From NCBI RefSeq assembly GCF_039982535.1, contig NZ_JBDWYG010000039.1:164743-228742 (forward strand): a DNA stretch of 64,000 nucleotides. The letters are read 5' to 3'. The position numbers were made by a program, and so were the translations under genes. This DNA comes from Aliiglaciecola sp. (lineage in GTDB: Bacteria > Pseudomonadota > Gammaproteobacteria > Enterobacterales > Alteromonadaceae). Below the pieces are notes generated by a model, which saw only the letters and a list, made by a program, of their open reading frames with translations, did no database searches and was not told where the DNA came from. The stretch's first letter is position 1, and each line of letters begins with the position of its first letter. Of this stretch, positions 1-64,000 are shown one piece after another.

Positions 1-2
1 AG

Positions 3-482
3 TGCGAAAATTTGGTCTTAGTGGCAAGCTCGCCTAAGTTTTCCGAAGCAGAAAACTGGCCAGGCATAAAAGCGAACGTTTTACAGATATTTACTCAACA
101 ACTGGAAAAGGACTTTAGTAAAACCCTTGACCGTTTTATGGCAATTCAGGCTATTGGAAGTGAATCTGCTAAACAAGATATTAAGTTAATCAAGTCACAC
201 ATCCAACAATACCCCATTCCCGATGATAGGGCGTTACGGGCTGGGTTAAGTATTTTGGCAAACGCGGACTTACGCTCTCAATTAGGCGATATTACCTGCC
301 CCACGTTCCGCTTGTATGGTCGCTTAGATAGTTTGGTACCCGCGAAAGCCATTCCACTAATTGAAAACTTGCAAGCCTCTAATCTAACGCATGTTTTTGC
401 CCATGCGTCCCATGCACCTTTTATTTCTCATCCTGAAGAGTTTGTGCAGATCTTGTACAAATGTTTAAACATTAGCAGCTAA
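3..482 (+). CDS. bioH: Pimeloyl-ACP methyl ester carboxylesterase, C-terminal part (5' end outside window)
   Basis: Alpha/beta hydrolase motifs LVLVASSPKF, GRLDSLVP and ASHAPFISHP; frame is open from the window start; near tex/greB as in other gammaproteobacteria. Confidence 0.88.
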   Translation, partial: CENLVLVASSPKFSEAENWPGIKANVLQIFTQQLEKDFSKTLDRFMAIQAIGSESAKQDIKLIKSHIQQYPIPDDRALRAGLSILANADLRSQLGDITCPTFRLYGRLDSLVPAKAIPLIENLQASNLTHVFAHASHAPFISHPEEFVQILYKCLNISS

Positions 483-536
483 GTTTCCAATTTAGTCTAA
501 ATAGGCTATAATTTGCACAGGTAATGGGGGTTATCT

Positions 537-857
537 ATGGCATTTGATGTAACTAATAATGTAAATTCGGCAATCATATCTGGCAGCCTTGGGTTGAACC
601 GTGCGCAGCAGGGTATTACTGAAGCATCGCTGTCGATTGCGCAGAGCAATGGTCAAGCTCAGACCACTCAAGATGTATTAACTAATGCTGCAACCCAACA
701 GTTGGGGCAAGTTAACCAATTGTTGCCTAGTGGCGGTGACTCTTTAACTGATAACTTACTTTCTTTGCAAATTAATAGTCGCAATGCGATAGCGTCTGGC
801 AAAGTATTGGAAGTGGCCAATGATACAGTAGGTCGTATCATTGATGAGCTAGCTTGA
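537..857 (+). CDS. Small protein resembling the N- and C-terminal helices of flagellar rod/hook proteins
   Basis: N-term SGSLGLNRAQQGITEASLSIA and C-term LTDNLLSLQINSRNAIASGKVLEVANDTVGRIID resemble Flg rod/hook terminal motifs; GGGGG RBS-like sequence upstream. Confidence 0.6.
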   Translation: MAFDVTNNVNSAIISGSLGLNRAQQGITEASLSIAQSNGQAQTTQDVLTNAATQQLGQVNQLLPSGGDSLTDNLLSLQINSRNAIASGKVLEVANDTVGRIIDELA

Positions 858-874
858 GTTAACGAGCCTTTGTT

Positions 875-1849
875 ATGAATATTGTCACGCCAACACCAAC
901 AGCCATATTATTCCCGACGAATAATGTTAGCACCGATGCTGTTCGTAGAGACAATCAACAACGAGAAACTATTCCGCAGACAAGTAATGCAGAAAACTCA
1001 GCAGCAGAGAGTGGTTTAGGCTCAGAATCTGATCGTGTTAAAACCCCCGGTCAACAAGTTCAGGTGACCTACGAGCGACCTCAAGCTCAGCAAAATAATC
1101 AAGCCCAAAGCGATGCAACACAAGAAAACTTTGCAGACAAAGATAATGGCGAAGATCCGAGTGCCGGCAAAGAAGATGCTGAGAGTAAACAACAGCAGCA
1201 ACAACTAGCAGATCAGCAAGAAATTGAAGAACTGAAAAGTCGTGATGCTGAAGTGCGTGCCCACGAACAAGCACATGCTTCTGTTGGAGGTCAGTATGCG
1301 GCTTCTCCTACTTACGAGTATGAAAGTGGCCCTGATGGCAATCAATATGCGGTCAGTGGAGAAGTGTCCATCGACATTTCTGAGGAAGAGACACCTGAAG
1401 AAACAGTTCGCAAAATGCAACAGGTTCGAGCGGCAGCCCTTGCGCCAGCAGATCCATCTTCACAAGATTTACGAGTAGCAAGTGAAGCTACAAAAATAGC
1501 GACAGAGGCACGTTCTGATATTGCTAAGGAAAAGGCTGAAAGTGCGAAAGATGCTGTTAGTGATAATATTGAACAACAGTTAGGTGAGTCTTATGATTCG
1601 CCCCTTGCCGAAGCAACTGAATCTCCAATCACTGCTAACGTACCAGATTTAGATGAAATCGTAGACGGATTTGCCGCAGATTTTCCTACCCGTTCGTTAG
1701 AGCAGGGTACGGATGTTGCCAGCCTTGAGAAAGACCGCGAGCGCTTGGAAAATAGAGATAGTGGGATTTTACAACGTGTGTCTGTAATCGAAAGCTTCTA
1801 TCAAAAAGTATCTGAACCTCGTACTTCACAACTACAATTCAGCGCTTAG
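875..1849 (+). CDS. SprA-related putative metalloprotease family protein
   Basis: LKSRDAEVRAHEQAH...GPDGNQYAVSGEVSID...AALAPADPSSQD core typical of the SprA-related family; HExxH at 1262-1276; Q/E-rich low-complexity flanks. Confidence 0.8.
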   Translation: MNIVTPTPTAILFPTNNVSTDAVRRDNQQRETIPQTSNAENSAAESGLGSESDRVKTPGQQVQVTYERPQAQQNNQAQSDATQENFADKDNGEDPSAGKEDAESKQQQQQLADQQEIEELKSRDAEVRAHEQAHASVGGQYAASPTYEYESGPDGNQYAVSGEVSIDISEEETPEETVRKMQQVRAAALAPADPSSQDLRVASEATKIATEARSDIAKEKAESAKDAVSDNIEQQLGESYDSPLAEATESPITANVPDLDEIVDGFAADFPTRSLEQGTDVASLEKDRERLENRDSGILQRVSVIESFYQKVSEPRTSQLQFSA

Positions 1850-1991
1850 TCAACCTCTGCAGTAAGTATTCACTTACCTCGAAGCTCCTTCTAATTATCT
1901 AAATTTTTTATATTAGGAGTTGGTTAGCTCTGCTGTCAATGTCCTCACAAACAAGTAATCACTTGTCTGTGAGGAGCAGATTACGACGTCT

Positions 1992-4340
1992 TTATTTTTG
2001 TTTTGCTTTGGCAAAAGCATCGGCAAAAGCATTGCCCATAGCCGCATTGCCTGGTGCAGAAGATTGTTTTCGCGAATTATCTCGACCTTGGTTTTTTGCC
2101 GGTCGAGGATTCTTATTGTTGCTTCTATTGTCAGTCCTCGACGGATTTTCTCTTGTCCGTTGAGGTTTAGCGGTGTTGTCATCTAGTTTCATTGTAAACG
2201 CAATTCGTTTGCGTTGTTCATCAACTTCAACCACTTTAACTTTAACAATGTCACCGGCCTTCACTACTTCTCTTGGGTCAGAAATAAACTTATTCGTCAT
2301 CGCCGAGATATGGACTAGACCGTCTTGGTGTACACCAACGTCCACAAAGGCGCCAAAGTTGGCCACATTACTGACTACGCCCTCTAGAATCATCCCTTCT
2401 TTCAGATCAGATATTTTTTCGACACCTTCTTTGAATGCTGCGGTTTTAAACTCGGGGCGAGGATCTCGTCCAGGTTTTTCAAGTTCAGCGATAATATCGG
2501 TGACTGTGGGTAAACCGAAGTTATCATTGGTATAGGTTTCAGGCGATAAGGCTTTCAAAATCTCTTTATTACCAATGAGATCGTTAACCGCACATGCGGT
2601 TTTATCGACGATTTCATTGACTACCGGATAGGCTTCGGGATGGACTGCCGAGGCATCTAACGGATTGCTACCATTGACGATTCGTAAAAATCCAGCCGCT
2701 TGTTCATAGGCCTTTGGACCTAATCTTTCTACTTTCAGTAAATCTTTACGTTGGCTAAATGCACCGTGCTGGTCGCGAAACATCACGATATTTTGTGCCA
2801 GCGTACGGTTCAACCCAGAGACATGGGATAACAGTGCTGGAGAGGCGGTATTCACATCCACGCCCACCGCGTTCACACAGTCTTCGATGACATGCTCGAG
2901 GGATTTACCTAGGTTACTTTGGCTAACGTCGTGTTGGTACTGACCGACTCCGATGGCCTTGGGTTCGATTTTCACAAGCTCAGCAAGGGGATCTTGTAAT
3001 CTGCGCGCAATAGACACTGCGCCGCGCAAAGATACGTCCATGCCTGGAAGTTCTTGAGAAGCTAACTCTGATGCTGAGTAAACCGATGCACCCGCTTCGC
3101 TGACAACAATCTTACGCAGATTTAATTCAGGCGCTGACTTAATCAACTCCGCCACTAGCTTGTCTGTTTCTCTAGAGCCTGTGCCATTTCCAATACTTAC
3201 TAGCTGGACTTTATGTTGTTTACACAAGTTGGCTAAGGTGCGCAGTGATTTATCCCATTGATTTTGTGGTACATGGGGGAAGATAGTATTGGTAGCAACA
3301 ACTTTACCTGTGGTATCTACCACTGCTACTTTTACGCCCGTTCTTAACCCTGGATCTAAGCCCATGGTGACTTTGGCACCTGCCGGTGCTGCCATCAGTA
3401 AGTCGTTTAGGTTGCGGGCAAATACGCCAATAGCCTCTTCTTCGGCTTGTTCTCTAATAGCGCCGAATAATTCTGATTCCATGTGCAATTGGATTTTTAC
3501 TTTCCAAGTCCACTGCACTACCGTAGTTAACCATGCGTCTGCGGGTTGACCGCTAAATTGCAAATCTAAATGGTCGCGAATGATAGTTTCACAGTAGGCA
3601 CTGCGGTCGTTTTCTTCTCGTTGTGGATCAGCATCAAGGTTAACTTGAAGTAAGCCCTCATTGCGTCCACGAAACATTGCCAGTGCGCGGTGAGAGGGAA
3701 CTTTACTGATTTTTTCACTATGGGAGAAATAATCTGAGTATTTAGCCGCTTCTTTTTCTTTACCACTAACCACAGTGCTTTTGATATGTGCATTTTGCTG
3801 TAAATAGCGACGGACTTTTTGCAGTAGGGTCGCATCTTCTGAGAAGCGCTCCATTAAAATATATTTTGCTCCGTCTAGAGCCGCTTTTACATCTGCCACT
3901 CCGGCATCTGGATTGACGAAACTTTCAGCTTCCGCTTGAGGATCTAGTTGCTGATCTGCAAATAACTTATCTGCTAGTGGCTCAAGGCCCGCTTCTATGG
4001 CAATTTGCCCTTTAGTTCGTCGTTTAGGTTTGAACGGCAAATATAAATCTTCTAACTCGGTTTTATTTTCAGCCCCTTGAATCTTATGACTTAACTCTGG
4101 GGTCAACTTGCCCTGCTCATCAATAGATTTGAGAATGACTACTTTGCGTTCCTGAATTTCACGCAAGTAGCCTAAACGCTGCTCTAGGGTTCTCAATTGC
4201 GCATCATCAAGGCCGAATGTGGCTTCTTTTCTGTAACGCGCGATAAATGGTACTGTGGCGCCGCCGTCTAATAGTTCAACAGCCGCATTAACTTGTTTCT
4301 GCTCAACGTTAAGTTCGTTAGCAATTTTTTCGATGATCAT
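1992..4340 (-). CDS. tex: Tex family RNA-binding transcription accessory protein
   Basis: [23 protein letters not shown] and [10 protein letters not shown] motifs, C-terminal S1 domain; start taken at MIIEKIA (4340) rather than ORF-track 4361. Confidence 0.95.
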
Positions 4341-4458
4341 ACAAGACCCTTGATAAGGCATTAATGCCTAGAAAAACTGAAAATGGGCTTCTAGCGCCCA
4401 AAAATAAACAGCCGCAACTTTACCAGTGCAACTGATGATAAAAAACACCTAACAGCGG

Positions 4459-4932
4459 TTATTTTTCATATTCAATGCTTTTTATTAACCAATTGAACTC
4501 ACCAGCCTCCGTTCGCACGGTAGCTTCTTCATCAACTTCTTTTTTGAGCAGAGCGCGAGCCATGGGAGAATCAATGGAGATACAATCTTTACGATCAAAA
4601 ATTTCATCGTATCCGACGATTTGTAACTTTAAGGTTTTTTCGTCGTCGTTTTCTATTTCCACCCAAGCACCGAAGAACACTTTGCCTTCTTGTTGTGGTG
4701 AATAGTCGACGACTTTTAAATTTTCGAGACTTTTAGTTAGGTATCGTATGCGCCTATCTATTTCTCGTAAGCGTTTTTTATTGTATTGATAGTCTGCGTT
4801 TTCACTGCGATCACCTAGGCTCGCTGCCCAAGTCACCTTTCTTGTTGTTTCGGGCCGATCAACTCGCCAAAGATGGTCGCGCTCGTTTTGTAATTTTTGA
4901 TAACCCTTGCGGGTGATTAATGGGGTTCTCAA
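4459..4932 (-). CDS. greB: Transcription elongation factor GreB
   Basis: AASLGDRSENADYQYNKKRLREIDRR and ISIDSPMARAL; TTG start with GAGG upstream. Confidence 0.96.
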   Translation of the reverse strand: MRTPLITRKGYQKLQNERDHLWRVDRPETTRKVTWAASLGDRSENADYQYNKKRLREIDRRIRYLTKSLENLKVVDYSPQQEGKVFFGAWVEIENDDEKTLKLQIVGYDEIFDRKDCISIDSPMARALLKKEVDEEATVRTEAGEFNWLIKSIEYEK

Positions 4933-5407
4933 ATGAAAAACCTCTTATTTATTAAACACTGTTTTGTATTCAAAGACTTAGTAAATGGCCGCTATCTGGC
5001 AACCTAACAATAAATTATAACCGTTATTTTTTTAGTCAAAAACATTCCAAAAAACGATGAAATTTAGCAGGAAAAAATGCCATGTTAGGCTAATATTAAA
5101 GATAGTTAAACGACGTCCTGAAGCTTAAAGTAAATTGTAAAAATGTCGTCTTAACGTGCGCTGTAACTGACTTTCCTACCGAGTATGTTACAGGGTTTTT
5201 TTACATAACGTAAATAAATCGAGGGTGACTTTTAAAAGGAGGCCTATCGGTAAAAACTGTTGGTGTTGAACATGATATATGTTGCACCTTCAATACAATT
5301 AGGTAGTACAATTTGATACACAAACCCGAATTAATTTTGGGCCTTAAGGTCGAATAGAAAGACCAATAAAAAGCGTGGAATTAGGTTCAGCAGGGATGAT
5401 GCTGATA

Positions 5408-5452
5408 GAAAAAATAAAGCCGGAAGTCATTTTTGACTTCCGGCTTTTTATT
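5408..5452. terminator. Intrinsic terminator after fkpA (A/T tracts on both sides, likely bidirectional)
   Basis: 14-bp stem AAAGCCGGAAGTCA / TGACTTCCGGCTTT. Confidence 0.88.
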
Positions 5453-5476
5453 GATTTAGCTATTTTGAGTGAAACT

Positions 5477-6208
5477 TTACTCAGTAGCTTCTTTGGTTAA
5501 GATATCTAGTAACTCAACTTCAAAAATAAGTGTTGAATTTGGTGTGATTTTACCCGTAGCGCGCTCGCCATAAGCAAGTTCTGATGGAATATAAAATTTA
5601 TACTTAGAACCCACAGTCATTAATTGAACACCTTCAGTCCAACCAGAAATTACACGGTTTAGTGGGAAAGTAGCAGGCTCGCCTCGGCTATAAGATGAAT
5701 CAAATTCAGTGCCATCTAATAGAGTACCGCGGTAATGTACTTGCACGGTATCTTCTGCTGCAGGGCTATCGCCTTCTGAAGAAATCAATACTTCATATTG
5801 TAAACCTGACTCAGTCTCAGTGACGTTTTCTTTTTTAGCATTCTCAGCTAACCACTGTTTACCTTTTTCGATATTTTTTTCTGCTAATAACAATTGACCA
5901 GCTTGCATTGCTTTATCAATATCAGCATTCAATTTTTGAATTTCGCCTTGCTCCAATTGAGATTGTGCTTGCATTGCTGCTGCAAAACCTTTCAAAATTA
6001 ATGCTCTGTCTAGTTCAACACCCATGCTCTCTTGGGTAGCTAAACGTTGCTCAACAAAACCACCAACACTTGCGCCAAACGCATATGCTTGCTCTTCTTC
6101 AGCAGACGTAAATTTAATTTCTTCAACCTGTAATGGGTCGGCTTTTTGTTGACAAGCAGTTATGCCGAAAACAGATGCGACGACTAATGCAATAGCTGCC
6201 TTTTTCAT
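5477..6208 (-). CDS. fkpA: FKBP-type peptidyl-prolyl isomerase (lipoprotein-like signal)
   Basis: FKBP_N domain plus [24 protein letters not shown] and IPSELAYG; divergent from the WD40-slyX unit. Confidence 0.9.
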
Positions 6209-6495
6209 TCAATTTCTCCAAAATTTCTTAAAAAATCAATTTGCTTATTTGCACAAGCAAAAATTCAAATACGTCTTTTCATTGTTGGGTAAATGTCCCA
6301 ACGTCCTCAAATAATTTGCGAGGCAGTTTAAATCGATCTGCTTAAACATGCTAGCAACAAACTGTAAAGGAGTAGCTGTTATTACTCCCATGCTGTTTCG
6401 TATTCAATTTGCCAATCGTTGTGAAACGCGCATTTTAAGGTGACTTGGGTATATACTAAACGAACTGAACTAATACACAAACTTGAATAGACAGT

Positions 6496-7515
6496 ATGTA
6501 CAAAACAGCGGACCGAATGATTTCACAATCTCAACTTAGAAAAACTTGGATAGTCTTTGTACTGATGCTTACCGGGTGCAGTGGTGCTATTAGTGAGCCT
6601 GATAAATCTGTACGCCATGCTATCGAAGGAGCTTATGCAGCAGACATTTCTAGCGATAATAAAATCGCGGTTGTCTCCACAGCCCAACAGGGAATTTTAG
6701 TGTGGGATTTGGTTGCACAAACTGAAAAATTTAAATGGAGCCATGAAGAAGAAGGTCATGTTGTTAATACTGTTGGCATCGTGCATATAGCGGCCGACAG
6801 CAGTTATGTGGTAACTGCCGATCGGGAAGCTTTTGCGCTATGGAATTTGTCCACTGGTGAGCCTGAAGGTTTTTGGCGAATTGATGAAGCTAGCGTTCGT
6901 GATATCGCTGTGAGTAACAATGGTCGGGGAATATTGGTCGGCAGAGGTAATGGCAAAGCTATGTTTTTTGAACCTACCAGCGGACGCCGGTTAGAGTTCC
7001 TTGGTCATCAAGAAAAAATCAACAGTGTGGATATATCGCCTAACGGGTTTTACGCGCTAACGGGTGGTAACGACTATGTTGCTTACTTATGGGATACTCG
7101 CAGTGGGCAGGTTATTCACCGTTTTACTCATTCCAGTCGTGTCACTAAAGTTGCTTTAGATGATGCTGGTCGATACGCCTTCACCGCAGACAGTAAAAGA
7201 GGGGCCAAAATTTGGGATGTGCAAACGGGTGAAGAGATAAGCCAGTTATCTTTCATACAACGTCAAAAGATCTTCAGTGCAGCTACGTTTTCAGAAGATG
7301 GAAAATATTTAGCTACAGGTTCACCCGGCAGGGCCCTAAACCTTTGGTCGGTATCTACAGGAAGTGAGGTGCAAGAGTGGCGTGTTACCCCTAAAGACGG
7401 GACACAACCTCAAAGTGCGGTGGTCTATGCGGTGAGCTTCGAACAAAAAAATCAGTTATTATCTGAAAGCAGTAGTGGCCTTGCTGAATATTGGGCATTT
7501 GAACAGGAAAATTAG
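6496..7515 (+). CDS. WD40-repeat beta-propeller lipoprotein
   Basis: Lipobox LTGC; repeated GH...WD-type units (GHQEKINSVDISPNG...LWD, AKIWDVQTG). Confidence 0.85.
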   Translation: MYKTADRMISQSQLRKTWIVFVLMLTGCSGAISEPDKSVRHAIEGAYAADISSDNKIAVVSTAQQGILVWDLVAQTEKFKWSHEEEGHVVNTVGIVHIAADSSYVVTADREAFALWNLSTGEPEGFWRIDEASVRDIAVSNNGRGILVGRGNGKAMFFEPTSGRRLEFLGHQEKINSVDISPNGFYALTGGNDYVAYLWDTRSGQVIHRFTHSSRVTKVALDDAGRYAFTADSKRGAKIWDVQTGEEISQLSFIQRQKIFSAATFSEDGKYLATGSPGRALNLWSVSTGSEVQEWRVTPKDGTQPQSAVVYAVSFEQKNQLLSESSSGLAEYWAFEQEN

Positions 7516-7521
7516 TTAAAT

Positions 7522-7737
7522 ATGAGTAACGATTTACACAATGAAATAGCACACTTGCAGACGCAGTTGGCGTTTCAGGAAGACACCATAGAACAGCTTA
7601 ACAAAGCTTTAGCGGATCAGCAGATTCAAATCGACAGAATGGCGTTTCAGCTAAAACATATGACTGAAAGAATGAAACAGATTGAGCCTTCTAATATTGC
7701 TGATTCAACCGAAGAAGCTCCACCACCTCACTATTAG
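7522..7737 (+). CDS. slyX: SlyX family protein
   Basis: LQTQLAFQEDTIEQLN and C-terminal PPPHY. Confidence 0.93.
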   Translation: MSNDLHNEIAHLQTQLAFQEDTIEQLNKALADQQIQIDRMAFQLKHMTERMKQIEPSNIADSTEEAPPPHY

Positions 7738-7840
7738 CCTAGCGCTGCCGACTTATACTCCCTAGCGTTATACTTCTCGATTGTTAATAGTGCTGTCTAT
7801 CAAAGGTGAGTTGAGTATTTTTATTTGCCAGCAATGGTTT

Positions 7841-8044
7841 TTAAGGCTTAAATACGCCAATAACACTTTCATTTTGTCGTTTAGCGGAGTCAACTTGCTT
7901 TTCAGTTTGTGATTCCGTGTAGTCGCATGCGACACAAGCTAACTTTTCCACATTGTTTTCGAAAAACAACATTATGGTGTCTTGTGCTTTACATTTTGGG
8001 CATATGGCGCCGGCGACAAAGCGTTTTTTCGTTTTGTTAGTCAT
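7841..8044 (-). CDS. yheV: YheV family putative zinc-ribbon protein
   Basis: KKRFVAGAICPKC...CVAC; divergent from yheS. Confidence 0.9.
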   Translation of the reverse strand: MTNKTKKRFVAGAICPKCKAQDTIMLFFENNVEKLACVACDYTESQTEKQVDSAKRQNESVIGVFKP

Positions 8045-8161
8045 TAATTTCTACTACTTGATTAGGGTAATTAGCTTTTCATTGTTGCACAAACGCGCAA
8101 TTTAAAGCGGTATCGGTATATAATACGCCAATTCAACTAATTTGATTAGTATTCTTCGTAA

Positions 8162-10096
8162 ATGATCCAAATTTCAGAACTGATTTTATTGCGAGGCAGT
8201 AAAGTCCTCCTCGAACACGCTTCCGCGACTATTTATCCTGGCCATAAAGTGGGACTTATAGGTTCAAATGGTTGTGGCAAATCTAGCCTATTTGCTTTGC
8301 TGCGACAGGAGTTACAACCTGACGCTGGTGAGTGCCAAATTCCTAAAAATTGGCAAATTGTATCGGTGGCCCAAGAAACCCCTGCTTCAAATCGCAGCGC
8401 CTTAGATTATGTGATTGATGGGGATGTTTTATATCGCCAATTACAGCAAAAGTTAGAAGAGGCTGAAACAAACCATGATGGAGAGAAGATAGCCGTACTG
8501 CATGGTCAATTGGAACAAGCTGGTGCCTACGATATCGAATCAAGAGCAGCAACCATTTTGGCGGGTCTAGGATTCAGTCATCAACAAATTAAAAACCCAG
8601 TAACCGATTTTTCAGGTGGCTGGAGAATGCGCCTAAATTTGGCGCAAGCATTGTTATGTCATTCTGACTTGTTGCTGCTAGATGAACCTACTAACCACTT
8701 GGATTTAGACGCGGTAATTTGGTTGGAAAGGTGGCTAACGAGATATACAGGAACATTGATTCTTATATCCCATGATAAGTCCTTTTTGGATAACACTGTG
8801 ACGGAAATTCTCAGTGTGGAAAGCCAAAAATTAATTGCCTATACCGGTAATTATGCCTCCTTTGAACGCCAGCGTGCAGAGCGATTACGTTTACAAGATT
8901 TGGAGTACCAAAAGCAACAGGCGAAAGTCGCTCACCTTGAATCTTTTATTAATCGCTTTAAAGCCAAAGCAAGTAAAGCAAAGCAGGCGCAAAGTCGGAT
9001 TAAACAATTAGAAAAAATGGAAGATTTGCTGCCCGCTCATGCCCAATCGCAGTTTTCATTTGAGTTTTTTGCGCCCCCTAAATTGCCCAATCCATTGGTA
9101 AAAATGGAGCATGTACAGGTGGGTTATGACGACACTGTGATAATCGATAGTTTGCATCTTAATTTGGTTCCGGGTAGTCGAATCGGTTTGTTGGGACGCA
9201 ATGGTGCGGGTAAGTCGACGTTAATTAAGTTGTTAGCAAACGAAAAGACGCCCATGAATGGTGAGTATATGACCTCTGCGGGCTTGAGCATTGGTTATTT
9301 TGCTCAGCACCAGCTTGAATTTTTGCGACCTCAAGATAGTGCCTTAGATCATCTTTATCGCCTTGATAAGCAGGCTCCAGAGCAGGCTTTGCGTGACTTC
9401 TTAGGTGGTTTTGGGTTTCATGGTGATCAGGCTCTTGGGAAAGTTGAACCTATGTCTGGTGGCGAAAAAGCCCGCTTGGTTCTGGCATTGTTGGTGTATC
9501 AAAAGCCAAACTTATTGTTATTGGATGAACCTACCAACCACCTCGACCTTGAAATGCGCCATGCCCTCAATATTGCATTGCAGAGTTTTGAAGGGGCAAT
9601 GGTTTTGGTATCACATGACCGTTTTTTACTAACCTCTGTTTGCGATGATTTTTATTTGGTCGACAGTGGTAAAGTGCAGCCTTTTGATGGTGACTTAGAT
9701 GACTATCGGGATTGGTTATTAAAGGATTCAAGTCAGAAAGCAAATAACAAGAACAATGATTCTTCAACAGAAAAGCCGGTAGATACTAAAATCGATCGGA
9801 AAAATCTCAAACGTTTGGAAGCTGAATTTAGACAAGCCACACAAGGATTACGTAAAGCCATTCAAACGGCAGAAAAGCAAATGAATCAATGTTCGACAAA
9901 GTTAGAAAAGTTAGAAGCAGCGCTTACTGACGTTGACCTTTACCTCGATGAAAATAAAGCTAAGCTAAAAGAACTATTGCTTGAGCAGGCCAATATCAAG
10001 GGAGACTTGGAAGAAGCTGAAATGGGCTGGATGGAAGCCCAAGAAGAACTAGAATTAAAACAACAGGTATTTGATGAACAACAATTGGTTAGCTGA
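8162..10096 (+). CDS. yheS: ABC-F family ATPase
   Basis: Two ABC domains (GSNGCGKS, FSGGWRMR, LLLLDEPTNHLD; GRNGAGKS, MSGGEKAR), no TM segments, C-terminal coiled coil. Confidence 0.9.
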   Translation: MIQISELILLRGSKVLLEHASATIYPGHKVGLIGSNGCGKSSLFALLRQELQPDAGECQIPKNWQIVSVAQETPASNRSALDYVIDGDVLYRQLQQKLEEAETNHDGEKIAVLHGQLEQAGAYDIESRAATILAGLGFSHQQIKNPVTDFSGGWRMRLNLAQALLCHSDLLLLDEPTNHLDLDAVIWLERWLTRYTGTLILISHDKSFLDNTVTEILSVESQKLIAYTGNYASFERQRAERLRLQDLEYQKQQAKVAHLESFINRFKAKASKAKQAQSRIKQLEKMEDLLPAHAQSQFSFEFFAPPKLPNPLVKMEHVQVGYDDTVIIDSLHLNLVPGSRIGLLGRNGAGKSTLIKLLANEKTPMNGEYMTSAGLSIGYFAQHQLEFLRPQDSALDHLYRLDKQAPEQALRDFLGGFGFHGDQALGKVEPMSGGEKARLVLALLVYQKPNLLLLDEPTNHLDLEMRHALNIALQSFEGAMVLVSHDRFLLTSVCDDFYLVDSGKVQPFDGDLDDYRDWLLKDSSQKANNKNNDSSTEKPVDTKIDRKNLKRLEAEFRQATQGLRKAIQTAEKQMNQCSTKLEKLEAALTDVDLYLDENKAKLKELLLEQANIKGDLEEAEMGWMEAQEELELKQQVFDEQQLVS

Positions 10097-10559
10097 TGAC
10101 TTTTGGCAGTTTTCTTTATTCCATTATGCCAACTCGGAAGTCAAACGATTAACCCTGCTGCTGCAGAATGACTATTCATTGAACGTTAACCTGCTACTCT
10201 TTTGTGGATTTTTAGATGCCCACAAGCGACAGCTAAGTGGGTCTCAATTTATCGAGTTAGCTAAGTTTATCGCCCTTTCGGTTGAGGAAGTTGAGAGAAT
10301 TAGGGCCTTGCGGTTAGATGCAAAGAGCAAGCATTCGGCGGCCTATGCTCAACTTTTACAGCAAGAGTTAGAAGCTGAAAAAATGCAACAAAGGCTTATT
10401 ATTCAATTTTGTAATCAAACCAGCTTAGGAAAACAAAGCAAATCCAACTTTGAACACTATTTAGCTTCACTTGAATCCCAAGGTGCAGGTGATTTAAAGT
10501 GTATTGTGCAGCAACTGGCTGAGATCATTTCTAACAATCAAACTAATTCTGATATATGA
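10071..10559 (+). CDS. TIGR02444/DUF2390-like protein
   Basis: FWQFSLFHY...LLLQNDYSLNVNLLLFC; lies between yheS and yheT. Confidence 0.75.
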   Translation: MMNNNWLADDFWQFSLFHYANSEVKRLTLLLQNDYSLNVNLLLFCGFLDAHKRQLSGSQFIELAKFIALSVEEVERIRALRLDAKSKHSAAYAQLLQQELEAEKMQQRLIIQFCNQTSLGKQSKSNFEHYLASLESQGAGDLKCIVQQLAEIISNNQTNSDI

Positions 10560-11593
10560 ACGATAAATTTAAAGTGGGAACTAACCCTAATAAAAATAGA
10601 ATAAAACGTAGCGAATTCAAAGCGCCGTTTTGGGCTAAAAATCGTCATGTTCAAACCTTATGGCCAAGGTTCATTCAGCGTCGTCGTCCGCTAGCGTTAC
10701 GTATGGAGAAATTACAATTACCAGATAGTGACGAAGTTAGCGTTGTTTGGGGACAACCTGAAGTTACCCAAAACAGTAAAGGTATCGCGGTGATATTCCA
10801 TGGTTTAGAAGGGTCGGTTAAATCCCACTATGCCAATGATTTGATGGCGGAACTGCAGTCTCAAGGCTGGCAAACTGTGTTAATGCACTTCCGTGGCTGT
10901 GGTGGCGAGCCCAACTCTACTGCCCGTGCCTATCACTCGGGTGAAACCGAAGATGCGAGCTTTTTCATGGAATGGTTGAATAAACAGTTTCCAGACTTAC
11001 CCAAAGTGGCAATCGGCTTTTCATTGGGTGCCAATATGCTCCTTAAATTTTTAGGAGAGAGCCCTAAACAAAGGTTTTTAAAAGCGGCGGTGGCGGTGTC
11101 CACTCCGTTTAAGTTAGCCGAGTGTGCTGAGAGTATTAATCAAGGCTTTTCCAAGGTATACCAAAGCTATTTACTTAAAAGTATGGTGAAAACTCTGCGC
11201 TCAAAAATGCGGGTTATCGACTACAAAGGTTTGCTAACCATCGATGATAAAAAGGCGGCCAAGTTAGCTAACTTTAAAGAATTTGATCAAAACGTTACTG
11301 CCCCTTTACACGGTTTTGCAGATGCCGATGACTATTACCAAAGGTGCAGTGCAATTGGCTTTCTTAAATATATCGAAACACCCACCTTAGTGCTTCACTC
11401 TATCGACGATCCATTTATGAATGAGGCCGTTTTACCTCAAGAGCATGAACTATCTGAAGCAGTACAATTAGAATTAAGTGATACTGGCGGCCATGTGGGC
11501 TTTTTACAAGGCACGCCCTGGAAGCCTAACATTTGGTTTCATAAACGTATTTCTGATTTTATTGCGCCCTTTGCTATCAACACAAGTGTATAA
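10556..11593 (+). CDS. yheT: YheT family alpha/beta hydrolase
   Basis: [35 protein letters not shown]. Confidence 0.9.
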
Positions 11594-11595
11594 GA

Positions 11596-11814
11596 ATGAT
11601 TATTCCTTTAAATGAAATAGCCCCAGAAACCCTGCAAAACCTAGTAGAAGCTTTTGTTCTTCAAGAAGGGACAGATTATGGTGAGATGGAATATGATCTC
11701 GAGCAGAAAGTGAATCATGTGATGATGCAACTCAAATCTGGCCAAGCGTTTGTGCAATATTCCGAGCTGCATGAAAGCGTCAATATAGTCTGCAAAGACC
11801 AAATCGAGAATTAA
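11596..11814 (+). CDS. yheU: YheU family protein
   Basis: MIIP...[15 protein letters not shown]...[10 protein letters not shown]. Confidence 0.92.
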
Positions 11815-11828
11815 ATCCAAGGCAGCCA

Positions 11829-12393
11829 CAACCTGTAGGCAGATGCTTTAGCCCCGCGAGATATGAGATAGATTCCATGGCCTAAAGGCCATGCTACAGG
11901 AAAACCCCATCAATTGTAGGCGGTGGCTTCAGCCCCGTGAGATATGAGATAGATCCCATGACCTAAAGGCCATGCTACAGGAAATCACGTCAATTGTAGG
12001 TGGCTGCTTCAGCCCCGTGAGATGTGAGATAGATCCCATGGCCTAAAGGCCATGCTACAGGGAATCACGTCAATTGTAGGTGGCTGCTTCAGCCCCGTGA
12101 GATATGACATAGATCCCATGACCTAAAGGCCATGCTACAGGGAATCACGTCAATTGTAGGCGGTGGCTTCAGCCCCGTGAGATATGAGATAGATTCCATG
12201 GCCTAAAGGCCATGTTACAGGGGCACCCTACCACCTGTAGGCGGTGGATTCAGCCCCGTGAGATATGAGATAGATTCCATGGCCTAAAGGCCATGCTACA
12301 GGGGCACCCCATCAATTGTAGGCGGGTGCTTCAGCCCCGGAAGGGTTGAGATGGGCTTCCACCACCTGTAGGTGGTGGCTTTAGCCCCACGAG
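11829..12393. repeat. REP/BIME-like tandem array of about 80-bp units (6 complete plus 2 partial)
   Basis: Each unit has TGTAGGCGGTGGCTTCAGCCCCG and an oppositely oriented CATGGCCTAAAGGCCATGCTACA; GTAG tetranucleotide at each palindrome foot; between convergent yheU and yceI. Confidence 0.9.
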
Positions 12394-12403
12394 ATAAATA
12401 CGG

Positions 12404-12982
12404 TTATTTTTTAAATGTGACGGAAAACGTCATTGGTACGGTTAAACCGATGCTTTTTAGACCGGCAAGTTCTTGTAGTTTGGCAATGCCTGGATCCAAA
12501 TCATGGCTTGCGGCCTTTATGAGAACTGGCTTAACGGTTGTGCCATGGAAGCTACCATCTTGATCTTTATTAACACTTAATTCAAGGCTGTAAGGCGCAG
12601 ACTTCCCTTTGATTGTGATTTCGCTATCAAGGGTTACCATTGCAGTGGTGCCCGCCTTCATATCCATTACAGCTTTCGGAATTTGCGCTGTAATCATCGC
12701 CTCAGGAGTATTTTCCACATCAAACAGGTAAGTTTGCATACGTTCGTTACGAATGGGAATGTTGGTTTCCACTGAACTCAAATGTACCGCAGCCTTAAGT
12801 TCACCTGCGTCACTTAGTTTCCCGGATAATTTAGTGAATTTGTGAATTTCACTAATGTGTTCATTCTTGGTTGAAATGAAACTCACACTTGATGAATCAT
12901 TATCGAGGGTCCAGCTTGCATGGGAGAATGCAGCGAATGTTGTCAAACAAACGGCTAAACTTATTAGACTAGGTGTTCTCAT
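12404..12982 (-). CDS. YceI family periplasmic lipid/polyisoprenoid-binding protein
   Basis: Signal peptide; WTLDNDSSSVSFISTK and VETNIPIRNERM. Confidence 0.88.
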   Translation of the reverse strand: MRTPSLISLAVCLTTFAAFSHASWTLDNDSSSVSFISTKNEHISEIHKFTKLSGKLSDAGELKAAVHLSSVETNIPIRNERMQTYLFDVENTPEAMITAQIPKAVMDMKAGTTAMVTLDSEITIKGKSAPYSLELSVNKDQDGSFHGTTVKPVLIKAASHDLDPGIAKLQELAGLKSIGLTVPMTFSVTFKK

Positions 12983-12992
12983 TTATGATTCC

Positions 12993-13817
12993 TTATTTAT
13001 ATTCGACGATTGATTGCCAATTTACTTGATGATCCCCTAACACTACGAAGTCTGGGTTGTCAGTCGTATCTCGTCGGTTATAAGTAAGTGGTTGGAATTC
13101 AGCTGAAAGTACAGTACCTCCAGCTTCTTCAACGATACATTGGGAAGCACCGGTATCCCACTCACCAGTTACCCCAACGCGTAAAAATACGTCTGCTTTC
13201 CCCTCTGCGATAAAGCAGGCCTTAAGAGAACAACTTCCTAGGGGGAGCGTTTGGTATGAGCGTGAATCGCTCATATGGTTCATTATTCTTTCACGGGGTT
13301 GTCTGCGGCTGATAGCGATCATAACCACATCAGTTTCGGGCTCTTCAAATTTACGCACATGAATTTGTTTATTATTTTCTAAAGAGCAAGATTTAAACGC
13401 GCCATGTCCTTTGCTGGCAAAATAAAGCGTTTCTCCAGCGGGCCAATAAATAACTCCTAAGGCAGGCTCGTTATTTTCAATCAAAGCTATATTGACAGCA
13501 AAATCACCACTTCTAGCGATAAATTCCTGGGTACCATCGATAGGATCTATTAGCCAATATCGTTGCCAATGTTTGCGGCTGGATAAGTCACCGTTATTGC
13601 TTTCCTCCGACATGATAGGTATGTCTGGAGTTTCTTTCAGCAGAATATCCATGATAATTTCGTTGGCTTTATAATCTGCAGAGGTGACTGGAGATTCATC
13701 TTCTTTTTCGTATGCTTTGAAGTCGCCACTATCATAGATCTTTAACACTTCTTCGCCTGCGGTTTTTGCCGCAAACTTAGCGATGTCTAACAAGTCTTGT
13801 CGAGGGTTTACAGCCAT
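12993..13817 (-). CDS. cysQ: 3'(2'),5'-bisphosphate nucleotidase
   Basis: SPVTSAD, MSEE, WLIDPIDGT, EWDTGA; start at MAVNPRQ overlapping the nudE stop (TAATG). Confidence 0.93.
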   Translation of the reverse strand: MAVNPRQDLLDIAKFAAKTAGEEVLKIYDSGDFKAYEKEDESPVTSADYKANEIIMDILLKETPDIPIMSEESNNGDLSSRKHWQRYWLIDPIDGTQEFIARSGDFAVNIALIENNEPALGVIYWPAGETLYFASKGHGAFKSCSLENNKQIHVRKFEEPETDVVMIAISRRQPRERIMNHMSDSRSYQTLPLGSCSLKACFIAEGKADVFLRVGVTGEWDTGASQCIVEEAGGTVLSAEFQPLTYNRRDTTDNPDFVVLGDHQVNWQSIVEYK

Positions 13818-14395
13818 TATTTTTCCCCTGATGAATTTTTCGCCAAATACTTTTGCACTAAAAACAATGCGGCAATACAACGAGCCTCGATAAAGTCGTC
13901 ACGTGCCAACAACGAGTCTAAGTCGTGTACAGACCATGGAATAACTTCTAAGGGTTCAGGTTCATCCCCTTCCAATCTGCATTCATACAAATCTTCGGCT
14001 AATAGGATATTCATTTTGGCATCAAAAAAAGTAGGAGCCATACTTACAGTATGGATCTGTTTTAATGAATTTGCCCCATATCCTGCTTCTTCTTTTAATT
14101 CTCTGTCACCAGCCTCAAGGGGAGATTCTCCAGGGTCAATCAAACCTTTAGGAAAGCCTAATTGATAAGAGTGGGTACCCGCGGCATACTCACGAATAAG
14201 CAAAATGGTTTCAGAATCGATGAATGGAACAATCATTACGGCACCGTTACCAGAGCCTGCCATTCTTTCAAATTGGCGAGTTGCACCATTGGAAAATTCG
14301 AGATCTACACGTTCGACACGAAATAAACCGCTCTTAGCGACGATTTCTCGTTGATGAATTTGGGGCAGAGTTTTATTCGGGTCTATTTTATTCAT
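13817..14395 (-). CDS. nudE: ADP compounds hydrolase (Nudix)
   Basis: LEFSNG, REYAAG and Nudix box GLIDPGESPLEAGDRELKEEAGYG. Confidence 0.94.
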   Translation of the reverse strand: MNKIDPNKTLPQIHQREIVAKSGLFRVERVDLEFSNGATRQFERMAGSGNGAVMIVPFIDSETILLIREYAAGTHSYQLGFPKGLIDPGESPLEAGDRELKEEAGYGANSLKQIHTVSMAPTFFDAKMNILLAEDLYECRLEGDEPEPLEVIPWSVHDLDSLLARDDFIEARCIAALFLVQKYLAKNSSGEK

Positions 14396-14495
14396 TTACC
14401 TATCACGTTAAACTAACGGCAGTTTCCACGTTTTGGATGCTGCGCTTTAAACTACTACTTTGTCTTACTTTAACTCATGGATAACTGACTTGCCA

Positions 14496-15170
14496 ATGTT
14501 GCCCTGGAACCAAATTAAAACTGTCTTACTCGATATGGATGGAACTTTACTCGACTTGCACTTCGACAACCATTTTTGGATGGAAGTTGTACCGCAAAAG
14601 ATAGCACACAAAAAAGCCATCAGTCTCGAAAAAGCTAAAGAATATATTCACATAGAATATCAAAAAGTGATGGGAACAATAAATTGGTACTGCCTTGATT
14701 ATTGGGCAGAAAAACTCGATATGGATATTATTGAGGCAAAACGCCAAATCAAACATTTAATTAGTATGCGAGAAGACACTTTGCCATTTCTAGATGCTCT
14801 GCATAGCAGCGGCAGGCAAGTTGTATTGGTAACCAATGCTCATCCTGGTAGTTTGTCATTAAAGATAGAGCAGACTCAATTAGACAGCCATATCGATACC
14901 TTAATTTCTACCCATGAGTTCGGGGTAACCAAAGAGTCTCAATTATTGTGGCAAAAGCTGCAAGCACGTTTAGGGTTTGATAGCCGTAGTACTTTGTTTG
15001 TGGACGATAGTGTGCCAATTTTACAGGCGGCGAAAGAGTTTGGTATTGCCCATTTGCTCGCGGTTGAAAATCCCGATAGCCAAGGTGAAATTCGACAAAG
15101 TGACGACTTTACGGGTATTCAAGACTATCGGTTCTTAATTGATGATATTAACAACAATCCAATCAAATAG
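14496..15170 (+). CDS. yrfG: GMP/IMP nucleotidase (HAD family)
   Basis: LLDMDGTLLDLHFDNHFW, LVTNAH, LFVDD; start placed at MLPWNQ (TTG at 14460 is an alternative). Confidence 0.92.
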   Translation: MLPWNQIKTVLLDMDGTLLDLHFDNHFWMEVVPQKIAHKKAISLEKAKEYIHIEYQKVMGTINWYCLDYWAEKLDMDIIEAKRQIKHLISMREDTLPFLDALHSSGRQVVLVTNAHPGSLSLKIEQTQLDSHIDTLISTHEFGVTKESQLLWQKLQARLGFDSRSTLFVDDSVPILQAAKEFGIAHLLAVENPDSQGEIRQSDDFTGIQDYRFLIDDINNNPIK

Positions 15171-15222
15171 ACTGCTGCCACAACACAACTACAGAGGAAA
15201 CCAAGGTGTTTCCTCTATCAGT

Positions 15223-15984
15223 TTAAAGTTTTAACTTATAAAACCCTTGGTTATCAGCACGACCAAAGAATTTTGCGGCATCCTGTACTTGTTTAGGTAG
15301 GCTGTTATCGGGTTTAAACTGACCATTCAGTTTAACTTTGAAATTTTGGGGGATCCGCGCGTCAGCAGTTAAATTAAATATATTAGGTGGCGTGATTTTG
15401 ACTAGGATGTCATCTTCAATACAACTCAAATTTGCTTCGAAATTGCCTAAGCTTAGTGGCTCATTCAGGCCTATTAATCCTTCGAGTTTGGCATTTAACC
15501 ATTGGCCATTGCCTGATAAATCGATACATTTTCCTGCGTAATCCAATTCAGTTAAAGCCACTTTAAAGCGCCCTCCCGCATTAACAGCTATGGGCAAAGG
15601 CACTTGGGCTATAGCCATATCGGCTGGCAAATACACTGTTAAGTCCGACGATTGCACATGGTTGGGATCAAACATATTGATGCTGACTAAGCCCTTAATT
15701 GAGACTTTGTCATTTGCACGTAAGTCGCCACCATCAATGTCTAACGTTAGTTGACCAATCAGTAAGTCCCAAAACGAAACCTGCCAATTAACATCTTCAA
15801 TGGTTAAATTATTCGCGCTAATGCTGCTGGCCGATGCGTTCCAAATTGTTCCTTGTACACCCTCAATGCTCAGATCACTAGATTGATTGGCGCGATAAAT
15901 AACTTGGCTAGCGGGTAACTTAATAATGAGTAAAACCAAAAAGGCTAATAGTCCTAAAAGACTCCATTTAACAACTTGCTTCAT
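15223..15984 (-). CDS. gspN: Type II secretion protein N
   Basis: N-terminal TM, LPASQV, VQGTIWNA; last gene of the gsp operon. Confidence 0.88.
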   Translation of the reverse strand: MKQVVKWSLLGLLAFLVLLIIKLPASQVIYRANQSSDLSIEGVQGTIWNASASSISANNLTIEDVNWQVSFWDLLIGQLTLDIDGGDLRANDKVSIKGLVSINMFDPNHVQSSDLTVYLPADMAIAQVPLPIAVNAGGRFKVALTELDYAGKCIDLSGNGQWLNAKLEGLIGLNEPLSLGNFEANLSCIEDDILVKITPPNIFNLTADARIPQNFKVKLNGQFKPDNSLPKQVQDAAKFFGRADNQGFYKLKL

Positions 15985-16460
15985 GATTTTCCTAACTGCA
16001 AACTTCTAACTTTTACCATGCCAGATACGTTGGCTTCCGCCAAATCAACATTGATAATGCGTATTCCAAGGTTTTCCAAGCTTTGTAGCCAACTCACTAC
16101 ATCGTTAAAGGGCGCTTGATCTACCCATACTTTTAACTCGTCGCCCTGAGGCTGCATTCGCGATATGGCAATATTCACTCGTCCCGCAGTTTGATTAACC
16201 GCTTGTGGAAGAGAGCCGGTAAATACTGCTGTGCCACCATTACCACTGCGCATTTGGATCGCACGATTGGCGTTCTGTTTGAACCAAATTAGATCCGTTT
16301 GTTTAGTGGCTACTAATTTACTTTGCGTTTGTAATGACTTATCGATGGGCGCCCAAACTAAGTAATAAAACAGGAAGATGATTAGTAACACCCCAGATAC
16401 TGCGACTAAGACTCTTTCACGCTCTGACAGCTGATTAAATTTATCCAATAAATCTTTCAT
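15981..16460 (-). CDS. gspM: Type II secretion protein M
   Basis: LSERER plus TM, RMQPQG...VWVD...WL; operon position. Confidence 0.9.
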   Translation of the reverse strand: MKDLLDKFNQLSERERVLVAVSGVLLIIFLFYYLVWAPIDKSLQTQSKLVATKQTDLIWFKQNANRAIQMRSGNGGTAVFTGSLPQAVNQTAGRVNIAISRMQPQGDELKVWVDQAPFNDVVSWLQSLENLGIRIINVDLAEANVSGMVKVRSLQLGKS

Positions 16461-16461
16461 A

Positions 16462-17655
16462 TCAGCTCCTTATTGATAACGAACCAATAACTTGGTTGTC
16501 TTTGTTGTTAATTGCACCTTGTTGAACCTCAAAGCCTTTATCCTGCGCTAGGCGCTTGAACTCTTCTAATGCTTCAAAGTTGTTGGCTACGGCTTGTAGT
16601 CGCAACTCTGAGCGGGCGCTGTCGAAGCGTATGGTTTGTGGCTTAACTTGGCTACTTTGAAAGGCTTCGGTAAGCTGTGACATCATTGCCAACATGGAAG
16701 CTTGACCACCGCCGTTACTGAGTTTATTTAGTTCCCTTTCCATTGCTGTGCGGATTCGAATGGGCTTAGGTTGATTCGGAAAGGCTTTGGCAAATTGCTC
16801 ATGCATCTGTTTGGTTAGATCAGCGCTTTGTTGTTTAAGTTGGTTAACTTGTATGCCTTTATCCACCAATGTTACCAATAGAGCGGCAACCGCAAGTACC
16901 GCAGCCACTCGCCATTTTCGCCACTCACTACTACTTTGTTGTTTAGCTTTAAACTCGCCTTGTAGCAGGTTAAACGAGGTTTTCAGGGCACCCGTTGCTA
17001 GTAATTGCATGGGTAAATCGAGTTGTTGTTCGATCTGTTCAACATTGGCCAAATTAGAAATATCTAAATCACTGTGATTGGCTACTTTTAACGGAGTTGT
17101 TTGCTGTTTTGCAAAATGCTCAGTGGCTTGTAATAACCAGCTTGCATCTCCTTGTAAACCTTGCCATTGATCCTGACGAATAATGGCTTGTTGGCCTAGG
17201 GTGACTAAGCTCCATGCATCTTCTACATAGGGAAGGGCAAGTACATCTGGAAGCATTTTGTTGCAGTATAAACCGGCTTGTTCGATGGCCTGTAACCAGT
17301 CTTGCATCTTATCTCGGCTAACTACGGCAACTGCTTGCATATTGCCGTCTTTTTCCCCTAAGGCGAAAAACTGCTCACTAATGTCCATGCTTAAATCTTC
17401 TTCAAGCATGTATGGTATTGCTGTTAGCGCTTTTCGAGACGCCTTTGCAGGCATGGCGACCCATTTTAGTAAAAAGTCACAACCTGGGACTAAGGCTGTA
17501 ATTGGCCGCTTACCGGCTCGTTCAGATAAAGAGCTCAACTGTTCTGCGTTATCTAGTACGCCAGAGGCAATAATTTCATGCTCTTGACCAGACCAAACTA
17601 ACCAATTTACAGGATCTAGAGTGGTTGAGCCTAGGCGTATAACCAGATGTTCCAT
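16462..17655 (-). CDS. gspL: Type II secretion protein L
   Basis: IPYMLEEDL, PDVLALP, FNLLQGEF, single TM. Confidence 0.92.
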   Translation of the reverse strand: MEHLVIRLGSTTLDPVNWLVWSGQEHEIIASGVLDNAEQLSSLSERAGKRPITALVPGCDFLLKWVAMPAKASRKALTAIPYMLEEDLSMDISEQFFALGEKDGNMQAVAVVSRDKMQDWLQAIEQAGLYCNKMLPDVLALPYVEDAWSLVTLGQQAIIRQDQWQGLQGDASWLLQATEHFAKQQTTPLKVANHSDLDISNLANVEQIEQQLDLPMQLLATGALKTSFNLLQGEFKAKQQSSSEWRKWRVAAVLAVAALLVTLVDKGIQVNQLKQQSADLTKQMHEQFAKAFPNQPKPIRIRTAMERELNKLSNGGGQASMLAMMSQLTEAFQSSQVKPQTIRFDSARSELRLQAVANNFEALEEFKRLAQDKGFEVQQGAINNKDNQVIGSLSIRS

Positions 17656-18734
17656 TAAAGTACTCCTCCAAATTCTCGTCGTATGACAATCACTTGGTCG
17701 TTATTTTCTACTTTCAGTAGGGAAGACATAGCAAATGTGGCGTTATTGTAACGGGTCTTGGTATGTAATAGAAAGTATTCTGTTTTTACATCAAACCAAC
17801 TTTGTTGTTGGTCAGTTAAAGTGTGGTTAGTAAACAGTGTTTCAGCTAAAAAGTCCTGCACATTTTGATAGCCATCGGGTTCACGGTTACTAATGAGATT
17901 TTGTATGTCTGATACAGGCGCTCCGGTTAAAGCCGCTAACACCGGTGCTTTCTCTTCAGTGATGGTGTTCACGTTAATTTTCATTTCTGAGACATTGGGG
18001 ATTACACAGATCATTGGCAGCAATTCAGTAATCCACTGGGCATTTACACCGTTCACTAAACGGATTTCCGATTTGCTTACCATTAGGTTGTTAGCGGCTA
18101 AGTAAGGGTTCACTAACGCTGCGTAATCAGCATCTTCAGCGCCGCTTTGTGACATATTGTCATCTTGGTCTAGCCAATCAATTAAGGAGTCTCTGACCAC
18201 CTCTACCGAATAGTTATCTAATTCAGGAACGCTGCTAGAAAGCAGACGTTCGAAAGCTAAGGCTTCTTCAGGTGCGGTGTTAATATCGCCACTAGTGTTT
18301 CCACGCACAACCTCCTTTACTTCACTATTGCCGTTGCTATTATCACTATTATTATCATTTTGGCTACTTTGTTGTACTCGGTTAACCGAGTCAATGGCAT
18401 TCAAATTTAAACACGTTTGCATATCGGTTAACTGCGCTTGTATACCTCCCCCTTCTAATGGAAAAGTAAACTCTTCAGACCAACCTCCTTCTAACGAAAC
18501 CACATCTGAATCCGACTCTAATAATAGACGAACAGACTTGATAGCATATTGCTCGGCTCCCATTGCATACCAAAAGGCTTGGTTATTATCTTTAATATTG
18601 GTTGCGCGGGTTACTTGTAGCTGTAACCGAGAGCCCATTTCTGTGGCAATAATGGCAACCAAGGCAACAATCATTAACACAATGATTAATGCAACGCCTT
18701 GTTGCTTAGCTGGATGTAAAAACCGATTATTCAC
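17655..18734 (-). CDS. gspK: Type II secretion minor pseudopilin K
   Basis: QQGVALIIVLMIVAL prepilin leader, DWLDQD, KINVNT. Confidence 0.93.
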   Translation of the reverse strand: MNNRFLHPAKQQGVALIIVLMIVALVAIIATEMGSRLQLQVTRATNIKDNNQAFWYAMGAEQYAIKSVRLLLESDSDVVSLEGGWSEEFTFPLEGGGIQAQLTDMQTCLNLNAIDSVNRVQQSSQNDNNSDNSNGNSEVKEVVRGNTSGDINTAPEEALAFERLLSSSVPELDNYSVEVVRDSLIDWLDQDDNMSQSGAEDADYAALVNPYLAANNLMVSKSEIRLVNGVNAQWITELLPMICVIPNVSEMKINVNTITEEKAPVLAALTGAPVSDIQNLISNREPDGYQNVQDFLAETLFTNHTLTDQQQSWFDVKTEYFLLHTKTRYNNATFAMSSLLKVENNDQVIVIRREFGGVL

Positions 18735-19360
18735 GAGTCTTCAGTGCTCATTAAAAATTGTCGCTGAATTACGCCGAAGTCTTGGCTGGTGATGGTCACT
18801 CTGACGGCTACGGGAAGTGTGTCTTGAGCGTAGGAGTCATCCCAGCTTTCCGAATCTGCAGAATCTTCGTCAGCATTTAATAAAAATTGAACTTGAAAGT
18901 CCTCTATGTTGCTTAACAACACCCGGACTTTGGGTTCGAAACCAACGACGTTATCCACGTAATTACCAAACAGACGCTCTAACTTTCCTTCTTGCATACG
19001 GTAAGCAACACTTTGCAGTGTGCTACGCTGCAACATTAATTGCGGGTTCTGCCAACCTGTTCGTACAAATGCAAACCCATCGGCTTCGCTTTCTAATAGG
19101 TTTTTTTCCCCTTGCATTACTTGGCTGTTTTCTTGACCCTCTATGCGAACCGCTCGAGGAACAGCTTGCAGTAAATCCCGCTCTATAGTGAGCATGGCTC
19201 TTTGCAAGGTTTGTAACTTTTCAAAACGATTTTCAGATAATTCGTCACTGTCGATTACCGCGGTCATGACGCTGGTGGAAGCAATCCCAATAAGTGTGAA
19301 GATTGCTACTGCAATCATAATTTCAATTAGGGTGAATCCTTGATGCTTTAGTCCGTTCAT
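18731..19360 (-). CDS. gspJ: Type II secretion minor pseudopilin J
   Basis: QGFTLIEIMIA, RTGWQNP, LQSVAYR. Confidence 0.93.
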   Translation of the reverse strand: MNGLKHQGFTLIEIMIAVAIFTLIGIASTSVMTAVIDSDELSENRFEKLQTLQRAMLTIERDLLQAVPRAVRIEGQENSQVMQGEKNLLESEADGFAFVRTGWQNPQLMLQRSTLQSVAYRMQEGKLERLFGNYVDNVVGFEPKVRVLLSNIEDFQVQFLLNADEDSADSESWDDSYAQDTLPVAVRVTITSQDFGVIQRQFLMSTEDS

Positions 19361-19746
19361 CGGGTGATGCTCTTGGGTTGCGCCAGATAGGTGGTAACAC
19401 TGGTGATGGTGCGCTCGAAGTTTTCATCCTTACCCACGACGATTTCAACCCCGATTAAAGCGTCATCGGGTGTGGCTAGTAACTTCTGTTGCCAATACCA
19501 AGTTGTGCCCGCCATCTTTTCTTCACCCTTCAGATTGTCTTTTAATGGCCAGCTGTTTTCGATATTGATTTGGGTTAGGCGATTATTGGCAACCCAAGTG
19601 GCAAAAGTAATATCTTCTATTTGGCTAACGCCGTTTAAATGATCTGTGGCTGATTTCATGATAGCTGTGCCGGTAATAGCAAAGATTAACAGCGCTAACA
19701 TCACTTCTAGCAAGGTAAAACCTTGTTGCTGGTGGTTATGTCTCAT
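19357..19746 (-). CDS. gspI: Type II secretion minor pseudopilin I
   Basis: QGFTLLEVMLAL, ATWVANNRL. Confidence 0.93.
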   Translation of the reverse strand: MRHNHQQQGFTLLEVMLALLIFAITGTAIMKSATDHLNGVSQIEDITFATWVANNRLTQINIENSWPLKDNLKGEEKMAGTTWYWQQKLLATPDDALIGVEIVVGKDENFERTITSVTTYLAQPKSITR

Positions 19747-20369
19747 AAATCACTATCCAAGGGCCCTAACCTTTCTATGGGCACGGTATCATAGGAATTT
19801 AACTTGAAATAAACAGGATCATCATTAGAAAAGTCAGGTTCATACATCATGGTCAAGCTAAAAGGCGTTACGTCTCCGCTGGATAACAACATGATTTGCG
19901 GTGGCGGAAGTTTTTTCTCTTCTTCTTCATTGCCAATATCAACACGGTCTTCATCAAAGGATAGGGATTCGTCAAATATGCCATCGCTAAACAAATTGCT
20001 TTCTTCTACCCAAGGTAAATCGTCTAATTCTAATTCCAGCGAGTAGGGTTCGGGCAATTGATAACGGCCAAACGCTTGTTGTCCTTCCAGTAATTGCCAA
20101 TTTTGCTCATCATCTAACCACATAAATATGTATTCAGCGGTTTCAGGTTCGATGCGAATGCCAATTTCTTGCTGGTTTAATACTGCAAAATCAGAGGCCA
20201 TATCAACAACAATTTGGAAACGTTTGGCTTGCTTTTCTAACTCTTCAGATGGGGTGGGCGCAAAGTTATTAAACGATATAACACTTATTACAATTCCCAT
20301 AATTGCTAGCACCGCCATGATCTCGATGAGAGTAAATCCTGAATGGTACTTAGGTGACCGTGCTCGCAT
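19743..20369 (-). CDS. gspH: Type II secretion minor pseudopilin H
   Basis: SGFTLIEIMAV, PPQIMLLSSGDVTPF. Confidence 0.92.
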   Translation of the reverse strand: MRARSPKYHSGFTLIEIMAVLAIMGIVISVISFNNFAPTPSEELEKQAKRFQIVVDMASDFAVLNQQEIGIRIEPETAEYIFMWLDDEQNWQLLEGQQAFGRYQLPEPYSLELELDDLPWVEESNLFSDGIFDESLSFDEDRVDIGNEEEEKKLPPPQIMLLSSGDVTPFSLTMMYEPDFSNDDPVYFKLNSYDTVPIERLGPLDSDL

Positions 20370-20386
20370 TATGGGTAACTCAATGG

Positions 20387-20827
20387 TTAGTTAAGGTAAT
20401 CGCCAAGATTCCAATTACCAATATCGTCTTCTGTGCCTGGTTCGCCATCTGGGCCATTTGAAAACACATCGATTACGCCTAATTCACCAGGACTTAATAG
20501 CTGGTAAGGATTATCCCAAGGATCATTGGGTAGACGGTTAATGTAGCCGCCGGTGGGATAATTACGAGGAATAGGATCTATTGTAGGCTCACTCACTAAG
20601 GCTTCTAAACCTTGTTCTGTGGTTGGGAAGCGGTTATTACTCAATTTATAGCGAGTTAATGCACTTTCTAGGGATTGAATATCAATGGCTGCAGCTTTAC
20701 GTTGTGCCTCTTCTTGGTTTCCAAGAATTTGCGGCGCCACTAAACCTGCCATGATTCCTATAATCAATAACACCACCATTACCTCAATTAAGGTAAAACC
20801 AGACTGTCTAGGGTTGTTCTTTTTCAT
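20387..20827 (-). CDS. gspG: Type II secretion major pseudopilin G
   Basis: SGFTLIEVMVV, FPTTEQGLEALV, LPNDPWDNPY, DDIGNW. Confidence 0.96.
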   Translation of the reverse strand: MKKNNPRQSGFTLIEVMVVLLIIGIMAGLVAPQILGNQEEAQRKAAAIDIQSLESALTRYKLSNNRFPTTEQGLEALVSEPTIDPIPRNYPTGGYINRLPNDPWDNPYQLLSPGELGVIDVFSNGPDGEPGTEDDIGNWNLGDYLN

Positions 20828-22050
20828 TACATATTCACCATATTATTAAGCGCTAAAATCGGTTGTAGGATAGCCAGTACAATAAACAATACAATTGCTG
20901 CCATACTCACAATCAAAATTGGTTCAAAAACTTTCAACGAGACACCCACTAGGGCTTCAAATTCCCTATCTTGGTTGTCTGCTGCTCGTTTTAACATTTG
21001 TTGAAGTTCACCACTTCTTTCACCGGATGCAATCATATGCATCATCATTGGTGGAAACATTTTAGTTTTTTCTAAGGCTCCTCGTAAGCTAGAACCTTCT
21101 TTTACTTTAACTGCGGCCTCTGCCACAGCTTCTCTAATGTGCAAATTTTCGAGTACATCACCAGCTATACGCATGGCTTCTAATAACGGCACCGCACTGG
21201 CGGTTAAGATACTCAAGGTGCTAGCAAAACGCGCCGTGTTCAAACCTTTAGATACTTTACCAATTAAAGGCACTTCTAAAATAAACTTGTGATAGCGCTT
21301 TTTCATCAGTGGTTTTTGGAGTATTCGTTTAATGACAATAACCAAGACAACAATGACTACCATGGCTATTAGTCCATAGCTTTGCAACCAGGTACTGACT
21401 GATATTAAGATGCTAGTAATGGCTGGAAGTTCCTGCCCCATGTTGTCAAATTGTCCAACTATTTTCGGTACAACAACCGTTAGCAGTAGGAAAATAATAC
21501 CAAAGGCAAAAAATAACATAATGGCAGGATAGACCAGCGCCTGAGTGATTTGACTGCGAGTACGCTGGCTTTTCTCGGTGTAGTCAGCCAGTCGATTCAG
21601 CACTGTGTCTAAATGTCCCGACTTTTCCCCAGCGGCTACCATGGCACGAAAGAGCTCGTCGAATACTTGTGGGAACTCGCCCATGGCATCGGCCAGTGAG
21701 TGTCCTTCCACTACTTTACTGCGAACAGCCATCATCATATTTTTATGACGGGGCTTCTCACATTGTTCAGCAACGGCTAAAAGGGCTTCCTCGATGGGCA
21801 AAGCGGATTCAACTAAGGTAGCGATTTGGCGTGTTAAAAGGGCGAGATCGCTGGCAGATATTCCGCGCTTGAATAAGGTGAATCGATTTTTGTTGTCACG
21901 TTGCTGTTGTTCAGTTACCTGCTCAACTTCTAAAGGAATAAGCTCTAGTTCCCGTAATTGTTGACGGATATGCCGAGCATTATCACCCTCTAAAACACCA
22001 CTTTTGTTGCGACCAGATTGACTTATCGCTTTATAAGCATAGGCGGCCAC
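20827..22050 (-). CDS. gspF: Type II secretion inner-membrane protein F
   Basis: TRQIATLV, AGEKSGHL, GERSGEL; three TMs. Confidence 0.96.
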   Translation of the reverse strand: MAAYAYKAISQSGRNKSGVLEGDNARHIRQQLRELELIPLEVEQVTEQQQRDNKNRFTLFKRGISASDLALLTRQIATLVESALPIEEALLAVAEQCEKPRHKNMMMAVRSKVVEGHSLADAMGEFPQVFDELFRAMVAAGEKSGHLDTVLNRLADYTEKSQRTRSQITQALVYPAIMLFFAFGIIFLLLTVVVPKIVGQFDNMGQELPAITSILISVSTWLQSYGLIAMVVIVVLVIVIKRILQKPLMKKRYHKFILEVPLIGKVSKGLNTARFASTLSILTASAVPLLEAMRIAGDVLENLHIREAVAEAAVKVKEGSSLRGALEKTKMFPPMMMHMIASGERSGELQQMLKRAADNQDREFEALVGVSLKVFEPILIVSMAAIVLFIVLAILQPILALNNMVNM

Positions 22051-22052
22051 TA

Positions 22053-23627
22053 TTAATCCTCTCGGGTAACACGGAGTACTTCTTCTAAGGACGTAAATCC
22101 AAGAAGTACTTTGTTACAGCCATCTTCGCGAATACTCGGTGTGTTTTTACGAACGTGTTTTTCTATTGCCTGTTCGCCATGACCATTGTGCATAATGTCG
22201 CGGGTTGCTTCGTCAACAACCAATAGCTCGTGAATACCGGTTCGACCGCGATAGCCAGTTTGATTACAAGCTGCACAGCCTTTAGGACTGTATATCTCTT
22301 GGCTATTGGTGGCATGTTCTAAACCGAGGATTTGACACTCTGCTTCGCTCGGTAGGTGCGGAGTTTTACAGTCGGCGCAAAGAGTTCTTACCAAGCGCTG
22401 AGATAAAACGGCCAGTAAACTAGAAGATAATAAGAAGGGTTCAATTCCCATATCTTCAAGTCGTGTAATCGCCCCTGCTGCGGTATTGGTGTGTAACGTA
22501 GACAATACCAAGTGACCGGTTAAACTGGCTTGCACACCAATTTGCGCGGTTTCAAGGTCACGGATCTCACCAATCATGACCACATCTGGATCTTGACGCA
22601 ATATGGCCCTCAGGCCACGAGCAAAAGTCATGTCTACACGAGGGTTAACCTGAGTTTGACCAATGCCTTGTAAATCAAATTCGATGGGATCTTCTACCGT
22701 TAAGATATTACGGTCTTTAGAATTGATTTCACTAAGCCCTGCATACAAAGTGGTACTTTTCCCTGAACCTGTAGGGCCAGTTACTAAGATAATGCCATGG
22801 GGTTTACGAATCAAAGCGGAAAAGATTTCGCGATTTTTTAATGTCATGCCTAAATCCGTTAGATTTAGACGGGCATTATTTTTATCCAATAAACGTAAAA
22901 CCACTCGTTCGCCGTGACTTGAAGGCATGGTCGAAACCCGCACATCTACTGCACGTCCTGCGATTCTTAGGGTGATTCGACCATCTTGAGGGACGCGCTT
23001 TTCGGCAATATCTAACTTCGCCATGACTTTTATACGGGAAACCAACATGGACGAAAGTTTGCGGTTTGGTCGCAGTATTTCCCGTAATACACCATCTACC
23101 CGAAAACGCACAATTAATTGGTTTTCAAAGGTTTCAATATGAATGTCTGAAGCACCTTCTTTGATTGCTTCACTTAACATGGCGTTTATTAATTTGATGA
23201 TAGGCGCATCATCTTCATTTTCTAATAAGTCTTCGGTATCGGGCAGCTCTTCTGCTAAGGCAAATAAATCGCTCTCGTTACCTATATCTTCCATTAACTG
23301 CTTGGCAGCCGATGAGTCCCGCTGAAAGGCTTTGGTCAATAGATTTTCAAATTGTTCGTCGGCTATTTCTTTTAATTGGAAATCCGCCTGCAAGAAGCGT
23401 CTAACTTCAATAAAAATAGAAAAGTCAGTCATTGCCGTATGATATAAAATAGCCGGCTCTTCACCTGTATCTAACAACACTTTATGTCGCTTAGCGAAGC
23501 TAAACGCCAATTGTTTGTGCTGCTCTATTTCTTCACCTGGCGCAGCCTCAGCTGGCTGCACTGGGTCAACATCGAGGAGCGCCTGTTCTGACTTGAGCTC
23601 AGCATTATCAGCTGTTTCAATACTCAT
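22053..23627 (-). CDS. gspE: Type II secretion ATPase E
   Basis: [24 protein letters not shown], CxxC zinc motifs. Confidence 0.96.
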
Positions 23628-25693
23628 TAGTTCTCGCTTTCCTGCTCTTTTTCTAATAAATATTCGTCAAAAGTGGGTGGCAAGGCTAACTCATCGTCCC
23701 ATTCCGGTAATACAGGGGCCTCTTGAGTCGGCATTAATGGAATTCCCGCTGCACTGCGTTTTAATTGTTGTGCTCGAATATAGTTGTACTTTTTGTGGCT
23801 GATGCTATTCATAGTTGCGCCATCACGGACGATGGTCGGACGAATAAACACCATTAGGTTGCGTTTGGTTGTGCTGGTGGTAGTTGACTTAAACAAATTA
23901 CCTAAGAATGGAATATCTCCTAAAATAGGCACCTTAGAGATACTTTCTTGTACTTGATCGTCAATTAAGCCGCCTAAAACGATAGTGCCACCATCATCTA
24001 CAATTACCGTGGTTTTGATTTCACGTTTGTTAATCGCAATATCAACTGAAGTTGCGCCACTGACGCTGGACACTTCCTGTTCAATTAACAGTTGTACCGC
24101 ATCCCCTTCGTTAATTTGCGGGGTAACTTTAAGTTTAATACCTACTTCTTGACGTTCAACAGTTTGGAATGGGTTTGCGTTGTTTGAGCCTGTGGAAGAC
24201 CCTGTAATAATTGGCACTTCCTGGCCGACAATAAAGAAAGCTTCTTCATTATCTAGGGTAGTTAAATGTGGGGTAGACAACACATTAGAGTTTGTATCTG
24301 TGCTGACCGCTTGTAATACCGCTCCCCAACCATCTTTCACTACACCTACCAACAAACCGTTTAGGCCGCCAAGTAACGACGCCAATGAGGTAAAATCACC
24401 AGTGGTGACTGAGTCGTAGGAATAGGGGTCACCATCATCATCGAAACCTGTAGTGGTAGTTACTTGGTCTTCAGCTTCATCAGCAGCAACGGCTAACGAG
24501 CCAATTCCAACCACACCGTTAGTAAATTGTTGACCGCCACCGTCTTCACTTGCCCATTGAACACCTAAAGTGGTTCCGTCACCTTCATAAACTTCTACAA
24601 TGATGGCTTCAACCGTAACTTGGGCACGGCGAATATCTAATTGGCGTATAACTTCTTCTAATGAGCGCATCATGTCAGGCTCAGCTGTTATTACTAAAGC
24701 GTTTGAGTCTGGATGGGCATCAATACTCACTTCTCTATTACTCGAGGAGCTACTTCTGGAGTTAGCGCTAGATTGCCCGCCTTTTTCTTCTGCTTGAATG
24801 CTGGCACTGACACCTTGTAACACCTTAACTAAATCTTCAGCTTTGGCGTAATTGACAAAAATGACACGGGTATTACCACTGGTTTCCAGCTCTTGGTCCA
24901 TTTTGGTGATGAGATCAATGAGGCGTTTACGGCTTTTATTATCACCAGATACGATAACACTATTGGTTCGATCATCAGCAACAAGGCGGGGTTCTGATTT
25001 ACCCGTTGATTGGGCTTTGGTGGATGTTTTATTGATATTTTCAATAATTCTCACCATTTCCGATGCAGAGGCGAACTTAAGCTTAATAATTTCTACTTCT
25101 TCATCACCGGCCTGATCCACTCGCTCAATGATTTCCACCAAACGGTTCACAACCGCTGCTCGGCCGGTCAACATCATCACATTGGAAGGGTCATGACTGA
25201 CGACATTACCACCGCCAGCTTGGTCGTTAAGCTGTCGAAGTATAGGTGCAAGTTCTCTTACAGGTACGTTATAAACAGGTACTACACGGGTGATCATTTC
25301 GTCACCATCAAAAGGTGTGCCTTGAATAACTGGGATATTAGATGTTTTTGCGTCTTTGGCTCTGACTACTTTTAGTATGCCATTTGGCATTTCTACCACG
25401 GCAAAATCGTAGACTTGCAAAACGTTAAGGAAAAATTGGTAATATTGCTCTTCATTCAAAAGATCATAGCTGCGTACGCTTATCTTGCCGCGGACATCAG
25501 GGCTAACAATAATGGTTTTTTGCAGGTTTTTACCGACAATATTAATAAATTCGGAGATCTCAGCATTTTTAAAATTGGGTGAATACTCTTTCGCTGATGC
25601 CAAGGTTGACACCGTTAAAAACACTGCACACACTGCCAAACATAAGCCTCTGAATCTACTACGGCTTGTTTGCGTCATAGGGATAATCCTCAT
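23627..25693 (-). CDS. gspD: Type II secretion secretin D
   Basis: N-domains, [31 protein letters not shown]. Confidence 0.96.
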
Positions 25694-26637
25694 ATATCTT
25701 GTTCTTCTTCCCCATCAGGGAAATTTAAATACAAAGTGAGGACTTCCTCACTTCGACTAATTGATAGTTGGAGCGAATCTGCTTGATTTAATGCTGCTAA
25801 GGCTTCAATAGCCTGCTCAGGGTCAGTCAAATCCAATCCATTTATTTCTGTAATTATATCGCCTACTTTAAATCCGGCGCCTTTAAATAAGCTTGGGTTT
25901 TTACCAGGTGCAATTTTATAGCCGGCTATTAATCCATCTTGGCCTTGAACAGGTGAAACCATAAAATATTCAGTAAAGCCGCTTGGATTACGACGTATTT
26001 CTTTGGTTGTTTTCACCATATCAGCAGATAATTCTTTATGTTGTTCTTTTTCAGCCACTCTGTAGTCCACAAAGGGTTCAACAGGTGCTTGATAAGCCTG
26101 GCTTTCTTTCGAGTATTCTAACCCGTCTAACATTAAGGTTTCTCGCCTAGGACCATTTTTAATAATTACCCTATCTGCGAAGACTTCAACTAAGCTTGCG
26201 TTTGTACCATCAATTTCATCATCGATGCCATAGGTATTTTGTGAACCTCGGTTTTCAATAATTGCTGCACCAATGCCTGGCTCATCAGTTTCGACGACAC
26301 CGGTTAAGGTTAAGTTCAAACGAGTTTCAGGGGCTTCAGTGATCTCCTGTTTGACCGGGGCATTTTCTTTTGCAGTTAAGTCGCCAAACAAGTTTAAACT
26401 TTTTAATTGCGACAAACTTACCCGTGAACTTGAATTACTCGAATTATTGCCAGTTTGATTGGTTTGAAAACTCGGTTTTGCGGTAGATTCTGGTTCTGGA
26501 ATTAGACGCCAAGTCATCTCAGCTAAAAAAGCCAATAGATACAAAACCAACAAAATAACCACCAACAGATTAATCTGTGATTGATATTTGCTAATTTGCA
26601 GCCATATTTGACTTAAGTTTGTACTACTAAGGCTCAT
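25690..26637 (-). CDS. gspC: Type II secretion protein C (HR plus PDZ)
   Basis: TM, APETRLNLTLTGVV, C-terminal PDZ (GFKVGDIITEING). Confidence 0.94.
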   Translation of the reverse strand: MSLSSTNLSQIWLQISKYQSQINLLVVILLVLYLLAFLAEMTWRLIPEPESTAKPSFQTNQTGNNSSNSSSRVSLSQLKSLNLFGDLTAKENAPVKQEITEAPETRLNLTLTGVVETDEPGIGAAIIENRGSQNTYGIDDEIDGTNASLVEVFADRVIIKNGPRRETLMLDGLEYSKESQAYQAPVEPFVDYRVAEKEQHKELSADMVKTTKEIRRNPSGFTEYFMVSPVQGQDGLIAGYKIAPGKNPSLFKGAGFKVGDIITEINGLDLTDPEQAIEALAALNQADSLQLSISRSEEVLTLYLNFPDGEEEQDI

Positions 26638-26781
26638 CTTTTACCACTTCTTGGTCGATTATTGTCGCTAAACGGGGACAATGATAACCAGTAGATTAGA
26701 GGGTCACAACTATTAAAGATTAACATTACCATTTAATTACAGTTCACAGGTTTTTAAGCTTACGCGCAATAGGCTCTATAT

Positions 26782-27186
26782 ATGAAGAATAAGACAGACA
26801 ACAAAAACACTGAAATAGTTCGCTTAGACAAGTGGCTTTGGGCTGCACGGTTTTTTAAAACCCGATCTTTAGCTCGAGACATGGTGCAATCTGGCAAGGT
26901 GCAATATAATGAACAAAGAGCAAAGGCCAGTCGAAGTGTCGAATTGGGTGCGACAATTGTGCTCCCTGCCGGATTCGATAGCAAGGAAGTAATTGTTGAG
27001 GGGTTAAGTGATAAACGTGTTAGTGCGCCCCAAGCTCAATTACTTTATGCGGAAACGGAAAAAAGTATCGCGCAACGTGAAAAAAATGCAGAGGCGCGAA
27101 AATTAAGCGCATTTCATAGTCCACGACCTGAGAGTCGACCGGATAAAAAGCAGCGTCGCAAAATTATTCAATTTAAACAGCAGTAA
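26782..27186 (+). CDS. hslR: Ribosome-associated heat shock protein Hsp15
   Basis: S4 motif RLDKWLWAARFFKTRSLA, RPDKKQRR. Confidence 0.96.
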   Translation: MKNKTDNKNTEIVRLDKWLWAARFFKTRSLARDMVQSGKVQYNEQRAKASRSVELGATIVLPAGFDSKEVIVEGLSDKRVSAPQAQLLYAETEKSIAQREKNAEARKLSAFHSPRPESRPDKKQRRKIIQFKQQ

Positions 27187-27195
27187 GAGAAAGTT

Positions 27196-28092
27196 ATGTC
27201 CCAATTTGATCAGTTACATCGTTATGTTTTTACCAACGCCAACGTACGCGGTGAACTTGTCCAACTCGAAAATAGTTATCAAGAAATTCTCGATTCACAG
27301 GAATACCCTCCAGTTATTCAACAGTTGCTCGGTGAGCTTATGGCAGCGGCATCTCTTTTAACTGCAACCTTAAAGTTTAAAGGAGAAATTGCTTTGCAAC
27401 TGCAAAGTGAAGGCAGTATTAAATATGCAGTGATAAATGGCACCCATGATCAAAAACTGCGTGGTGTAGCAAGGTGGGATAATGATGTAACCGAATTGCC
27501 CACATCTCTTACCGAGCTGTTACCTAAAGGTGTGTTGGTCATTACCATTACCCCTGAAGAAGGCGAGCGTTATCAAGGAATTGTTGCTGTCGATAAACCA
27601 ACCTTATCTGAATGTTTAGAAGGGTACTTTAGCCAATCTGAACAACTACCAACCAAGGTTATTTTAAAAACCTCTTTAAGTGGTGATGTGAATAGAGCGG
27701 GTGGTTTGTTCTTGCAAGTTTTGCCAACTAGTAGCGAAATGACCAATGAGTCTGAACATACTGAATTTGCTCATTTAAGCACTATTAGCCAAACGATTAC
27801 TGCTGAGGAATTGTTAGGTTTGCCCGCCACTGAAGTACTGCACAGACTTTATCACCAAGAGGAAGTCGAACTATATCCTGCTCAAGAGGTTAAATTTTCC
27901 TGTAGTTGCAGTAAAGAGCGAAGTGCCGCAGCAATTGCCAATGTGGATAAACAAGAGTTGTTAAATATTGTAGCTGAAGACGGTGCGGTACGACTAAATT
28001 GTCAATACTGCCATCGAGAATACAGCTTTGATGCCATCGATATCGAATCTATCCATAACGGCGCATACGCTGCTCCAAAACAAACACAGTAG
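27196..28092 (+). CDS. hslO: Hsp33 redox-regulated chaperone
   Basis: GELMAAASLLTATLKF, YFSQSEQLPT, CSCS...CQYC zinc centre. Confidence 0.96.
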   Translation: MSQFDQLHRYVFTNANVRGELVQLENSYQEILDSQEYPPVIQQLLGELMAAASLLTATLKFKGEIALQLQSEGSIKYAVINGTHDQKLRGVARWDNDVTELPTSLTELLPKGVLVITITPEEGERYQGIVAVDKPTLSECLEGYFSQSEQLPTKVILKTSLSGDVNRAGGLFLQVLPTSSEMTNESEHTEFAHLSTISQTITAEELLGLPATEVLHRLYHQEEVELYPAQEVKFSCSCSKERSAAAIANVDKQELLNIVAEDGAVRLNCQYCHREYSFDAIDIESIHNGAYAAPKQTQ

Positions 28093-28140
28093 CGCTGCTT
28101 CTGCAAAGTCTAGTGCGTCAGCACGAGATAAAGACCTAAC

Positions 28141-28186
28141 AAAAAGGCCGCCAAATCATAACTACAAGTATCATTTGGCGGCCTAT
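28141..28186. terminator. Hairpin between convergent hslO and the M14 peptidase gene
   Basis: 11-bp stem GGCCGCCAAAT / ATTTGGCGGCC; A-tract at 28141 gives a U-tract on the - strand. Confidence 0.7.
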
Positions 28187-28238
28187 ATATGGGTGTCTTG
28201 TCTGATTTTATGGTCTTTTTAGGGCCCTTGATGATTCG

Positions 28239-30824
28239 CTAAGGTGCGCTAAAAAGGGTTGAGAAAAACAGGCTGTTTAAAAACAGTTTTTCGGTACCGT
28301 AAAAATAGCCTCGGAAGTTCGGATCGTCAGTAAATAAAATCACACTACCTTTGCCTTTTCTTTCTGCGACTAAACTGGTTTTGCCCGCTAACTTTTGTTG
28401 ATTTTCAGCCGACGCATAACCACTTAAAAGGGAATCTGGAGTAATCTTAACCACACTGGCGTAAGGGTTTTGAGGCGGTTCAAAGGCTAACAATCCACTG
28501 CGCTGACTGGCAATTTCTCGACGGGTATATCCGTAACCTAATGGGTGGCTAATATCCAAATCACCAGCCATCACTGCTCCACCGATAATGTCTTGTGCTT
28601 TGACCATCGACTTATCTGCATAATCTATTCGCGGTTGTGAGGCCAATTTACCTTTGCCAATATCGGCCAAAGTAAGGTTCAATAGATTCAATCCAGCCCA
28701 GCGCGCACCATCGCCAATTCCCACCAAGGCACCGCCGTTTCGTACCCATGTTGTGATCTTATTCTGCAATGAATCACTGATATCTGAATATTTGCCGTTG
28801 GTCATAACCAAATGGGTATAAGCTGACAAATCTACGTTGGATAGCCTCTGTTTTTCAATCAAAGTAACTGGTATCTGCATACGTTTGTCGAGTAAATGCC
28901 ATACTTCACCAGCCTGATAGGGAGACATACCAGCACCAATTACTAACGCGACTTTTGGTAAGCTAACTGCATCTAAACTATTACTGCCTAAGTCCATGCC
29001 AATGCTACTGGTATGGGAGCTGTTTAGGGCATGGATTTTAACACCATCTTGAATGGCAGCCTGTTGCATTATTTTATACAAGTTGTCGCTATTCGCATTG
29101 GAGTAACCGCTAATTTTATTGTTCACCGGAACAATTACACTGCCACGGCCAAAGGATTGGCTACCTGAGTCGGTTTGAGCGGTAAAAGGTTTAGTGGCAA
29201 TGCGAGGTAGATAGCCTTGCTCGAGTAATTCGTATAAGACTTTCGGGCCATTGTAATGGCTCCAGTCAAACCCATACGCAACCGTTGCTTTACTCGGCGG
29301 CTGCTGGGATGGAAATTCCACTGTTATGGCTGAATCGGCTTTGTACCTTGTACGGGTCAAAGGTTCGAAGTCTATGCCAAAGGCTAACGGTAAGGTCCAG
29401 CCAGAGACATCATAAAAGGTGTTATTTTCAAAGGTGGTAATTTTTGAAAATACGCCTTTGAGCATCCGGTAATTTTCTTGCTCAGACTCAACAATAAAGG
29501 CCTCACCTTTACGAAATGTTTTTCCGTTAACCTCAAAATCTTTCGCCAGTGGTTTAATCTGGATTTTGTTACGGGTTAACAGTTGATTGAAATGGAATAG
29601 TCTGACGGGATCTTCAGGGGCACTGTAAATATAAGCTTTGATGTCGTCTCGATCTGCCATTTTTTCTGAATTACGGACAAAATCTTGTTGGAAAGACAGC
29701 AATGCTTGACGTTTTTCTGCCGCATTTTCCAGCAGTGCTATTGCGACATGATAATAGGTGCGAATATTTTCTCGAAACGAAAGCAGACCTCGTGGGGTTT
29801 CCAGAATTCCTGCTGAACTTGCTTGCTCAAATAATATGCCTAAGCTGCCGAATAAATGGGGATATGTAGCGCCTTTGCCTAAATAAAAATTATCATATGA
29901 CTCTTGGTTAAAATACAGTTTAGCTTCGCTATCCATGAAGTCTCGGGGTCCTTGCACTACTTCATTGAGCAGTTCCATGGCCTGATCATCAATTAGTGGG
30001 TGAACACGGTCTGGCGCTCCAGGATGGAAATAGAAGGTTTTATATGAACGCATTTCATGGAAATCTGCGACTATGTTAGGCCGCCATTGATGGAATTTTT
30101 TCACCCAACTTACGGGTTCAGGTTGTTGTTGCAACATCCACTGTCGATTTAAGTCAAACCAATAATGATTGGTTCTGCCTGAAGGCCAAGGGGAACCATG
30201 TAAAGCATGATTTGGATCGGTAATAACCACATTAGACGAATATTGCCAATTCCAAGTAGACTCACGAGTATTACCATCTGGGTTGAAGCTAGCTGTGAGC
30301 AGAATGACACTGTTTTCCAATAACGAATCAATCTCTTGGCCTTGGGCTGCTGCAAGGTGGTAGGCAACGGGCATGGCAGAGTCTGTTGAACTGACTTCAC
30401 CACCATGAACACCAAAGTTGATCCAACTAATTACCGGCATATCTGCACTGATAGTGCTTTTTTTGTCGGCTGTTTGCATGGCCATATGATTTGCTTGAAT
30501 CTGAGGCAAGTTCGCCATATTTTTAGGAGAGGTGATAGTTAAGGTGACAATAGGTCGGTTTTCATGACTATAACCAATCACTTCATAATTGACCCGCTCA
30601 GACTGCGCTGCCAACTGACGAAAGTACGCTGTCATCATATTATTTTGCACCATTTTTTGGCCTAACTCATGACCCAAAAAATCTTTCGGAGTGGTGATCT
30701 TTGGATCAAACTCAGTGCTGGCCGTATATAGGCTGTCAGTTTGCTGTGCAGCGAATACTTTATGCTGCACTGAGACAGAAAATAGAAGCGCTACAGTGGC
30801 GAAGGTGAAAAGAATGTTTTGCAT
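28239..30824 (-). CDS. Secreted M14-family zinc carboxypeptidase with C-terminal class I amidotransferase-like region
   Basis: Signal peptide from MQNILFT (30824); VHGGE (HxxE), GRTNHYWFDLNR, DFHEM zinc motifs. Confidence 0.85.
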   Translation of the reverse strand: MQNILFTFATVALLFSVSVQHKVFAAQQTDSLYTASTEFDPKITTPKDFLGHELGQKMVQNNMMTAYFRQLAAQSERVNYEVIGYSHENRPIVTLTITSPKNMANLPQIQANHMAMQTADKKSTISADMPVISWINFGVHGGEVSSTDSAMPVAYHLAAAQGQEIDSLLENSVILLTASFNPDGNTRESTWNWQYSSNVVITDPNHALHGSPWPSGRTNHYWFDLNRQWMLQQQPEPVSWVKKFHQWRPNIVADFHEMRSYKTFYFHPGAPDRVHPLIDDQAMELLNEVVQGPRDFMDSEAKLYFNQESYDNFYLGKGATYPHLFGSLGILFEQASSAGILETPRGLLSFRENIRTYYHVAIALLENAAEKRQALLSFQQDFVRNSEKMADRDDIKAYIYSAPEDPVRLFHFNQLLTRNKIQIKPLAKDFEVNGKTFRKGEAFIVESEQENYRMLKGVFSKITTFENNTFYDVSGWTLPLAFGIDFEPLTRTRYKADSAITVEFPSQQPPSKATVAYGFDWSHYNGPKVLYELLEQGYLPRIATKPFTAQTDSGSQSFGRGSVIVPVNNKISGYSNANSDNLYKIMQQAAIQDGVKIHALNSSHTSSIGMDLGSNSLDAVSLPKVALVIGAGMSPYQAGEVWHLLDKRMQIPVTLIEKQRLSNVDLSAYTHLVMTNGKYSDISDSLQNKITTWVRNGGALVGIGDGARWAGLNLLNLTLADIGKGKLASQPRIDYADKSMVKAQDIIGGAVMAGDLDISHPLGYGYTRREIASQRSGLLAFEPPQNPYASVVKITPDSLLSGYASAENQQKLAGKTSLVAERKGKGSVILFTDDPNFRGYFYGTEKLFLNSLFFSTLFSAP

Positions 30825-30831
30825 GGTTGTT

Positions 30832-32412
30832 TTACCTTGATACTGAAGGTTGACGAATAGGTTGCCCCGCAAGGGTCTGATTGACTACGCTATTTTCAAT
30901 GACAGCTTGGCCATTCAATATAAGCCATTCTACTCCCTCACTCAGTTCGGTGGGGTGCAGGTAACTAGCTTTATGTTGATAGGTATTGGGATTAAATATG
31001 ACAATATCGGCTATATAACCGGCTTTCAATTCGCCCCTGTCTTTTAATCCAAAGGTTTGAGCTGGCAGGTAAGTACTACGTTGAATAAATTCTTGGGTGC
31101 TTAACCAGCCTTTTTGTTTAACATATTCACGAAACTTTTTCGGGAAAGTACCATATTTGCGGGGATGACCTGTACTTCCATCTGAAGACGTGTTGACCCA
31201 AGGCTGGGTCATATAGGCTTTCATGTCTTGATCTGACATATTGAAACTGGCTACTCGCGCATTACCTTCTATAATAATTTTGCGAGCCGCATCAATGGGC
31301 TCCATTTCCCACAAACTAGCGACCTCGGCAAGAGTTTTACCGCGTATGTCAGGACGTTTAGGATCGCTAATCAATAATGATTCAGCCCCACCTCTGCGTC
31401 GCAAGTTTTTTGCCATTTCTAATTGTAGTGCTGGCCACAAAAAGTCATCCTTCATTCTGGCCATGTAAGCTTCTTTGCTGCCAGCCATGATATATCTGGG
31501 AACTAAGCTACCTGCCACACTAGTGCCAGAAGCGCGCCACGGATATTGATCTGCGGTTACATCAATTCCCTGTTGTCTAGCCTCGTTAATAAGTTGGATA
31601 ACCTCGGCGCTTTTCCCCCACACATCTACACCAAGGGATTTGATATGGGCGACATGGACTGGAATATCTGCTTGCTCACCAATTTGAATCACTTCTTTAA
31701 TAGCATTCACAAGGCCTATGCTATAGCTGCTTTCATCGCGAATATGACTGTCATATGCGCCGTTATATTGGGCTGCCACTTTTGCCAACTCTACGACTTC
31801 ACTGGTCATAGCGTAATTCCCCGGAACATAATACAAACCTGTAGATAGTCCCAAAGCTCCAGCTTGCATCGCTTGTTCAACTAGGTTTTTCATTTCTTCA
31901 AGCTCAGCATTGCTTGGGACGCGATCTTCAATTCCCATAACCGCTCTACGAATGGAACCGTGACCAACATATAAGGCGACATTCGTACCAATACCTTGTT
32001 CTTCATATTGTTTCAGTGTTCCGGCAACATCCACATTACCGCCGCCATCGACGTTGCAAAAAACAGTGGTCACACCCTGAGTTGTGTAGTTGATATTGGA
32101 ATTGGGTTCGCCTTTACCAAAATCATTGCAGGCATGGGTATGGGTATCAATAAAGCCGGGGGCAATGATGTTGTCACCAGCATCTATGTTGGTAATTGCT
32201 GTGATATGTTCAGGCACAGAGTCGCTTACAAATGAAATCTTGCCTTGATCTATCCCAATATAACCAGCAAAGGGAGTTTGTTCATTACCACTATAGATGT
32301 TGTTACCAGTGATAATGATGTCAATTTGCTCAGCTTTTTGCGTGCAAGCGGCACAAAAGGTGATAGTGAGAAGAATCAGTGAAAAGAATCGCAATTGGCA
32401 ATTTTGGTACAT
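30832..32412 (-). CDS. N-acyl-D-amino-acid deacylase (D-aminoacylase family), predicted lipoprotein
   Basis: APGFIDTHTHAC, QGVTT, GLSTGLYYVPG, SHIRDE, HIK, DQYPW, SSDG, HPRKYGTF; signal peptide ending in CAAC. Confidence 0.88.
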   Translation of the reverse strand: MYQNCQLRFFSLILLTITFCAACTQKAEQIDIIITGNNIYSGNEQTPFAGYIGIDQGKISFVSDSVPEHITAITNIDAGDNIIAPGFIDTHTHACNDFGKGEPNSNINYTTQGVTTVFCNVDGGGNVDVAGTLKQYEEQGIGTNVALYVGHGSIRRAVMGIEDRVPSNAELEEMKNLVEQAMQAGALGLSTGLYYVPGNYAMTSEVVELAKVAAQYNGAYDSHIRDESSYSIGLVNAIKEVIQIGEQADIPVHVAHIKSLGVDVWGKSAEVIQLINEARQQGIDVTADQYPWRASGTSVAGSLVPRYIMAGSKEAYMARMKDDFLWPALQLEMAKNLRRRGGAESLLISDPKRPDIRGKTLAEVASLWEMEPIDAARKIIIEGNARVASFNMSDQDMKAYMTQPWVNTSSDGSTGHPRKYGTFPKKFREYVKQKGWLSTQEFIQRSTYLPAQTFGLKDRGELKAGYIADIVIFNPNTYQHKASYLHPTELSEGVEWLILNGQAVIENSVVNQTLAGQPIRQPSVSR

Positions 32413-32433
32413 TTTGTAGGGTACTCTATTGTG

Positions 32434-32455
32434 AAAAAGGGCGACTAAGTCGCCC
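32434..32455 (-). terminator. Intrinsic terminator-like hairpin after the TonB receptor gene
   Basis: GGGCGAC-TTA-GTCGCCC followed by TTTTT on the - strand. Confidence 0.7.
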
Positions 32456-32477
32456 GATTAAAGTGTAAAAACGCTAT

Positions 32478-35400
32478 TTAATCAAAACTCATACTTACAT
32501 TAAGATAGAAATAACGTCCTTCTGCGCTATGTAAGCTGGCTTCGTAACCATAAGTTTCATCGGCCAAAGGTGGTGCTTCATCGAAAAGATTACGTACGCC
32601 TAGACGCATTTTTGTCCCTTCCAATGATCCTTGTTCGAAGGTGTATTGACCATAAACACTAAATGTTGTCCAGCTATCTACTAACCAAAATTCACCAGAG
32701 GTATCGTTAACTGCGCCGGTGTCGTAGAAGTCGCCAACATATTTTCCATAAACCCCTGCACCCCAATTATTATAGCGCCAAGTGATTGTTCCACTTGCTT
32801 GCCATTCAGGTCGTCCGTCTAACTGAATTAAGTCACCCACGTCGTCTAGAGTCAAACCTAGCTCTTGTAGTTTTGCCGACTCAGAATCGATTGATTGGTA
32901 CGCTTTTAATAATTTAGCAGCGTTAAATTTGAATGAGAAATCACCGATTTCTGTATTGTTTAACTTATAGTAAGCGCCAATATCGAGACCTTCTGTGACA
33001 CGAGAATCTAGGTTTTCGAATAAACCGATAATCTCAGTCATATCGCCCACGGCTTCTAAACCTGAACCTTCATAAAACGCAATGTCATCGGCATTTGCTT
33101 CTTCACGAATAACATTTGGATTAGAACTACCATTTAAACGTTGATAATAATCTAAATCAGCAATGTTTTGATTAGAGCGAATACCAATTAAGTCTTCTTG
33201 TTCGATACGCCAGTAATCTGTAGTTAAGGTTAGATTATCGATAAATTCAGGAGTAAACACCAATCCTAAACCGTAGTTGTAATCTTTCTCTGGTTTCAGT
33301 TCGGTGTTACCGTAACGAATGTTTTCAGCACTATCACCACTGCTACATTGGCTGATGCTGTCTAACTCACCCTTGTTAATTTGTGCTTGGCAGCGATAGT
33401 AATCAATTGGATAGTTTACTCGCGTGGTGCTAGCCGTGTGCAATTGTTCTAGGTTAGGCGCACGGAAGCCTTCGGCGTATGAGCCACGAATTTGCACAGA
33501 CTCAACTGGATACCAGCTTAAAACTGCTTTGGGTTTAAATACATCACCAACGTCATTATAACGCTCATAGCGACCAGCCACTTGGAAGTCCAATTTATGT
33601 ACAAGTGGAATATCCATTTCAGGATTAACTAATGGACCTGCAAACTCAACGAAGGCTGATAACACGTTACGTGAACCATCTGAATTTGGTTGTCCACTGG
33701 AACCCATTACATCCGTTGCGTATGCTGCGCCTGTGACACTATCAGTGTAAACCGTCGTACCGTTTAGTCTGTCATCATAGATATTTTCGAAGCTTTCATA
33801 GCGCCATTCGGTACCAAAAGCTGCACCTACATTGCCTGCTGGCAAACTGAAAAGGTTTGCGTTAGAAAATTTGAAATCCACTAGACCTAAGCCGGTTTCC
33901 CCTGAACGACTTACATCAATCAGGAAACTATCGATTGTTTCTTGGGAGTTGCAAGTTGCGCCGCAAAAGGTGTTATAAGCAGTATCATCTAGACGATTTA
34001 CTGCATCTTGGAACAAACTTAGACTAATACGGTTATGGGTGGTATCAACGGTTTTAGCTTCAGAATAAAGGGCTGCAGAGTCCCATTCCCAATCATTGTA
34101 TGAGCCAGTAGCACCACCTAAAACACGGAAAGAGGTATTTTTCACGTTGATTTTACGGGTTCCGGCATCTACTACGCGGTAAGCATTAATTGAAATGTCT
34201 AAACCTTCAGCGGGCGTATCATATCCAGGTATTCTATTTGGACCACTACCTAGAGGGTTCCAGTAAGCAGTGTTAGCAATGGTAACTGGAGCGGAGGTTA
34301 GTGTGGCGGTCTCAGCACGTTGAGAGTTGGACTCTGCCCAATAATAACCAAGTTCACCGTACAGGCTAACCTCATCGTTTAGTTCATGATTTAAATAAAC
34401 GAAGGTATTTAATCGCTCCGTTTCTGGGATCATAGTACGTACGCTATTGGTATTGTAGGCTTGCGTATTGGTGGTAATACTGCCGCTATCTACACATAAA
34501 CCATTGTCCAGAACACATTGCTGATTTGTGTCTGTAGCATCAACGGGCTCAATGTGAAAACGTCCTGCAGAAGATGTAAGGCCAGTCACTGCTTGAGTGG
34601 CATCAAATCGACCCCACGGGGTTGTGGTAGATGTATTGCGGAAGTTAGTGTCTCCTTCCCAATCTGTGCCCACTAAATAGCTGCGTCTATCCGCATCTGC
34701 GGCGTAATCTAGTTCAGAGGCCATGACTTCTGAACCATGATAGTAATTTACTGCGGTGGTGATATTGGTCATGCCATCGTTAATATCCCAGCCCGCTAAA
34801 GCATTTAAGTTTACTTTTTCTCTGCTGGTATTTTCTGCTTGGCCATACTGGACGTCGAATTTGTAGCCAGCAAAATCTTTACTCATTTCAGTGTTTACTA
34901 CACCTGCTACGGCATCAGAGCCATAAATAGCGGCGGCACCGTCGTGTAGGATCTCAACTCGGTCGATTCCTAATACAGGAATAGAGTTCATATTTACGGT
35001 GGTAACTGGTACAGAGTTTTCTGTTTGTGTGCCTGGGTGTTGCACCATTCTTCTGCCATTAAACAGCACTAAGGTGTTACCTGTACCAATGCTGCGCAGG
35101 TTAATTGATGCGACATCACCACGGGATTGGTATACACCGCTGACTACGTCGTTACCATTAAAGTTGACATTACCATTGCTCGGAATAGACGCGAATAATT
35201 CAATTCCTGAGGTTGCGCCAATCGCTTCTATATCAGCAGCGTCAATTAATGTAACAGGTAACGCACCGGTTATATTTGCGCCTTTAATGCTAGAACCTAC
35301 GACAATAATCTTTTCTACGTCTTTAGCTTCGTCCTTCCCATCAACCTTAGGAGCAACTTGTTCTACGCTAGTTTGCTGGTTTTGTTTTTCAATGGATAGA

Positions 35401-35522
35401 TTAGCTTGATCATTTTGCTGCTGTGCTGTGGCTAAGCCAGAAATGGAAAGTGATCCGATGGCAGCGAGTATCGCAATATTTAGTCTACTTCTTCGGTAGT
35501 GAGATGTGTTGGACTTTGGCAT
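32478..35522 (-). CDS. TonB-dependent receptor
   Basis: Signal peptide, TonB box EKIIVVGS, plug motifs (INLRSIGTGNTLVLFNGRR, IDRVEIL, AIYGSDAVAGVVN), barrel ending RNLFDEAPP...GRYFYLNVSMSF. Confidence 0.94.
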   Translation of the reverse strand: MPKSNTSHYRRSRLNIAILAAIGSLSISGLATAQQQNDQANLSIEKQNQQTSVEQVAPKVDGKDEAKDVEKIIVVGSSIKGANITGALPVTLIDAADIEAIGATSGIELFASIPSNGNVNFNGNDVVSGVYQSRGDVASINLRSIGTGNTLVLFNGRRMVQHPGTQTENSVPVTTVNMNSIPVLGIDRVEILHDGAAAIYGSDAVAGVVNTEMSKDFAGYKFDVQYGQAENTSREKVNLNALAGWDINDGMTNITTAVNYYHGSEVMASELDYAADADRRSYLVGTDWEGDTNFRNTSTTTPWGRFDATQAVTGLTSSAGRFHIEPVDATDTNQQCVLDNGLCVDSGSITTNTQAYNTNSVRTMIPETERLNTFVYLNHELNDEVSLYGELGYYWAESNSQRAETATLTSAPVTIANTAYWNPLGSGPNRIPGYDTPAEGLDISINAYRVVDAGTRKINVKNTSFRVLGGATGSYNDWEWDSAALYSEAKTVDTTHNRISLSLFQDAVNRLDDTAYNTFCGATCNSQETIDSFLIDVSRSGETGLGLVDFKFSNANLFSLPAGNVGAAFGTEWRYESFENIYDDRLNGTTVYTDSVTGAAYATDVMGSSGQPNSDGSRNVLSAFVEFAGPLVNPEMDIPLVHKLDFQVAGRYERYNDVGDVFKPKAVLSWYPVESVQIRGSYAEGFRAPNLEQLHTASTTRVNYPIDYYRCQAQINKGELDSISQCSSGDSAENIRYGNTELKPEKDYNYGLGLVFTPEFIDNLTLTTDYWRIEQEDLIGIRSNQNIADLDYYQRLNGSSNPNVIREEANADDIAFYEGSGLEAVGDMTEIIGLFENLDSRVTEGLDIGAYYKLNNTEIGDFSFKFNAAKLLKAYQSIDSESAKLQELGLTLDDVGDLIQLDGRPEWQASGTITWRYNNWGAGVYGKYVGDFYDTGAVNDTSGEFWLVDSWTTFSVYGQYTFEQGSLEGTKMRLGVRNLFDEAPPLADETYGYEASLHSAEGRYFYLNVSMSFD

Positions 35523-35631
35523 TATGTGTTTTCCTAGGTTCTTCCTAATTTACTTAGAAATTTATTATTTTTGCGGCTACTACACTCTACAATTATGTTT
35601 CTCAACACAATTGATAAATAATCTGCTAGTT

Positions 35632-35646
35632 ATAGCCTGTGGTTAT
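35632..35646. promoter_or_regulatory. Candidate LysR recognition site upstream of the TonB receptor operon
   Basis: ATAGC-CTGTG-GTTAT, T-N11-A core; matches the 36734-36748 palindrome with one arm mismatch. Confidence 0.55.
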
Positions 35647-35840
35647 GGGTTGGTGTAGAAAGACTCTGTATTTCTACTTGGCAAGTATTGTTGTGTGCAG
35701 CAAGCTTAGGTTAGTGTTTCAAGTTGTAATGTTTTTTGCAGTTTCTTAATTTTAAATTAAGAGGCCATGACACTGCAAATGTTAATGCTGTCAAAATCAC
35801 CCTTATGTTATCCTGCGACGATTCCAACTTGGGGAAGTTA

Positions 35841-36737
35841 ATGCGTTTACGTCATATCGAAGTATTTCATGCTATTTACACAACAGGTTCAATAACTAAC
35901 GCGGCTAAATTACTCTATGTATCTCAGCCTTCCGTTTCTAAAGTGTTGTCTCATGCAGAACAACAGCTCGGGTTTGATCTATTCCTACGTAATAAAGGAA
36001 AACTGATCCCCACAAGCGAGGCCAAAACCCTTTTTCCGGAGATAGATAAACTATATAAACAGCTTCGTTCGATAAATGCGTTAGCTGAAAATATTCATCG
36101 AAGTGATAGTGGCATCATTGATATAGCGCTAACCCCCGGACTTGGGTTTGGTGTTATTCCTCGCGCCATTGCTAAATTTAAAGAAGTGCATCCCCATGTC
36201 CAGTTTAAATTACAAACTATGCACAATGATGATGCCCTGCAAACCTTATTGGAACATAAGTGTGACTTAGCGCTGCTGTATTCCTCTCCTCCTCTACCGG
36301 GGATCCAAGAAGTTGAATTAGGGACCAGTGAAGTTGTCATTTTATACCCTAAAAAATCATTTCCCGAGAATAGCCAAAAAGTTAATCTTGAGTCTCTCGC
36401 TGAGCATGAATTGATTAGTATTTGGGACAGTGGACCGCTTGGGGATTTAGTTTTAGGTCGCTTCGAGTCGTTAGGAATGGAAACCCACAGTAATATGCAG
36501 GTTGATACCTATTTCATTGCCGCGAGTTTGGTGGATAAAGGGGTGGGATGTTGCACCATTGATAAGCTGACCGCCATGAGCAATATTACCGATAATATTG
36601 GTGTCTCTGCTTTTAATCCGGCTCTCGATTTCAAAATTAAAGGGTTACATTTGGAAACCAGACCCCTATCTCGGATTTGTGAGCACTTTTTGGATTTTGT
36701 GAGGGCCGAACTGGCGCTAGTCAATACACAACAATAA
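35841..36737 (+). CDS. LysR family transcriptional regulator (DgcR-like by context)
   Basis: MRLRHIEVFHAI...SITNAAKLLYVSQPSVSK HTH; start set at 35841. Confidence 0.93.
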   Translation: MRLRHIEVFHAIYTTGSITNAAKLLYVSQPSVSKVLSHAEQQLGFDLFLRNKGKLIPTSEAKTLFPEIDKLYKQLRSINALAENIHRSDSGIIDIALTPGLGFGVIPRAIAKFKEVHPHVQFKLQTMHNDDALQTLLEHKCDLALLYSSPPLPGIQEVELGTSEVVILYPKKSFPENSQKVNLESLAEHELISIWDSGPLGDLVLGRFESLGMETHSNMQVDTYFIAASLVDKGVGCCTIDKLTAMSNITDNIGVSAFNPALDFKIKGLHLETRPLSRICEHFLDFVRAELALVNTQQ

Positions 36738-36748
36738 CCTAGAGTTAT
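36734..36748. promoter_or_regulatory. Candidate LysR recognition site upstream of dgcN
   Basis: Perfect palindrome ATAAC-CTAGA-GTTAT (T-N11-A), about 60 bp upstream of a TACCAT -10 candidate at 36792. Confidence 0.6.
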
Positions 36749-36826
36749 GACTCACCCAAATCAAACTAATTTAGTTAAGCCAAAATATCTTTACCATGGA
36801 GTAATATCTATTTTAAAGGAATCTTG

Positions 36827-37825
36827 ATGAATATTAACTATCCGTATTTGCTATTTGTAGGAAACGCTACGGATTCCCTTAGCATTAAAATGGCTCGCAG
36901 TGCTGCTGATTGGAGTCCAGAAAAATGCTTAGCAGAATACCGATTACCTGGATGCACTGTGACTACAGGTTGTCCTGCTATGAATATTCAGCAAGCGGCT
37001 CAAGCTGGCGCAAAAAGTTTCGTGCTAGGGTTTGCCAATAGCGGTGGATTCCTCGACCCTCAATGGATTCCCACCATACTGGAAGCTATGGATGCCGGTA
37101 TGGATATTGTCAGTGGATTACACGATAAACTCACCGATATTCCTGAATTGCAGCAAAAAGCCAAGGCCCTTAATTTACAGTTAATTGATATTCGCCATCC
37201 GGTTACTCGGTTTAAAACCGGAACAGGTAAAAAGCGCATTGGTAATCGTCTGCTGACCGTGGGGACAGACTGTTCCGTGGGTAAAATGTATACAACCCTT
37301 AGCCTCACAAACGAAATTCAGCGCCGCCAAGTGCCTGCCACTTTTAGGGCCACCGGCCAAAGTGGTGTGCTGGTCTCGGGTGATGGAGTTGCCATTGACT
37401 GTGTTATTGCCGATTTCATTTCCGGCGCAGCAGAAAGTCTTAGTCCAGAAAACAGCTCAGAACATTGGGATATTATAGAAGGACAAGGTTCTTTGTCACA
37501 TCCAGCGTTCGCTGGCGTAAGCTTAGGGTTATTGCACGGGTCACAACCTGACTCGCTGGTGGTTTGTCATGCACTAGGTCGGGAGCACATGCGCGGCCTC
37601 CCGTTACAGCCCTTACCCACAATTGAACAAACCATTAATCTCAATTTGGCCCATGCAAAGTTAACCAACGCCCAAGCTAGAGTGGTGGGCATTGCCATCA
37701 ACACTTCCTCGGTGGATGCTGAGCAAGCCCTGCAAATTTGCCAATCAATTAGTCAGCAAACCGGCTTACCCTGCTCTGATCCCATTCGCCACGGTGTCAC
37801 CTCAATTGTAGATAACCTGTTATGA
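36827..37825 (+). CDS. dgcN: D-glutamate N-acetyltransferase (DUF1611 family)
   Basis: PYLLFVG, LTVGTDCSVGKMYT, FRATGQSG, DFISGAAE, IEGQGSLSHP, LLHGSQPD; directly upstream of dgcA. Confidence 0.85.
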   Translation: MNINYPYLLFVGNATDSLSIKMARSAADWSPEKCLAEYRLPGCTVTTGCPAMNIQQAAQAGAKSFVLGFANSGGFLDPQWIPTILEAMDAGMDIVSGLHDKLTDIPELQQKAKALNLQLIDIRHPVTRFKTGTGKKRIGNRLLTVGTDCSVGKMYTTLSLTNEIQRRQVPATFRATGQSGVLVSGDGVAIDCVIADFISGAAESLSPENSSEHWDIIEGQGSLSHPAFAGVSLGLLHGSQPDSLVVCHALGREHMRGLPLQPLPTIEQTINLNLAHAKLTNAQARVVGIAINTSSVDAEQALQICQSISQQTGLPCSDPIRHGVTSIVDNLL

Positions 37826-38805
37826 CCTTAGCAATTAATATTAGTACTCAGTCTTTTCCTCTGAAATCCGCTTTTCGTATTTCCCGTGGGGTTAAAACGA
37901 GTGCGGAAGTGGTGGTTGTGTCTATCACTGATGGTAAATATCGTGGATGGGGTGAAGCTGTCCCTTATGCCCATTATGGCGAAACCATTGAGAGTGTTTG
38001 TGAACAGCTAAAAGGTGTTCAAAATCAAATTGTCAGTACCGAGCAGCATAGTGAACTAAGCCAGTTATTAGCTCCAGGTTCGGCTCGAAATGCCTTTGAT
38101 TGTGCCCTTTGGGACTTGCGGGCGAAACAACAAGGGCGCAGCGTTGCTGAGCTGGTTGGGGTGTCACTATGCTCGTCTTGTCATAGTGCGCAAACCATTA
38201 GTATCGACACTGTGGATAATATGGCGTTAGCGGCGCAACAGCTAAAACACAATAAAGTGATAAAAGTAAAGTTAGATGAACAGGATGTGGTGCAACGAAT
38301 TCAGGCTATTCATGCTGTTTGTCCTAACAGTCAGATTATTGTTGATGCCAATGAAGCATGGAGTCTTGAATTGCTAACACAGGTGGTGGAACCGCTACAC
38401 GCCTGTAACGTGGCATTAATTGAACAGCCTTTACCTAGTGGTAAGGATCAGGTTTTAGCTGGATTTCAATCGAGTATTCCACTTTGTGCTGATGAGTCCT
38501 GTCACACTGCAGATGACTTGGAACGTTTGCTTCCCTTATATCAAGCGGTAAACATCAAATTGGATAAAACTGGTGGATTGACTGAAGCTTTAAAGTTAAT
38601 GAAGTTGGCTAAACAGCATAATCTAAACGTTATGATAGGTTGTATGGTGGGATCATCTCTTGCTATGGCGCCAGCATACCTATTGGCTGGCGATGCGGAC
38701 TTTATTGACCTCGATGGGCCAGCGTTAATTGCTAACGACCGCCCGGGTGGTTTTGCATTTGTAGATGGCGAAATGGCGATAAATAGCCAACCTTTATGGG
38801 GTTAA
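37822..38805 (+). CDS. dgcA: N-acetyl-D-glutamate racemase / dipeptide epimerase (enolase superfamily)
   Basis: FRISRG, ARNAFDCALWD, KVK, DANE, IEQP, CADE, NIKLDKTGG, DLDG. Confidence 0.83.
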   Translation: MTLAINISTQSFPLKSAFRISRGVKTSAEVVVVSITDGKYRGWGEAVPYAHYGETIESVCEQLKGVQNQIVSTEQHSELSQLLAPGSARNAFDCALWDLRAKQQGRSVAELVGVSLCSSCHSAQTISIDTVDNMALAAQQLKHNKVIKVKLDEQDVVQRIQAIHAVCPNSQIIVDANEAWSLELLTQVVEPLHACNVALIEQPLPSGKDQVLAGFQSSIPLCADESCHTADDLERLLPLYQAVNIKLDKTGGLTEALKLMKLAKQHNLNVMIGCMVGSSLAMAPAYLLAGDADFIDLDGPALIANDRPGGFAFVDGEMAINSQPLWG

Positions 38806-38845
38806 GAAGCATAAGCTGAGTCACTTGTAATAGAGCAGGTGAGCA

Positions 38846-40138
38846 TTAACTAATTGGTAATGACACTCTGGCTACTAAGCCGCCTTGGGAATGGTTACTC
38901 AGTTCGATTTTACCTTTATGAAGGCTGACAATTCGTTTGATGATGGCTAAGCCGAGTCCTGAACCACCACTACCTCTGGCTTTATCACCTTGGGTAAATG
39001 GCTGAAACAAGTCTTCAATATTTTCTGTGGGGATGCCAGGGCCGTAATCTCGGACTTCAAAATACACCTGTTTATTACGCTTATCATGATAGCTAGTAAT
39101 CAGGATGTTTTCACTGCCATAACGAAAGGCATTTTCAATGAGGTTATCTAACACTCGTTTGATTGCAATCCGTCTTATCATCACCTTAGGTAGTTCAGTT
39201 AATTGCGTATCGATGTGGTAATTTTCTTGAATATTACGAGCATGCACAACATCTTCAATCAACTCGTTCAAAGACAACATCTCACGACGCTCTCGGGTAT
39301 CTTGACGCACATAATGAATAAACTGATCGATAATGTCGTTCATGTCTTCAATGTCGTGGACGATTCCATCTTTTATCCATAGCTGTTCGTCGGGCAGCAT
39401 TTCTGTTGCCAATCGTATGCGCGTTAAAGGGGTGCGCAAATCATGGGAAATGCCCGCAGTTAATAGCGCGCGGTCATCTTCTAACTGCTTAATACCCTTC
39501 GACATTTGATTAAACGCGCTGGTGACCGCAATTAACTCACTTGCCCCTTCTTCTTCTAATGGTGCCGGGACCTTTCCCTTAGCTACTTCTAGCGCTGCCA
39601 TTTGTAAGGCGTGAATGGGTTTGTTTAAGCGTCGCACAAAAATCCATCCGCCAGCGACACTCAAAATACCGATGACGATCAAATAAATGGTAAGGGGAGA
39701 GATATCGCCTTCACTAAAGCTTGCCATGGGAATGGATATCCACACGTTTGGATCTTGTGGCGGGTTTACCCAAATTAAGAAAGGTTCTGAGGCTGAGATC
39801 CTAACGTCTGCTTCTCCACCGAGTAAATCGGAAATCTGACGAGAGAAAAATTGGTAATAAATAGCCTGCTGCAATCCACTTTCCACAGCTTGTTTTTCGC
39901 TGTATATGCGAATATTTGTAGCATCAAAAATGTGACTTTGGGTTTGCGGATTGAGGTAATCGACCTCATCCAGAAACACCATGTTAATTTGCTTGGCGAT
40001 TAATGAATTTATCTGTTGATAATTAGGCCGGATAAAATAATAAGTGACTGATAGATAGGACACCACTTGGTTAATCAGCAGCAATACACCAATTAATAAG
40101 ACGGTTTGTCCAAATGCACTTTTAGGAAAGATTCTCAC
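38846..40138 (-). CDS. envZ: Osmolarity sensor histidine kinase
   Basis: [43 protein letters not shown]. Confidence 0.94.
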
Positions 40139-40177
40139 CAGTTTTGATTCAACCTAACTAACTTGGGGTAAACACAT

Positions 40178-40900
40178 TTATTGCGCTTCGCCATCGGGTA
40201 CAAATACATATCCTAATCCCCAAACAGTTTGAATATAACGGGGATTGGCAGGATCGACTTCAAGCATCCTACGTAAACGCGATACTTGAACATCAATGCT
40301 ACGCTCTAATGCACTGTAATCACGGCCTCTGGCCAAGTTCATTAGTTTGTCTCTTGATAACGGCTCTCTAGGGTGGGTTACTAAGGATTTTAACACCGCA
40401 AACTCGCCACTGGTTAAGGTAAGGGCTTCCCCGTCTGCAAACATTTCGCGGGTGGCAAGGTTCAATTTATACTTACCAAATTCCACAATCTGCATTTCTT
40501 GCGAGGGCGCACCTGGGGCTTCGTTGGTTTTACGACGTAGTACGGCTTTAGCTCGGGCCAGTAGTTCTCTAGGGTTAAAGGGTTTAGGCAGGTAGTCATC
40601 AGCGCCCATTTCTAAACCAATGATGCGGTCTACTTCATCACCTTTAGCGGTCAACATTATAATTGGAATTTCATTTTCTTTTTGGCGTAGACGTCGACAG
40701 ATTGAGAGGCCATCTTCACCTGGCAACATTAAATCCAGTACTAACAAATGAAAGTTCTCGCGTTCTAATAAACGATCCATTTGCTCAGAGTTAGCAGCTG
40801 AACGAACTTGATAGCCCTGTTCTACTAAGTAGCGTTCTAGCAAGCTACGTAGGCGCATATCATCATCAACAACCAATACTTTCTGTGTTTCTTGTCCCAT
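40178..40900 (-). CDS. ompR: Response regulator OmpR
   Basis: KVLVVDDDMRLRSLLERYL, DLMLPGEDGLSICRRLR, RYIQTVWGLGYVFVPDG; start at MGQETQK. Confidence 0.96.
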   Translation of the reverse strand: MGQETQKVLVVDDDMRLRSLLERYLVEQGYQVRSAANSEQMDRLLERENFHLLVLDLMLPGEDGLSICRRLRQKENEIPIIMLTAKGDEVDRIIGLEMGADDYLPKPFNPRELLARAKAVLRRKTNEAPGAPSQEMQIVEFGKYKLNLATREMFADGEALTLTSGEFAVLKSLVTHPREPLSRDKLMNLARGRDYSALERSIDVQVSRLRRMLEVDPANPRYIQTVWGLGYVFVPDGEAQ

Positions 40901-41047
40901 GTCGACCCTCAAAAGGAAATACCCGTTAATCACACCACTATAAATGAATACTAGGGAATTCAAAAGATTAGCTAAGTAACAATGTTATGTGGAGTGTTAC
41001 AAATTGTTTGTGAGAAGCCGTATAAACAACATTTAATAAAAACCTTG

Positions 41048-42031
41048 TTACAACACACCCAATATTTTGTCCATGATCCAATTGGTATGGCTGGCGATAG
41101 CAGCTTGGCTGGGATGGCTATTTCCCCCCTTTAAATGCTCAGCTATGGCTTGCACAAACGGGCCCTGAATTGGATCAGGTGTAGGCATAGCTATGGTTTC
41201 GCTGCCCTTGTCTGTATAAATAGTTGCTGGGTTGTCACCAAAAATAGCAAACTTTAGATGACCTTTACTACCGAGTATTTGTACTTTGTCTTGATATATA
41301 TGACCGCCGAAGTTCCAGCTTCCTATGCCAGTTACACCAGATTCGAACAATAAGTTGGCAACGATGGCGTCGTGGGCGGTGTATAAACCCTGTTGATTGC
41401 CGCAAATTCCTTGGGCTTGTTTTACTGGTCCCAGCAAAAACGTCATGATATTTAAACCGTGACTAGCCAAGTCGTCAAAGTATCCTCCAAGGGCAACACT
41501 TTTGTCGGTACGCCAGTTAGGAGTTTGACTTAAATCTTTAGCAGATGGAAAGCGGCTGTATTGCCAAGATATATGCCTAACATCACCAATTAACCCTCTC
41601 TCGATGATGTTTTTGAGCGTTATAAAACCTGGTAAGGAGCGCCGATAATAAGCGACAAAAAGAGGTAGAGCCTGAGATTCAAAGGCATTCTCTATTTTTT
41701 TGCTTTCGGCGAAATTTAACGCCATCGGCTTTTCAATGCAGCAAATTTTGTTTGCTTTGGCGACCTTTAATGCCAAATCACAATGACTATCTGGTGGTGT
41801 CGCTATATAAACAGCATCAATATTTGGATCATCAATCATAGCTTGAGCACAGGTATAATGATGGGGGATATTATGGCGTGAGGCAAAATCTAGCGCTTTT
41901 CCTGGTGTGCGAGCGCATACTCCGTATAGTTCGAATTCTGTAGTTTGCTGATAGGCAGGGCCGCTTTTCTTTTCGCAGACACTGCCGCAACCAATCATTC
42001 CCCAACGAATTGAGTCAGATTGGTTGTCCAT
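41048..42031 (-). CDS. Gfo/Idh/MocA family oxidoreductase
   Basis: WGMIGCG, DAVYIATPPDSH, CIEKPMA, GGYFDDLASH. Confidence 0.9.
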   Translation of the reverse strand: MDNQSDSIRWGMIGCGSVCEKKSGPAYQQTTEFELYGVCARTPGKALDFASRHNIPHHYTCAQAMIDDPNIDAVYIATPPDSHCDLALKVAKANKICCIEKPMALNFAESKKIENAFESQALPLFVAYYRRSLPGFITLKNIIERGLIGDVRHISWQYSRFPSAKDLSQTPNWRTDKSVALGGYFDDLASHGLNIMTFLLGPVKQAQGICGNQQGLYTAHDAIVANLLFESGVTGIGSWNFGGHIYQDKVQILGSKGHLKFAIFGDNPATIYTDKGSETIAMPTPDPIQGPFVQAIAEHLKGGNSHPSQAAIASHTNWIMDKILGVL

Positions 42032-42933
42032 TAATCTTTGCTAACCCAATCCATTTGAAAACCAGCTTTGCGTTTACGTTCTAAAAGCTCTTCAATTAAT
42101 GGCGACAAGATCAACTCCATGGCTAATCCCATTTTACCGCCAGGAACCACTAAGGTGTTGATTCTCGACATAAAAGCGCCATCAATCATCTTTAATAAGT
42201 ACGGAAAATCCACGGTTCTCATTTCGCGGCGAAATCTTACTACTACAAAACTCTCGTCTTGCGTGGGAATTTCTCGAGCGCTGAAGGGGTTACTGGTATC
42301 GACCGTTGGGACCCGCTGAAAATTCACATGGGTATTGGAAAACTGCGGAGTAATATAATGAAAATAATCTTCCAAACTACGCACAATACTACTCATCACT
42401 GCTTCTCGCGTGTGACCGCGGTCTGTGGTATCTCGAATAATCTTTTGAATCCACTCAAGGTTTACAATAGGTACCATGCCCACAAGTAAATCAACATGCT
42501 TAGCGACATCGGCTTCTGGGGTTGTAACCCCGCCATGTAACCCTTCGTAAAACAACAAGTCGGTGTTTTCGGGAAGGTCCTGCCACGGCGTAAAGGTGCC
42601 TGGCATTTGATTAAATGGAACTGCTTCGTCGAAAGTATGTAAATACTGGCGGTGTTGACCCGTACCTGTTTCACCATACTGAGCAAATAGCTTTTCGAGC
42701 ATGATGAAGTCGTTAGCTCTTGGACCAAAATAGCTAATGTGTCGACCTTGCTCTTGGGCTTTACGTATTTCAACTTCCATTTCTGGTCGTGTGAAGCGGT
42801 GAAAACTATCGCCCGCAACAGAGGCCGCGTTAACAGTTAAATTACGAAAAATATGCCTGATAGCATTAGTTGTCGTAGTTGTACCTGCTCCAGAGGAACC
42901 TGTTATTGCAATAATTGGGTGTTTTACAGACAT
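42031..42933 (-). CDS. prkB: Phosphoribulokinase family protein
   Basis: KHPIIAITGSSGAGTTT, LLFYEGLHG, PIVNLEWIQK, VVPGGKMGLAME. Confidence 0.93.
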   Translation of the reverse strand: MSVKHPIIAITGSSGAGTTTTTNAIRHIFRNLTVNAASVAGDSFHRFTRPEMEVEIRKAQEQGRHISYFGPRANDFIMLEKLFAQYGETGTGQHRQYLHTFDEAVPFNQMPGTFTPWQDLPENTDLLFYEGLHGGVTTPEADVAKHVDLLVGMVPIVNLEWIQKIIRDTTDRGHTREAVMSSIVRSLEDYFHYITPQFSNTHVNFQRVPTVDTSNPFSAREIPTQDESFVVVRFRREMRTVDFPYLLKMIDGAFMSRINTLVVPGGKMGLAMELILSPLIEELLERKRKAGFQMDWVSKD

Positions 42934-43034
42934 AGTGAACGTTTCGAGGAATAAGGACCATTAGTTATAAGCAAGGCGAGCTCAATGGTCAAGTCATTTA
43001 CGCTGACAATATCTAATTCAACAAGTAAATGAGG

Positions 43035-43427
43035 CTAGATTGGAGCGCTTGAATTCTGGGTTCCTTCGCCGGGTGTTATAAATAGTAAATTTGTTCGCTT
43101 GTCACAATGAGCGGTATGCCAATGGGCTTTGGGAATTACGGCAAAGTCACCTTGCTGTTTAAGCGCTATATGTTTATCGGCGTTTCCTATGCGAATAATT
43201 AATTCACATTGCCCAGACATTAAAACGACTAATTCATCGCCAGTTGGGTGCATTTCCCAGGTCTGCCAGTTTTCGGTAAAAGTATGGGCAGCAACTAAGG
43301 AGTGATTTTTAAACGACGCATACTGTTGATCTAGTTGTTGATAAAGCTGTTCAGTAACATCTTCTGTGGCCACTGAAAGGTTAGGTTTTATAACAGCAAA
43401 GGTTTCAAATAGTGTTTTTGTTAGCAT
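43035..43427 (-). CDS. Cupin domain protein
   Basis: WEMHPTGDELVVLMSG and IPKAHWHT cupin motifs. Confidence 0.85.
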   Translation of the reverse strand: MLTKTLFETFAVIKPNLSVATEDVTEQLYQQLDQQYASFKNHSLVAAHTFTENWQTWEMHPTGDELVVLMSGQCELIIRIGNADKHIALKQQGDFAVIPKAHWHTAHCDKRTNLLFITPGEGTQNSSAPI

Positions 43428-43450
43428 CTTAATTTCACCTTAGAGTCTGT

Positions 43451-43885
43451 CTATTTTCTTTTATGTCTGGATTTACCCCAAGTAATTCCCATTAGCTCTA
43501 CTAAGAATGCGGCATTCAAGCCAAATACCAGCAATCCATTTACCGCACTTAGTGCGCCCATAATTCGCCACTGATGGCTTAAAATGACATCTCCAAACCC
43601 AAGGGTAGTAAAAGAGGCGATGGCAAAATAAAGGGCTTCTTCAAGCTCGTTGAATTCACCCACAAACAAGAACGCAAACGCCCAAATCCACATATCGATA
43701 GTGATGCCCAACACTAACCATAACACCGACAATATAATGATAATGGGGCTTTTGATATGTTTATAATCTTTCGATTCTAATTGACGTATTAGCTCAAACT
43801 TCGAGGATAAAATACCTAAAAATATCACTTGAACAATAATTGTTAAAATGATGATGACCGAACCTACTACTATTTGATTTAACAT
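43451..43885 (-). CDS. Small potassium channel-family protein (Ion_trans_2)
   Basis: Pore helix and filter LYFAIASFTTLGFGDV flanked by TMs; no RCK domain. Confidence 0.85.
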   Translation of the reverse strand: MLNQIVVGSVIIILTIIVQVIFLGILSSKFELIRQLESKDYKHIKSPIIIILSVLWLVLGITIDMWIWAFAFLFVGEFNELEEALYFAIASFTTLGFGDVILSHQWRIMGALSAVNGLLVFGLNAAFLVELMGITWGKSRHKRK

Positions 43886-43956
43886 AATGGTTTGACTTTA
43901 AGTATTTGTGCGACATTATTAGTTTATGACTAAACTAACTATATGCTTTGTGAAAA

Positions 43957-44568
43957 TTGATGCAAGTTATTGAGTGTGTGCTGTTTGATACGGAGTTTAC
44001 CGCTTGGTTGGGCTCTAAGCAGCGTAATTGGTCTGAAAGCTGGGAACATCGGGAACTCATTCAAATTGCTGCTGTAAAATTGCGGATTAGCAGTGACTCG
44101 GCTTCAACACTGGCTAGCTTCAATGAATTAATACGTCCTACCATTAATCCTCAACTTAGTGATTACATAATCGATTTAACGGGTATTGAACAAACTACGA
44201 TTGAGCAAATGGGTGTCGACTTTGCCTCTGCATTAAAGCAATTTCATCTATTTTGTAATCAAGGTGATATCCCTATATTTTCATGGGGCAATGACTTGTC
44301 TGTATTGCAACAAAACTGTGAGTTATATGCTTTAGAGTTTCCTGATTTTCGATGTGGTTTTCACAACTTGCAGTTGATTATTCGTAATTTAGGTTTGCCG
44401 GGATTTGAGCAATCAAGTGGTGGGTTGGCGAGTTTCCACGGAATAGCATTGCAGGGTCACATTCACAACGCGCTTTATGATGTGCGAAGCTTGGCTGCGA
44501 CCCTTGATATGTGGCTACGTAAGCGTGCGCTTACTATCGATGATCTACTTCTTACAGAACGTAGATAA
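43957..44568 (+). CDS. DEDDh 3'-5' exonuclease (ERI-1/KapD-like)
   Basis: FDTEF, ELIQIAAV, LTGIEQ, WGND, HNALYD. Confidence 0.85.
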   Translation: MMQVIECVLFDTEFTAWLGSKQRNWSESWEHRELIQIAAVKLRISSDSASTLASFNELIRPTINPQLSDYIIDLTGIEQTTIEQMGVDFASALKQFHLFCNQGDIPIFSWGNDLSVLQQNCELYALEFPDFRCGFHNLQLIIRNLGLPGFEQSSGGLASFHGIALQGHIHNALYDVRSLAATLDMWLRKRALTIDDLLLTERR

Positions 44569-44784
44569 ATATAGCTCTTCAACTTTTTTACGAGCCCAAG
44601 GTGTTCTTCTAAGAAACTTTAAACTAGAGCTCATACTCGGGTTTTCAATAAAGCATTTTACTTTAATTCTCCAACCCAAGCCCTCAAAGCCATATTCTTT
44701 TTGTAGCTCTTCAAGCATTTTTTTCAGGGTGATGCCGTGTAACGGATCACCCTGTTTGCCTGGTTTGTTATCGTTAGTATCCAA
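44545..44784 (-). CDS. VF530/DUF2132 family small DNA-binding protein
   Basis: DPLHGITL...PSMSSSLKFLRRTPWARKKVEELY; TTG start just after the purD stop (start inferred). Confidence 0.85.
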   Translation of the reverse strand: MDTNDNKPGKQGDPLHGITLKKMLEELQKEYGFEGLGWRIKVKCFIENPSMSSSLKFLRRTPWARKKVEELYLSTFCKK

Positions 44785-44785
44785 T

Positions 44786-46072
44786 TTAATTTTGTTCTCT
44801 AGCAATGGCGCGATAAGCAATATCATCTCGATAAAACATACCGTCCCAATTAATTTTATTGACTAAATTATAGGCATTTTTTTGTGCTTCTGTGACTGAA
44901 TTTCCTAATGCGGTGGCACACAATACTCGTCCACCATTAGTAGTGACCTTATTGTCCACTAATTTAGTACCAGCATGGAATACCTTGCCTTCTGTTTGCG
45001 AGGCAAGATCAAGCCCTAGAATTTCTTCACCTTTTGCATAACTGCCAGGATAACCACCTGCCGCTAGCACCACGCCTACAGCCGCTCTAGAATCAAATTT
45101 AATATTGGCTTCGTCAAGTTTGCCAGCTGTGGCTTGCAAACAAAGATCAACAATGTCTGATTGTAGGCGCAACATGATAGGTTGAGTTTCAGGGTCACCG
45201 AATCGACAATTGTATTCAATAACTTTGGGGGTACCGTCAGCCATAATCATCAGTCCAGCATATAAAAAGCCAGAATAAGGATTGCCTTCACTTGCCATGC
45301 CTTCCACCGTGGGATAAATCACTTCGTCCATAATTCGCTGATGGATTTCAGGTGTTACCACAGGTGCCGGCGAGTACGCTCCCATGCCGCCAGTGTTCGG
45401 ACCGGTATCACCGTTGCCTACACGCTTGTGGTCTTGGCTGGTGGCAAAAGACAGGACGTTTTTACCATCTACCATTACGATGAAGCTGGCTTCCTCACCG
45501 TCTAAAAATTCTTCAATAACCACACGGCTACCGGCGTCACCGAAAGCATTTCCTGCTAACATATCACGAATAGCATCTTCAGCTTCTTGTTCAGTCATGG
45601 CAACAATAACGCCTTTACCCGCGGCTAAACCGTCGGCTTTAATAACGATTGGTGCACCTTTTTGTTTTAAATATGCCAGAGCAGGTTCAATTTCAGTAAA
45701 GTTTTCATAGTCACCTGTTGGGATTTTATGACGGGCAAGAAAATCTTTAGTAAAGGCTTTTGAGCCTTCCAACTGTGCCGCAGCCTTAGTCGGCCCAAAA
45801 ATGGTTAAGCCTTTGGCTTGAAATGCATCAACTACGCCTATGACCAATGGAGCTTCTGGACCTACTATGGTTAAATCAATGGCATTTTGTTCTGCGAATT
45901 CGAGTAACCCGCCGACGTCGTCTGCTTGGATATCGACATTGACCAATTTATCTTCTATTGCGGTGCCGGCGTTCCCAGGCGCTACATAAACGGTTTCTAC
46001 ATAGTCATTTTGAGCTGATTTGAATGCTAGAGCGTGTTCGCGACCACCGCCGCCGATGATAAGTATTTTCAT
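44786..46072 (-). CDS. purD: Phosphoribosylamine-glycine ligase
   Basis: GGGGREHALA, KADGLAAGKGV, QDHKR, TGGMGAYSP, EYNCRFGDPE. Confidence 0.98.
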   Translation of the reverse strand: MKILIIGGGGREHALAFKSAQNDYVETVYVAPGNAGTAIEDKLVNVDIQADDVGGLLEFAEQNAIDLTIVGPEAPLVIGVVDAFQAKGLTIFGPTKAAAQLEGSKAFTKDFLARHKIPTGDYENFTEIEPALAYLKQKGAPIVIKADGLAAGKGVIVAMTEQEAEDAIRDMLAGNAFGDAGSRVVIEEFLDGEEASFIVMVDGKNVLSFATSQDHKRVGNGDTGPNTGGMGAYSPAPVVTPEIHQRIMDEVIYPTVEGMASEGNPYSGFLYAGLMIMADGTPKVIEYNCRFGDPETQPIMLRLQSDIVDLCLQATAGKLDEANIKFDSRAAVGVVLAAGGYPGSYAKGEEILGLDLASQTEGKVFHAGTKLVDNKVTTNGGRVLCATALGNSVTEAQKNAYNLVNKINWDGMFYRDDIAYRAIAREQN

Positions 46073-46148
46073 GAATCGATTATCTTATTAACTGATTGAG
46101 TAAGGAATGGAGCTTCATAATGGTGGGAATTGTACAGAATAAAAGCGC

Positions 46149-46176
46149 AAAAAGCGTGTTTAACTGCACGCTTTTT
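46149..46176. terminator. Intrinsic terminator after the small PspB/C-like gene
   Basis: AAAAAGCGTG / CACGCTTTTT stem. Confidence 0.8.
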
Positions 46177-46211
46177 ATAGTGAATTTGCTTCTAGGTTAT
46201 TAATTAGCAGA

Positions 46212-46433
46212 TTATAATTTGGAAAATTCCTGCTTAAGCTGATATTTGTCGTCGGTAACAATAGCCTCAAGGGTGTTAAGGCGTTCTTTAATTGCTTTCA
46301 ATTCAGCTTCTAAGGCCGCCACATTGCCCGACCCTGCTTCTAATTTTACCTTTGCATCCATCATTTTTTGTTTATGCGCAAAAACCATCCCCAAAATAAC
46401 AATGGGTAAAACAAATACTAGTAAAATGTCCAT
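46212..46433 (-). CDS. Small membrane-anchored coiled-coil protein, PspB/PspC C-terminus-like
   Basis: N-terminal TM, then LKAIKERLNTLEAIVTDDKYQLKQEFSKL resembling PspB/PspC C-termini; GAGGAAG RBS; own promoter and terminator. Confidence 0.7.
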   Translation of the reverse strand: MDILLVFVLPIVILGMVFAHKQKMMDAKVKLEAGSGNVAALEAELKAIKERLNTLEAIVTDDKYQLKQEFSKL

Positions 46434-46480
46434 ATATCTTCCTCTTTGAGACTGTCGTTGTGTGCTTTGATACTTATAAA

Positions 46481-46496
46481 AGCAAATTGAATACCA
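46481..46496 (-). promoter_or_regulatory. Sigma54 promoter (-24/-12)
   Basis: - strand TGGTATTCAATTTGCT, exact GG-N10-GC spacing, 48 bp upstream of the ATG at 46433. Confidence 0.72.
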
Positions 46497-46513
46497 ATTG
46501 AAAAATACAATAA

Positions 46514-46526
46514 AATCAAATGCTTG
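46514..46526 (+). promoter_or_regulatory. IHF site
   Basis: AATCAA-ATGC-TTG is an exact WATCAANNNNTTR, with a 5' A/T tract, between the sigma54 site and the UAS. Confidence 0.65.
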
Positions 46527-46555
46527 TATATTGATCGTTTTGTTGTTCTGGTTTT

Positions 46556-46583
46556 TAGCACGATTAATTAGTCAAAAATACTA
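46556..46583. promoter_or_regulatory. Candidate PspF-like upstream activating sequence
   Basis: TAG-TCAAAAATA-CTA (TAG-N9-CTA) at 46569-46583 plus a degenerate TAG-N9-TTA at 46556; about 100 bp upstream of the predicted TSS. Confidence 0.45.
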
Positions 46584-46668
46584 CTTAGCTGTGTCATTTG
46601 CAAAGTTCTTCGATCCGTCCTCCGTTTACAGAAGGTTGAACACCTGCAAACGGGATTCAACCGCCAAT

Positions 46669-47127
46669 CTATTTCTTTGTAGCGCGGGCTTCAGCCCGTG
46701 GGGGAAAACCACACCAAACCTGCACGGGGCTAAAGCACCCGCCTACAGGCGATGCACAGGTTAATCTATTTCTCTGTAGCACGGGCTTCAGCCTGTGGGG
46801 TAAAACACAGCTAACCTGCACGGGGCTAAAGCACCCGCCTACAGGTGATGCACAGGTTAATCTTTTTTCTGTAGCACGGGCTTTAGCCCGTGGGAAAAAC
46901 CACACCCAACCTGCACGGGGCTAAAGCACCCGCCTACAGACAATGCACAGGTTAATCTATTTTCTGTAGCATGGCCTTCAGGCCATGAAAAAAACACAGC
47001 CAACCTGCACGGGGCTAAAGCACCCGCCTACAGACGATGAACAAGTTAATCTATTTCTCTGTAGCACGGGCTTCAGCCTGTGGGGTAAAACACAGCCAAC
47101 CTGCACGGGGCTAAAGCACCCGCCTAC
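46669..47127. repeat. REP/BIME-like tandem array, five units of about 95-97 bp
   Basis: Units start at 46678, 46775, 46870, 46965, 47060: GTAG-CACGGGC-TTCA-GCCCGTG-type REP, spacer, inverted CGGGGCTAAAGCACCCGCCTACA. Confidence 0.9.
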
Positions 47128-47159
47128 GGGGGCCTAAGGTAAAGACATATTTTTGAGGC

Positions 47160-47187
47160 AAAAAAAATCCGGCGATAGCCGGATTTT
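47160..47187 (-). terminator. Intrinsic terminator after purH
   Basis: AAAATCCGGC-GATA-GCCGGATTTT with a long T tract on the - strand. Confidence 0.85.
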
Positions 47188-47209
47188 AAGATTATGTTTT
47201 TACAGAAGC

Positions 47210-48793
47210 TTAGTGTTTGAAATGACGCATGCCAGTGAACACCATAGCAATGTCATGTTCATCCGCTGCGGCAATGACTTCGTTATCACGCATTGAACCA
47301 CCTGGCTGAATCACTGCAACTATTCCCGCTGCTGCTGCAGCATCGATACCGTCTCTGAATGGGAAGAATGCATCAGATGCCATTACTGAACCTTTTACTT
47401 CAAGGTTTTCATCTGCGGCTTTTATGCCTGCGATTTTGGCAGAATAGACACGGCTCATTTGCCCTGCGCCCACACCGATTGTCATACTATCTTTGCAGTA
47501 CACAATGGCGTTGGATTTAACGTATTTAGCCACTTTCCAAGTGAACATAAGGTCTTTTAACTGTTCTGCTGTAGGTTGACGTTTGCTGACAACCGTTAGG
47601 TCTTGCTCTTCAACCATCCCGAAATCACGCTCTTGCACTAACAAACCACCGTTGACACGCTTAAAGTCGTATCCATCAGTTAGTTGACCTAACCAGTCAC
47701 CACATTCTAATAAGCGAACGTTTTTCTTAGTGGCTACTATTTCAATGGCTTCTTGACTCACTTTAGGAGCAATAATAACTTCAACGAATTGACGATCCAC
47801 TATCGCTTGAGCGGTTTTAGCATCTAACTCTCGGTTAAACGCAATAATGCCACCGAATGCTGAAGTAGGGTCAGTTTTGTATGCGCGGTCGTATGCCGTA
47901 AATATATCGTCGCCTAAGGCTACGCCACAAGGGTTTGCGTGTTTAACAATAACACAGGCGGGTTCTTCAAATTCTTTTACACACTCTAAAGCGGAATCCG
48001 TATCAGCGATGTTATTAAATGATAACTCTTTTCCCTGAAGTTGCTTAGCGGTGGCAACTGAGGCTTCTTGAATTTGATTCTCAACATAAAATGCAGCTGA
48101 CTGATGGCTGTTTTCGCCATAGCGAAGATCTTGTTTTTTGCTTAACTGCATATTGAACGTGCGCGGGTACTCGCTATCTGCATCACTAGAATCGGAATCA
48201 ATACGAGCACCAAAATAGTTGGCGATCATGCCGTCGTATTCTGCCGTGTGCTCGAAGGCTGCGATAGCTAAATCAAAACGGGTTTTGTAAGTTAATGAGC
48301 CGTTGTTCTCGGCCATTTCAGATAATACACGTTGATAGTCTTTGGCATTCACAACTATGGTCACATCTTTATGGTTTTTTGCCGCAGCACGCACCATAGT
48401 GGGACCGCCAATATCAATGTTTTCGATGGCATCTTCTAAAGAGCAATCTTCATTGGCTACAGTTGCAGCGAAGGGGTATAAATTAACCACAACTAAATCA
48501 ATTGCTTGAATGTCATTTTCTTGCATTACTGCTTCATCGGTGCCGCGGCGAGCTAAAATGCCACCATGAACTTTTGGATGCAATGTTTTTACTCTGCCGG
48601 CCATAATTTCGGGGTGACCCGTATAATCAGATACTTCAGTTACATTAAGGCCTGCGTCAGCAAGTAATTTGGCAGTGCCACCTGTGGAGAGCAGTTCAAC
48701 TCCTTGTTCAACTAAGGAAGTGGCAAATTCAACGATGCCAGATTTATCTGAAACACTTAATAGGGCGCGGCGGATGGGTTTAGCAGATGTCAT
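47210..48793 (-). CDS. purH: Bifunctional AICAR transformylase/IMP cyclohydrolase
   Basis: [54 protein letters not shown]. Confidence 0.98.
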
Positions 48794-48852
48794 TCTTATA
48801 CTCTTGATTATGTGAAGATTAAGTTGACCAAATAGTCAGGTATAGCGAAAAC

Positions 48853-48878
48853 AAAAAGAGCACCATGAGGTGCTCTTT
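48853..48878 (-). terminator. Intrinsic terminator after fis
   Basis: AAAGAGCACC-ATGA-GGTGCTCTTT. Confidence 0.8.
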
Positions 48879-48922
48879 AAATTAAATTGTTACTAAAAAC
48901 ATAATGTGGGAAAACCCGATCA

Positions 48923-49216
48923 TTAGTTCATTCCGTATTGCTTTAACTTTTTACGAAGCGTACCACGGTTGATACCCATCATGATAGCTGCGCGAGTTTG
49001 GTTACCGCGAGTGAAAGTCATTATCTCTTCCAATAAAGGCGCTTCCACCTCAGCTAAAACTAATTCATAAACATTTTCAACGTCAGTGTTATCTAACTGT
49101 CTTAAATACTTATTAACAGCTTGTTTAACAGAATCTCTCAAAGGCTTTTGAGCTTGAGTTTGAGATGGAGTTGTCACTGTAGTAGTGAAAGGTGAAGTCA
49201 CATTTTGATCGAACAT
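48923..49216 (-). CDS. fis: Nucleoid protein Fis
   Basis: MFDQNV...[10 protein letters not shown]...[27 protein letters not shown]; start at 49216. Confidence 0.97.
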
Positions 49217-49247
49217 AAACATCGTGCTCTTTAGTTGATAAAAAAAA

Positions 49248-50240
49248 TTAAGCAGCAGGTGACATTGAATGACACTCTGCCAGTTTTTCAAAATACGTAT
49301 TCAATTGGTCGAGTTGCTCTTGAGCATCTTCGATTAAATTGAATTTAGCTCGAAATACGCGTTCCTTGTCGTGATCTGCTAAATACCACCCCACATGCTT
49401 GCGGGCTATTCTGGCTCCCATAAAATCACCATAAAATTGGTGAACATTACTGACGTGTTCAAGCAAAACACTACGAACTTCGTCAATAGTTGGCGCGGGA
49501 AGCTCTGCGCCGGTGTTCAGGTAATGTAATATTTCACGAAATATCCAAGGGTTGCCTTGGGCTCCGCGACCTATCATCAATGCATCAGCATTCGTCATTT
49601 CCAGCACTTCTTTGGCTTTCAACGCACTGCTGATATCACCATTTGCAACAACAGGAATGGATACAGATTGCTTTATTTTCGCAATCGTTTCGTATTCCGC
49701 ATTGCCTTTGTACATACAGGCTTTAGTTCGTCCATGCACAGCCAGAGATTGGATACCATTGTTTTCGGCAATCTTCGCGATTTCTACACCGTTTCGATTA
49801 TCTTGGTTCCAACCCGTTCTAATTTTTAATGTAACGGGTACATCGACGGCATTCACCACAGATTGAACAATTTCTTCAACCAGTTTGGGGTACTGCAACA
49901 ATGCAGACCCAGCCATCTTTTTATTAACTTTTTTAGCAGGGCACCCCATATTGATATCAATAATCTGAGCACCGTTACTAACATTTAATTGTGCTGCTTG
50001 AGCCATAAGTTGTGGATCTGCACCAGCTATCTGTACGGAACGAATACCAGATTCACCCGTATGATCCATCCGCTGCTTTGATTTGTCTGTGTTCCAAACC
50101 TTCGGATTAGAAGACAGCATTTCTGACACCACAAGCCCAGCACCCAAACGTTTACACATTTGTCTGAAGGGTCTATCTGTAACACCTGCCATAGGTGCTA
50201 ACATGAGATTATTGTCTAATTCGTACTGACCAATCTGCAT
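49248..50240 (-). CDS. dusB: tRNA-dihydrouridine synthase B
   Basis: [41 protein letters not shown]; upstream of fis. Confidence 0.97.
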
Positions 50241-50289
50241 GAGTTAATAGGCCCTTATGTTGAACAATAAATGTTCGGCTAGTCAAAAC

Positions 50290-50325
50290 GGGCGCTATGT
50301 TACGGTTTTTTGACCGTTTTGAAAA
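50290..50325 (-). promoter_or_regulatory. Probable dusB-fis sigma70 promoter with GC-rich discriminator
   Basis: - strand TTTTCA-17 bp-TAACAT-AGCGCCCG, resembling stringently controlled fis promoters. Confidence 0.55.
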
Positions 50326-50654
50326 GGCTAATTTTTAAACAAAAGTGTAATTTATTTGCGTTCCAGATCTTGACAGACGTGGCTTTCCATGGCCCGACCA
50401 GCCTTTAAGTTGTTTTTTAATCTGTTGTTTTGACAAAATATTATTTGTTAAACAAAACCTTATGTTATTTCATTGCATTTGGTGATGTTTTGTTACAAAT
50501 TTTTAGAGTGGACTAATTGGTCTGTTTTTATTTTTTAAAAAAATTTAAAATTGAAGCTTTATGACGTTGCAAGTTGGTTAATTGCCAGTATAAAGCTTCG
50601 AATTAAACTAAAAATGAAGACTAATTATGTAAATTAAAAGTTGGTTTGGGCGTT

Positions 50655-51539
50655 TTAACCCTTTATTTTCTTACCTGAGACTCTCGCCCAATCGCCATCT
50701 ATGGCAATCGGCTCCATTTCAAAGTCTGCGGAATAAAGTTGGTTTATTTCTTCAGCCTGGTTGGCCAATATACCGGATAAAACAAGTAATCCTCCGGGCT
50801 TACAATAATCGGTTATAACTTGGCGCAACTCTCTTAATGGACCAGCTAAAATATTGGCTAGCACGATATCAGCCTGCAGATCTGGCTGATCTTTGGGTAA
50901 AAAGACACTAATTTTATCTGCTACTTCATTCCGTCCAGCGTTGTCCATGCTGGCCAATAGGGCTTGTGGGTCAATATCAATTCCCACCACTGATTCGGCA
51001 CCTAATTTTAATGCTGCTATGCCCAAAATACCTGAACCACAACCAAAATCGACTACGCTTTTATTTTCTAATGTCAGTGCGTCTAACCAGCGTAAACATA
51101 ACGAGGTAGTAGGGTGAGTACCAGTGCCAAAGGCGAGTCCAGGATCCAACATCACGTTAACCGCTGTGGGGTCTGGGATATCTCGCCAACTTGGACAAAT
51201 CCAGAGTCGCTTGCCAAATTGAATCGGGTGGAAGTTATCCATCCATTCCCGCTCCCAATCTTTATCTTCTAGCTGATCTAATTTGTGCGTAAATCCTTTG
51301 CCTAAAATTTTGGACTTTTCAAGTTTGGATACAACGCGCTGCATATCGAATTCGGCATCATATAAACCAACCACTTGGGTATCAGGCCAAAGCATGACCT
51401 CTCCCGGCTTAGGTTCATACATGGGTGTATCTTTAGCATCAGTGAATGTTACAGCTTGCGCGCCATTGGCCGATAACATATCACCTATTTGTTCTGCGTT
51501 TTCTGCATGTGTGTCGATTATTAGTTGAATCCAAGGCAT
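50655..51539 (-). CDS. prmA: Ribosomal protein L11 methyltransferase
   Basis: [54 protein letters not shown]. Confidence 0.97.
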
Positions 51540-51631
51540 CGGGGTTTCCTATAAAGTCAATTTACAATAGTATCAAGTTAACAAAAGATCGGCTTATTAA
51601 TTTTTAACTATTTCGGAATCAAACATTTTTC

Positions 51632-52423
51632 ATGATAAACAATAAATTTTTTATTGCGCTGTTTTGTCTGACAAATTTGATAGTGTCAAGCTTCGCATGG
51701 GCTCAACAAAGCTTATTTGTAGCCATAGGTTGGGATAAGCCGCCTTATGTGATGAGCAACGCTCGAGCTGGTTTTGAAGTTGAGATGTTACGAGACATTA
51801 TGCAAAACATCGGCTACGAGGTGCAATTTATCCAAATACCTTATGGTCGCTCGTATGATATTTTTAATATGAATAATATTGATGCCGTTGCCACTTTGAG
51901 TAGCAAACGTCAGGCTAAGCAGGTACACCTTTCCGATGCTTATATTCAATACCAAAATGTAGTTGTAACCTTAGCCTCTTCCAACATAGTGCTAGATAGC
52001 GTTGAAGATATGTCGAATGTATCAACCGTTGGTTTCCAGTCGGCTTTTAAGCTCTTAGGGAGTGAGTTTACTAAAATGGCGACAGACAACGCCGCCTATA
52101 GAGAAATACCTGACCAAGGACGTCAAGTTAAATTACTATTTAGTAAAAAGACCCAAGCTATCGTATTGGATGTCAATATCTTCAATCACTTAAGTCGCAC
52201 AATAATAAATACAGCTGATGAACAACCCGTTATTATTCATCAGCTTTTTGCACCTAGCCTTTATAGAGTAGGGTTTCGTGACCCAGAAATTCAGGTTAAG
52301 TTTGATCAAGCCCTAAGCGCGTACTTAACATCTGAAAAGTACGCCACCTTGAGCAAAAAGTACCATTTTTATAATGCCCTTATTGCTACAGAAAACAGCT
52401 CAACATTACCTTTTACGGAATAA
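51632..52423 (+). CDS. Orphan periplasmic substrate-binding protein (family 3-like)
   Basis: Signal peptide; KPPYV, GFEVE, PYGR, VGFRD; no permease gene adjacent. Confidence 0.78.
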   Translation: MINNKFFIALFCLTNLIVSSFAWAQQSLFVAIGWDKPPYVMSNARAGFEVEMLRDIMQNIGYEVQFIQIPYGRSYDIFNMNNIDAVATLSSKRQAKQVHLSDAYIQYQNVVVTLASSNIVLDSVEDMSNVSTVGFQSAFKLLGSEFTKMATDNAAYREIPDQGRQVKLLFSKKTQAIVLDVNIFNHLSRTIINTADEQPVIIHQLFAPSLYRVGFRDPEIQVKFDQALSAYLTSEKYATLSKKYHFYNALIATENSSTLPFTE

Positions 52424-53918
52424 TAAAGGCTCTAATATCTTCAACTAGTGATTTGAGGGATGGTTCGTGAATGTACATCATATGTCCAGCCTCATAATAC
52501 TTCATCGTGACACGGTTAAGATCTATGCCATGATGATTCATGGAATGTTCAGTCGCAAAAAACGGAGTGGCTAAATCGTAATAACCATTTGCTACAAATA
52601 CTCTGAAGTCTTTATTTTGACGCATGCCTTTTGAAATGAACGGCGTAACGTTCATGAATCCTTGGCTACGTGCAGATTTCCCATATAACCAATTCCAATT
52701 CACAAATACTTCGCCACTTAATACATGATATGGCTCAGAGCGCTTCACATTAATGTCATTGGCAAAGTAATGTTGTATTGCCGCAGTATAAGCACCATCA
52801 ATTGCATAAGATGCTGGGTCAGCTTCAAAGTGGTCTACGACAATGTTAGCGTCTTCACCAAGGTATCGGCTGTCTAAGCGACCAATCACTTTGCCTTCGT
52901 CTCGCATAAGCTCTTTCATAAACAAGAATTCGCTAACACGTAGTTTGGATTGTTCGATGTATTGTTTTTTTAAGCCCGTATATGCATGCAATTTATTAAT
53001 GACGTTGCTCACTTCTTCAGGGGTAGCGAGCGCGCCTTTTAATAATACTGTGGCATATTCATTAAGAGCAAAATCTCGCGTATCAGCTATGAAGTCCTGC
53101 AAGCTATTCCACTGAGATTTATTCGGCACTTTATTGTGATACCAAGCTGTTGCGGCATAAGTTGGCAAGAATGTGACATAGGGTAAGTCATTACCTTCTG
53201 TGAAGTCTCCGGTTTGAAAATCAATAATAGATGAAATCAATAAAATTCCGTTTAAATCGATGGATCCCCAACCTTCCTGCAGTTCTTTGACCATTGCACC
53301 AGCGCGGGTGGTTCCATAACTTTCACCGGCTAAATATTTAGGAGAGTTCCAGCGGTTATTTTCAGTGATGTACACTCGCACAAATTCAGCAAGTATCTCC
53401 GCGTCTTCTTTGACTCCCCAAAATGCTTTGCCTTCATATTCGCCAAGGGGCTTTGAAAATCCGGTACCAACAGGGTCAATAAAGACTAAATCTGCAACAT
53501 CCAAAAGACTTAACGGATTATCTTTCAGATTGAAAGGCGCAGCCCCCATAGGTTCAGCATCACTTGGTAATACCACTCGTTTAGGGCCGAACAATCCCAT
53601 GTGCATCCAAACTGACGATGAACCTGGGCCACCATTGAATACAAATAATAAGGGTCTAGATTCAGTATTCTTTTTATCTGTTCGGGTATAAGCAATATGG
53701 AATATGCTGGCTTTAGGTTTGCCTTTAGCATCTAGTAAGTGGCTGTCTCCGGCACTGACTTTGTACTTAATAGAGGTGCCGTTAAATTTTCCTTTGTGTT
53801 CGGTAACACTCATTTGTGCTTCGGGAACAGATTGCGGACTTTCGCTATTCGGTTCATTTGCTTCAACGTGAAATGTTAGCAACAGAACAGTGCTTAATGT
53901 CATTATAATTTTTTTCAT
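52413..53918 (-). CDS. S10 family serine carboxypeptidase, secreted
   Basis: FNGGPGSSS, FIDPVGTGFS, GESYG (Ser), GYYDLATP (Asp), YEAGHMMY (His). Confidence 0.92.
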   Translation of the reverse strand: MKKIIMTLSTVLLLTFHVEANEPNSESPQSVPEAQMSVTEHKGKFNGTSIKYKVSAGDSHLLDAKGKPKASIFHIAYTRTDKKNTESRPLLFVFNGGPGSSSVWMHMGLFGPKRVVLPSDAEPMGAAPFNLKDNPLSLLDVADLVFIDPVGTGFSKPLGEYEGKAFWGVKEDAEILAEFVRVYITENNRWNSPKYLAGESYGTTRAGAMVKELQEGWGSIDLNGILLISSIIDFQTGDFTEGNDLPYVTFLPTYAATAWYHNKVPNKSQWNSLQDFIADTRDFALNEYATVLLKGALATPEEVSNVINKLHAYTGLKKQYIEQSKLRVSEFLFMKELMRDEGKVIGRLDSRYLGEDANIVVDHFEADPASYAIDGAYTAAIQHYFANDINVKRSEPYHVLSGEVFVNWNWLYGKSARSQGFMNVTPFISKGMRQNKDFRVFVANGYYDLATPFFATEHSMNHHGIDLNRVTMKYYEAGHMMYIHEPSLKSLVEDIRAFIIP

Positions 53919-54195
53919 AGTGTTCTACTTGTTATTGTTCTAATTGAAAATAGTGTTTGATAAACATTTTACCCAAGCAAATTTAATTTGGATATGGTTA
54001 ATGCCCCCTTACCTTAAAAATCCCTAAGCCAAAGGTAAAGTAAAGTTAACAGTCTGATTATAAGATTAAAAATCGAATATAAATTCAACAATAATATGCA
54101 TGGAAGCAAATTTTATATTGCCAAAATTTCTGTATTAATACTGTACAGCAGCAAATTAAATACCAGATTTTATTGAATTAATTTACAGATTTAAT

Positions 54196-54223
54196 TTGAC
54201 ACAACCTTAAAGTAAGGTATGCT
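54196..54223 (+). promoter_or_regulatory. Sigma70 promoter of the cold-shock gene
   Basis: TTGACA-16 bp-TATGCT, implying a 5' UTR of about 140 nt. Confidence 0.65.
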
Positions 54224-54368
54224 TCAAGCAGCTAAGAAAACCTCGTTAAAGATCTACATGTTCGTTGTTATATCGTTGTTCTTCGTCCTGTCGTTTTTAA
54301 GTTCGGTCTCTTTTTATGCTAAACCGCCAATTTTGGCACCCAATTTAATTTTTACAGGAAGATATAAT

Positions 54369-54578
54369 ATGTCTGATAAAGTAGTAGGAACTGTTAAGTG
54401 GTTCAACGAAGATAAAGGTTTTGGTTTCATCGAGCAGCAAGGCGGCCCTGATGTTTTCGCTCATTTCCGTTCAATCGTTGGTGACGGCTTCAAGACTCTT
54501 AAAGAAGGTCAAAAAGTTGAATTCACTATCGGCCAAGGCCAAAAAGGTCCTCAAGCTGAGAACATTCAAGTTATCTAA
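54369..54578 (+). CDS. Cold-shock protein (CspA family)
   Basis: [15 protein letters not shown] (RNP1), VFAHF (RNP2); start MSDK at 54369 with ACAGGAAG RBS; ORF-track N-extension is spurious. Confidence 0.95.
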
Positions 54579-54622
54579 TTCAATTTATCGTTAGACTTGT
54601 CTGACGAATTGATAGAAAACTC

Positions 54623-54652
54623 AAAAAAGGCAATCTTATGATTGCCTTTTTT
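54623..54652. terminator. Bidirectional intrinsic terminator
   Basis: AAAAAAGGCAATC-TTAT-GATTGCCTTTTTT. Confidence 0.88.
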
Positions 54653-54681
54653 ATTGTCTTTTTTTAGGTTATTTGCACTTA

Positions 54682-55590
54682 TTAACGGTTTTCTTTAACC
54701 GGTACAAATGGGCTAATTCGCTGCCACACTTCCTCTGGTTCTAAGCGTGACTTACTGCCCACGACACAAAATAACCCTGGGCAGTCTTTAGAAAAACTCT
54801 TTTGCGTATCCCAAGTTTCATAGGGGTGGGAGTCGTGTATCAACAATAGTTGAGGGTGAGTTTGAGTGCCTGCCGTGATGTGAAAGTCATCGAGGTTTCG
54901 TTTTTTCATGGCGCATAAATAATAAAGAGAATACTCCGTCCATTTAAGCATCAAGAATCGTGAAATCCGCCAATTTCTTGGATCTTTAGGGTTATGTAAC
55001 GAACAGACGGCTTTTGCCCAATCCTTTTTCCAAAGAGTGCTTAACTCCTCCGTTAACTGTTTAGCCAACTTAGTGGATAATATTGCTGGAGTGACATGCA
55101 TTCCTTTTGATGTGTCTCCCACATTTGCCGACATTTTTAACAGTCGAGCAGATGACTTCCACCATTTAGGGTGAAAACTGCGGGGTTCGTATTGCAACAG
55201 TGCTTTACCTTGGTCAATTAGCTTTTCTATGGACAAGGGTTTTAAACAAATCACATCGGCATCAAAGGTAATATAAAACTCATCTGTAAATTGGCTGTGT
55301 GCGGCTATTTTTACAATTTGTTGTTTCCGCCAGCCGCGCATGTGTTCATGTTGGCTTAATTCTGGAACCAAGTCTTCTTCCGACATAACCACTGGATTAA
55401 ACTGTGACCAGCGCTGCACTTTTTCAGTGACTATCTGTACTTCGTCTGGTGGCGTCACAATCAAAAATTTTGAGAATAAACCGGGTTCACAGAATGCATC
55501 TAAGGTTTTGAATAGAATTTCAGTTCTACCTAAGTCGTCTACATCATAACTACCCCTAACACTCAAAGGTAAAATTGCACCTATTGTCAT
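54682..55590 (-). CDS. DUF6492-like, glycosyltransferase-like protein
   Basis: GWRKQQIVKI and YITFDADV (DxD); no signal peptide. Confidence 0.6.
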   Translation of the reverse strand: MTIGAILPLSVRGSYDVDDLGRTEILFKTLDAFCEPGLFSKFLIVTPPDEVQIVTEKVQRWSQFNPVVMSEEDLVPELSQHEHMRGWRKQQIVKIAAHSQFTDEFYITFDADVICLKPLSIEKLIDQGKALLQYEPRSFHPKWWKSSARLLKMSANVGDTSKGMHVTPAILSTKLAKQLTEELSTLWKKDWAKAVCSLHNPKDPRNWRISRFLMLKWTEYSLYYLCAMKKRNLDDFHITAGTQTHPQLLLIHDSHPYETWDTQKSFSKDCPGLFCVVGSKSRLEPEEVWQRISPFVPVKENR

Positions 55591-55775
55591 TCTTGAATCC
55601 TATTTAAAACATTTGTACTTCGGGACATAACTCAATCGGCTAATCTAATCGTAAAGGCTATGTAGTTATATTGCATCACTTTACTTTACTAGGGGCTGAA
55701 ATCAAAAGGCAATTCATTCACTTGCCTAAGATTTATCAAATAGCCATGATGGCTGTCCATATTTTATAAAGGCGG

Positions 55776-56678
55776 CTACCAAAAACACCAGTGTTTACAG
55801 TCTTGTTGCTGAAGGAATAACTCGGCGTCTTTACCTTGCAATAATGCCAAGGTTGCCAGCAAGCCACTTTGAATGCATTGCGGGGCTGCCACTGTCACCG
55901 AGCGTGGTGCCTGTTGTATGGGGTAGCCAGTTTTAGGGTTTAAAACATGGCCATATCGCAAGCCATCTTTTAATAGATAGCGGTTTGCATCACCGCTTGT
56001 GGCAAGTCCACCGGTGGCAATATTTACCATGGCTAAGCCCTTAGAAAGATTACTTGGGTCTTCAATACCCACTTGCCAATAAGGATGGTTTTTGCGGGCT
56101 TGTGTTACTTGTATATCACCACCGAAGTTAACTAAAACCGATACATTTGGTGCTAATTGCTGACAAGCTTTAGCAACACAATCAACCGCATATTCCTTAC
56201 CAATACCGCCAAAGTCCAATTCAAAACCTGTGGGTAAGGTGATTGAGTTGGCGGTAAATGATACCTGTTGCCAACCAATAAAAGGCAGCAATGCGGTTAT
56301 TTGTGGGTGTGTTGGGATCCTGTCAGAACCATCAAATTTCCAAACTTTTCTTAATACCCCAGAGGTGATATCAAATAATCCATCACTAATTTGATAACAA
56401 GTATCAGCGAACGTCAGCAGTTTTGCAGTTTCCGCATCAATAGTGACAGCTTGATTGTTGCTCTGATTTATTTCGAACATCAAATTGTTGTGCTGATAAC
56501 GGCTGTATTTGTTCTCGATGCGTTTGCATTCTAGGTAGGCGACTTGTGTAAGCTCTTTTGCGAGTTCGCTATCCCCACTATCCACTAAAATCTCACAGGG
56601 GCTCGCCATCGCAGAAAAGCGACCACAAATATGGTCGCTACGCTTTTCTATGGACAAAGGCAATTCAGAGCTTTGCAT
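55776..56678 (-). CDS. apbE: FAD:protein FMN transferase (ApbE family)
   Basis: FDITSG, LDFGGIGKEYAVD, VNFGGD, LATSGD, YGHVLNPKTG, SVTV. Confidence 0.92.
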   Translation of the reverse strand: MQSSELPLSIEKRSDHICGRFSAMASPCEILVDSGDSELAKELTQVAYLECKRIENKYSRYQHNNLMFEINQSNNQAVTIDAETAKLLTFADTCYQISDGLFDITSGVLRKVWKFDGSDRIPTHPQITALLPFIGWQQVSFTANSITLPTGFELDFGGIGKEYAVDCVAKACQQLAPNVSVLVNFGGDIQVTQARKNHPYWQVGIEDPSNLSKGLAMVNIATGGLATSGDANRYLLKDGLRYGHVLNPKTGYPIQQAPRSVTVAAPQCIQSGLLATLALLQGKDAELFLQQQDCKHWCFW

Positions 56679-56702
56679 ATATTGTTATACCCTAACAAGG
56701 GG

Positions 56703-57995
56703 CTAAAAACTGTAGCTTACCTGTGCTATCACCGCTTTTAAAGAAGGATATAAATCTTCGTCTGCTAATGTCCCTGGTTGTTCGAATCCGGCATTGTCTG
56801 GGGTTTGTTGATAATATTCCAAGCGAAATGCTAACTCGTTACCGTTTTCCAATTGCATACCGTATTTTAGCCCTAGGGTAATTGCTGTCATTTTTCCTAA
56901 CCGGTAGTCAGCACTGGCATGCTCAGGAAGTGCGGTTCCTTGAGACAAAAATGGATTGTAAAACTCTGCTTCATTTTGTTGGTAATAACGAATATGCGGT
57001 TGTATGTAGCTGGTTTCCGATAGGTTATATCGAAAACGAGAGTCAATCGTATGAGAGTCTATATCCCAATCATCCGTAGCAAAACGATAGGAAAAATCTA
57101 CTACACCTTGATCAAGGGCATACTTGGTTTGCCAATACATGCTGTGTTTGGTTCGTTCTGTGGGGCGAGATTCATAGACCACATCTTGGGTTAAACCTTG
57201 CTGATCCACAACACTAAGCACTTTGTAGGGGTCATTGTGATAACCATCCGACATGGACAAACTATAGTTAAACTGCATTAACATGCGACGATTAATCACT
57301 TGGGTGACACCCAACAATAAATCTACCGTATCTTTTTGTTCACTGCCTTGTAGACGAGTGGCATCAAAGGCTTGTTGATAAGCTTCTGAACTGTCGAACT
57401 GCCCGTTATCAACTACCATGCTAGAAAGATCTACGGGGCGACCTCCCACGGGATCTATACTATCAAACGCATAGGAAATGCCCGCCGACAGGGTGGTATT
57501 TCTCTGATTAAGATCCATATCCAGTGAGCCATTACCCACAATGGATAAATAGTCGTATTCTTTGGAAGCTTGTAAACCACCACTAATTCGGTAATTTTCA
57601 CCGATAGGCTGTGTCCATTGTCCACTGGCTTGTACACGGGTATCGTGAAATGTGTCATCTAGCGGTGTTTCACCTGCTTCAACGGTATAGGTTTCATTAC
57701 CTGAAGGACGAGTAAATGTTTGCACACCAGATTGGGCAACCGCGCCTGAGGCAGAAGCTCCGGTGAGTGTATCGATCACCAGTTTGCCATTAAAATAATG
57801 TTCATCGCCGAAGTCTTTGTTGGCATTAAATACCCCTTCAACTAGTTGTACCCGATCTGTTTCACCGTAATACAAAATAGCAGTATCAAACTTCCATTCT
57901 TCGCTGTTGTCTTCAGCTTGGACAGATGTGCCTAACAATGCGCATGAAGCTGCGGCAAGAGTAGCACTGACGTTTTTAGTTTGTTTTAGTTGCAT
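56703..57995 (-). CDS. DUF3570-like outer-membrane beta-barrel protein
   Basis: Signal peptide, DTLTGAS motif, YRFATDDWDIDSHT, SADYRLG, C-terminal aromatic strand QVSYSF; overlaps the DUF4266 stop. Confidence 0.8.
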   Translation of the reverse strand: MQLKQTKNVSATLAAASCALLGTSVQAEDNSEEWKFDTAILYYGETDRVQLVEGVFNANKDFGDEHYFNGKLVIDTLTGASASGAVAQSGVQTFTRPSGNETYTVEAGETPLDDTFHDTRVQASGQWTQPIGENYRISGGLQASKEYDYLSIVGNGSLDMDLNQRNTTLSAGISYAFDSIDPVGGRPVDLSSMVVDNGQFDSSEAYQQAFDATRLQGSEQKDTVDLLLGVTQVINRRMLMQFNYSLSMSDGYHNDPYKVLSVVDQQGLTQDVVYESRPTERTKHSMYWQTKYALDQGVVDFSYRFATDDWDIDSHTIDSRFRYNLSETSYIQPHIRYYQQNEAEFYNPFLSQGTALPEHASADYRLGKMTAITLGLKYGMQLENGNELAFRLEYYQQTPDNAGFEQPGTLADEDLYPSLKAVIAQVSYSF

Positions 57996-58210
57996 CCACA
58001 ACCTCCGCCTGCAAATGAACGACCACCACTTGTGGCTTCTTTACTAAAATAAATGTGATCATCCAAGCCAATGTCTACCCCTTCAGAATCAAGGGCCATT
58101 TCATCCTTAGCGAGTAAATCACGCTCCCAGGGTTGCACACCTAAATTTGCACAGCCTGCAAGTTGCATCACGGCCATAATGGTAATAATAACTATGGTTT
58201 TTCGTTTCAT
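57986..58210 (-). CDS. DUF4266-like small lipoprotein
   Basis: Lipobox LAGC, VQPWERDLLA, HIYFSKEA, C-terminal GGGCGCN. Confidence 0.85.
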   Translation of the reverse strand: MKRKTIVIITIMAVMQLAGCANLGVQPWERDLLAKDEMALDSEGVDIGLDDHIYFSKEATSGGRSFAGGGCGCN

Positions 58211-58223
58211 TTTCTCGGCTCTC

Positions 58224-58679
58224 CTATTGTTTTAGTAGCGCGACGATTTCTTGTTCATAAGATGCGGATTTATCTAAATGAAATCCTTTGTGAGCGACCA
58301 CAAGTTCACCTTGTTTGTTGATCAAGTAACTGGTCGGCATACCTGGAATTTTGTATTGGCTGGCTAAACTGCCTTGGGGATCGTAGGCAATATTGAATTG
58401 CGCAGGGTATTTGCGTAAGAATTTTTGGGCTAATTTGGCATCGGTATCCAAATTTACAGCCAACACCACCAATCCCTCAGAGGCGTATTTATTGGTAATT
58501 TCATTCATCCAAGGAAAGGACTTTCGGCAGGGTTTACACCAGGAGGCCCAGAAATCTAAATATACTACTTTGCCTTTGTAATCACTTAACTGAATGTCTT
58601 GCAATCGAAAGTCAGGCGCAGGTAAAGCACTAGATGGTAAGTGCACTAGTAACAGTAGGGTTAACAGTAAAAGACGCAT
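58224..58679 (-). CDS. TlpA family thiol-disulfide oxidoreductase, exported
   Basis: Signal peptide, LDFWASWCKPC, cis-Pro GMPTSY. Confidence 0.92.
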   Translation of the reverse strand: MRLLLLTLLLLVHLPSSALPAPDFRLQDIQLSDYKGKVVYLDFWASWCKPCRKSFPWMNEITNKYASEGLVVLAVNLDTDAKLAQKFLRKYPAQFNIAYDPQGSLASQYKIPGMPTSYLINKQGELVVAHKGFHLDKSASYEQEIVALLKQ

Positions 58680-58709
58680 AAAATACTTACTCTAAACAAC
58701 AATGCTTAT

Positions 58710-58742
58710 AGAGTAAGTTATCAACCTTAAGGGAATCTTAAG
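58710..58742 (-). promoter_or_regulatory. QseB/PmrA-type direct-repeat box and -10 for the tlpA operon
   Basis: - strand CTTAAG-ATTCC-CTTAAG-GTTGATAACT-TACTCT. Confidence 0.7.
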
Positions 58743-58797
58743 CTAAATGAATGAGAATTATATTTTTTACTGAGTGGCTGGTTTTACGGTATGAATA

Positions 58798-59511
58798 TTA
58801 AAATTCGTACTCAAGAACAAAGCGCAAAGTATGATCTTTATTGTCGCCATTCAAGCCAGAGATAAAACCTAATTCCCATTTTAATTGTTTTTGGCCTTGG
58901 TAACGTTGAATCCCCATAAATGCTGGACCAATTCCGACGAACTTTTCTCCCGTGTAGATTTCCACTGAAGGTTGTAACCATGGGTGCCAACGATATCTGT
59001 ATTTGAGTCTGAATTGGGGAATAACCTCGCTTTCAGTGTCAATGTCTCTATCGCTTCCCCAGGTATAAGTCAGTAAAAAGTTAGTGGTTAAACTGGTTTG
59101 CCCAAATTCTTTTTCAATCAAGATGCCAGATGTGGCTTCCCAAAGATCTTTGCTATGGGCTTTTTCAACTTCAAACAACGCGCCCCAATCAGCCCAATAT
59201 TGCCCTTGTTCTGTGAGCATCCAGCGAGCCTCGACTTCATAGGAAGCTAAACCAAAATCATCGTTTTCATCTCTGGCGCCCACTAAATAAAACTCTAACA
59301 TCAAATGCTCTGAAACTGCTTTTCCAAAAGCAAAACGTTGGGTCAGCAGATTACCATCATCATTTTGGCGAGAAGCAAATCGCCATTCCACTTCCCGTTC
59401 ATTGGGTAAAACATAGGGGTGGTAGACTTTATCTACTGAGCCTTCATCGGCGAAGGCTACCGGGCAGAGCATTATGTTTACGAGTAAACTTAAGAAACTG
59501 AAAAACCTCAT
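58798..59511 (-). CDS. Uncharacterised exported protein, predicted small beta-barrel
   Basis: Signal peptide, DKVYHPYV, alternating amphipathic strands, C-terminal LEYEF. Confidence 0.7.
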   Translation of the reverse strand: MRFFSFLSLLVNIMLCPVAFADEGSVDKVYHPYVLPNEREVEWRFASRQNDDGNLLTQRFAFGKAVSEHLMLEFYLVGARDENDDFGLASYEVEARWMLTEQGQYWADWGALFEVEKAHSKDLWEATSGILIEKEFGQTSLTTNFLLTYTWGSDRDIDTESEVIPQFRLKYRYRWHPWLQPSVEIYTGEKFVGIGPAFMGIQRYQGQKQLKWELGFISGLNGDNKDHTLRFVLEYEF

Positions 59512-60266
59512 AGGTTTGGCTCCTTATTTACTTTTTTAGTTGAGTTGCTGAAACGCCTTAGCAAAACAGGCAGTATTAACGCGACTAAGTAGATCAAAAT
59601 ATATAATCCTGTGGGAGATGACTCATAACCTATTAATGTGGCAAGAAACTGACCTATTTCATTTTCATCTGAAATGAATTGTTTGCTACTCCAAATTTGT
59701 TGTGAAGTGACTAAATCTGTTTGTTGCAGCAGGTAGGCAATGTGGGAAAACTGACCCACAACAAAGACTAAAAACAGATAGCGCGCTACCTTCACTTTTT
59801 GTAGCGGTTTTAATAGCAATACCAGCAATGTTGCAATGCTGGTACAGATACCAACCCCTAAAATTAACCCTAAAAATAGCGAATGACTCTGCTCATTCAC
59901 ACGCCAGAAACTGACATAAAACAGCAGTAAGTTACTGGCATTAAGAATAATGATACAAGTGACAAACACAGTGGCTAAAAGCCGCCCTGTGAAATTGTAC
60001 CTGAGTTGATGATTCACGAAAAAGGCACCGGCAATAAGGTAACCGATGATCAGCAACAGGATTTTAAGAAACTCAAACCCCAAACCATCGGCGAATTGGG
60101 AAATATAACCGATGTTATTGAACACCAGTAAACAAACAATCGTTCCGCAGCCAATACCCAGCGGTAACCAGTGTCGCCAATTGGGTATCAACACTATTAA
60201 AATGGCTATGGCCCAAAATATCGGCAAAGCATCTTTTAGGAACAGTACCACTGTACTACTTAGCAT
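59508..60266 (-). CDS. FTR1/FtrC-like permease (degenerate)
   Basis: About seven TMs, GLILGVGIC, GQFLATLIGYESSP; follows the cupredoxin; canonical RExxE motifs absent; start at MLSSTVV. Confidence 0.68.
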   Translation of the reverse strand: MLSSTVVLFLKDALPIFWAIAILIVLIPNWRHWLPLGIGCGTIVCLLVFNNIGYISQFADGLGFEFLKILLLIIGYLIAGAFFVNHQLRYNFTGRLLATVFVTCIIILNASNLLLFYVSFWRVNEQSHSLFLGLILGVGICTSIATLLVLLLKPLQKVKVARYLFLVFVVGQFSHIAYLLQQTDLVTSQQIWSSKQFISDENEIGQFLATLIGYESSPTGLYILIYLVALILPVLLRRFSNSTKKVNKEPNL

Positions 60267-60600
60267 TTTGACGCTCCTCAACGGGTACCACGTTAACGAA
60301 GCCAATGGCTGTATTTGGATGATACTCGCCAAAATAACGATACCTTCCTGCATCTAAAGGACCTACATAGATACTCGACCGGCTTTTGGCAAATACGACT
60401 TTTTCTCTATTGAGGTCAAAACTATCAATTTCTTCAGGGGTGTCATCCAGATTGATAAAGGTGATTTTTACTTTTTTGTGCTGGGGAATATCAACTTCTG
60501 GTGGGTAAAACAAATGGTTCCGAATGGTGATAGTAATTTCGTCGATAGCACAGGCTTTAAATGACAGGGCAAGTAACATTAGCATCATGAATTTTTGCAT
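60256..60600 (-). CDS. FtrB/EfeO-like cupredoxin
   Basis: Signal peptide; FYPPEVDIP, EEIDSFDLNREK, YFGEYH; no Cys in the mature C-terminal loop; start at MQKFM. Confidence 0.82.
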   Translation of the reverse strand: MQKFMMLMLLALSFKACAIDEITITIRNHLFYPPEVDIPQHKKVKITFINLDDTPEEIDSFDLNREKVVFAKSRSSIYVGPLDAGRYRYFGEYHPNTAIGFVNVVPVEERQNAK

Positions 60601-60632
60601 GATGTTTTCAAGTACTTTTCTGCGCACGTTAC

Positions 60633-61931
60633 TCATGCCGATTTAAGCTCAACAAGCACACTCAAACCACCTAAGTCTGATTTACCTAGTGTGAGTTTGC
60701 CATCGTGCATAGCGACAATTTGCTCGACTATGGATAGACCCAATCCACTGCCTTCAATTTTACTCTTTTGATGACTTTGACCTCGATAAAAGCGCACTGT
60801 GGATTTATGTTGTTCGTGCTCTGGAATTCCTGGGCCAGAATCATCAACGCGAAGGCGTAAACATCCGTCATCAAGGGTTAAGTTTATGCGTATATCGCTG
60901 TTCTCTGGTGTGTATTTATTGGCATTGCTAATGAGGTTTTGTAGCAAGGTATATAGGGCAAATTCATTGCCTTTAAATTCACAGGACTCACCATTGAGTT
61001 CGATGTTTTGATTCTTTTTATCAATATTCACATAGCTATCGGAAATAACTTTTTGGGCTATTTTGTAGGGGTCACAAATATCAAAGTTAGCTGAGATAAT
61101 TTCAGGGTTAGTACGACTGAGTAGCAAAATTTGATTAACCACGTGGATCATTCTATCTGTGTCTTGTTGTAGCTGTTGAATCTCCTCGTATTCGCAGCCT
61201 TGGCTCTGCTGTAAATTATGCAAATTTATTTTCAGGACACTCAGGGGAGTTCTTAGTTCATGGGCGGCATGGCTGGCGAATTGTTTTTCCCGCTCGAAGG
61301 CCGAATCCAACCGGTTCAACAAGCTATTCAGAGTACTCACCGTGGGCAACAACTCCTCGGGGGTTCGTGACAAAGCAATAGCAGAAAAATCATTTTCTCG
61401 GCGCGTAGACAATTGACTGGTGAGTTCCCTAAGGGGAGCTAAACCGTAGGTAACTAGCAGGAATATGGCTAAGGCTAAAACGGGAATGGCGAGAAAAAAT
61501 GGTGTCATTGCCGATATCATCATTTCTTCGGTTAGCTCAAATCTGGTTTTTAGTGGTTGAGCGACAAAAACCCAAACAGAGGTTTGTTGATTGAAGCTGG
61601 CATAAACCCGCCACCGTTGAGCGTTAAAGTTCTGGTCAGAATACCCTACTTCGAAGGGAGCGATGGCAGTTAAAGGCACATTGCTGGTGCGTAAAACCAA
61701 ATCTTCATCAGACCAACTTTGAATGGCTAAATCTTCATTTGAAGCGGCAATAGTCTCGCTAATTTGCGTGGGTAAGTTAGTCATGCTTTGGGCGAGAGTT
61801 TTCAATTCAGCATCGAATAACACCGAAGACATCTGCATTCCTGAACGATACCCTTGTAGTGCCGCAATAAAACTAATCAGCGCAATAGCACTGATAAGCA
61901 GTAAGGTCAGGTATTTACGAATTGAATCCAT
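60633..61931 (-). CDS. QseC/PmrB-like sensor histidine kinase
   Basis: Two TMs, LFDAEL periplasmic motif, HAMP, FASHAAHELRTPL, NANKY, GSGLGLSI. Confidence 0.92.
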   Translation of the reverse strand: MDSIRKYLTLLLISAIALISFIAALQGYRSGMQMSSVLFDAELKTLAQSMTNLPTQISETIAASNEDLAIQSWSDEDLVLRTSNVPLTAIAPFEVGYSDQNFNAQRWRVYASFNQQTSVWVFVAQPLKTRFELTEEMMISAMTPFFLAIPVLALAIFLLVTYGLAPLRELTSQLSTRRENDFSAIALSRTPEELLPTVSTLNSLLNRLDSAFEREKQFASHAAHELRTPLSVLKINLHNLQQSQGCEYEEIQQLQQDTDRMIHVVNQILLLSRTNPEIISANFDICDPYKIAQKVISDSYVNIDKKNQNIELNGESCEFKGNEFALYTLLQNLISNANKYTPENSDIRINLTLDDGCLRLRVDDSGPGIPEHEQHKSTVRFYRGQSHQKSKIEGSGLGLSIVEQIVAMHDGKLTLGKSDLGGLSVLVELKSA

Positions 61932-62603
61932 TTATCCAGGGTAAGCTCGCTGATTAATGCTATAGCCTACACCACGAACCGTTTTAATAAACTCGTTAGG
62001 TAATTTTTTACGTAAATTATGAATATGAACTTCAATTGTATTGCTTGCCACTTCATCGCCCCATTCGTAAAGCTTAGATTCCAATTGTTGTTTAGATTGA
62101 ATGCGCCCAAGGTTTTCCATTAATGACTTCAGCAGGGTGAACTCACGACGAGAAGTTTCTACCGGCTGATCATTTATAATCAGTAAGTGATGAGTAATAT
62201 CGAGACTCACGGGACCGCAGGATACTAGGGATTGTTGCGAAGTACCTAAGCGTCTTTCCATTACCCGTAAGCGGGCTAGCAACTCTGACATTTCAAATGG
62301 TTTAGGTAAATAATCATCAGCGCCTTTATCTAAACCTTGTATTTTATCGGAGGTTGAGTCCCGTGCGGTTAATATTAATGTTGGTATGTTGTTTTTCTGC
62401 TTGCGGATTTTATCGAGTAAGGTTAATCCGTCCATATCGGGCAACCCAAGGTCAAGGATCATTAAATTACAGTCATCTGAGGCCAGTGCAGCTATGGCAT
62501 CTTTGCCGTTAAAAACACAATTAACCGCATAACCCTGCTTGCGCAATGATTTGCTTAAGGCTTCAGATAAAGCGAGATCGTCCTCGACTAATAAAATACG
62601 CAT
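61932..62603 (-). CDS. QseB/PmrA-like response regulator
   Basis: MRILLVEDD, LDLGLPDMDG, SNTIEVHIHNLRKKL, IKTVRGVGY; start at 62603. Confidence 0.93.
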   Translation of the reverse strand: MRILLVEDDLALSEALSKSLRKQGYAVNCVFNGKDAIAALASDDCNLMILDLGLPDMDGLTLLDKIRKQKNNIPTLILTARDSTSDKIQGLDKGADDYLPKPFEMSELLARLRVMERRLGTSQQSLVSCGPVSLDITHHLLIINDQPVETSRREFTLLKSLMENLGRIQSKQQLESKLYEWGDEVASNTIEVHIHNLRKKLPNEFIKTVRGVGYSINQRAYPG

Positions 62604-62693
62604 AATAGTGGGTTCTTTTTCGTTTGCAGCAATGGCGTAGCATATTGGCAATAGTTTAATTGAATGACAATTTGTATTGTGATCGTCCCTATC

Positions 62694-62726
62694 ATTATAA
62701 GAAGTTTACCTTAAAGTAATCTTAAC
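62694..62726 (-). promoter_or_regulatory. QseB/PmrA-type direct-repeat box and -10 for the two-component operon
   Basis: - strand GTTAAG-ATTAC-TTTAAG-GTAAACTTCT-TATAAT; same geometry as 58710-58742. Confidence 0.7.
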
Positions 62727-62762
62727 GCGGCTTCTTTAGCAAGGTTGTTTCTATGCGCCAAC

Positions 62763-62790
62763 AAAAATGGGCACCGAAGTGCCCATTTTT
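62763..62790. terminator. Intrinsic terminator after ompW
   Basis: AAAAATGGGCAC-CGAA-GTGCCCATTTTT. Confidence 0.88.
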
Positions 62791-62807
62791 ATAACGTTTT
62801 AGTCCGT

Positions 62808-63458
62808 TTAGAATTTATAACCAACAGTGAGTGAATAAACAAATGGGTCAATATCTACATCAACAGTTCCAGCTGAACCACCATTAGTAAATGTCGCTTC
62901 AGTGCTGATATCAATGTAACGTGCAGAAGCATTAACAAACCAATTGTCATCCAACATATAATCAAAACCAATTTGAGCAGATAAACCAACAGAGTCATCT
63001 AACTCCAAATCATCAAAGCCTGCTTCTTGATTGGCAGCAGTGAATTCTTCACTGAAGAAAATAGTGTAGTTAATACCTAAACCAACATAGGGTTGAAACG
63101 CACTATCGGCTTCTAAAAAGTGATAATTAGCTGAAATAGTTGGTGGTAAATGTTTTGTAGAACCTAAGGCACCAACGGTGTTTAAACCAATATCATGTTC
63201 AAAAGGGGTTGCTGCCAATACTTCAATTGCCCAATTAGGTGACAAGAAATACGCAAAGTTTAATCCCAATTGAGAGTTGTTATCGACATTTACACCAACA
63301 CCAACATCTGCACCGCCAATAAAAACATTACTGCTTGATTCGTCTGGGGCTACGGTAGTGACACCTGCACGTAGGATCATATCGCCAGTTGTATATGCTT
63401 GTGCTTGAGTGGCGCTAAGTGCGACTGCTACCGCTAGGTAAACTGCTAATTTTTTCAT
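62808..63458 (-). CDS. ompW: Outer membrane protein OmpW
   Basis: GDMILRAG, IEVLAATPFEH, KHLPPT, PYVGLGINYTIFF, IDPFVYSLTVGYKF; start at MKKLAV. Confidence 0.95.
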   Translation of the reverse strand: MKKLAVYLAVAVALSATQAQAYTTGDMILRAGVTTVAPDESSSNVFIGGADVGVGVNVDNNSQLGLNFAYFLSPNWAIEVLAATPFEHDIGLNTVGALGSTKHLPPTISANYHFLEADSAFQPYVGLGINYTIFFSEEFTAANQEAGFDDLELDDSVGLSAQIGFDYMLDDNWFVNASARYIDISTEATFTNGGSAGTVDVDIDPFVYSLTVGYKF

Positions 63459-63527
63459 GTGTTTCTCCATCGATATAATGTGTTTAAATTTGATGGAGAA
63501 AGCTTACCCAATTGAATTTTTCTGATA

Positions 63528-63573
63528 TTGATCTGGCTCAACCAAAAAGATTCAAAAGATTGATGTAAATCAA
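63528..63573. promoter_or_regulatory. Two FNR-type boxes upstream of ompW
   Basis: TTGAT-GTAA-ATCAA (63560-63573, perfect) and TTGAT-CTGG-CTCAA (63528-63541, centred about 41 bp upstream of the TSS implied by TAAGCT at 63501-63506). Confidence 0.75.
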
Positions 63574-63624
63574 AGTTTTATAATACACCCCTAAAAAGCA
63601 GTGAGCGCAAGCTAGTATCGGTGT

Positions 63625-64000
63625 TTAATTTTGGTATTCGCTGCTTTTTCTAATTTGCCAAACTATTCCTGCGCCAACCGCATAATTGTTGTTTTCCACC
63701 AACAAGGGGCTGTCGCTATTGGCCGCGTTATTTTGGAAGCGATAGGACGCGCTCATGAACATGCGTACAGTTGGAGTAACGTTAAACATGTAACCTGTAG
63801 ATAAGGTAAGGCCTAGATAGCCCGCTTTTGCATCGTATTCAGGCCTTTGCTGAGTGGCGAATTGGGTATCCACTTGATAAAAATAGTCATGTAATTTTTC
63901 TGTGGCCCAAACAGGTGAAACGCTAAACCGGAACCTATCTTCAGATTGAAACGCTCCAACGTATTGATAGGTTAATTCAGGATTCAATACATACCCACGA
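63625..64000 (-). CDS. MipA/OmpV family outer membrane protein, C-terminal part (5' end outside window)
   Basis: WATEKLHDYFYQV, YDAKAGYLG, NAANSDSPLL, GAGIVW. Confidence 0.78.
   Translation of the reverse strand, partial: RGYVLNPELTYQYVGAFQSEDRFRFSVSPVWATEKLHDYFYQVDTQFATQQRPEYDAKAGYLGLTLSTGYMFNVTPTVRMFMSASYRFQNNAANSDSPLLVENNNYAVGAGIVWQIRKSSEYQN

Follow-up and report, generated by a model that had tools for sequence, protein, structure and literature searches.

The flavinylation motif and its four-gene operon

Four adjacent genes on the minus strand of the window, as the whole 64-kb stretch of DNA analysed is called here, encode a secreted thioredoxin of the TlpA/ResA type, a DUF4266 lipoprotein, a DUF3570 protein and the FAD:protein FMN transferase ApbE. 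An earlier, sequence-only reading had pointed to an ApbE flavinylation motif near the N-terminus of the DUF3570 protein, with apbE lying directly downstream and nothing similar nearby, and had described the protein as a heme-free outer-membrane beta-barrel. The coordinates it gave for the motif proved exact, apbE is indeed the next gene downstream, and "near the N-terminus" is a fair approximation, the site being at about residue 54 of the mature protein. The features of the locus are as follows.

55776..56678, minus strand: apbE (FAD:protein FMN transferase), 300 aa, Pfam ApbE, E 8e-62
56703..58001, minus strand: DUF3570 gene, 432 aa from TTG, full-length Pfam PF12094; predicted outer-membrane beta-barrel and ApbE substrate
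57699..57722, minus strand: second family-conserved site Q94-T-F-T-R-P-S100-G101
57753..57773, minus strand: canonical ApbE flavinylation motif D77-T-L-T-G-A-S83 (ORF numbering), with Ser83 the predicted FMN acceptor
57915..58001, minus strand: predicted Sec signal peptide of DUF3570, read from the sequence, with cleavage after V-Q-A29
57986..58210, minus strand: DUF4266 lipoprotein, Pfam PF14086, E 2.3e-21, with lipobox LAGC, then A-N, and the C-terminal CXC tail GGGCGCN
58224..58679, minus strand: secreted TlpA/ResA-like thioredoxin with a WCKPC active site (Pfam AhpC-TSA, Redoxin, Thioredoxin_8; NCBIfam ResA, TlpA)
58798..59511, minus strand: 237-aa secreted protein ending in EYEF, part of a neighbouring module at 58798..60636
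59508..60269, minus strand: divergent FTR1-like membrane protein, 253 aa, aligning to the genuine FTR1 protein P0394
60256..60636, minus strand: Cupredoxin_1 protein, Pfam Cupredoxin_1, E 7.8e-22
60633..61931, minus strand: histidine kinase of a PmrAB/QseBC-like two-component system (Pfam, NCBIfam)
61932..62651, minus strand: response regulator of the same PmrAB/QseBC-like system (Pfam, NCBIfam)

The PF12094 profile covers almost the whole DUF3570 protein, residues 14-432 aligning to profile positions 3-427 of 427 (E 7.5e-170; score 565.7 bits, gathering cut-off 25). This is its only Pfam match, an FMN_bind domain not being found, and the DUF3570 profile had no match among PDB sequences. The ATG at 57995 is a likelier start than the TTG: a GGAGG (SD) lies 7 nt 5' of it and a start there agrees with the 430-aa database proteins; numbered from this ATG the predicted acceptor is Ser81, and from the TTG Ser83. 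The signal peptide is laid out as a basic N-region, the hydrophobic stretch ATLAAASCALLG and a cleavage site between VQA and ED, and residues 1-29 appear in the AF2 model as a low-confidence helix (pLDDT <50) apart from the barrel. Lipidation at Cys20 was considered and rejected, this Cys lying midway along the hydrophobic stretch of the signal peptide, in a context that is not a lipobox, and being missing from distant homologues. A read-through fusion of DUF3570 with ApbE, suggested by their shared frame and the single stop between them, was rejected as well: the barrel needs its C-terminal Phe, and in other phyla the two genes overlap in different frames.

The four-gene operon is kept in 75-80 of 80 genomes, these loci being the best 80 from the closer DUF3570 alignment and nearly all from Gammaproteobacteria, and it also occurs at distant-homologue loci, one of them labelled Zixibacteria. 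DUF4266 and DUF3570 overlap by 10 nt, the last codons of DUF4266 holding the SD and start codon of DUF3570; DUF4266 ends in GGGCGCN at all 80 loci, and WCxPC is present in every TlpA-like orthologue (75/75). The earlier reading had left out both of these thiol proteins as operon members, together with the prior publication of the system and the missing export signal of ApbE; its term "heme-free" stands, CXXCH being absent from all proteins of the cluster. DsbD was not found in the 64-kb window; in one distant locus, DsbD_N and Redoxin genes adjoin the operon. In a promoter and terminator scan, promoter-like sites were rarer than in shuffled sequence.

A cluster of ApbE, DUF3570, DUF4266 and a thioredoxin-like protein has already been described, and for the DUF3570 protein of Chlorobium luteolum, flavinylation by the cognate ApbE was demonstrated in experiments (Meheust et al., 2021, eLife, PMC8238504). 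That protein (ABB24424.1) has in common with the window PF12094, an [S/T]GA[S/T] acceptor motif and a cluster with ApbE, DUF4266 (CXC) and a thioredoxin-like protein, and the same study counted 316 clusters of the window's type without a nearby DsbD (PMC8238504). Flavinylation of DUF3570 by ApbE has been in print since 2021 and is not a new claim (PMC8238504), and the finding in the window therefore mainly confirms a typical member of a known system. New are the conservation counts for acceptor and operon, the barrel model and the position of the motif in it, the single canonical site, the ApbE without a signal and the iron-type neighbours. The function of the DUF3570 flavin system is called uncertain in the literature.

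The predicted acceptor site and the predicted barrel

DTLTGAS is the sole D..[ST]GA[ST] match in the six reading frames of the 64-kb window, as the sequence-only reading had noted for the surroundings of the gene, and no second protein of the operon cluster carries a flavinylation motif. Among diverse homologues, D77 is found in 133/135, G81 in 135/135 and [ST]83 in 134/135, and in a wider set of 250, spanning 34-100% identity, the canonical motif is present in 219 and the acceptor Ser/Thr is kept in 249. The protein has the Dxx[S/T]GA[S/T] motif of ApbE substrates with a conserved acceptor residue, and the homologues bear out the conservation on which the earlier proposal had been made to depend. 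That the match is a functionless accident has in its favour the shortness of the motif, one match per 128,000 six-frame positions being unremarkable on its own. However, the motif arises in 0.5% of shuffles of the DUF3570 protein's own composition, persists over the 250 homologues, adjoins apbE in almost every genome and belongs to a family of which a member has been studied by experiment (PMC8238504), and its conservation effectively refutes chance, leaving that explanation a negligible probability. The prediction that Ser83 carries ApbE-attached FMN, made in the earlier reading, is well supported by the motif, its conservation, the adjacent apbE and the published flavinylation of a homologue.

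Substrates with an FMN_bind domain (NqrC, NqrB, RnfG, RnfD, PplA) have ApbE, the Dxx[S/T]GA[S/T] motif and phosphoester-bound FMN in common with this system and act in extracytosolic electron transfer, the same role being proposed here for the window DUF3570. They differ from it in their unrelated fold, the window protein being modelled as a beta-barrel, and in their location in the inner membrane or periplasm, whereas DUF3570 is predicted in the outer membrane and its partner ApbE has no signal.

The AF2 model of DUF3570 has about 18 strands (pLDDT 90.8, pTM 0.85), with loop L2 modelled confidently, and the Foldseek top 50 are outer-membrane barrels throughout, generic matches at TM ~0.4. The protein combines a Sec signal peptide, an all-beta antiparallel barrel in which short turns alternate with long loops, and a C-terminal aromatic beta-signal, Y-x-F in at least 74 of 80 loci among the 12 commonest endings listed and YSF in the window protein. 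The AlphaFold2 and Foldseek results thus support the outer-membrane beta-barrel of about 18 strands that the earlier reading had proposed, as a predicted structure. A specific kinship with MtrB, FadL or AlgE was rejected, the Foldseek TM being only ~0.4 and the barrels generic. Literature searches found no flavinylated protein described as a barrel or as located in the outer membrane: Meheust et al. (2021, PMC8238504) speak neither of a barrel nor of the outer membrane in connection with DUF3570, and in the 2025 ApbE review (PMC12052999) DUF3570 is not treated as an outer-membrane barrel.

In the AF2 model, the motif lies at the C-terminal end of strand 3, and D77 and S83 fall on the polar face of this strand according to the modelled strands and residue alternation. 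Placed by strand parity, by the alternation of residues and by the topology usual for outer-membrane proteins, the motif would be at the cell-surface (outer) end of this strand and would face the lumen. To the question raised with the original proposal, whether the motif lies in the lumen or in the periplasm, strand parity would answer with the outer end and the polar, lumen-facing side. The outer half or the outer loops of the barrel, on the same side as the motif, contain 53 of the 57 positions conserved at 90% or more, and L2, just after the acceptor Ser, is the most conserved loop of the family.

The second conserved site, S100, lies in the model at the tip of a small hairpin within L2. 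It is near-invariant (S/T in 245/250 homologues) and stands here inside the non-canonical T-R-P-S; a canonical [ST]GA[ST] at this place, e.g., QTFTGASG, occurs in only 35/250, and in two-site homologues TGAS falls exactly at the S100 position. The flavin signal of the C. luteolum protein was lost only once the serines of its [S/T]GA[S/T] motifs had been mutated (PMC8238504). Two serines had to be changed there, whereas in the window protein, as in its Alteromonadales relatives, a single canonical site is present (TGAS at residues 80-83 of the window protein) and not two conserved [S/T]GA[S/T] motifs. From the two-site homologues we infer that the second C. luteolum site would map onto S100; a profile search seeded with these homologues returned no Chlorobi names among its matches.

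An ApbE without an export signal

The operon ApbE has neither a hydrophobic leader nor a signal peptide in its sequence, and the in-frame stop codon of DUF3570, 24 nt upstream of apbE, leaves no room for a longer N-terminus. It matches FMN transferases in the PDB, residues 38-41 corresponding to 36-42 of the solved, signal-less chains. A signal peptide is likewise absent from ApbE in 79/79 loci (76 gammaproteobacterial and 3 distant, one labelled Zixibacteria), and the signal peptide or lipobox by which the ApbE of an extracytosolic system is recognised is missing here.

If the reaction must be periplasmic, an ApbE without a signal peptide cannot carry it out, and because the enzyme is cytoplasmic and the substrate exported, it might be supposed that the operon ApbE does not flavinylate the motif in vivo, and that the periplasmic ApbE associated with Na+-NQR acts in its place or the site goes unmodified, its conservation then being due to a structural role. 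The signal-less ApbE of all 79 loci speaks for this, as does the fact that the only targets so far linked to cytosolic ApbEs are themselves cytosolic (PMC12052999). It is nevertheless very unlikely in our judgement: apbE accompanies DUF3570 in 76/80 loci and at distant loci, including the one labelled Zixibacteria, the motif is offered by no other protein of the cluster, a structural role would not require the exact ApbE consensus, and the published DUF3570 flavinylation used the cognate ApbE co-expressed in E. coli (PMC8238504).

In E. coli the C. luteolum DUF3570 was found in the insoluble pellet (PMC8238504), the sole experimental hint at an outer-membrane location. The DUF2271 constructs of that study are stated to be without signal peptides and the DUF3570 pair was made by "a similar cloning strategy" (PMC8238504), so the flavinylation probably took place in the cytoplasm, the protein then aggregating. 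A motif of as few as seven residues is recognised by ApbE (PMC12052999). The pairing of a dedicated signal-less ApbE with an exported substrate raises the question of where and when flavinylation occurs and bears on the supply of FAD for extracytosolic flavinylation.

The proposed electron route, its alternatives and the neighbouring genes

The explanation we favour, with a probability of roughly 70%, is that DUF3570 is an ApbE-flavinylated outer-membrane barrel in a four-gene thiol-to-flavin unit. The operon ApbE would move the FMN part of FAD onto Ser83 in a phosphoester bond, DUF3570 would be exported via Sec and form a barrel of about 18 beta-strands in the outer membrane, and the conserved outer loops may fold over or into the barrel to enclose the flavin in a buried pocket. 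Where the flavin sits, in which order the relay runs, which way the electrons flow and what accepts them are our inferences: electrons might pass from a cytoplasmic reductant to a DsbD encoded elsewhere, to the TlpA-like protein, to the DUF4266 CXC tail and to the FMN on DUF3570, and from there to an acceptor on the cell surface or close to it, perhaps Fe(III) because a module with a cupredoxin and an FTR1-like protein adjoins the operon. The absence of DsbD from the window counts against this relay. The comparison with DsbD-TlpA/ResA/CcmG relays is suggested by the secreted WCxPC protein, which scores best against ResA and TlpA, but those relays end in a cytochrome-maturation or repair substrate, whereas the one proposed here would have a CXC lipoprotein and a flavin as its last members.

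A path on which the flavin carries electrons through the outer membrane is plausible and would fit the predicted topology and the conservation pattern; the literature searched reports no electron transfer across this membrane by DUF3570. A flavin in the outer half of the barrel would lie beyond the reach of a single electron-tunnelling step from the periplasm, unless a partner enters the barrel. The most detailed version of such a path, which we consider unlikely as a whole, makes DUF3570 and DUF4266 a heme-free conduit: the cytoplasmic ApbE would flavinylate the unfolded DUF3570 precursor before Sec export, BAM would then assemble the barrel with FMN in its outer half, the lipoprotein, translationally coupled to DUF3570, would meet the flavin from the periplasmic side with its GGGCGCN tail, and electrons would exit, e.g., to Fe(III) for the FTR1-like module. 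If the flavin truly lies in the cell-surface half, the system would be a flavin counterpart of porin-cytochrome conduits. Like the MtrB barrel of MtrCAB (PDB 6R2Q), the large outer-membrane barrel of the window would house a redox relay, with the difference that its redox centre would be covalently attached to the barrel itself; the hemes and CXXCH motifs of MtrAB-type multiheme cytochromes are absent from the window cluster. MtrB came third in the first Foldseek search, at a generic TM of ~0.43, and was not among the 50 matches listed for the better model. Its barrel has 26 strands, against about 18 in the window protein.

Flavin-dithiol chemistry is standard in flavoprotein disulfide reductases, and DUF3570-FMN might instead be a catalytic thiol oxidase or reductase within the envelope, re-oxidising or reducing, for example, the TlpA-like protein or the CXC tail of DUF4266, with O2, quinones or a small molecule as electron partners and no electrons crossing the outer membrane. 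The two thiol proteins are invariably co-encoded, the core operon encodes no extracellular partner and flavinylated FMN-binding proteins can react with O2 (PMC12052999), all of which would suit such an enzyme. However, it would leave unexplained both the 18-strand outer-membrane barrel, in place of which a soluble periplasmic domain would suffice, and the clustering of conserved residues on the cell-surface side, and we hold this role to be improbable.

As to iron, the order of FtrB and FtrC in FtrABCD systems is cupredoxin followed by FTR1 permease. The module beside the flavin operon also has Cupredoxin_1 and then an FTR1-like permease, and differs from FtrABCD and P19-FTR1 systems in having no P19, FtrA or polyferredoxin. 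The FTR1-like assignment is only a distant FTR1 match from a protein search, below every Pfam threshold, the REXXE motifs of the protein are degenerated to KDALP and NASNL, and conserved Cys, His or Met ligands are missing from the cupredoxin. Neither the 253-aa nor the 237-aa neighbour has a match in Pfam or NCBIfam, and the latter, ending in EYEF, is a probable outer-membrane protein of small size. In 24-26 of 80 loci the module is found close to the flavin operon, its position varying, and a link to iron confined to some 30% of loci, with an FTR1-like protein lacking REXXE, counts against the Fe(III) role. The pair of response regulator and histidine kinase adjoins the operon in 45-46 of 80 loci, and with these recurring neighbours, the two-component system and the cupredoxin/FTR1-like module, iron acquisition becomes a concrete physiological hypothesis. 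Thioredoxin-like genes have been noted in Gram-negative P19/FTR1 clusters (PMC8238504).

The flavinylation motif and its operon

A sequence-only reading of the window had noticed an ApbE flavinylation motif, D77-T-L-T-G-A-S83, in a DUF3570-like protein encoded directly upstream of apbE, and had proposed that ApbE attaches FMN covalently to Ser83. ORF scanning and Pfam searches confirmed both the motif and its setting, and the pattern D..[ST]GA[ST] occurs only at this site in the six reading frames of the whole window. The features concerned are the following (residue numbers are those of the 432-aa ORF):

58224..58679, minus strand: secreted TlpA/ResA-like thioredoxin with WCKPC (domain matches), upstream of DUF4266
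57986..58210, minus strand: DUF4266 lipoprotein, 74 aa (E 2.3e-21), lipobox LAGC, tail GGGCGCN
56703..58001, minus strand: DUF3570 gene, 432 aa from TTG, full-length Pfam DUF3570 match (E 7.5e-170)
57753..57773, minus strand: D77-T-L-T-G-A-S83, matching the coordinates exactly
57699..57722, minus strand: Q-T-F-T-R-P-S100-G, a second near-invariant serine (homologue conservation)
55776..56678, minus strand: apbE (ApbE, E 8e-62), next gene downstream of DUF3570

The DUF4266 ORF, which the earlier reading overlooked, sits between the thioredoxin and DUF3570 genes. Its GGGCGCN-tail codons also carry the Shine-Dalgarno sequence (GGAGG) and ATG of DUF3570 (57986..58010, minus strand; 10-nt overlap), so that the DUF4266 tail is doubly constrained and translation of the two genes is probably coupled. 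This ATG, at 57995, is a more likely start for DUF3570 than the TTG, as GGAGG lies 7 nt upstream and the resulting length agrees with 430-aa database proteins.

Among the best 80 genomic loci, mostly from Alteromonadales and Cellvibrionales and including that of Aliiglaciecola sp. SL4 (99% identity), the gene order TlpA-DUF4266-DUF3570-ApbE is kept, with DUF4266 and its C-terminal GGGCGCN present in all 80, ApbE in 76 and TlpA in 75, all 75 of these TlpA-like orthologues having WCxPC. The same four genes also occur around more distant homologues (one locus is labelled Zixibacteria), and in one such locus DsbD_N and Redoxin genes adjoin the operon. Two loci, labelled 'Flavobacterium sp. W21_SRS_FM6' (L021) and 'Phenylobacterium sp.' (L051, a MAG), have Alteromonadaceae-like operons with identities of 66% and 58% to the Aliiglaciecola protein, perhaps through contamination, mis-binning or recent transfer.

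The proposal depended on retention of the motif in homologues, and it is indeed retained. Exactly one D.L[TS]GAS was found in 119 of 120 close homologues (at least 64% identity), and across 135 full-length representatives of 34-53% identity the conserved positions are D77 (133/135), [TS]80 (130/135), G81 (135/135), A82 (116/135) and [ST]83 (134/135). Of a wider set of 250 homologues, 219 have the canonical motif and 249 the acceptor Ser/Thr, the exceptions mostly replacing the Ala alone by Pro, Gly or Ser. The most conserved stretch of the family lies just after the motif (residues 84-122) and contains the pattern Q-T-F-[TS]-x-[PA]-S100-G; S100 is kept in 245/250 homologues, a canonical [ST]GA[ST] (QTFTGASG) standing there in only 35/250 (~14%).

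The feature is thus real and was rightly read at its core, and the window carries the same type of ApbE/DUF3570/DUF4266/thioredoxin-like cluster as that described in a search for the substrates of 'orphan' apbE genes (Meheust et al., 2021; PMC8238504). In that study, ApbE-associated DUF3570 proteins were found to have conserved [S/T]GA[S/T] motifs, and when the DUF3570 protein of Chlorobium luteolum was co-expressed with its cognate ApbE, a UV-fluorescent band appeared that vanished only after Ser-to-Ala replacement in both motifs. The central inference is thus of the right kind, although it is not new, having been published in 2021. We infer that S100 is the counterpart of the second C. luteolum motif, because two-site homologues, including two from more distant lineages, place TGAS at exactly the S83 and S100 positions. 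The window protein reads QTFTRPSG there and is thus, by the known ApbE consensus, a predicted single-site variant; either most DUF3570 members carry one flavin or the T-x-P-S context is accepted by ApbE. Follow-up could be justified by the outer-membrane topology with its conservation on the cell-surface side, by the dedicated ApbE lacking a leader and by the link to an FTR1-like module.

Predicted barrel fold and position of the motif

An outer-membrane barrel is absent from the 2021 account of DUF3570, in which the word 'barrel' is not used (0 occurrences) and 'outer membrane' refers to TonB receptors only (PMC8238504). From 50 close sequences AlphaFold2 modelled a barrel (pLDDT 82.9) whose post-motif loop was poorly defined; from 140 more diverse sequences it gave a better model (pLDDT 90.8, pTM 0.85) in which this loop is confident (about 90) and includes a small hairpin whose tip is S100-G. 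About 18 antiparallel strands are modelled, turns of 2-5 residues alternating with loops of 29, 38, 28 and 19 residues. The top Foldseek matches listed against the PDB were all outer-membrane barrels (FadL, AlgE, OmpG, TonB-dependent receptors, BamA), and MtrB ranked third in a first search; TM-scores were only about 0.4, so this resemblance is generic, and a PDB sequence search with the DUF3570 profile matched no solved structure. Together with the signal peptide and a C-terminal Y-x-F, found in at least 74 of the best 80 loci, the model supports the outer-membrane barrel proposed from the sequence.

To our knowledge, all known outer-membrane proteins of this barrel type direct their termini and short turns towards the periplasm. 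By this rule and strand parity, the motif would be found some 16 residues above the periplasmic turn, at the end of strand 3 that faces the cell surface. Judged by residue alternation, D77 and S83 share a face with N71 and K73 (N69 and K71 in 430-aa numbering), which in the model would be the polar, lumen-facing side of the strand. Surface loops are usually the most variable region of outer-membrane proteins, and DUF3570 reverses this pattern: 53 of the 57 mature residues at least 90% conserved among 250 sequences fall in long loops or in the middle and outer portions of strands, the other four are in the periplasmic half or turns, and the turns are the most variable part. The conserved outer loops may form a folded cap or plug round the flavin.

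An ApbE without a leader and a proposed route of electrons

The operon ApbE begins MQSSELPLSIEKRSDHICGRFSAMASPCE, and this N-terminus has no hydrophobic leader, signal peptide or lipobox. In the window and related loci, 20-40 hydrophilic residues precede the conserved AMASPCE, and a longer N-terminus is impossible in the window because DUF3570 ends at an in-frame stop codon only 24 nt upstream of apbE. Residues 38-41 pair with residues 36-42 of PDB ApbE chains that are themselves without signal peptide, and the leader is likewise missing in 76/76 gammaproteobacterial loci and in 3/3 from more distant homologues (one bears the label Zixibacteria). The cytosolic ApbEs described to date modify cytosolic targets only, for example fumarate reductase in Klebsiella (PMC12052999), and a cytoplasmic ApbE acting on a Sec-exported outer-membrane substrate is discussed neither in the 2021 paper (PMC8238504) nor in the 2025 review (PMC12052999).

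In the favoured mechanism, ApbE would place FMN on Ser83, and assembly of the barrel in the outer membrane would bury the flavin beneath the conserved outer loops. A DsbD/TlpA thiol relay may then supply reducing equivalents to the CXC tail of lipoprotein DUF4266, from which they would reach the flavin and finally a cell-surface acceptor, which could be Fe(III). Established here are the operon, the motif with its conservation and the barrel model; flavinylation was demonstrated for the C. luteolum homologue only (PMC8238504) and would hold for the window protein by extension, and what we infer is where the flavin sits, in which order the relay runs, which way electrons flow and what accepts them.

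Among the alternatives, a chance match is effectively excluded: the motif arises in ~0.5% of shuffles of the protein's own composition, and its conservation contradicts such an origin. The lack of an export signal raises the alternative that this ApbE cannot reach DUF3570 and that another ApbE, or none, modifies it. It is nevertheless conceivable that the unfolded precursor is flavinylated before export, since ApbE takes a seven-residue tag as substrate (PMC12052999) and the published reaction in E. coli probably took place in the cytoplasm, given that the DUF2271 constructs are described as having no signal peptides and that 'a similar cloning strategy' was followed for co-expressing the DUF3570 pair (PMC8238504). 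The flavin could also be a catalytic cofactor for thiol chemistry within the envelope, with no trans-membrane electron transfer. Published DUF3570 clusters adjoin DsbD in 227 cases and have no DsbD nearby in 316 (PMC8238504), and the 64-kb window has no DsbD or NQR genes.

Neighbouring genes and a possible link to iron

The same strand carries, directly upstream of the flavin operon, a PmrAB/QseBC-like two-component system followed by three further genes:

60256..60636, minus strand: Cupredoxin_1 protein (family match)
59508..60269, minus strand: 253-aa membrane protein, a divergent FTR1-like permease (distant protein alignment)
58798..59511, minus strand: 237-aa secreted protein ending EYEF, with many conserved Glu, Arg and Trp and no family match

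Conservation in the cupredoxin across related loci falls mostly on acidic residues, and no Cys, His or Met that could bind copper is conserved. The 253-aa protein has no Pfam or NCBIfam match; over its C-terminal half it shares 33% identity with P0394, a genuine FTR1 iron permease from the protein search (FTR1 at 7.5e-34), with E 1e-5 database-wide and 4e-12 pairwise, and both its iron-binding REXXE motifs have decayed, to KDALP and NASNL. FtrC follows FtrB, as the FTR1-like gene here follows the cupredoxin gene. The 237-aa protein is probably a small outer-membrane barrel. In the best 80 loci, the module of these three genes is near the flavin operon in 24-26 (~30%), with varying position and orientation, and a response regulator and histidine kinase pair adjoins it in 45-46. 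The function of DUF3570 clusters has been termed uncertain, possibly iron assimilation (PMC8238504), and the FTR1-like neighbourhood would fit that role circumstantially.

After apbE, separated by about 185 nt, comes one further gene:

54682..55590, minus strand: DUF6492 gene (E 3e-101)

It is probably unrelated to the flavin operon, which it accompanies only in three Aliiglaciecola loci (3/80). Housekeeping genes (type II secretion, purine synthesis, Tex) make up the rest of the window. A cold-shock-domain gene has as its longest ORF 54219..54578 (plus strand), with a ~50-aa hydrophobic-looking N-terminal extension; as the domain spans only residues 56-118, the true start is probably an internal ATG.

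Follow-up and report, generated by a model that had tools for sequence, protein, structure and literature searches.

A putative PmrA-type promoter architecture shared by a two-component regulator operon and an ApbE/DUF3570 flavinylation operon in Aliiglaciecola

Introduction

It has been known that the response regulator (RR) PmrA recognizes the pmra-box, which consists of two XTTAAY hexamers 5 nt apart in place of the -35 element, and a structure of the PmrA transcription activation complex is available (PMC10570014). In KpPmrA, T187, N188, V192 and H195 are the residues that read the TAA bases of the box (PMC10570014). The BqsR box, TTAAG(N)6TTAAG, was shown to overlap the -35 element by EMSA and cRACE, and the bqs operon is autoregulated (PMC4358008). 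PaBqsR has been also reported to change between activating and repressing modes, with repression of some targets under some conditions (PMC13522522).

DUF3570 proteins are a substrate family of the flavin transferase ApbE and have been shown to be flavinylated, with two flavinylation motifs reported (PMC8238504). Gene clusters encoding ApbE, DUF3570, a thioredoxin-like protein and DUF4266 were described in 227 cases with DsbD and in 316 cases without it, and DsbD was proposed as the electron donor of the system (Meheust et al. 2021, PMC8238504). That study covers gene content and flavinylation only, without a regulator or a promoter, and we found no regulator of this system in the searchable literature.

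Results

Gene content of the two operons

The window analyzed here is a stretch of 64 kb from the genome of a marine Aliiglaciecola, and our inspection of this organism's own genome corresponds to this window. The features of a regulator operon and of a tlpA-like/DUF4266/DUF3570/apbE operon are listed in Table 1. The gene calls of the first-pass annotation, namely a PmrA-like RR with a histidine kinase (HK) and the TlpA/ResA-like, DUF4266, DUF3570 and ApbE proteins, proved to be right in kind.

Table 1. Promoter elements and genes of the two operons, in window coordinates
Feature	Position	Strand	Remarks
Intrinsic terminator of ompW	62760..62790	-	-23.5 kcal/mol, z = -5.05; hairpin then U-tract
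Regulator promoter	62726..62694	-	GTTAAG-ATTAC-TTTAAG-GTAAACTTCT-TATAAT
Regulator-operon box	62710..62726	-	gTTAAG-attact-TTAAG; PmrA/BqsR-type direct repeat, 11-bp period; TTAAG-N6-TTAAG core 62725..62710
Regulator -10 hexamer	62694..62699	-	TATAAT; 10 nt past box; predicted TSS ~62687
PmrA-like RR	61932..62603	-	ATG at 62603
Sensor HK	60633..61931	-	2CSK_N-like periplasmic domain, HisKA, HATPase_c
Secreted cupredoxin-like protein	60256..60636	-	PF13473; conserved acidic EEFDSF..LNREK motif
Polytopic membrane protein	59508..60266	-	family without assignment; ~252 aa from internal Met; gene calls in L081-L083
Secreted protein, 237 aa	58798..59511	-	probably outer-membrane barrel (ends ...EYEF); last gene of regulator operon
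tlpA promoter	58742..58710	-	CTTAAG-ATTCC-CTTAAG-GTTGATAACT-TACTCT
tlpA-operon box	58726..58742	-	cTTAAG-attccc-TTAAG; TTAAG-N6-TTAAG core 58741..58726
tlpA -10 hexamer	58710..58715	-	TACTCT; 10 nt past box; predicted TSS ~58703
Secreted TlpA/ResA-like thioredoxin-fold protein	58224..58679	-	WCKPC; ATG at 58679
DUF4266 lipoprotein	57986..58210	-	C-terminal CGCN (CXC); cf. PMC8238504
DUF3570	56703..57995	-	predicted outer-membrane beta-barrel; TGAS motif at residues 78-81
ApbE-family FAD:protein FMN transferase	55776..56678	-	last conserved gene of operon

In the regulator operon, the genes of the polytopic membrane protein and the cupredoxin-like protein share 11 nt, and neither this membrane protein nor the 237-aa secreted protein matched a Pfam family. 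The cupredoxin-like protein contains no conserved Cys. The ompW terminator upstream of the regulator promoter would insulate it from incoming transcription. Since no terminator was detected in the window between the regulator operon and the tlpA operon, read-through may add to the output of the second promoter.

The Pfam matches in the second operon are PF02424, PF12094 (565.7 bits), a thioredoxin fold and PF14086. The operon is a DUF3570 flavinylation cluster in the sense of PMC8238504, showing the same gene set, the DUF3570 motif [S/T]GA[S/T] in the form TGAS, and the CXC of DUF4266. Only this one motif is canonical in the DUF3570 protein, and the adjacent one reads SGAV. No export signal was detected in ApbE among the 12 sequences examined.

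Two promoters with the same architecture

Both promoter strings given in the first-pass annotation were confirmed letter for letter on the minus strand (Table 1), and the binding of PmrA-family regulators to CTTAA-type direct repeats near -35, as stated there, agrees with PMC10570014 and PMC4358008. The two boxes, CTTAAG-N5-CTTAAG and GTTAAG-N5-TTTAAG, are both direct repeats of XTTAAY hexamers 5 nt apart. Relative to the predicted TSSs, the box of each promoter takes or overlaps the place of the -35 element and lies in a fixed phase to the -10 hexamer. Read as a BqsR box, the TTAAG(N)6TTAAG sequence overlaps -35 and is carried by the regulator's own operon. At neither promoter was a -35-like hexamer found 16-18 nt upstream of the -10 hexamer, and a scan for the sigma-70 consensus picked up neither of them. 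Public RNA runs yielded no reads informative on transcript ends.

When the 64-kb window was scanned for exact TTAAG-N6-TTAAG, the motif occurred at 2 places, both of them these promoters, compared with 0.35 expected. A third exact match arises when the tlpA site is read on the opposite strand, because CTTAAG is palindromic. With TAnnnT added at +10, the 2 observed sites compare with 0.01 expected in the window. One-mismatch matches numbered 12, compared with 8.6 expected. A 32-nt pattern gave 0 matches in shuffles, and this result was set aside as circular because the pattern was derived from the same two sites. Outside the motif positions, the tlpA and regulator promoters show no similarity.

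Conservation in relatives

We compared the best 80 of 469 hits, which come from Alteromonadaceae, Shewanella, Colwellia and Catenovulum. All of them are Alteromonadales-type gammaproteobacteria, and the 80 loci are mutually related. Among these loci, the exact box was present at 59 of 78 tlpA-like genes, and 12 more had the box with one mismatch. The tlpA-like genes without a box were those of L055, L062, L064, L065, L075, L078 and L079, some of which are on short contigs. The TAnnnT hexamer was located exactly 10 nt downstream in all 58 of the scored exact-box tlpA promoters and in 19 of 23 RR promoters of the same 80 loci. All 30 RR orthologues heading an operon in this set carried the box, which was exact in 22 cases, had one mismatch in 4, and was placed ahead of a TPR gene preceding the RR in the other 4. 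These fixed-spacing boxes, found at tlpA-like genes and at all RR-headed operons examined, support in silico the earlier suggestion of autoregulation together with control of the apbE operon. In 1.53 Mb of the relatives' sequence, 81 of 140 exact boxes were at tlpA or RR genes, and the rest were mostly palindromic readings of the same tlpA/RR sites.

The spacer and flanks are nearly unconserved across the relatives, and only the box and -10 positions are held across genera. The period of 11 bp and the gap of 10 nt noted in the first-pass annotation are strictly conserved. Its ATT[C/A]C linker is represented family-wide only as a weak extension of the half-site, the family repeat being cTTAAGnTT-N2-cTTAAGnTT, and its spacer ends, GT...CT, are not conserved in the relatives except for T at spacer bases 2 and 3. 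A CTAAG variant of the upstream half-site occurs in several relatives and corresponds to the CCTAAG half-site of Klebsiella pbgP. When we filtered for the full architecture (box, 10 nt, TAnnnT), DsbD was found in Catenovulum. In contrast to published clusters with DsbD, the immediate cluster in our window contains no DsbD.

The proposal that the two modules form one system is also supported in silico by gene order, since the RR and DUF3570 modules are neighbors in at least four different arrangements among the best 80 of 469 loci. In Shewanella and Catenovulum, RR-HK is located directly 3' of apbE without a box of its own, and a single box precedes tlpA. In 3 genomes the two modules are unlinked, and the box and -10 hexamer are kept at both the RR operon and tlpA.

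Identity of the response regulator

PmrA was both the best NCBIfam family and the best PDB match of the RR. However, the RR scored 238.5 bits against the PmrA equivalog cutoff of 330 (NCBIfam NF007928), and the HK scored 183.6 bits against the PmrB cutoff of 314. In addition, the PmrB ExxE iron motif is absent from the kinase and the cluster contains no arn or eptA gene, and we rejected assignment of the pair as PmrA/PmrB equivalogs. QseBC was rejected on the same kind of cutoff, with 196.9 bits against 345 for QseB and 188.4 against 475 for QseC. Membership of the kinase in BqsRS (CarRS) was also rejected since the RExxE Fe(II)-sensing motif is absent from its periplasmic domain. A conserved RExxE or ExxE motif was likewise absent from the sensor domain across the window HK and 48 aligned HKs.

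The recognition helix of the RR, ASNTIEVHIHNLRKKL, aligns without gaps to that of KpPmrA, ATNTLEVHIHNLREKI, in 4S04/8JO2. The residues at the four base-reading positions of KpPmrA are S187, N188, V192 and H195. In 47 linked RRs, S187, N188, V192, H193, R198 and R210 show no variation, and 43 of these RRs retain H195. Together with the PmrA match, the residues at the base-reading positions make it plausible that the adjacent RR reads the boxes.

Comparison with PmrA and BqsR systems

The promoters resemble the PmrA/BasR promoters of Enterobacteriaceae (pbgP/arnB, ugd, pmrCAB/eptA, pmrR) in several respects. First, two (C/T)TTAA(G/T) hexamers 5 nt apart replace the -35 element. Second, the gap of 10 nt between the box and TAnnnT is the same as in the BasR-dependent arnB promoter of E. 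coli (cTTAAG-gttaag-TTAAT, 10 nt, TAAAAT), and this frame also accommodates pmrR and eptA. Third, the regulator's own operon carries the box in both systems. Finally, the recognition helix is almost identical with that of KpPmrA, including N188, V192 and H195. On the contrary, the RR and HK share their operon with a cupredoxin-like protein and two proteins without a family instead of eptA. What is mainly conserved as a target is an envelope operon of thiol/flavin redox genes and not the lipid A modification genes, and only two relatives (L012 and L020) have the box at ArnC-like GT2 genes.

Compared with P. aeruginosa BqsRS (CarRS), the box is literally the TTAAG(N)6TTAAG of BqsR, S-N opens the recognition helix in both regulators (9YFA), and both two-component systems have accessory envelope proteins in the operon. 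However, the accessory genes differ, the HK of our window is without the conserved RExxE Fe(II) motif, and the known BqsR regulon (polyamines, carO/carP, feo) differs from the targets described here. The helix is nearer to PmrA (H195/N196) than to BqsR, in which N and H are swapped.

Discussion

We consider it highly probable that the two promoters are activator-dependent sigma-70 promoters of the PmrA type, and that the phosphorylated adjacent RR activates both the operon in which it is encoded and the tlpA-DUF4266-DUF3570-apbE operon. Within this model, we infer that the adjacent RR binds the boxes, that it activates and does not repress, and that the TSSs are at the predicted positions. The HK would phosphorylate the adjacent PmrA/BqsR-like RR, and an RR dimer would bind the repeat head-to-tail in place of the -35 element. 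The bound RR may then recruit or position RNA polymerase in the manner known from the structure of the PmrA complex. In this way it would turn on the operon of RR, HK, cupredoxin-like protein, membrane protein and outer-membrane protein, which would be positive autoregulation, and also the tlpA-like/DUF4266/DUF3570/apbE operon. The latter would be an envelope thiol/flavin redox module with a flavinylated outer-membrane barrel as its end point.

Here, we need to consider that PmrA, BasR and BqsR recognize essentially one half-site (PMC10570014, PMC4358008). Since this half-site is common to PmrA/BqsR-type regulators, a paralogue encoded at another locus might also act through the boxes, mainly or additionally, in which case control of tlpA-apbE would not lie principally with the adjacent RR. 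In line with this, boxes of the full architecture also precede genes of ArnC-like GT2 proteins, a classical PmrA-type target, in L012 and L020, and our view of the organism's own genome is 64 kb. However, the box accompanies the adjacent RR family in every arrangement, including the unlinked ones, the RR-HK genes are inside the box-driven operon in Shewanella and Catenovulum, and the DNA-reading residues of the RR family vary as little as the box does. We regard this alternative as unlikely.

The adjacent RR might instead bind the boxes to repress, or to act in either direction depending on the condition, by occluding the -35 region. The box spans the site where sigma region 4 would bind, and repression by PaBqsR is on record for some targets, as described above. 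However, neither promoter has a -35-like hexamer to occlude, and the invariant 10-nt phase to the -10 hexamer fits an activator obliged to contact RNA polymerase. The PmrA-activated arnB promoter shows the same geometry, and the solved complex is one of activation (PMC10570014). Repression or dual regulation by the adjacent RR appears very unlikely to us. Coincidence in an AT-rich window where single TTAAG-like words are common, or a remnant of recent promoter duplication without a shared regulator, is effectively refuted by the window statistics, by the box and -10 positions kept across genera while flanks and spacers are randomized, and by the likeness of the two promoters at motif positions only.

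The mechanism of direct activation by the adjacent RR would not be new, because this promoter type is well understood at textbook level. The novelty lies in the target, in that the DUF3570 flavinylation system would have a two-component regulator, and such a regulator is undescribed in the searchable literature. The pattern of box, 10 nt and TAnnnT is simple and highly specific for defining the regulon, and it provides a clean natural case of rigid PmrA-type phasing between box and -10 hexamer, with the same 10-nt gap from E. coli arnB to Alteromonadales.

More tentatively, the five-gene regulator module and the TlpA-like/DUF4266/DUF3570/ApbE module might be one self-contained, previously undescribed envelope stress system of marine gammaproteobacteria, although we hold this wider reading to be somewhat doubtful. 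In such a system, the accessory proteins of the regulator operon would help to sense a periplasmic metal or redox cue. Electrons would pass from DsbD or an equivalent to the thioredoxin-like protein, then to the CXC of DUF4266 and to the flavinylated DUF3570 barrel, and this trans-envelope path may supply reducing power to the outer membrane or the cell surface. If this is true, the box would be the first experimental handle to induce the system and to find its function.

Two box promoters and their operons

The first-pass annotation had quoted two promoter strings built on a TTAAG direct repeat, and both were found letter-exact on the minus strand, upstream of a TlpA-like gene and of the gene for a PmrA-like response regulator (RR). 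At each promoter the box, TTAAG-N6-TTAAG, is followed after 10 nt by a -10 hexamer. No -35-like hexamer was present 16-18 nt upstream of the -10 at either promoter, and a sigma-70 consensus scan detected neither of them. Within the 64-kb window the exact box occurs at these two promoters only (expected, 0.35); a third exact match arises from the CTTAAG palindrome, which makes the tlpA site match on the other strand too. With TAnnnT required 10 nt downstream, two exact sites were found versus 0.01 expected, which bears out the earlier observation on both promoters. Two near-boxes, one of them intragenic, were at chance level, and a zero-in-shuffles result for an extended 32-nt pattern was discounted as circular.

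The minus-strand order is ompW, a strong intrinsic terminator (-23.5 kcal/mol, z = -5.05), box 2, RR, the sensor histidine kinase (HK), a secreted cupredoxin-like protein (PF13473), a polytopic membrane protein, a probable outer-membrane (OM) protein, 59 nt in which no secondary structure was found, and box 1, followed by a TlpA/ResA-like thioredoxin-fold protein, a DUF4266 lipoprotein, DUF3570 and ApbE. The organism is an Aliiglaciecola with 99% identity to Aliiglaciecola sp. SL4. Directly upstream of the regulator operon are a MipA-family gene and ompW, the latter kept there only in L001 and L002, the closest relatives, and adjoining tlpA in L004. Downstream of apbE, after a 186-nt gap with a terminator-like hairpin and U-tract, lies a DUF6492 gene, which is probably outside the conserved system since it was found only in the closest Aliiglaciecola relatives (L001-L003). 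The nearby cold-shock-domain gene probably starts further downstream than its ORF, because the domain covers residues 56-118 only.

Features of the window and of box-associated genes in related genomes (L001-L080, DUF3570 loci of relatives; L081-L083, distant regulator modules)
Feature	Source	Position	Strand	Remark
Box 1, cTTAAG-attccc-TTAAG	window	58741..58726	-	upstream of TlpA-like gene
-10 TACTCT	window	58715..58710	-	10 nt past box 1
TlpA-like gene ATG	window	58679	-	
Box 2, gTTAAG-attact-TTAAG	window	62725..62710	-	upstream of RR gene
-10 TATAAT	window	62699..62694	-	10 nt past box 2
RR gene ATG	window	62603	-	protein start MRILLVEDD
Near-box (intragenic)	window	12580	-	rejected
Near-box	window	5165	-	rejected
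Cold-shock-domain gene	window	54219-54578	+	
DUF6492 gene	window	54682-55590	-	
ApbE	window	55776-56678	-	
DUF3570	window	56703-57995	-	
Membrane protein, mechanical ORF	window	59508-60353	-	
Membrane protein, internal Met	window	60266	-	MLSSTVV...
ompW	window	62808-63470	-	
MipA-family gene	window	63625-63987	-	
TPR-protein gene	L008	19156-19782	-	
TPR-protein gene	L010, L012, L027			
TPR-protein gene	L081	5280-5939	+	
ArnC-like GT2 glycosyltransferase	L012	3108-3910	+	exact box, -10 at +10
ArnC-like GT2 glycosyltransferase	L020	6075-6883	+	exact box, -10 at +10
dsbD	L056, L057	14229-15987	+	exact box, TATTCT at +10
Module-neighbour gene	L005	6247-8844	-	
Module-neighbour gene	L082	2979-5567	-	
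Module-neighbour gene	L083	10005-12669	+	
Module-neighbour gene	L081	9964-11418	+	

Comparison with PmrA and BqsR promoters

The binding of CTTAA-type repeats near the -35 by PmrA-family regulators, which the first-pass annotation had cited, has a published basis. In the pmra-box, two XTTAAY hexamers with 5 nt between them stand in place of the -35 at pbgP, ugd and pmrCAB, and in the cryo-EM activation complex the two DNA-binding domains contact sigma region 4, the beta flap and beta' (PMC10570014). For BqsR binding, the box TTAAG(N)6TTAAG proved both necessary and sufficient in EMSA, cRACE mapped its overlap with the -35, and bqs is an autoregulated operon (PMC4358008; also PMC13522522). The E. 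coli K-12 arnB promoter, a classical BasR/PmrA-activated promoter that corresponds to pbgP of PMC10570014, reads cTTAAG-gttaag-TTAAT, 10 nt, TAAAAT, so that its box-to--10 geometry equals that of the window promoters. The pmrR (10 nt, CATACT) and eptA (10 nt, GAGCAT) promoters fit the same frame, a consistency at the sequence level only. Judged by sequence, both window promoters are canonical, activator-dependent promoters of the PmrA type.

Conservation of the box in relatives

Footprinting was anchored on DUF3570, since no other protein of the cluster is as specific, and covered 80 loci (55-99% protein identity) in Alteromonadaceae, Shewanella, Colwellia and Catenovulum. The tlpA-like/DUF4266/DUF3570/apbE set was found throughout, and about 40 of the loci also have the five-gene regulator module (RR to OM protein) in linkage with it. 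The linked modules show at least four arrangements: directly upstream in the same direction, which is the case in the window, upstream with other genes in between, downstream convergent, and downstream co-directional. The Shewanella and Catenovulum loci and one other carry RR-HK alone, directly 3' of apbE.

An exact box lies within 260 nt upstream of 59 of the 78 tlpA-like genes, and 12 more have a box with one mismatch, in which the upstream half-site is mostly CTAAG or ATAAG; Klebsiella pbgP has a similar half-site, CCTAAG. Across 1.53 Mb on both strands, 81 of 140 exact boxes directly precede a tlpA-like or RR gene, and the remainder are mostly the same sites read as palindromes. TAnnnT stands exactly 10 nt past the box in all 58 exact-box tlpA promoters and in 19/23 RR promoters. 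The repeat unit extends weakly to cTTAAGnTT, which explains the "similar linker" that had been remarked on in the first pass, and a T-rich tract lies 8-12 nt upstream of the box in the relatives' promoters. Box and -10 phase are conserved while spacer and flanks carry almost no information, a pattern that neither shared ancestry nor a recent duplication would produce. It matches purifying selection acting on the predicted binding site and on its fixed distance from the -10.

The adjacent regulator

Each of the 30 RR orthologues at the head of an operon has the box (22 exact, four with one mismatch, and four in which it precedes a TPR gene). Where RR-HK directly follows apbE, it has no box of its own and the sole box precedes tlpA, so that the regulator's operon is itself box-driven. 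We then tested the prediction that a boxed DUF3570 operon without a nearby RR implies a boxed regulator module elsewhere in the genome, and it held in all three genomes examined. In Neptunicella sp. SCSIO 80796 the module lies 170 kb away and its TPR gene is preceded by an exact box; in an Aliiglaciecola MAG the distance is about 2 Mb and the box has one mismatch. The third, Alteromonas sp. A081 (exact box), was picked as a stand-in for Alteromonas loci without a nearby RR, and its own DUF3570 operon is outside the 80 loci. Each of the three modules comprises the same five genes and has TAnnnT at +10. The first gene of the regulator operon, between box and RR, encodes in some genomes a secreted TPR-repeat protein of about 210 aa; this gene is absent from the window.

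The RR is an OmpR/PhoB-family protein whose top family is PmrA (238.5 bits, under the 330 cutoff). Its closest solved protein is Klebsiella PmrA/BasR, aligned without gaps, with structures bound to DNA (4S04/4S05) and in a transcription activation complex (8JO2). KpPmrA reads the TAA bases through T187, N188, V192 and H195 (PMC10570014); the window RR has S187, N188, V192 and H195, and the recognition helix of P. aeruginosa BqsR/CarR (9YFA) likewise opens with S-N. Among 47 linked RRs, including Shewanella proteins only ~44% identical overall, S187, N188, V192, H193, R198 and R210 are invariant and H195 is kept in 43. No covariation of the rare H195S regulators with box variants was evident in the relatives. 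A distant RR beside tlpA in four Paraglaciecola loci is ArcA-like by sequence, presumably an ArcA orthologue, and was set aside as unrelated. Neither the curated cutoffs nor the sensor motifs make the regulator an orthologue of PmrA, BqsR or QseB. The only pattern found in the HK periplasmic domain is a generic, 2CSK_N-like one; the RExxE motif of BqsS and the ExxE motif of PmrB are both absent.

Based on these observations, we suggest that the adjacent PmrA/BqsR-like regulator most likely would directly activate the tlpA-apbE operon and positively autoregulate its own. Autoregulation together with direct control of the apbE operon had been proposed in the first pass, and the boxes of the RR operons (30/30) and distant modules (3/3), the PmrA-like base-reading residues and the arnB geometry all support it. 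A paralogous regulator elsewhere in the genome may share the box; the inspection of this genome covered 64 kb.

Accessory proteins and further box-bearing genes

The cupredoxin-like protein has a conserved acidic motif and no conserved cysteine, and therefore no type-1 copper site. The mechanical ORF of the membrane protein is too long; conservation and the relatives' gene calls place its start at an internal Met, where the gene overlaps the cupredoxin gene end by 11 nt, which suggests translational coupling. Its conserved motifs are R/K-D-A-L-P, GLGIC-S and GY-x-[ST]-P. Neither this 252-aa protein nor the 237-aa protein, a probable outer-membrane protein, had a Pfam match at E up to 10 or a real PDB sequence match with profiles (WRAP-T matches were spurious), and by these searches they are in no described family. 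One idea for the membrane protein is a divergent permease of the FTR1 type, with an FtrB-like cupredoxin as its partner; a REGLE-type protein that could have served for a comparison profile is absent from the sequences examined. In other genomes the two modules have as neighbours a catalase gene, a haem-oxygenase-like gene and, in two cases, a TonB-dependent receptor gene divergent from the box promoter, weak hints of iron or oxidative stress.

DUF3570 is a demonstrated ApbE flavinylation substrate, and its cluster with ApbE, a thioredoxin-like protein and DUF4266 (CXC) is recurrent and of uncertain function, often adjoining DsbD and occasionally iron transporters (PMC8238504). Whereas the published family has two [S/T]GA[S/T] motifs, the window protein has one canonical TGAS (residues 78-81), followed directly by SGAV. 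Its structure model is of moderate confidence (pLDDT 67, pTM 0.64; strands 85-94) and all beta, and the top structural matches (AlgE, OmpG, FadL, BcsC) are all outer-membrane barrels with low TM-scores (0.37-0.46), which supports this fold class rather than a specific family. In the predicted barrel, TGAS opens a low-confidence loop (residues 81-115). ApbE has no signal peptide or lipobox, nor room for one in the reading frame, in the window and 11 relatives (L001, L003, L006, L010, L016, L026, L032, L049, L056, L060, L070), whereas its presumed substrate DUF3570 is exported.

When the 59 other exact boxes were filtered for the full architecture (exact box, 10 nt, TAnnnT), nine were kept. One is a tlpA promoter with a misassigned ORF, and eight belong to three gene types: the TPR gene at the head of some RR operons, an ArnC-like GT2 gene (two loci) and DsbD (two Catenovulum). 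The Catenovulum DsbD is genuine (479 bits vs a cutoff of 330) and its gene lies just downstream of RR-HK, suggesting that it is part of the regulon there; as the proposed electron donor of the thioredoxin-like/DUF3570 system, it would be a coherent member. The GT2 gene hints at a PmrA-style envelope-glycosylation target in some species. Its divergent neighbour is epimerase-like in L012 and ABC-ATPase-like in L020, by N-terminal sequence only.

Public sequencing data and outlook

Four public runs with the window sequence are genomic with flat coverage, and three RNA runs under the same organism label gave zero reads from this bacterium. One metatranscriptome contained low-level transcripts within tlpA, DUF3570, RR and HK and no transcript ends. 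The cold-shock gene is by far the region's most abundant piece in a marine metatranscriptome (depth 46 vs 2-10 elsewhere). The organism label of the runs (X1-X24) also spans very large PacBio, Nanopore and oligo-dT RNA-seq sets; it probably belongs to a eukaryotic host, and the bacterium probably came into that host's sequencing project as an associate or contaminant.

The uncharacterised DUF3570 flavinylation system gains a candidate regulator and a highly specific promoter signature.
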